Positions 1 through 33,292 of a DNA stretch of 33,292 bases are shown here, in pieces. A program made the translations under genes and the position numbers. The notes below the pieces were generated by a model. It saw only the letters and a program-made list of their open reading frames with translations. It ran no database searches and was not told the origin of the DNA. This DNA comes from Candidatus Sumerlaeota bacterium (GTDB lineage: Bacteria; Sumerlaeota; Sumerlaeia; MWCT01). The DNA is taken from NCBI GenBank assembly GCA_026398545.1, contig JAPLSR010000267.1, positions 1-33,292 of the forward strand, read 5' to 3'. How positions within the stretch are numbered: position 1 is the stretch's first letter; each line of letters opens with the position of its first letter.

Positions 1-9196: not shown

Positions 9197-9415
9197 ATGA
9201 AAAGTTGCTTTGGAACGCACTTCGGATTTTTTTTTGAAGACCATATCGGCGATGAGCAGGCGATGAAGAAATGCTATGATTGCGAGGATTTTGAAAAGTG
9301 TTACAAAATGTCACTTATCCAGAGTCTCAAGGGTCTGAAGATGGAAATCCGCCAGGGTGTCCGCAATCTGCGGAATTCCCTTGGTGGAAGCCATTCCGAA
9401 TATCCCTTCGGTTAA
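9197..9415 (+). CDS. Small cysteine-containing hypothetical protein (72 aa)
   Basis: ATG at 9197 after GGAGAAGGA; contains KSCFG and KCYDCEDFEKC; divergent from uppP. Confidence 0.65.
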   Translation: MKSCFGTHFGFFFEDHIGDEQAMKKCYDCEDFEKCYKMSLIQSLKGLKMEIRQGVRNLRNSLGGSHSEYPFG

Positions 9416-9459
9416 TTAAATCCTGAATTCATACTATCAATGATAAAATCCCGAATGCC

Positions 9460-9690
9460 TTATTCTTTTCTCAGTGTGTTATTAAATTCAACAACCGTCA
9501 AGCCCGCCGAACGTATTAAACTTCGCAACGTCCCACGGGCGACTTCTTTATGATTGGGTATTGACAGTGTTACGTTAATGCCTTCTTTGACCATAATAAT
9601 ATGGCTTCCTTTTCGGCGCGCGACCTCCCAGCCAAGATTCTCAAATACCCGAACGACGTTACGTCCGCTCATGATTGGAATCGGAGGCAT
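9460..9690 (-). CDS. hicA: HicA-family toxin (type II TA mRNA interferase)
   Basis: 76 aa with GWEVARRKGSHIIM, SIPNHKEVARGTLRSLIRSAGL and the GSH catalytic His. Confidence 0.9.
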   Translation of the reverse strand: MPPIPIMSGRNVVRVFENLGWEVARRKGSHIIMVKEGINVTLSIPNHKEVARGTLRSLIRSAGLTVVEFNNTLRKE

Positions 9691-9896
9691 CAGACAGCAA
9701 CCTCCACCTGCCTCGTTTCAATAGTCAGGGGCAGACCTTTCTCAGCGCGAACTTCAAGGCAGAGTCCAATGGCATCCTTGATATTCTTCCGCGCTTCGTC
9801 CTTGGTTTTACCCTGACTGACGCATCCGGGAATGGAGGGACATTCGGCGATCCAGATACCGTCTTCATCTCGGTCCAGTGTTATCATAAACCTCAT
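9690..9896 (-). CDS. hicB: Short HicB-family antitoxin
   Basis: DEDGIWIAECPSIPGCVSQGKTKDEARKNIKDAI; GGAGG RBS before ATG at 9896; TGATG overlap with hicA. Confidence 0.9.
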   Translation of the reverse strand: MRFMITLDRDEDGIWIAECPSIPGCVSQGKTKDEARKNIKDAIGLCLEVRAEKGLPLTIETRQVEVAV

Positions 9897-10227
9897 GATT
9901 GGAGCCTCCGAAGACAAATAAATCCTTTTACAGCATATTCAATGAACAAATTTAAATTCTCAATTTATTTACCAACAATGCAAGTTTAAAATAAGGTGAA
10001 GAATGAAAAAAAGTCCACTTCGGTGTGACAACATCTTCATGGATGCTCGGCGCTCAAGTAAAATTGTATAATGGAAATAGCTCTGATTTAAATCACGATG
10101 ATGAGCGAATCTGATACCAGTCATCTTTTAATTGTGCAATAAGAGTAATCTAACTTTAGCCACATATAAAGAGTGTTCAATCGATTTACTGACAGATACT
10201 CATCCGCCACTTGAACAAGATATTCTA

Positions 10228-11136
10228 TTATCCAGTTGTAATACTCTGGGCGACATCATCCCGCACTTCGTTAACAGACTGCAAATGTTTCCTATATTCG
10301 ATGAATTTCATTAAGATATCATGTTTCTCAATCACTGTTGAAGGCGGCTCTCCCTCTGACTTAAAGATAGCCAGGCCGACAGTTTCTTCATCATCTTTCA
10401 AATGGAACTCTATTTTAAATCGGTCTATTGCATCACGAATCGTCTTTTCCCAACTATCGCTATCTTCAGCCAATGTCCGACGAACCTCATTATGGATTGC
10501 ATTAATGCATCCGAAATATTCACGAATGTGATATTTGAGATCAATTGGATCCGTCAATGCGTTAATTTCAGTTCGCACCGAAGGTTTAATTTCCTTGTCC
10601 TCAAGAAGATGTTTTTTCAACGTTTGTGGTGTTAACGTGCAGGCAAATTGGGAACTTAATTTCAATTTGGTGGCTGTATAACTGACAGAAATTGAGGGTG
10701 CAGCTAATCCGTAGTGTTGAACATAATTGCGAAGCTGTTCCATGAGTCGATAACTGAAACAATTATCATATTTCTGATTTGTCAATTTTTCAATGCTTTT
10801 CGGTTTTATTGCGCCTTCACCATAAATCATATTCATGTTACGTAGGAGTTGATCGAGATACGATCTTGCAGACGAAAGAAAATTAGCAATCCGTCGGTTA
10901 AGTTCTTTGCGTTGGGGTCTCAATTCATAATGCAGTTCGGTAGCGAATATGTTGTGTCGCAGAGACATTGTCAGGATTTCTTCTTCAAACTCACGATAAT
11001 TTCCGAGGAGAATATCGAAGTTCACTTCAATATTGAGCGCTCGTATCAGATTCGCTTTGTGATTACGTATGTTTTCATAGTAATCGCTATCGATACGAAT
11101 AACATCACTTATTGGTCTGCCTAAATAGTAAATCAC
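10228..11136 (-). CDS. Hypothetical helical protein with a HEPN-like RNxxxH motif
   Basis: AT-rich 302 aa ORF with an AGGAG RBS directly after the murE stop; contains EQLRNYVQHYG. Confidence 0.7.
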   Translation of the reverse strand: MIYYLGRPISDVIRIDSDYYENIRNHKANLIRALNIEVNFDILLGNYREFEEEILTMSLRHNIFATELHYELRPQRKELNRRIANFLSSARSYLDQLLRNMNMIYGEGAIKPKSIEKLTNQKYDNCFSYRLMEQLRNYVQHYGLAAPSISVSYTATKLKLSSQFACTLTPQTLKKHLLEDKEIKPSVRTEINALTDPIDLKYHIREYFGCINAIHNEVRRTLAEDSDSWEKTIRDAIDRFKIEFHLKDDEETVGLAIFKSEGEPPSTVIEKHDILMKFIEYRKHLQSVNEVRDDVAQSITTG

Positions 11137-11148
11137 AATTCTCCTATT

Positions 11149-12639
11149 TCATCCTTGATCCTTCATCATTTTCTGCAGGATTTCATCCGCGACTTCGTAA
11201 TCGTTAAAGTGAATGGTGTGTTCCTTGAAGGTCTGTGTGCTTTCGTGTCCCTTGCCTGCGACGAGGACAAGGTCTCCGGGTTTTGCCATTTCAATGGCGT
11301 GCTTTATCGCATCATGGCGTGAATAGATGATTTCATAATTGCCGCCCTTTTTGTTTTTCAGACCCTCCACAATATCATTCATAATCTGTTTAGTGTCTTC
11401 AGTTCTTGGGTTATCCTCCGTGATGATGAAATAATCGCTTTGCTCCTCCACGGTTGCAGCCATCTGCGGGCGCTTGGTGCGGTCGCGGTCGCCTCCGCAG
11501 CCGAAGACGGTGATAATGCGGGCAGGTTTCATTGCGCGGGCGGCGGCAAGCACCTTTACCATCCCGTCCGGCGTGTGGGCGTAATCAATAATGACGGAGA
11601 ATTTCTGTCCACGCTCCACAGGCTGGAAGCGTCCAGCCACAATGATATTTTTCTCCAGCCCCGCCTTGATATCTTCCAGTGTGAGCGGTGTGTGGATGAT
11701 GGTGGCGACGGCGGCGAGCATGTTGTAAAGGTTGAATTCCCCGCGAAGGAGCGCTCTGATATTTATCGAGCCGCGAGGCGTGACAAGCGTGAATTCCGTG
11801 CCGGCGCCGGAGAGGACATAATTTTTTGCCGTCACATCCGCTTTGTTATGCAGTCCAAAGGTGACTTTGTGGGCGCGGGCGGCATCGAGAAAATAATGGG
11901 CGGATGGGTCATCAATATTGACCGCCACATACTTATCAGTTTTCAGGCTGGCAAACCAGCGGAGTTTCGCATTGCGGTAATTCTCCATCGTCTTGTGCCA
12001 GTCAAGATGGTCCTGCGTGAGATTTGTCCAGACGCCCGCATCATAATCAAGTCCCGCCACGCGGTGGAAATCCACGCCGTGTGACGAGACCTCCATGGCG
12101 CAGTAATCGCACTTCTCATCCTTCATGTGTGTGAAGATATCTTCCAGGTCAGGCGGTTCAGGCGTGGTGTCCTTTGATTGGCAAATCCTGCCATTGATTT
12201 TGTAATAAAGCGTGCCGATAAGACCCACGCGGAAGCGTGTCATGAGCAGACTCTCAATCACGTGTGTGGTTGTGGTCTTGCCATTGGTGCCCGTGATGCC
12301 GATAAGTTTGAAGACGCGTGCAGGATGGTTGTAAAATTCGGCGGCGATAAGGGCGAGGGCAAGTCGGGAGTCCGGCACCACTATCTTTACCACCTCGGGC
12401 GGGACAGGCATGTCCTGCTGTAAAATCACCGCGACGGCGCCCGCCTTGATGGCGTCGTTGACGAACGGATGCCCATCGGGGAGTTCGATTTTATCCAACT
12501 GGGTGTAAATATTGATGGCGGCATAAAGGAATCCGTGCTGGACGCGCAGGGGGTCATATACAACGCCCAGAATCTCCAGGTCCTGAGCGCCGGTGATGGT
12601 CTTCTCAGATAAGACGGATAATAACCTGCTTAGTTTCAC
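11149..12639 (-). CDS. murE: UDP-MurNAc-L-Ala-D-Glu--meso-DAP ligase
   Basis: GITGTNGKTTT P-loop, TTPE, MEVSSHG, TNLTQDHLD, DYAHTPD, FGCGGDRD, the DNPR meso-DAP motif and AGKGHE. Confidence 0.95.
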   Translation of the reverse strand: MKLSRLLSVLSEKTITGAQDLEILGVVYDPLRVQHGFLYAAINIYTQLDKIELPDGHPFVNDAIKAGAVAVILQQDMPVPPEVVKIVVPDSRLALALIAAEFYNHPARVFKLIGITGTNGKTTTTHVIESLLMTRFRVGLIGTLYYKINGRICQSKDTTPEPPDLEDIFTHMKDEKCDYCAMEVSSHGVDFHRVAGLDYDAGVWTNLTQDHLDWHKTMENYRNAKLRWFASLKTDKYVAVNIDDPSAHYFLDAARAHKVTFGLHNKADVTAKNYVLSGAGTEFTLVTPRGSINIRALLRGEFNLYNMLAAVATIIHTPLTLEDIKAGLEKNIIVAGRFQPVERGQKFSVIIDYAHTPDGMVKVLAAARAMKPARIITVFGCGGDRDRTKRPQMAATVEEQSDYFIITEDNPRTEDTKQIMNDIVEGLKNKKGGNYEIIYSRHDAIKHAIEMAKPGDLVLVAGKGHESTQTFKEHTIHFNDYEVADEILQKMMKDQG

Positions 12640-12812
12640 AATTACCTCTCCCTTCTATCTCAACGTGTGTTATAAAAATGGAAGGAATATGCAAACCATG
12701 CCACCGAGCGTCAAGAGTAAAAGAAAATTTGCCCTTATCTGTGCAACTATAAACCCTCTTGACTAACCTCCTCATCCCCAGTGTAGTTTTTCATGTTCTG
12801 GAGGGTTGAGAC

Positions 12813-15695
12813 ATGGAGCCCAAAAAGATTGTCATCATTGGCGCGGCGGAGCATAATCTGAAGAATATTAACGTTGAAATCCCCCGCAATTCGCTCACCG
12901 TCATCACAGGTCTCTCCGGTTCCGGCAAGTCCACCCTCGCCTTTGACACCCTTTATGCCGAGGGTCAGCGCCGCTATGTGGAAAGCCTCTCCGCCTATGC
13001 GCGCCAGTTCCTTGAACAGATGCCCAAACCTCATGTGGAGCGAATTGAGGGACTTTCTCCAGCCATTGCCATTGAGCAGAAATCCGTTTCAAAAAATCCC
13101 CGCTCCACCGTCGCCACGGTGACGGAAATCTATGATTACCTGCGCCTCCTTTATGCGAATTTAGGAACGCCGCATTGCTACAAGTGTGGCAAACCCATCA
13201 CCCGCCAGACGGTTCAGCAGATTGTTGACCGCATTCTTGCGCTCCCCAAGGGGACACGCCTTATGATTCTTGCACCGGTGGTGCGCGGCAGGAAGGGTGA
13301 ATACTCCGAGCTCCTGAAAAAGGCGGAGCGCGACGGCTTCACACGCGTCAAGGTTGATGGTCACCTCTATGAGTTCTCAGAGGGACTTCCGTCCCTGAAC
13401 AAGCAGGTCAAGCACAATATCTCTATCGTGGTGGACCGTGTTATGGCTGAACCGGAGGCGAAGAACCGGCTCACTGAGTCGGTTGAGCTTGCCTTGAAGA
13501 AGGCGGAAGGTCTCGCCGCCATTGAGATTATGGATGAAGGTGTGTCCAGAGCGGAGATTCTGCGGGCATTATCTGCGAGCGGACTCTCAGGGCGTGAGTT
13601 CCTCTTCAGCGAAAATTTCGCCTGCATTGATTGCGGTGTCAGCATTGAGGAGATTGCCCCGCGCCTTTTTTCCTTTAACAGCCCCTATGGCGCCTGTCCG
13701 GTCTGCAAGGGGCTTGGACATCTTCAGGAGATTGATGAAAATTTAGTCGTGCCGGACAAATCCCTCAGCCTTGCCGGAGGCGCACTTCATCCCTGGTCAA
13801 GCAGGGAGGATTCGTGGACATTCACCTGGCTGAAGGCAGTTGCCGACCATTATGGCATTGACGTCAATGTGCCGTGGCATAAAATTTCCCGCCGCTCGCA
13901 GAAGGTGCTCCTCTACGGAACAGGCGGGGATACTGTGCAGGTTAGATTTGAGAGCGAACGGGGCATTCGCTACCATGAGCACATCGCCTATGAGGGAGTT
14001 ATTCCCAATCTTCAGCGCCGCTACCGTGAGACCGCCTCCGATTATATCCGTGAGTGGATTTCCACATATTTTGCCGAGAATCCGTGCGCCGCCTGCAATG
14101 GTGAGCGTCTGAGACCGGAAGCCCTCGCCGTGCACCTTGACGGGAAAAATATATCCGAAATTACCCATCTGACGGTCAGCGGCGCCATGGACTTTGTCCA
14201 AAATCTGCCGCTCTCGCCCAAACAGCGTGAAATCGGTTATCAGATATTAAAGGAGATAACCCAGCGCCTCGGATTCCTTACCAATGTTGGATTGGACTAC
14301 CTCACGCTTGACCGCCCCGCCGCCACGCTCGCCGGAGGCGAATCCCAGCGCATCCGCCTCGCCACTCAGATTGGCTCACAGCTTACCGGCGTCCTTTACA
14401 TCCTGGATGAACCGTCCATTGGTCTCCATCAGCGCGATAACCGCCGTCTCCTCAAGACGCTTCTGAAACTCCGCGACCTGGGTAACACGGTGATTGTGGT
14501 CGAGCATGATGAACAGACCATCCGCACTGCGGATTATGTGGTTGACCTCGGTCCGGGCGCGGGGAAAAACGGCGGGCATGTCGTCTGCTCAGGTCCGCCT
14601 GAGGGTATGATAGATTGCCCGGAATCCATCACGGGACGCTACCTTGCGGGACTAGAGTTCATTCCTGTGCCGCACAAGAGGCGAAAACCCACAGTCGGAC
14701 GCTCCGTCTGGGTTCGTGGCGCAAAGGAACACAATCTCAAGGACATTGATGTGGAATTCCCCCTTGGTCTCTTCATCTGCATCTCTGGCGTGTCCGGTTC
14801 GGGAAAATCCACCCTCCTTCTGGATATCCTTGACCGTGCCCTTGCCAAAATCCTTTACAAGAGAAGTGAGAGCGTCGGAAAACACCGCTGTATTGATGGA
14901 GCCTCAAATCTTGAGCGTGTCATCAATGTGAACCAGTCGCCCATCGGGCGCACACCGCGTTCCAACCCCGCCACATATACCAAGACCTTTGACTTCATCC
15001 GCGACCTGTTCGCCCAGATACCTGAGGCACGGATGAGGGGCTATACACCTGGGCGGTTTTCCTTCAATGTGAAGGGCGGGCGATGCGAGGCATGTCAGGG
15101 CGCGGGGGTCATCCAGATTGAGATGCACTTTTTGCCCGATGTTTTTATTGAGTGTGAGGCATGCCGCGGGAAACGCTTCAACCGCGAGACGCTTGAGATT
15201 TACTACAAGGGCAAAAATATTGATGACATCCTGAATATGACGGTGCGCGAGGCGCTTGAATTTTTTTACCATATCCCGCCCGTCCGGGAAAAATTGCAGA
15301 CCCTCGATGACGTCGGACTATCCTACATCACACTTGGACAGCGCGCCACAACACTCTCCGGCGGCGAAGCGCAAAGGGTTAAACTCTCCCGGGAACTCTC
15401 CAAGCGGAGCACCGCCCGCACGCTTTATATCCTTGATGAACCTACAACGGGACTCCATTTTGATGATATCAAAAAGTTGTTGAATGTCCTGAACCGCCTT
15501 GTGGATATGGGCAGCACGGTCATCGTGATAGAGCATAACATGGATGTGCTGAAATGCGCGGACTGGATTATTGACCTTGGACCGGAGGGAGGAGAGGCGG
15601 GAGGTCTTGTTGTGGCTAAAGGGAGACCTGAGGATATTGTCAGGCGTCCACACTCCTATACCGGAAAGTTTCTGAAACGGGTGCTTTCAAAATGA
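12813..15695 (+). CDS. uvrA: Excinuclease ABC subunit A
   Basis: Two ABC ATPase modules ([24 protein letters not shown]), zinc-finger CxxC pairs and [11 protein letters not shown]. Confidence 0.98.
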
Positions 15696-17425
15696 CAGCC
15701 ACTCAAAAGGCAATGGTTGTAAAATGTCAAAGGACGGGGTCGGCAATAAAACGAAATCCTTGCACATTCAGTGTTTTTTCCGCCCTGTTTTTGCGATTGG
15801 CGATTTTTGCCACTTTTATCCTTGCATCTGACACTATCGCCGATTCGCCGCCATGGATTGAGGGTCATTCAATCTCGCCCTCCATAACATATCAATACAG
15901 AGTGGAGCAGCGTTCCGGTTTTCATCAGCAGATTCACCGTGTGCGGATTGACCTCCGGGGGGAAAATGTCACCATCAGGCTTTCCCCGGCTGCAGAATTT
16001 CCGCGCCACAAGTCACTTCCCAGCGAGATGAGGAGCCGGCTGAAATCGCAGGTCGTCGTTCCCGCACCGCTTGCTGTGCAAACGAGAACGGGTCGTGAGA
16101 TGCCGCTGGGGAGGTTATTAGCCCCGAACACTTATTATTTAACGGGGGGCGGATTTCCCGAGGTGCGCATAAGACCGCTGAACAATGTCATATTTTACCG
16201 TGGTGGGGAGGATGACACTGCGCCGCCGCGCCTTGCTCTGGAATCAAGCGGAACCCTCACCCTCGCCGGATTCAATACCCCTCCCACAGGAGCCGGACTC
16301 TATTTATACCAGAAATCCTTTTCACCCATTTCGGCGCGCGAGCTCAGTGACTGGAAGGTGTCGGCGTGTTACTGGCTGGAGAGGGTATTAAGCTCATCTG
16401 AGCCCGATGTTTACCGGGTTCGCAAATCTGCCAGCGCGCCTTCATCTCTCACAATTCCGGAAAATAATCTGCTCATTCTAAATGTGATGACCAATGATGT
16501 GAGACTTCCGGATTATCTTTCCGTCGGGAGGCGTGTGCGCGTGATGGCGGTGGAAACAGAATTGCGAAAACTCATCCGGGGGGTCTTTTGCGGAGGTCCG
16601 TATTTCATGCATGAGGGGGTTTATGACGAGGAGGCGGTGCGCGCCTTCTGTAATAAACCCGGCGCCCCGCCTGTGTCCCAGTACACCGAGCGGAGGGCGC
16701 GGCTCGCCCTTGCGATTGGTTCAAACCGGCGTTTCCTTTCCATATATGCCGTTGACCAGAAGGGTTTCACGCGTGAGGGCATGACGCTTCGGGAATTCGC
16801 CGCCTTCCTTGCTGACGAAGGGGTCAAGGAGGCGATGGAACTCCCCGATGGAGATGATGCCTCCCTCGCTCTGCCCTATGGCCAGGTGAACACCACCCCG
16901 GATGGGATAGAGACGCCTGTCATGGCAGTCCTCACCATAACAGAGCGCTCACCGGATAAGGATGAGATTGTCAATCTGCTCAGGAGCGTGCCCAATATGG
17001 TGACCGCTTGCGGCGCCGAGCCGCTCAATCCGCCGGACGCCGTCAAGGATGGCTCATATTCTCAAGCGCTGTCCCTTGATAATTACTGGGAACATAAGCA
17101 ACCCGACCCTTTTCACAAACATGCCCTGTATATTGACCTTTTGAAGCCATGCGAGCTCAGAAGTCTTGAGATTTTTTATGCTGAGGAGGCGGGATTTTCA
17201 TCGCAATATAACTGGCGCGCCTTCACCATATACGGTCATGATAAGGATAAAAATTCTATGAGGAGGGTGATGGAGGTGAGAAACCCGGATGGACGCCCAT
17301 GCCAGTGGGTGGAGTTCCCACCGGCGACTAAATTGCGCTATCTCAAACTTGAGGTGGAACAACCCACCGGATTCAAAGATGTTTCCTGTGCGCGGCTGGC
17401 AGAGATTGTCCTCTGGGGAAGATGA
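15692..17425 (+). CDS. Exported phosphodiester glycosidase (NAGPA/DUF2233)-like protein with a C-terminal discoidin/F5-8-like domain
   Basis: Hydrophobic signal-like segment; RARLALAIG, GMTLREFAAFLADEGVKEAMELPDGDDAS; C-terminal LRYLKLEV and ARLAEIVLWG. The start codon is uncertain. Confidence 0.6.
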   Translation: MTATQKAMVVKCQRTGSAIKRNPCTFSVFSALFLRLAIFATFILASDTIADSPPWIEGHSISPSITYQYRVEQRSGFHQQIHRVRIDLRGENVTIRLSPAAEFPRHKSLPSEMRSRLKSQVVVPAPLAVQTRTGREMPLGRLLAPNTYYLTGGGFPEVRIRPLNNVIFYRGGEDDTAPPRLALESSGTLTLAGFNTPPTGAGLYLYQKSFSPISARELSDWKVSACYWLERVLSSSEPDVYRVRKSASAPSSLTIPENNLLILNVMTNDVRLPDYLSVGRRVRVMAVETELRKLIRGVFCGGPYFMHEGVYDEEAVRAFCNKPGAPPVSQYTERRARLALAIGSNRRFLSIYAVDQKGFTREGMTLREFAAFLADEGVKEAMELPDGDDASLALPYGQVNTTPDGIETPVMAVLTITERSPDKDEIVNLLRSVPNMVTACGAEPLNPPDAVKDGSYSQALSLDNYWEHKQPDPFHKHALYIDLLKPCELRSLEIFYAEEAGFSSQYNWRAFTIYGHDKDKNSMRRVMEVRNPDGRPCQWVEFPPATKLRYLKLEVEQPTGFKDVSCARLAEIVLWGR

Positions 17426-17895
17426 AAGGAATGCCCATGTTATACGCAAAGACTTTCAGAATCCGCCTTTCCGAGACATGGCGCGACTCGGATGAATCGC
17501 TCCTGAATGACTTTCTTGAGTCGGTCGTCCCCGAGCAGGTGGAGTCGGCAATCATACATCATCCCGTTGAGCCATACTGGAGCGTCCTTGTCATCTATAC
17601 GCCCCGTGAGGATGTCGTCCTTTCCGATGGCGAGCGCATCCTGTTTGACACGTATGAGCCGCTAACCCCTGAGGAGGAAATCCTGTTCATGAAACTCAAG
17701 GCATGGCGTGATGAAATAGCTCAGCAGGACGCCGTTCCACGGCACCAGATTCTCCATGATGCCCATCTCATGACACTGGTCAAACTCCATCCGACAAAGG
17801 CTGAGGATTTGGAAAAGATGAAGGGACTGGGAGACCGCAAACGTGAAAAGTATAAGGAGGCGCTTTTAGCATTTTTCCGCAAAGAGGCAAGGTGA
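17422..17895 (+). CDS. Stand-alone HRDC domain protein
   Basis: C-terminal LFMKLKAWRDEIAQQDAVPRHQILHDAHL and KGLGDRKREKY follow the HRDC pattern; ATGA overlap with the upstream gene. Confidence 0.85.
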   Translation: MKGMPMLYAKTFRIRLSETWRDSDESLLNDFLESVVPEQVESAIIHHPVEPYWSVLVIYTPREDVVLSDGERILFDTYEPLTPEEEILFMKLKAWRDEIAQQDAVPRHQILHDAHLMTLVKLHPTKAEDLEKMKGLGDRKREKYKEALLAFFRKEAR

Positions 17896-18007
17896 GATGC
17901 CTGTTTTCCCTTGCGGCGAAAGCCCTTTTATCTTGACGGAGAATCCTCATTTGGTTTGAAAGGGCATTCAGTCTTTTGCCCGCGCGATTAGAAAAAGGAG
18001 ATTTTGA

Positions 18008-18679
18008 GTGGAGTCCTTTGTCAAATTCATCGTGGACATGGTCGGGAACTGGGGTTATCCGGGGATTATCATCATGATGACAATAGAGAGTTCCTTCATC
18101 CCCTTTCCCAGCGAGGCGGTCATGATACCGGCGGGATATCTGGCACAGCAGGGCAAGATGAGCCTCCCGCTGGCGATCATTTCAGGGGTCTTTGGCAGCA
18201 TGCTGGGGGCATATTTCAACTATTACCTCTCCATCTGGCTGGGGCGTCCCGTGCTCATCAAGGTGGCGGGCTGGTTCGGGATTTCGGAAAAGAAATTCAA
18301 CAAGGTTGACATCTTTTTCCACAACCATGGAGAGATAACGACATTTGTGGGGCGTCTGATACCGTATGTGCGGCAGATTATCTCATGTCCCGCGGGGCTG
18401 GCGCGGATGAACATCGCAAAATTCTCCATTTACACCGCGGCGGGGGCGGGACTCTGGGTCACTGTTCTTGCATTCCTGGGATATTTCATTGGAGAAATCG
18501 TTGGCAAAAACAGGGAATTGCTAAAGCAATACTCCAGGCAATACTCATGGCAAATAACCATCGTCCTGCTCATCTTTTGCGCCTTGATTGTGGCAATTTA
18601 TGTGCATATCAAGCACAGGCGTGCGCGCGCGGAAAAGCTGGCGGAGACGGCAAAGGCGCAGGCAGTAAAAAACAGTTGA
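18008..18679 (+). CDS. dedA: DedA-family membrane protein
   Basis: GYPGIIIMMTIESSFIPFPSEAVMIPAG and FVGRLIPYVRQIISCPAG. Confidence 0.92.
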   Translation: MESFVKFIVDMVGNWGYPGIIIMMTIESSFIPFPSEAVMIPAGYLAQQGKMSLPLAIISGVFGSMLGAYFNYYLSIWLGRPVLIKVAGWFGISEKKFNKVDIFFHNHGEITTFVGRLIPYVRQIISCPAGLARMNIAKFSIYTAAGAGLWVTVLAFLGYFIGEIVGKNRELLKQYSRQYSWQITIVLLIFCALIVAIYVHIKHRRARAEKLAETAKAQAVKNS

Positions 18680-18741
18680 CGCTTCATGGCTCTCTGTGTG
18701 AAAAAGATATGTTTTTTGATAAAAAATAAACATAGCATAGT

Positions 18742-18819
18742 CGGGGTGTAGCGCAGTTGGTTTAGCGCGCAGCGTTCGGGACGCTGAGGTCGCCGGTTCA
18801 AATCCGGCCACCCCGACCA
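18742..18819 (+). tRNA. tRNA-Pro(CGG)
   Basis: Acceptor stem CGGGGTG/CACCCCG, anticodon arm CAGCG-TTCGGGA-CGCTG, T arm GCCGG-TTCAAAT-CCGGC and an encoded CCA. Confidence 0.97.
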
Positions 18820-18822
18820 TAA

Positions 18823-19215
18823 GAAACATTTAACGAATTATATGGATACGAGACTCCAAGTAAAGCTCGAATGATAATAAAAGCTGGTGATGTAATAATA
18901 GCTTCGCTTTCTGGTTCACTAAATAATATAGGGCTAGTTCCAAAACAATTAGATGAAGAATTAGCCAACACGGTTTTCTTCATCATTAATTCAGAGAGAA
19001 GCATCAGCGAATTTTTATTTTTGTTTTTTAGATCAGAAATTTTAAAGATACAATTAGAACAGATGACTGCCGGCGCAATTATGGCGGCTATTCCCAAAGG
19101 TGTTTTCGGTGATTTATTGGTTCCGCTTATTCCTAAACAAAAACAAGAAAAAATAATCGAGTTAGTAAAACAATCTGATGAAGCAATGAAAAGATCGGAA
19201 AAAGTTATTGTTTAA
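18823..19215 (+). pseudogene. 5'-truncated restriction-modification specificity (HsdS/TRD-like) fragment
   Basis: The frame is open from 18823: ETPSKARMIIKAGDVIIASLSGS, EFLFLFFRS, LLVPLIPKQKQEKIIELVKQ. This is one partial TRD plus the conserved helix. Confidence 0.7.
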
Positions 19216-19272
19216 TTTTATAGATTAAAATTAAGATTATCATTATAATAAACTTAAGGAAGGTTAACCTGT

Positions 19273-20328
19273 ATGGCCAAGAAAACAACCAAACAAACAA
19301 AACCCGCCTCTCGTTTAGAGTTAATTAAGCAGATTGGAAAAGAACGAAATTCTGCTGTGATTTGCTATGTTACGGGAGACAGAGAGAATTTTAATACAAA
19401 AATTGGAGAGGATGTTATTCCGATATTTTTTAGGCATCTTGAGTTAATTAGCAATAGAAATAATATAGATCTATTTCTTTACACCAGAGGCGGAGATATG
19501 GTTGTGCCAATTAGAATAGTAAAATTATTAAAAAGTTATTGTAAGAAATTTAGCGTTCTAGTTCCTTACAGGTCACATAGTGCTGGGACGCTTATCGCCC
19601 TTGGTGCTGATGAAATTGTAATGACTAAATTAGGAGAACTAACACCAGTAGATCCCACAACAGAACACCCATTCAATCCGCAAGATCCAGTAGATAAAAG
19701 GAAAGTTATTCCTATTAGCGTTGAGGATATTACTTCATACTTGCTTTTAGCAAAGGACAAAGGTATGGTTAAAGGAAATAAAATGGCTGAAATCTTCGAT
19801 AATCTTACAAAACATTTATATCCAGACTCTAAACATCTTCATCCCCTAGCGTTAGGAAATGTTTACCGCGCTCAAAGAATGATTAGAATTTTGTCTCAAA
19901 GATTATTAAGTTTACATATGGACATTGAAAAAGAAAGTAGTAAAAAAACCATTGACAAAATTGTTAATGAAATTACCAGCGATATATGTATACATAATTA
20001 TCCTATTTACCGAGATGAAGCAAAAGCATTAGGACTTCCAATAATTATGCCAGAGGCCAAGTTGGGGAAATTGCTATGGGATTTATACGAAAAGTATGCT
20101 GAAGATATGGAACTTAGAAAACAATTTAATCCTTTAGAAATTTTAGGACAAGAAAATGGTAAAAATATAAAATATGGAGCGGCTTATATTGAAAGCGTTG
20201 AGGCACAGGATACTTTTTATTATGATATTCGTATAAATAAAATTATGACTCCCCAAGTACCAGCCCAGCTCCCCTTGCCAGCAATAAATGTAAACGTGGC
20301 AGGTTTTTCTTGGGAAAAAGTGAGGTAA
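19273..20328 (+). CDS. SDH-family Clp-fold serine protease
   Basis: IDLFLYTRGGD, HSAGTLIALGADEIVM (Ser), LTPVDP (Asp) and IHNYPIYRDEAKALGL (His), in Ser-Asp-His order. Confidence 0.85.
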   Translation: MAKKTTKQTKPASRLELIKQIGKERNSAVICYVTGDRENFNTKIGEDVIPIFFRHLELISNRNNIDLFLYTRGGDMVVPIRIVKLLKSYCKKFSVLVPYRSHSAGTLIALGADEIVMTKLGELTPVDPTTEHPFNPQDPVDKRKVIPISVEDITSYLLLAKDKGMVKGNKMAEIFDNLTKHLYPDSKHLHPLALGNVYRAQRMIRILSQRLLSLHMDIEKESSKKTIDKIVNEITSDICIHNYPIYRDEAKALGLPIIMPEAKLGKLLWDLYEKYAEDMELRKQFNPLEILGQENGKNIKYGAAYIESVEAQDTFYYDIRINKIMTPQVPAQLPLPAINVNVAGFSWEKVR

Positions 20329-20330
20329 TT

Positions 20331-20756
20331 ATGAATACAACAAACACATCAATTATTAGTGAAAACATTGATTACAACCCACAGCAGGTGGATTCGGTTG
20401 GAAGTTTTCCTATTTTTGCTTTTCCAGACTTTCTTCGCATCGTCATACCTTCGAAAGATGATATTTTCAAAAGAAAAACCGAAAAGTTAGAAATTGAAAA
20501 ATTAAACATTCCTAAAGATGTAGATATACTTGAATTTGCTAAAAATTTTTATTTGGACCACAAAGAAGCTTTATTAAAGAAATATAGAAACAGATATGTT
20601 GCTATCCTGAATAATAAAGTTGTTGGCTCCGATAAAGATTTTTCAAAATTAGCCCAGAGAGTTTACGCAAAATATGGTTATCAAACTATTTATATGCCTT
20701 TTGTTGAAATTGAAGAAAGGATAGTAAGAATTACTTCCCCGAGAATTAAAATTTAA
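20331..20756 (+). CDS. DUF5678-like domain protein
   Basis: C-terminal FYLDHKEALLKKYRNRYVAILNNKVVGSDKDFSKLAQRVYAKYG; GAGG RBS overlapping the upstream stop. Confidence 0.7.
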   Translation: MNTTNTSIISENIDYNPQQVDSVGSFPIFAFPDFLRIVIPSKDDIFKRKTEKLEIEKLNIPKDVDILEFAKNFYLDHKEALLKKYRNRYVAILNNKVVGSDKDFSKLAQRVYAKYGYQTIYMPFVEIEERIVRITSPRIKI

Positions 20757-20784
20757 TAATTTATGTATGGCTAAATAAAAATCA

Positions 20785-21165
20785 ATGTTAGCTTATCCTT
20801 ACAATACAAACAAATTTAACCCTCCAGCTCCTGTTTTTGAGGTTTCTTTATCTTCTCCAACATCTCAAGGAGAAATTATAAAAATTCCAGCTCTCCTTGA
20901 CTCGGGAGCAGATATAACAGTAATTCCACAGAATGTTGCTCAACAATTACAGCTTAAATATGTAGACGAGATTACGGCGACTGGTTACGACGGGGTTGAA
21001 AAAAAGGCGTTTGTCTATTCAGTAAAAATTATTTTTGATAATTTAGGCGATTTTATAATCAAAGTGATTATCTCGGAAAGAGATTATGTCTTAGTTGGAA
21101 GAGATATACTTAACAAATGGTCTGTGTTTTTAAAAGGACGAAATAAGATTTTTGAAATTAGTTAG
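20785..21165 (+). CDS. Single-domain retropepsin-like (clan AA) aspartyl protease
   Basis: ALLDSGADITVIP catalytic motif and C-terminal LVGRDIL; 126 aa. Confidence 0.88.
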   Translation: MLAYPYNTNKFNPPAPVFEVSLSSPTSQGEIIKIPALLDSGADITVIPQNVAQQLQLKYVDEITATGYDGVEKKAFVYSVKIIFDNLGDFIIKVIISERDYVLVGRDILNKWSVFLKGRNKIFEIS

Positions 21166-21208
21166 TTTAATTCGGCGGTTCGCTCGCCAGTTTTGAGCGT
21201 TGGGTGGG

Positions 21209-21233
21209 TGTGCGTCGCCGAAGGCGACGCACA
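21209..21233. repeat. Perfect 11-bp GC-rich inverted repeat with a GAA loop
   Basis: TGTGCGTCGCC-GAA-GGCGACGCACA. Confidence 0.9.
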
Positions 21234-21326
21234 AGTCAGTCAGGATTTCGTTCAAAATAGGTTCACACCGCGTTCAATAATTGCGACCAGATTAGACATT
21301 TGCCAGCCTGCCGAATATCGAACTAA

Positions 21327-21518
21327 TTAAAATCCCTTTGGACTTTGGAAACAGCGGGGAAAATAGGTAGATATCTATTCTTTCGTCATTTCTTCACGCA
21401 TGCTTACGGTTTCCTTATAGATGAGGCAAAATTAAAACCTTTAATGAACAACATCCCAAACGTTTATTCTGAGTTCAAAGGGGAAATAGATAATTATCTC
21501 ACAAAAATTGAAGGATGA
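21327..21518 (+). pseudogene. C-terminal remnant of a HepT-like HEPN ribonuclease toxin
   Basis: Manual translation: LKSLWTLETAGKIGRYLFFRHFFTHAYGFLIDEAKLKPLMNNIPNVYSEFKGEIDNYLTKIEG*. It has an RHxxxHxY motif and an in-frame stop immediately upstream. Confidence 0.7.
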
Positions 21519-21575
21519 ACCGACAGTAATTTCAAAGACTTCGCGTAAACGTCAAATATTGCCACAAAATACCAT

Positions 21576-22289
21576 TCATGCGTAATAGCGGTTGTATGTT
21601 TCAGATTGACTTCGTTTTCTGATAAATACCCTGAGCAGGATGATTCCACTGATGAAGCCCGCAATGTGCGCCCAGAAAGCTATCCCACCGACCTGCCCCG
21701 CACCTGACAAGAGCGCCTGAGTCCCGCTCAAGAATTGTAATATGAACCAGAATAATAGGTAAACTACCGCCGGTATCTCGAAGAAGAGTGGGTAAAAGAA
21801 TATTGGCATCAATACGAGGATACGCGCCCCCGGGAACAGGATAAAATACGCACCCATCACTCCGGCGATTGCGCCGCTCGCACCTATGGTCGGGATGGGG
21901 GAGGAATGATATAGAACCATGTTTGCAGCACTGGCAATCAGTCCGCACAAAATGTAAAATATAGGGAAACGGAAATGTCCCATACGGTCTTCCACATTAT
22001 CCCCGAAAATCCAGAGCGCCCACATGTTTGCAATGAGGTGGAACCAGCCGCCGTGCAGAAACATGGAGGTGAAAAGCGGCAGGGGCGTCCGATGCGGATA
22101 GCCCATATACTCAGCCCAGCCGGGACGGAAAAATCTCGCCGGCACCACGCCCCACACATACAGGAATCGGTTCAGCGCATTTGGCGGCAGGTTCAACTGG
22201 TAAATAAAGACCAGCACATTTGCAATGATGATAATGACAGTCATCACCGGCGCATGTCTTGACTTGATGGTGTCCTTAATAGGAATCAT
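21576..22289 (-). CDS. Rhomboid intramembrane serine protease
   Basis: MFLHGGWFHLIANM, FGDNVEDRMG, GASGAI and AHIAGF. Confidence 0.93.
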   Translation of the reverse strand: MIPIKDTIKSRHAPVMTVIIIIANVLVFIYQLNLPPNALNRFLYVWGVVPARFFRPGWAEYMGYPHRTPLPLFTSMFLHGGWFHLIANMWALWIFGDNVEDRMGHFRFPIFYILCGLIASAANMVLYHSSPIPTIGASGAIAGVMGAYFILFPGARILVLMPIFFYPLFFEIPAVVYLLFWFILQFLSGTQALLSGAGQVGGIAFWAHIAGFISGIILLRVFIRKRSQSETYNRYYA

Positions 22290-22439
22290 GGGTTAGATGC
22301 CCCTGTTTAGAATCCGATATAATTCCATATTAAAAAAATCGCCGGGTGCAATAAAAAAAGTCTTGCACATATCATACGGGTTTATTAATACAGGCGATAA
22401 ATCGGGTTTGAGTTTTGGCAAATAGTCGGGGGTGAACAA

Positions 22440-23216
22440 ATGGAGGTTCAGTTTCCAGAATCACAGGTTTTCAAATCCTCGCAAGCCAAGATTAGCTGGG
22501 CGCAGAATCTTGCGCTGAGGCATTTTAATCTGCCCGTTGTGCCTGTGTGCCAGACGGATGACATCTCCTGCGGACTCTGCTGCCTGCGCATGGTCATGCT
22601 TTATCACGGGAAGGATGTCACTCTGGAACACCTGAAAGAGATAATGCCTCCGCATCAGGAAATTGGGCTTTATGACTCCCAGGTCGGGCTTGCGGCAATG
22701 AAACTGGGCTTCACCGTCACCATCTTTTCGTATAACTACAGGATCTTTCACCCGCTCTGGAACCATCTCGATAGTGAGGAACTTATTCAAAAACTTCAAT
22801 TGAAAAAGAGGATTGATAATTCACCTCAACTTGCCTTTCCAGTGGAAAGCTATATTGAGTTTTTGAAGGGCGGCGGAAACCTCTTATTTTATCCCCTCTC
22901 CAAGGAAATGGTGCTTGCACATTTCGACCATGAACTTCCCCTCATCGTGGCGCTTGACATGAGTTTCCTGTATGACTGCGCTGACTTTCAGGATGAAATT
23001 ACCAACTCCCGCCCCACCCATTTTGTCGTCCTGCATGGGTATGACCTCGGGCGTAACACATTTGATGTCACCGACCCCTGGTATAACATCCCCTTCCCGC
23101 ATGAAAACGGACATTATCTCCTCGATGCCGACCGAATCATCAATGCCATCATGATAGCCCAGGACAAGCACGACTCCGCCGTGATTGTCATCCAGAAAAA
23201 GGCGGAAAGTCCTTGA
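22440..23216 (+). CDS. Peptidase C39-like cysteine protease
   Basis: QTDDISCGLCCLRMV (Q...C), HFVVLHGYD and VTDPW. Confidence 0.8.
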   Translation: MEVQFPESQVFKSSQAKISWAQNLALRHFNLPVVPVCQTDDISCGLCCLRMVMLYHGKDVTLEHLKEIMPPHQEIGLYDSQVGLAAMKLGFTVTIFSYNYRIFHPLWNHLDSEELIQKLQLKKRIDNSPQLAFPVESYIEFLKGGGNLLFYPLSKEMVLAHFDHELPLIVALDMSFLYDCADFQDEITNSRPTHFVVLHGYDLGRNTFDVTDPWYNIPFPHENGHYLLDADRIINAIMIAQDKHDSAVIVIQKKAESP

Positions 23217-23249
23217 TTATCCTCGTAACGCGCAATTGAATATTATCGG

Positions 23250-23277
23250 TTGACAAACAGTGACTTCCACATAGGAT
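23250..23277 (+). promoter_or_regulatory. Sigma-70-type promoter candidate
   Basis: TTGACA-N16-TAGGAT upstream of the L,D-transpeptidase gene. Confidence 0.45.
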
Positions 23278-23365
23278 TTCATATACGAACGGATGTATGG
23301 AAAAGGATGCTGAAAATTAAAATACTTTTATCACAAGCCATTGTGGAATTTTCTGAAGGGGTTGA

Positions 23366-24577
23366 GTGAATATGAGCAAAACGAAGGGGATTGTGGTTGC
23401 ATTTTTTATTATTGCTGTGCTGGTGGCATTGTCAGTGGGGGGGGCTTATCTTGTGACTGCCGCAAGGCAGAAAAAGGCGATGAATGAGCTCCAGAACGCC
23501 AAAGACCTCCTCGCCAACCAGAAGACGGAAGTCGCTTTCAAACTCCTGAAGGAACATATTGTCAGGTATCCAAAAGGTCCCACAACGGCGGAAGCCCTTT
23601 TCCTGTTGGGAAAAATCCAGCTTGACGAGAAGCCCGATTCCCCCGATGCCATCGCCCTCTTTGAGCGCATCCTCAATGATTTCCCCAATTCACCTTACTC
23701 CGGACAGGCGATGTATTACAAGACCCTCAGCCTGCTCAATGAGCGACCCTTCAAGGAGGAGACCATAACCATTTTTGAGCAATTGACTAAAAATCCGGAG
23801 AGGAATAAGCAGGCGGCGTCTGTGGCGGAGTTCGGGCTTGCACTCGATGAACTTGATTCAAGAAACCCCTCTCAGGCAAAATCCAGAATGGATGCACTCC
23901 TTGAGCGCACTATCCCCAATGAACTTTGCTCACGCATCGAGGATGCCCTTGGCGAACTCAATCTCCGCATGCTCTTTTCCCAGGAGTTGTATGGCGATGA
24001 CCAGACACATGAGATGAAAACGGGTGAATACCTTTATAATCTTGCCAGGAAATACCACGTCACTCTGGAGCTCCTGATGAAAGCCAATAATATAACCGAC
24101 CCCAAACGGATGCAGACCGGGCAGAAGCTCAAGGTCCCCAAGGTCTCCTTCAGTATTGTTGTGGATAAAAATACAAACACCCTTACACTCCTTAACGATG
24201 GCAAATTCTTCAAGAAATACCGCGTGAGGACGGGCGCTTATGAAAACCAGACCCCCGTCGGGGAGTATAAAATCCAGAACAAAAAGATTAACCCCGCATG
24301 GGTGAATCCGCGCACACTCAAGATGTATAAGGGTGGTGACCCGGAAAATGAACTGGGCAACCGCTGGTTGTCCTTCAAGGATGACAGGCTTGGCATTCAT
24401 GGCACCATCAAGCCTGAGACAATCGGTTATTATTCTTCCTATGGCTGCATCGGGATGTACAAGGCGGAAGTTGAAGAACTTTACGACCTCATCACTGTGG
24501 GGACTCCCCTCAAGATTGTGGGGCAGATGAATCCCAAGATTGTCGAAAAATCCAAGGCGCTCGGGTTCAGAGATTGA
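23366..24577 (+). CDS. Membrane-anchored TPR + LysM + YkuD L,D-transpeptidase
   Basis: N-terminal TM segment; TPR-like YPKGPTTAEALFLLG and FPNSPYSGQAMY; LysM (GEYLYNLARKYHVT...GQKLKVP); GIHGT...SYGCIGM. Confidence 0.88.
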   Translation: MNMSKTKGIVVAFFIIAVLVALSVGGAYLVTAARQKKAMNELQNAKDLLANQKTEVAFKLLKEHIVRYPKGPTTAEALFLLGKIQLDEKPDSPDAIALFERILNDFPNSPYSGQAMYYKTLSLLNERPFKEETITIFEQLTKNPERNKQAASVAEFGLALDELDSRNPSQAKSRMDALLERTIPNELCSRIEDALGELNLRMLFSQELYGDDQTHEMKTGEYLYNLARKYHVTLELLMKANNITDPKRMQTGQKLKVPKVSFSIVVDKNTNTLTLLNDGKFFKKYRVRTGAYENQTPVGEYKIQNKKINPAWVNPRTLKMYKGGDPENELGNRWLSFKDDRLGIHGTIKPETIGYYSSYGCIGMYKAEVEELYDLITVGTPLKIVGQMNPKIVEKSKALGFRD

Positions 24578-24643
24578 GGATTTGGAACGGATGCACATTC
24601 TGGAGTGTGACACAATATCCCTATACCTGATGGTTGACTCTTT

Positions 24644-25444
24644 ATGAATGATATGAGAATCATCTGTATCATACCTGCGCGTTACGCCTCAACCCGTTTT
24701 CCGGGGAAACCGCTTGCCCCGCTTTGCGGCAAGCCCATGATTCAGTGGGTTTATGAGTGCGCAAGGTCGGCGCGCATGGTCCAGAAGGCTTATGTCGCAA
24801 CGGATGACCGCCGCATCCATGATGCCGTCAGCGCCTTTGGCGGTAACGCCGTGATGACTTCCGGCAATTATCAGTCCGGCACTGACCGCATTGCGGATGT
24901 GGTGAAGAATATGGAGTGTGACATTGTTGTGAATCTCCAGGGGGATGAACCTGCCATGAACCCCGAGACCATCGACCTTGCGGTGAAGGCGCTCATTAGC
25001 GACCCCGTATGTGACATCTCCACCGCCATGGTCAGGATAAGGGATGAAAATATTTATCTCTCGCCAAATGTTGTAAAGGTGGTCTGTTCCCTTGACGGAC
25101 AGGCTTTATATTTTTCCCGTTCCCCGATTCCCTCCCGCGCACGTGCCGGAGGAAAGACGGAATATGAGCGCTTCTTCGGATACAAACACCTTGGACTTTA
25201 TGTTTACCGGAAGGACGCCCTTCTATCATTTCCCACCCTGCAACCCACATTTCTTGAAAAACTGGAATGTCTGGAGCAACTTCGCTTCCTTGAATATCAT
25301 TACAAAATCAAGGTGGTGGAAACCCCTCACGACTCCATCGGTGTGGACACTCCGGAAGACCTGAAGGCGCTGGAGGCGCGCATAAAAGGCGGATGCGGGG
25401 ATGATGTGTGCGGACAGGGAAGAAAGGTTTCATCGCATGATTGA
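24644..25444 (+). CDS. kdsB: 3-deoxy-manno-octulosonate cytidylyltransferase
   Basis: IPARYASTRFPGKPL, SGTDR, NLQGDEP, YFSRSPIP and LEQLR. Confidence 0.96.
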   Translation: MNDMRIICIIPARYASTRFPGKPLAPLCGKPMIQWVYECARSARMVQKAYVATDDRRIHDAVSAFGGNAVMTSGNYQSGTDRIADVVKNMECDIVVNLQGDEPAMNPETIDLAVKALISDPVCDISTAMVRIRDENIYLSPNVVKVVCSLDGQALYFSRSPIPSRARAGGKTEYERFFGYKHLGLYVYRKDALLSFPTLQPTFLEKLECLEQLRFLEYHYKIKVVETPHDSIGVDTPEDLKALEARIKGGCGDDVCGQGRKVSSHD

Positions 25445-27061
<1,617 letters not shown>

Positions 27062-27081
27062 AGAAGGCATGTAACAAACTA

Positions 27082-27110
27082 TTGACAGTCATGCCGGTGG
27101 TTGTTTAAAT
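27082..27110 (+). promoter_or_regulatory. Sigma-70-type promoter candidate
   Basis: TTGACA-N17-TTAAAT upstream of the ORF at 27214. Confidence 0.4.
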
Positions 27111-27171
27111 TTATACTGAATTTGAGGGTTGAGCAATTTTTTTATCCGGTCATTTCCTAAATGAGCAAATA

Positions 27172-27198
27172 CTCAAATCCTCAAATTCTCAAATCTCA
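27172..27198. repeat. Short imperfect tandem repeat (CTCAAAT-N units)
   Basis: ctcaaatc-ctcaaatt-ctcaaat-ctca just upstream of the RBS of the 27214 ORF. Confidence 0.6.
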
Positions 27199-27213
27199 GG
27201 TGAGGGGTTACAC

Positions 27214-28341
27214 ATGATGCGATGGATTGTCCTTCTGGGCGGTGTCCTTATTCTGCTTTTTGCTCAGGCGTATGCAAGGGATATGAAGCCACTCGAAGGT
27301 GGCGACCTGATTGTTATGGAGCGTGAGATGGATGCCCCCAGTCGCCAGGAGGGGATGGATATCGCCGCACGGGATGCCGTACAGAGTTGTGTTGGTCGGG
27401 TCTATTATTCCGAGCAGATTGTCATAGCCCGTCCGCTGCTTGAAAAATATATCGATAGTTATTACAAGAAATATATCTTTACCGTTGTTGTGGATTCTCA
27501 AAAGCAGATTGGTGACAGAATTCATCTCACACTGAAGGTTTTTGTCAACTATACCCGGCTTCTCAAGGACCTTGAGGAGAAACGATTTTTCTTCAGACCG
27601 AATGTGCGTCCCCTGTTTATTGTCTTTCTAAAGGAGACGTTGGATAATGAGTCAGCCACATATAAGGATGGATGGGAGACTGTCCGCAGCTCCTGGAGAG
27701 ACCTCACAGGTCAGCGCCTGCCGGAGACTGAAATAACCGCCCCAATGTCCAATGTGAATGTGGTGGGCCCCCCCTCCCTGCTGGCAGAGGCAATCAGGAG
27801 CGCACAGAAAAACGGCGCGGAGATTATCATCACCGGTGAGTCATCCACGGTGCGTGAAAAGAGGGAGGAAATATATTACGACACTTATGCCTTTTATCGC
27901 ACCAATGTTACCCTGAAAATCATTCGTGCCGATACGGGGAGTATTCTGGATGAGGCAACGGCGACCAGCCTTGCCGGCAGCACCATGCAGAGCCAGGCAA
28001 TAAATCTCTCCATCGTCAACGCTGTCAGAAAGGCGGTTTTCCAGCTGGCGGAATATTATCAGAGTAACTGGGACAAAATTGTCCGCAACAAAGGAGATTA
28101 TCTCCTGATGTTCACCGGCGTCTCCGATGAAAAACTGGAACTGATTAAAAAGAGACTTTCCTCCCTTGATGAATCGGCGGCGGTATATGTCAAAAGCTTT
28201 TATGCCGATACGGCGGTTGTGAACCTCGTTTATAAAGGGAACCGTCAACTGCTCAAGGATGCCATCGAAGGCTCATCCTATCCACGGATGCATATCATCA
28301 AGGAGGAAGGCAGCAATTTCGAAGTGCAGATAAAGAATTGA
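27214..28341 (+). CDS. Exported hypothetical protein (possibly FlgT N-terminal/CsgG-like fold)
   Basis: Signal peptide ending in AYA; GAEIIITG...VTLKIIRADTGSIL resembles CsgG/TolB-N-like domains. Confidence 0.6.
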   Translation: MMRWIVLLGGVLILLFAQAYARDMKPLEGGDLIVMEREMDAPSRQEGMDIAARDAVQSCVGRVYYSEQIVIARPLLEKYIDSYYKKYIFTVVVDSQKQIGDRIHLTLKVFVNYTRLLKDLEEKRFFFRPNVRPLFIVFLKETLDNESATYKDGWETVRSSWRDLTGQRLPETEITAPMSNVNVVGPPSLLAEAIRSAQKNGAEIIITGESSTVREKREEIYYDTYAFYRTNVTLKIIRADTGSILDEATATSLAGSTMQSQAINLSIVNAVRKAVFQLAEYYQSNWDKIVRNKGDYLLMFTGVSDEKLELIKKRLSSLDESAAVYVKSFYADTAVVNLVYKGNRQLLKDAIEGSSYPRMHIIKEEGSNFEVQIKN

Positions 28342-28349
28342 ACAATTTC

Positions 28350-29077
28350 TCAGTATCTGATATTATCGATTAATCGCGTTTTGCCGAACCGGGCGGCAAT
28401 GGCGATGAGTGTATCATCCTTTTTCACCATGTTCATGCCTTCAAGGCTTTCCATTGAGACAATCTCAACATAATCAATACGTCCGTGTTTTGTCTTTTCA
28501 ATCTCGCCGCGGATGAATTGTTTCAAGATTGCGGCGTCAGTTATGCCCTCTTTAATAATCATGCGTTTTGCCTGAGATAGTGAGCGGGAGAGGATGATCG
28601 CCTCCTCCTTTTCCTCCGGCGTCAGATATATGTTGCGCGAGCTCATGGCGAGTCCGGTTGCACAATGTTGAACAATTTCAGCACAATAGTGGCGACGCCG
28701 CGGAAGTGGGTCGGGCGCGTGGCACCGCAGAGAATATTCCCCCAGCCCTCCACCTCAACATAGGTGCGGCAGCCCTCCGGATACATGTCATTTTTATCCG
28801 GCGCGAACATGACATCCACCGACACGCCTTCCGCCATGCGGCAGTCCCGTTCAAAATCGCGCGGATATGCGGCGAAGTCCTCACCGGGCGCAAATTGGGT
28901 TGGATTGACAAAATTGCTGACAACCACAAGGTCGGCGTGTTTGCGGGCAAGACGCATGAGGGAAAGGTGCCCTTCGTGCAGAAATCCCATCGTTGGCACA
29001 AGTCCGATGCGCTGTCCCTTTCGTTTTGCCGAGAGGGCGAATTTCTGCATCCCGGATGGATTTCTGATAATTTCCAT
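28350..29077 (-). pseudogene. panC: Pantoate--beta-alanine ligase split by an internal deletion with frameshift
   Basis: N-terminal half VPTMGFLHEGHLSL...RPTHFRGVATIVLKLFNIVQPD, then a switch to another frame reading GLAMSSRNIYL...TRLIDN. The FGEKDxQQ segment is absent. Confidence 0.9.
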
Positions 29078-29155
29078 GTTTTTACCGCCTTTTCGTGAAT
29101 CAGGCTTCACACATGGTTAATTCTAAAATCTTTTTTTGAATGAACGGGCTCTATT

Positions 29156-30877
29156 TTAATGCTGCACCTGCGCCGCCGTTGCGGGTCTATTCAGCCGCTC
29201 CCATTCGGCAGGTGTCTTATAAAGCGGGAATAGAACGGACATGAGGAACAGCCCGATGAATATCATCACCCAGATATACACGAGAAGCTTTTTAGTGAGC
29301 TTGATTACATCCTCATTGATGTAGTTGGCAATCCAGACGTTGTGGGTATTTGTGGGGTCGCAGACGCCCTGCATGGCGCCCGTTGTAATGAAGATACCCA
29401 TGACTGCTGCGGCGGAAAGGGGACTCTGGTTGTAAATCAGCATCGCCAACCCCAGTCCGAGTCCGTAAAGGTTCAAAGGTCCGCGATAGAGCGCCAGAGG
29501 CGCGCACAGACCAAAGACCATGATGTAAGGGAGACGGGTCGAGGGAATTATGGAGCGTATCAGCGGTTCCAGATAATGGCTCACAGCCGGATGTTTGACG
29601 GCATTCAAGAGCATTCCGATTCCTATCATGAGAAGGACGGCGGGCATGACACTTTCAGCGCCCTCAATCATGGACTTTGTCAGCACCTTGATATTATTCC
29701 CGTCCTTTTCCCATGTGGTCACAAGGCAGAAAATAATGCCGGCAATAAAGGCGGGGATGAATTCCCACGCGCCGATGTATGTGTCCCAGAAGTTCGCCGC
29801 CTTCGAAAGAACACCAATCACCGCATCCAGCCAGTAAGACCACCCGCTAATCCACTGCGTCAGGTCTATAAAGGTCTTGAATCTGAACACCAGCAGGATG
29901 GGAATGATGGGTGAGAGGAGGGCGACAGGATGAACCTTTTTCCACTCCTCGCCGGTCTCAGTGGCGGCGACCGAAAAGTAGCGGCGGCGACGCCTCCCGC
30001 GTGTATTAAGAATAATGAAAAGGCAACCTGTCCCCAGATAAAGCACAATCATGACCAGCGCCGCAAGCTGTATCTTGCCCGTTCCCACGCTGAGGGATGC
30101 CTGATAAAGCGCCCAGTTCCCCGGATTGAAAGAACCGCCGGCGCACAGCCCGAGCAGAATCACGCCGCCCGCCACAAGTGGCTCAATCCCCAGTGACATC
30201 ATGATTGGTAGGATGATGGTTCCTATCATGATGATTGCACCCAATCCGCCAAGGGTGGTGAATAAAAGGAAACAGACAAACATCATAACGATAGCCACAA
30301 TGACGGGATTGTCACCCGCCAGTTCTGCGGCATACCTGATAAATGTCTCCGCAATCTTCTTGTCCTTCACAAGGATTGCAAGCATTCCTCCGAACATTGC
30401 CACGGTATAAGCCGAGTGAAGGAAAAGCGCCCCATCGCCCAGGATGTCTTTGATTACAACCTTAGTGCTGAGGCATGCAAAAATCTGCCCGAGGATGGAA
30501 AAACTCATAATCCTCTCCAGACCCCGGAAATTGATGATAAGGATGGCAAGAAGGGCAAGGAGCGCACCCAGAATTGCACCGCTGACAGACATCTTCTTCC
30601 GGGATGCAAGGAGAACCAGCGCTGACACAATCACAAGCCATAAAGCCTTGCTCCACAGTAAAAATACAAAGGCTTCCTCCCCCATGAATTTCATGAGGAG
30701 ATAAAACATCTCCACATACCGCACAGTTCCGATGATGGCGAAGAGAAATGCCATGAGGGGGAGCGCAAGGAGGGCTGCAATCTTTCGCGTGTACATCCCC
30801 GTCATCATGGCAAGGAACACAAATAGCATCAAAAGACCGGGTAAATATTCCGTTATAAATGTGACAAACATATTCAT
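29156..30877 (-). CDS. Ion-transporter-superfamily (CitM/GntP-like) carboxylate transporter
   Basis: Many TM helices; FTTLGGLGAIIMIGTIILPIM, LYRGPLNLYGLG and QGVCDPTNTHNVW. Confidence 0.7.
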   Translation of the reverse strand: MNMFVTFITEYLPGLLMLFVFLAMMTGMYTRKIAALLALPLMAFLFAIIGTVRYVEMFYLLMKFMGEEAFVFLLWSKALWLVIVSALVLLASRKKMSVSGAILGALLALLAILIINFRGLERIMSFSILGQIFACLSTKVVIKDILGDGALFLHSAYTVAMFGGMLAILVKDKKIAETFIRYAAELAGDNPVIVAIVMMFVCFLLFTTLGGLGAIIMIGTIILPIMMSLGIEPLVAGGVILLGLCAGGSFNPGNWALYQASLSVGTGKIQLAALVMIVLYLGTGCLFIILNTRGRRRRRYFSVAATETGEEWKKVHPVALLSPIIPILLVFRFKTFIDLTQWISGWSYWLDAVIGVLSKAANFWDTYIGAWEFIPAFIAGIIFCLVTTWEKDGNNIKVLTKSMIEGAESVMPAVLLMIGIGMLLNAVKHPAVSHYLEPLIRSIIPSTRLPYIMVFGLCAPLALYRGPLNLYGLGLGLAMLIYNQSPLSAAAVMGIFITTGAMQGVCDPTNTHNVWIANYINEDVIKLTKKLLVYIWVMIFIGLFLMSVLFPLYKTPAEWERLNRPATAAQVQH

Positions 30878-31020
30878 CTCCTGTCTTGATTAACGCATAT
30901 GTTAAAACGATTGAATGGAGAGGGAATATTTGTTGTCAATCCAGATTTTGCACTGACGGCATAACATGGAGCTGACAGGTGAAATTTTAAAATAAATTTT
31001 ATCCATTGTGAAAATAATCA

Positions 31021-31046
31021 GGGGAGGTCGCCCTGAAGACCTCCCC
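31021..31046 (-). terminator. Intrinsic terminator candidate downstream of serA
   Basis: GGGGAGGTC-N8-GACCTCCCC hairpin followed by TGATTATTTT on the minus strand. Confidence 0.6.
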
Positions 31047-31082
31047 CATGAAAAATTGCCATGTGCAAATTTATGTTATGTC

Positions 31083-32669
31083 TCACACCTTGAAGAACTT
31101 GACGCTCAATACATCCTTGAGTTTGCCAATCTCCCGGATGATGTCACTGGTGATTTCCTGGTCGGTGTTGATAATGGTCATGGCATCCCCGAGAGGCTTT
31201 GAGCGTCCCCAGGTCATGTGGGCGATATTGACGGCGTGATTGCCGAGGATGGTCGCCACGGCGCCGATTATGCCCGGAACGTCCTTGTTCTTGATGACCA
31301 GCATATTGCCTTCGGGGAAGGCATTAAAGTGACGGTCGTTGAGGATGACAATCCTCGGCATATCCTTTGTGTAAAGGGTGCCGGAGACCTTGTGCCTCTC
31401 GCCGTTTTCCATCTCTGTCTCAACGGAAATCAGGTTGGCATACTGGTGGCTGGATGTGCTCTTGGATTCAATCAACTCGATGCCCCGCTCCTTTGCAAGG
31501 TTCATGGCATTGATGTAATTGACCGAGAGGTCGGTCACCGGTTCGAGGAATCCCTTGACCACGGCGGTTGTGAGCGGTGCGAGTGGATAATCGAGGATGC
31601 CACCGCTATACCAGCAGTTGATTTTGGAAACGCGGGAATCGGCGTAGCTGGAGGCGAATTTCCCCAGTCTTTCCGCCAAGTCCAGATATGGACGCATGGC
31701 GCGCAGGAGTTCCGGGTCGATGGACGGGGCATTCACAGCGTTGATGACCTCGCCGCCTTTCAGGTATGTGACAATTTGCACGGCAACCTGTAGTGCGACC
31801 TTTTCCTGCGCCTCCACCGTTGCGGCGCCCAGGTGTGGCGTGAGAAGTATCTTGTCGCACTTTCTAAGAGGGGAGTCCTCCGGCAGCGGCTCCGCTGAGA
31901 AGACATCCAGAGCCGCCCCTGCAATCCGTCCCTCATTAATTGCCTTCAGGAGGGCATGCTCATCAATGATTCCGCCGCGCGCGCAGTTAATAATCCTGCA
32001 GTTCTTCTTCATATACTTAAACTGCTCCTCGCCGATGATTCCCTTGGTTTTTTCCGTCAGCGGGGTGTGAATGGTGATAAAATCGGACTCCTTGATAATC
32101 TCCTCAAGCGTGGCGTTGACCATTCCCAGTTTCTGAATCTCCTCAGGGGAGACGCCCGGGTCAAAGCAGATAACGCGCATATCAAAGGCGAGTGCGCGCC
32201 TGGCGACAGCCTTCCCGATGCGTCCCAGTCCAATGACACCCAGGGTCTTGCCGTACAGCTCCACGCCGGTGAGGGCTTTCTTCTCCCACTTTCCCTCCTT
32301 CATGGTCTTATCCGCCCTTGCGATGTTGCGGGAGAGGTCCATGAGCATACTCATTGTGTGTTCGGCGGCGGAGATGGTGTTGCCATCCGGTGTGTTCATG
32401 ACGATAATGCCACGTCGGGTGGCGGCGGGGACATCGACGTTATCCACGCCAACGCCGGCACGTCCCACCACCTTTAAATTCTTTGCCTTTTCCAGAACGG
32501 ACGCCGGGACCTTTGCCCGGCTGCGCACCACAAGGGCATCAAATTCGGGAATAATCCCCGCCATCTCATCGGGTGTGATTTCAGGTTTATAGACGACCTC
32601 GAAATTCCCGCCGTCTTTCAGGATTTGCAATCCCTCATCGGCAATCTTATCCGCGACTAAAATCTTCAT
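31083..32669 (-). CDS. serA: D-3-phosphoglycerate dehydrogenase with ASB and ACT domains
   Basis: GRAGVGVDNVD, GVIGLGRIG, NCARGG, TPHLGAAT and ACT-domain NKDVPGIIG. Confidence 0.95.
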   Translation of the reverse strand: MKILVADKIADEGLQILKDGGNFEVVYKPEITPDEMAGIIPEFDALVVRSRAKVPASVLEKAKNLKVVGRAGVGVDNVDVPAATRRGIIVMNTPDGNTISAAEHTMSMLMDLSRNIARADKTMKEGKWEKKALTGVELYGKTLGVIGLGRIGKAVARRALAFDMRVICFDPGVSPEEIQKLGMVNATLEEIIKESDFITIHTPLTEKTKGIIGEEQFKYMKKNCRIINCARGGIIDEHALLKAINEGRIAGAALDVFSAEPLPEDSPLRKCDKILLTPHLGAATVEAQEKVALQVAVQIVTYLKGGEVINAVNAPSIDPELLRAMRPYLDLAERLGKFASSYADSRVSKINCWYSGGILDYPLAPLTTAVVKGFLEPVTDLSVNYINAMNLAKERGIELIESKSTSSHQYANLISVETEMENGERHKVSGTLYTKDMPRIVILNDRHFNAFPEGNMLVIKNKDVPGIIGAVATILGNHAVNIAHMTWGRSKPLGDAMTIINTDQEITSDIIREIGKLKDVLSVKFFKV

Positions 32670-32743
32670 AATTCCCGCTCCTTTATAATAAAATCACAAG
32701 GGTTTTAAAGTCATCAATGATTGTCAGCATGGTGGGAATCCTT

Positions 32744-33292
32744 TTAACTTGCATAGAGGACTTTGAGTGCGGCGCGAATGCCGGCACCATCCTCAAACTT
32801 ATACCCCAGTTCTTTGAGCGTCAATTCAAGGGCGCAGATGGCAGTTGTGGCGTCAAAAACCGTGGCGTATCCCAGCGTGGCAATGCGGATGACCTTTCCT
32901 TTAAGTTGCTCCTGACCACCGGCAATCGTTACACCGTATTTATCGCGCAGGACCTTCGTGATGGCTTCGCCATCAATGCCCGCAGGCACTTTGATCGGAG
33001 TAACCACATGCGAGGGTGATTTGGAGTAAATTTCCAGCCCGATTGCCCTGCAGCCCGCCTGAATGGCTCTGGAGAGCCTCGCATGACGAGCCCAGATGTT
33101 ATCCATCCCTTCCTTCCTGATCATCTCAAGTGATTTGTCTAAGGCAAAAATCAGGGAGACCGCCGGGGTATATGGTGTTGTCTTCTTCTCAAGATTCTTC
33201 AGATATGCCTTGAGGGAGAAATAATAGCATGCCGACCTGGCTTGCTTCGCCATCTCCCGGGCGCGCGGGCTGACACTTAGAAAGGCAAGTCC
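32744..33292 (-). CDS. Class V (alanine-glyoxylate/serine-pyruvate) aminotransferase, 5'-partial
   Basis: The frame is open to the window edge (GLAFLSVSPRARE...); TPYTPAV and IAGGQEQLKGKVIRIATLG; directly upstream of serA. Confidence 0.88.
   Translation of the reverse strand, partial: GLAFLSVSPRAREMAKQARSACYYFSLKAYLKNLEKKTTPYTPAVSLIFALDKSLEMIRKEGMDNIWARHARLSRAIQAGCRAIGLEIYSKSPSHVVTPIKVPAGIDGEAITKVLRDKYGVTIAGGQEQLKGKVIRIATLGYATVFDATTAICALELTLKELGYKFEDGAGIRAALKVLYAS

What the first reader, a model, noticed from the sequence alone, without database searches (positions are those of the whole stretch)
19273..21165. Intact two-protease module (SDH Clp-fold serine protease, DUF5678-like protein, retropepsin) in a decayed defence islet
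Seen: three tightly spaced, co-oriented AT-rich genes with intact catalytic motifs (S-D-H; DSG), flanked by broken R-M and HEPN genes. The middle protein has a roughly 70 aa low-structure N-terminal extension before the DUF5678-like domain. Established: single-domain retropepsins must dimerise to be active, and tRNA islets often carry anti-phage genes. Inference: a proteolytic cascade or TA-like switch in which the middle protein is an inhibitor or substrate whose cleavage releases the aspartyl protease. It is a candidate undescribed defence system.
Basis: partly seen in the sequence, partly recalled or inferred. Interest (0 to 1): 0.75.

Follow-up and report, generated by a model that had tools for sequence, protein, structure and literature searches.

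The report
Protease-headed toxin-antitoxin-like three-gene cassette
Three intact genes (a ClpP-like serine protease, a small tailed protein and an HIV-protease-like enzyme) travel together between distant bacteria, and in relatives the last two are swapped for classic toxin-antitoxin pairs, so this is probably an undescribed three-part toxin-antitoxin system that carries its own protease.

Summary
Window 19273-21165 encodes an intact SDH-type ClpP-fold serine protease, a 141-aa DUF5678 protein with a low-confidence N-terminal region of about 60 aa, and a 126-aa retropepsin. They lie in a 32-34% GC islet next to tRNA-Pro, between an HsdS-like remnant and a HepT remnant.

The trio recurs in order in 9 of 9 testable related loci from other phyla. 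DNA similarity stops at the cassette edges.

In the same SDH clade, 41 of 55 testable loci have two tightly coupled downstream genes. The second is PIN, MazF, ParE-like or retropepsin. The first is a small protein with an S/T-rich, K/R-poor N-terminus.

DUF5678-retropepsin pairs also occur without SDH: 22 of 39 loci had the pair, and none had SDH.

Best reading (about 0.4): a tripartite toxin-antitoxin-protease module. The retropepsin is the toxin, the DUF5678 protein is the antitoxin or inhibitor, and SDH acts on the antitoxin's disordered tail.

Binding, cleavage, toxicity and phage defence are all untested. PADLOC gave no hit for the three genes and the complex prediction gave no verdict.

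One supplement in print lists SDH_sah as an untested putative toxin next to a Panacea-domain antitoxin. I found no paper describing the three-gene principle.

The parts
18742..18819 (+). tRNA-Pro(cgg); left border of the low-GC islet (context)
   Evidence: ARAGORN. The GC drop starts right after it. The tRNA and the flanking genes are conserved in relatives, but the islet DNA is not.
18871..19215 (+). Remnant (114 codons) of the specificity end of an R-M enzyme
   Evidence: PADLOC Specificity_I E 1e-11 and mad5 E 8e-13. It aligns to residues 698-799 of the 821-aa HSDR_N/N6_Mtase/Methylase_S fusion that sits directly upstream of the cassette in L010 (25% identity, E 2e-8).
19273..20328 (+). SDH-type ClpP-fold serine protease, 351 aa, intact
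   Evidence: Pfam PF01972 at 67.7 bits. Invariant Ser/Asp/His columns. ClpP, 1510-N and SppA are the best fold matches, Z 6.7-7.9. 3183 homologues.
20331..20756 (+). Middle protein, 141 aa: S/T-rich, K/R-free N-terminal tail, a linker, a DUF5678 domain and a conserved C-terminal IPSPRIKI-type end. It is the putative antitoxin or inhibitor.
   Evidence: Pfam DUF5678. 113 homologues, mostly about 139 aa. Alignment A2. It starts 3 nt after the SDH stop.
20785..21165 (+). Single-domain retropepsin-like aspartic protease, 126 aa; the putative toxin or effector
   Evidence: Pfam RVP, gag-asp_proteas and Asp_protease_2. TIGR03698 E 7e-10. D-S-G and G-R-D motifs conserved.
21345..21518 (+). HepT-like (HEPN toxin) C-terminal remnant, 57 codons (context)
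   Evidence: Pfam HepT-like_2 E 1.6e-7, profile positions 57-109 of 110 only.

Best explanation
The three genes form a mobile, self-contained tripartite toxin-antitoxin-protease module.

Inferred roles:
- The retropepsin, active as a homodimer, is the toxic effector.
- The DUF5678 protein holds it in check through its C-terminal domain and tail.
- The ATP-independent SDH ClpP-fold protease acts on the middle protein's disordered, hydroxyl-rich N-terminal extension. The free antitoxin is therefore short-lived whatever host the module lands in.
- When synthesis of the operon stops, through loss of the element or shut-off by a phage, the antitoxin decays and the retropepsin is released.

Shown:
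- The gene content, intactness and tight coupling.
- Co-transfer of the trio between phyla.
- Replacement of the last two genes by classic TA pairs in sister cassettes.
- The compositional likeness of the antitoxin N-termini.

Inferred: every protein-protein step, the direction of proteolysis, the toxicity and the biological role.
For: 1. The trio is conserved. Among the 80 best of 230 SDH relatives in genome contigs, all 9 testable loci of the retropepsin clade keep SDH -> DUF5678 -> retropepsin (L003, L004, L005, L006, L008, L009, L010, L012, L050). Two more, L007 and L011, end at the contig edge. The record titles name at least 7 different phylum-level groups.

2. The cassette is the unit of transfer. 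blastn similarity to the eight closest of these loci spans only window 19260-21174. None of 20 relatives of the host has the islet DNA.

3. The downstream pair is swappable.
- In the 60-row SDH clade (SH-aLRT 98; quick tree), 41 of 55 testable loci have two co-oriented downstream genes.
- The median gap is 4 nt from SDH to the middle gene and 0 nt from the middle gene to the third gene (n=40).
- The third gene is retropepsin in 9, PIN in 18 (one weak), MazF/PemK in 3 and ParE/RelE-like in 1, the last below the curated cut-offs.
- Seven more belong to one family with the PIN-hitting L015.
- The MazF loci are nested inside a PIN clade.
- 5 of 6 viral-contig relatives show the same layout, 3 of them with PIN.

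4. The first downstream protein is always small.
- In one locus it carries a Panacea/SocA antitoxin domain.
- With one representative per class (n=20), the first 25 residues hold 25% S+T against 12.9% in 382 control ORFs (p 4e-10), and 5.8% K+R against 14.4% (p 2e-6).

5. DUF5678 -> retropepsin is an independent two-gene unit.
- 22 of 39 SDH-less DUF5678 loci have an aspartic protease next door, and none of the 39 has SDH.
- In three clear pairs the DUF5678 protein is only 75-94 aa.

6. The SDH catalytic-type residues are invariant. Stand-alone SDH genes exist in 11 Patescibacteria loci and one E. coli phage-plasmid, so the protease alone is tolerated.
Against: - No interaction or cleavage is shown.
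- A de novo motif search over 20 class representatives found no shared N-terminal motif (LLR 172.8 against a null of 173.3 +/- 2.9). The tail likeness is therefore only compositional. My regex count (19 of 40 against 36 of 591) was chosen after seeing the sequences and includes related rows.
- Some SDH-less DUF5678 proteins are also long (118-192 aa as ORFs), so an N-terminal extension is not unique to SDH cassettes.
- The host has Lon, so it needs no extra protease.
- In the window the retropepsin has lost the 2-nt coupling seen in relatives (28-nt gap, no clear SD).
- 14 of 55 testable clade loci have SDH without a cassette.
- The Panacea paper's Dataset S1 files SDH_sah itself as a putative toxin, 'pT86', untested.
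- Earlier scan notes say the DUF5678 and retropepsin genes are sometimes fused. That fits a prosegment as well as it fits an antitoxin.
Confidence: 0.4

Rival explanations
1. Type VI-like polarity. The middle protein is a proteolytic adaptor: its C-terminal domain grips the toxin and its N-terminal tail docks on SDH, so that SDH destroys the toxin. The toxin accumulates only when the protease or adaptor fails.
For: The middle proteins have a two-part build (tail plus toxin-matched domain) and no DNA-binding domain hit. One cassette (L045) uses a Panacea/SocA-type domain. NCBIfam names that family as the type VI SocA antitoxin, and passages of PMC8832971 describe SocA as an adaptor to ClpXP. 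A protease encoded in the module makes sense as part of the antidote.
Against: SDH has no ATPase or unfoldase domain or partner in the cassette. By what is known of ATP-independent ClpP-fold peptidases (recalled), it should cut only unfolded chains, not folded PIN, MazF or retropepsin domains. PMC8832971 reports that most Panacea antitoxins act by direct binding (passage seen).
Confidence: 0.12
2. SDH is itself a toxin or effector. The middle protein is a double antidote whose N-terminal tail blocks SDH as a pseudo-substrate and whose C-terminal domain blocks the second toxin.
For: Dataset S1 of PMC8832971 lists 'SDH_sah superfamily' proteins as putative toxin cluster pT86, directly upstream (T|A, -17 nt) of a Panacea antitoxin in 2 genomes, not tested. 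From recall and an earlier scan note, a DefenseFinder system FS_HP_SDH_sah pairs an SDH_sah protease with a hypothetical protein.
Against: Stand-alone SDH genes of the same clade sit in conserved chromosomal places with no small downstream partner in 11 testable Patescibacteria loci. A 36%-identical one stands alone in an E. coli phage-plasmid. An unguarded toxin would not be expected to do so.
Confidence: 0.12
3. Maturation. SDH clips the N-terminal extension once, as a processing step that is needed to make the middle protein (or the retropepsin complex) functional, as prosegments are removed from other proteases.
For: Earlier scan notes report DUF5678-retropepsin fusions and compare the partner to the retroviral transframe prosegment (unchecked here). 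The N-terminal region has low model confidence.
Against: It does not explain why the same protease heads PIN, MazF and ParE pairs, which need no processing.
Confidence: 0.08
4. No functional link. SDH and the pair are separate selfish units that merely collect at the same insertion spots.
For: The DUF5678-retropepsin pair and SDH each occur alone. The complex prediction gave no answer.
Against: Gaps of a few nucleotides. Co-transfer of exactly the three genes. 41 of 55 loci have a cassette in the same position and orientation. The N-terminal composition bias is shared across unrelated middle proteins.
Confidence: 0.08

Closest known systems
Toxin-antitoxin-chaperone (TAC) systems, such as M. 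tuberculosis HigBA-SecB-like and CmdTAC (PMC5105189 and PMC6377645 abstracts; PMC11618068 abstract)
   Same: A conserved third gene is attached to different TA families. The antitoxin carries an extra terminal segment that ties it to the third protein. The third protein controls antitoxin stability.
   Different: Here the third protein is a ClpP-fold serine protease, not a SecB-like chaperone. The extension is N-terminal and is alike only in composition. The expected effect is destabilising rather than protecting.
RosmerTA and other ImmA-protease TA systems (PMC10440598, passages seen)
   Same: A protease-domain component stays constant while the toxins are swapped, PIN-like ones among them.
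   Different: In Rosmer the metalloprotease (Peptidase_M78/ImmA) protein is itself the antitoxin and the system has two genes. No M78 hit occurs here. This protease is a serine ClpP-fold enzyme, and a separate small protein sits between it and the toxin.
SocAB type VI TA (NCBIfam NF047745 name; PMC8832971 passages)
   Same: Neutralisation depends on a ClpP-family protease. One sister cassette (L045) has a SocA/Panacea domain in the middle protein.
   Different: SocA uses the host ClpXP, and no protease gene is in the module. The window's middle protein has DUF5678, not Panacea.
PanAT putative toxin cluster pT86 'SDH_sah superfamily' (Dataset S1 of PMC8832971) and DefenseFinder FS_HP_SDH_sah (recalled; lead from an earlier scan note)
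   Same: An SDH-type protease lies next to a small partner in TA-like or defence loci.
   Different: Those are listed as two-gene units with the protease as toxin or effector. I saw no third toxin gene and no swapping principle described. I could not test membership because no DefenseFinder models are on hand.
DUF5678-retropepsin two-gene cassette (Pfam PF18929 with PF13650/PF13975; earlier scan notes)
   Same: The window's last two genes are a member: same order, same domains, tight linkage.
   Different: Here the pair is headed by SDH, and the DUF5678 protein has an added N-terminal stretch of about 60-65 aa compared with the 75-94 aa partners in three SDH-less pairs.

Membership tests
SDH-type ClpP-fold serine proteinase (Pfam PF01972; NCBIfam NF047768) | Profile match above the curated cut-off | tested here: met
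   Pfam gives 67.7 bits against a cut-off of 31.3. The NCBIfam equivalog model gives only 78.3 bits against 250, so it is a family member at Pfam level but not an NF047768 equivalog.
SDH-type ClpP-fold serine proteinase (Pfam PF01972; NCBIfam NF047768) | Conserved Ser, Asp and His residues | tested here: met
   S103, D127, D152, H132 and H241 are invariant in 16 sequences of 51-100% identity. Which Asp and which His are catalytic is inferred, not shown.
SDH-type ClpP-fold serine proteinase (Pfam PF01972; NCBIfam NF047768) | ClpP/crotonase fold | tested here: met
   Model pLDDT 74. Foldseek best hits are ClpP, E 2.7e-3, prob 1.0. VIA-align gives Z 7.9 for ClpP, 6.9 for 1510-N and 6.7 for SppA. 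These Z values are middling.
Retropepsin-like clan AA aspartic protease (PF00077/PF13975; TIGR03698) | Profile match above the cut-off | tested here: met
   RVP 30.1 against 20.7, gag-asp_proteas 31.6 against 28.2, Asp_protease_2 28.5 against 24.3. TIGR03698 reaches 39.1 against 57.35, which is not met.
Retropepsin-like clan AA aspartic protease (PF00077/PF13975; TIGR03698) | Catalytic D-S/T-G and the downstream G-R-D/N motif | tested here: met
   D39, G41 and G105 are invariant and R106 is at least 90% conserved in 17 proteins.
Retropepsin-like clan AA aspartic protease (PF00077/PF13975; TIGR03698) | Homodimer forms the active site | not tested
DUF5678 (PF18929) | Profile match above the cut-off | tested here: met
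   33.9 bits against 23.2. Own-genome search gives 35.7 bits.
Type II toxin-antitoxin system | Small upstream gene tightly coupled to a downstream toxin gene | tested here: met
   The median middle-to-third gene gap is 0 nt in 40 cassettes. The window has a 28-nt gap.
Type II toxin-antitoxin system | The toxin position is held by known toxin families in homologous cassettes | tested here: met
   PIN/VapC, MazF/PemK and ParE/RelE-like.
Type II toxin-antitoxin system | The toxin arrests growth; the antitoxin binds and neutralises it | not testable with these tools
   This needs expression experiments.
TAC-type tripartite TA | SecB-like chaperone as third component | tested here: not met
   The third component is PF01972.
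RosmerTA | ImmA/IrrE (Peptidase_M78) antitoxin | tested here: not met
   No such hit in the three proteins or in the middle proteins of the sister cassettes.
DefenseFinder FS_HP_SDH_sah | SDH_sah protease plus the system's hypothetical-protein partner | not testable with these tools
   No DefenseFinder profiles are on hand. PADLOC-DB 2.0.0 gave 0 families for the SDH and middle proteins.

The most novel reading that the evidence does not exclude
This would be a new class of tripartite 'toxin-antitoxin-protease' systems.

- A dedicated, ATP-independent ClpP-fold (SDH) protease is hard-wired to exchangeable TA pairs through a hydroxyl-rich N-terminal handle on the antitoxin.
- That makes antitoxin turnover independent of host Lon or Clp, and so portable across more than ten phyla and insensitive to phage inhibitors of host proteases.
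- Within it, the DUF5678-retropepsin pair would be a new TA family whose toxin is an HIV-protease-like enzyme.
- The whole would act in abortive-infection defence or in addiction to mobile islands, often beside R-M genes.
Probability: 0.3. Interest if true: 0.85.

Novelty: new variant of a known kind. Interest (0 to 1): 0.7.

Why it matters
How and when antitoxins are degraded is a long-standing open point for toxin-antitoxin biology and for TA-based phage defence. The known systems lean on host Lon or Clp proteases or on a chaperone.

A module that brings its own protease would make that step directly testable with three small genes. It would give a function to the little-studied SDH branch of the ClpP fold and to DUF5678. 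It would also add a retroviral-type aspartic protease to the list of bacterial toxins.

The swappable design (one protease; PIN, MazF, ParE or retropepsin as payload) also offers natural chimeras for mapping what the protease recognises.

Tried and rejected
- **Complex prediction.** Complex prediction of SDH (A1) with the middle protein (A2) scored 0.00 in both runs, 'no answer'. The first attempt met a full queue.
- **Middle-protein model.** The AlphaFold model of the middle protein was poor (mean pLDDT 43), so no fold search was run on it.
- **PDB sequence searches.** No hits for the SDH profile or the middle-protein profile. The retropepsin gave only weak rows, HTLV-1 and EIAV protease at E 0.009-0.03.
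- **Shared N-terminal motif.**
  - A Gibbs search over 30 small partners gave LLR 256 against a null of 228 +/- 3.4. That signal came from related Firmicutes mini-proteins.
  - With 20 TA-linked class representatives it vanished, so I dropped the motif claim.
- **U155 third genes.** hhalign against the PIN alignment gave probability 0.7% and the PDB profile search found nothing. They are linked to PIN only through their family member L015.
- **Short, SDH-less relatives of the PIN-class middle protein.** A search of 401 genomes of that phylum found only the query's own genome.
- **Promoters and terminators.** Promoter-like sites were no more frequent than in shuffles and there were 0 terminators.
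- **Expression.** No RNA holder is listed among the sequencing runs, and read laying was not used.
- **Attachment-site repeat.** No direct repeat of the tRNA end marks the islet border.
- **ESM Atlas.** It only returned DUF5678 and unnamed clusters.
- **Literature.**
  - Searches found no paper on SDH with TA pairs, on DUF5678 (1 unrelated paper), on PF01972 (1 unrelated) or on retropepsin toxins.
  - The NetFlax text and the supplements that are held do not mention them; file 1 was cut when stored.
  - bioRxiv supplements and the Fillol-Salom 2022 paper could not be seen.
Full report
**What is there**

The window holds three co-oriented ORFs at 19273-20328, 20310/20331-20756 and 20785-21165. 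They lie in a stretch of 32-34% GC, against about 50% around it. The stretch begins right after tRNA-Pro(cgg) at 18742-18819.

- **First gene.** It matches Pfam SDH_protease (67.7 bits, cut-off 31.3) and, below the equivalog cut-off, NCBIfam Clp_like_SDH.
- **Second gene.** It matches DUF5678 in its C-terminal half (33.9 bits, cut-off 23.2).
- **Third gene.** It matches RVP, gag-asp_proteas and Asp_protease_2.
- **Left flank.** A 114-codon HsdS-like remnant lies at 18871-19215 (PADLOC Specificity_I, E 1e-11).
- **Right flank.** A 57-codon remnant at 21345-21518 matches only the last half of HepT-like_2.
- **Defence models.** PADLOC has no model hit for the protease or the middle protein, and only two rows at E 0.01-0.02 for the retropepsin.

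The likely start of the middle gene is ATG 20331. It lies 3 nt after the SDH stop and follows a GAGG.

**The proteins look functional**

- In 16 SDH relatives of 51-100% identity, Ser103, Asp127, Asp152, His132 and His241 are invariant.
- The SDH model (pLDDT 74) finds ClpP first by Foldseek (E 2.7e-3, prob 1.0).
- By VIA-align it finds ClpP, the 1510-N stomatin protease and SppA (Z 6.7-7.9, which is middling).
- The retropepsin keeps D39-S-G and G105-R-D in an alignment of 17 proteins.
- The middle protein has 113 homologues, nearly all about 139 aa. Its DUF5678 core and its C-terminal 'IPSPRIKI'-type end are conserved, and its N-terminal ~35 residues are moderately conserved.
- Its model is poor (pLDDT 43, residues 1-61 below 50). 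That fits disorder but does not prove it.

**The trio is one mobile unit**

A scan of one genome per species found 230 SDH relatives, of which the best 80 were kept.

- All 9 loci of the retropepsin clade that have enough downstream DNA keep SDH -> DUF5678 protein -> retropepsin (L003, L004, L005, L006, L008, L009, L010, L012, L050). L007 and L011 end at the contig edge.
- The record titles assign these loci to Ratteibacteria, Aerophobota, Cloacimonadota, WOR-3, Aminicenantota, Saccharimonadota and Bacteroidota. These are MAG labels, so binning errors are possible.
- SDH identity is 70-82% in the eight closest loci and 52% in L050. The middle protein is 41-65% identical and the retropepsin 62-76% in the eight. 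L050's retropepsin was too divergent for tblastn and was identified by Pfam.
- At DNA level, similarity to the eight closest loci spans window 19260-21174 and nothing else.
- None of 20 relatives of the host genome has the islet DNA, although the DedA gene, the tRNA and the rhomboid gene around it are conserved. One relative (G027) has about 6.6 kb between the tRNA and the rhomboid gene.

**The key finding: the last two genes are a swappable pair**

In a quick IQ-TREE tree of 80 SDH proteins, one clade of 60 rows (SH-aLRT 98) holds the window and 59 loci. Four of the 59 end too early to test.

- Of the other 55 loci, 41 have two co-oriented genes right behind SDH.
- The median gap is 4 nt before the first of these genes and 0 nt before the second (n=40).
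- The second gene is:
  - a retropepsin in 9 loci;
  - PIN in 18 loci, one of them weak. In two (L049, L061) my ORF picker first missed the middle ORF, which searches then showed;
  - MazF/PemK in 3 loci;
  - ParE/RelE-like in 1 locus, below the curated cut-offs.
- Seven more form one family (alignment A4) with L015, which hits Pfam PIN at 29.7 bits. A profile-profile test against the other PIN group failed.
- One middle protein (L045) carries the Panacea/SocA antitoxin domain.
- MazF cassettes are nested inside a PIN clade, and ParE sits beside PIN and U155 rows. So pairs were exchanged behind a slowly changing protease.
- Five of 6 viral-contig relatives (34-48% identity) show the same layout, three of them with PIN.

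Loci without a cassette:

- The 14 clade loci without a cassette include 11 testable Patescibacteria loci. There SDH stands alone in a conserved chromosomal setting with BacA and ParA/ParB.
- The 20-row outgroup (mostly Bacillota) has no TA pair. In 14 of its loci a 53-85 aa ORF follows SDH, and in three of the loci scanned (L068, L075, L078) the next gene is dapB.

**What the middle proteins share**

They do not align across classes, and neither Pfam nor NCBIfam recognises them, apart from DUF5678 and Panacea. Their N-termini are alike in make-up.

- With one representative per class (n=20), the first 25 residues hold 25% Ser+Thr against 12.9% in 382 control ORFs from the same loci (p 4e-10). 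They hold 5.8% Lys+Arg against 14.4% (p 2e-6).
- A motif I thought I saw, [DEN][ST][ST]..., occurs in 19 of 40 middle proteins against 36 of 591 control ORFs. It was chosen after looking at the sequences, and many rows are related.
- An unbiased Gibbs search over the 20 representatives did no better than shuffles (172.8 against 173.3 +/- 2.9).
- So I claim a compositional handle, not a motif.

**The pair also lives alone**

- DUF5678 loci were collected in the host's phylum (5 of 75 genomes have a match), in five genomes that carry sister cassettes and in 301 genomes of the phylum of L009 (12 of 301 have a match; that tally includes the unpublished G231, which I otherwise left out).
- Of 39 SDH-less loci, two pairs of which overlap, 22 have an aspartic protease next to the DUF5678 gene.
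  - Eleven were found by an HMM I built from ten retropepsins.
  - Fourteen were found by Pfam among 33 hand-picked flanking ORFs.
  - Three were found by both.
- None of the 39 has an SDH hit, though these loci reach only about 1.5 kb to each side.
- In three clear pairs the DUF5678 protein is 75-94 aa, so the window's 141-aa form carries roughly 60 extra N-terminal residues.
- Other SDH-less DUF5678 ORFs are long too, for example a tandem-domain 192-aa ORF. Length alone is therefore not diagnostic.
- Earlier notes of this scan had already found this two-gene cassette to be widespread and unstudied. They had also noted SDH proteases 'heading swappable cassettes', often near R-M genes.

**Context**

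- Directly upstream of the cassette in L003 and L010 lies a homologous HSDR_N/N6_Mtase (+Methylase_S) fusion enzyme (41% identity between the two).
- The window's HsdS-like remnant aligns with the last 100 residues of the L010 enzyme (E 2e-8). So the 'broken R-M gene' is probably what is left of a neighbour that travelled with the cassette.
- Other flanks hold transposases (L004, L009, L050, L011) and an AbiEii gene (L005). Some are plain housekeeping genes (L008).
- This context is mobile and partly defence-like, but it is not decisive.

**Mechanism**

Replacement of the last two genes by textbook TA pairs is the best evidence that the retropepsin stands in the toxin position and the DUF5678 protein in the antitoxin position.

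The protease is catalytically intact, has no unfoldase partner in the cassette, and is translationally coupled to a protein with a disordered-looking tail. The simplest reading is that SDH keeps the free antitoxin short-lived, making a TA module that carries its own protease (confidence about 0.4).

Three other polarities remain open:
- an adaptor that feeds the toxin to SDH, like SocA with ClpXP (passages of PMC8832971);
- SDH as a toxin in its own right. Dataset S1 of PMC8832971 lists 'SDH_sah superfamily' as untested putative toxin pT86 upstream of a Panacea antitoxin in two genomes;
- a one-off maturation cut.

The host has Lon, so the extra protease is not there to fill a gap in this genome. 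Whether the module serves addiction, phage defence or both is untested.

**Novelty**

The closest known designs are:
- TAC systems, where a chaperone is the third part and the antitoxin has a C-terminal extension (abstracts of PMC5105189 and PMC6377645);
- RosmerTA, a metalloprotease antitoxin with swappable toxins (passages of PMC10440598);
- type VI SocAB.

My searches and look-ups in two papers and the supplements that are held found the pT86 table rows and a general remark that 'proteases' occur as accessory third genes. They found no description of an SDH-headed three-gene system, of DUF5678 as an antitoxin or of a retropepsin toxin. The DefenseFinder system FS_HP_SDH_sah is known to me only from recall and an earlier scan note, and I could not test membership.

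I rate this a new variant of a known kind (tripartite TA systems), with interest 0.7.

Noticed in passing
window 18871-19215; L003:1410-3194; L010:1071-3533: A homologous HSDR_N/N6_Mtase(/Methylase_S) fusion R-M enzyme lies directly upstream of the cassette in L003 and L010 (41% identity between the two). The window's HsdS-like remnant aligns to the last ~100 residues of the L010 enzyme (E 2e-8). The R-M gene may have travelled with the cassette and been cut down here.
   Followed up: partly
window 21210-21232: A perfect 9-bp GC-rich hairpin (GTGCGTCGC, 5-nt loop, GCGACGCAC) lies 45 nt after the retropepsin stop, outside the conserved cassette. No T-run follows, and the terminator scan did not call it.
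   Followed up: no
L001:1028-2094 (own genome, contig C129), minus strand: A second, shorter SDH protease (282 aa) in the same genome is followed by an overlapping 75-aa ORF. This is a different SDH cassette type without a TA pair.
   Followed up: no
L062-L082 (Bacillota-type SDH clade): In 14 of 20 loci SDH is followed by a 53-85 aa ORF. Several of these share a 'TG(T/D)SG(C/Y)PSAEF'-like stretch, and dapB is the next gene in L068, L075 and L078. These may be small substrates or partners of the protease.
   Followed up: partly
G027:C399 (relative of the host), between the tRNA-Pro match at 1-68 and the rhomboid match at 6712-7334: The same tRNA-Pro/rhomboid junction spans about 6.6 kb in a relative, where the window has about 2.7 kb of unrelated islet. 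The site looks like a variable insertion hotspot.
   Followed up: no
L103 (E. coli plasmid NZ_CP081794.1, 4748-5743): A 36%-identical full-length SDH 'serine protease' stands alone between the Q antiterminator and the holin/lysis genes of a phage-plasmid. It would be a cultivable starting point for studying this protease family.
   Followed up: partly
L113/L124 (G129:C15, about 3150-3497): One 192-aa ORF carries two DUF5678 matches in tandem and is followed by a 138-aa ORF. This is a duplicated-domain form of the partner protein.
   Followed up: no
L097:1732-7080 (viral contig): An SDH + 127-aa + 161-aa cassette sits between a ResIII/DEAD helicase-type gene and a tyrosine integrase gene on a predicted viral contig.
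   Followed up: no
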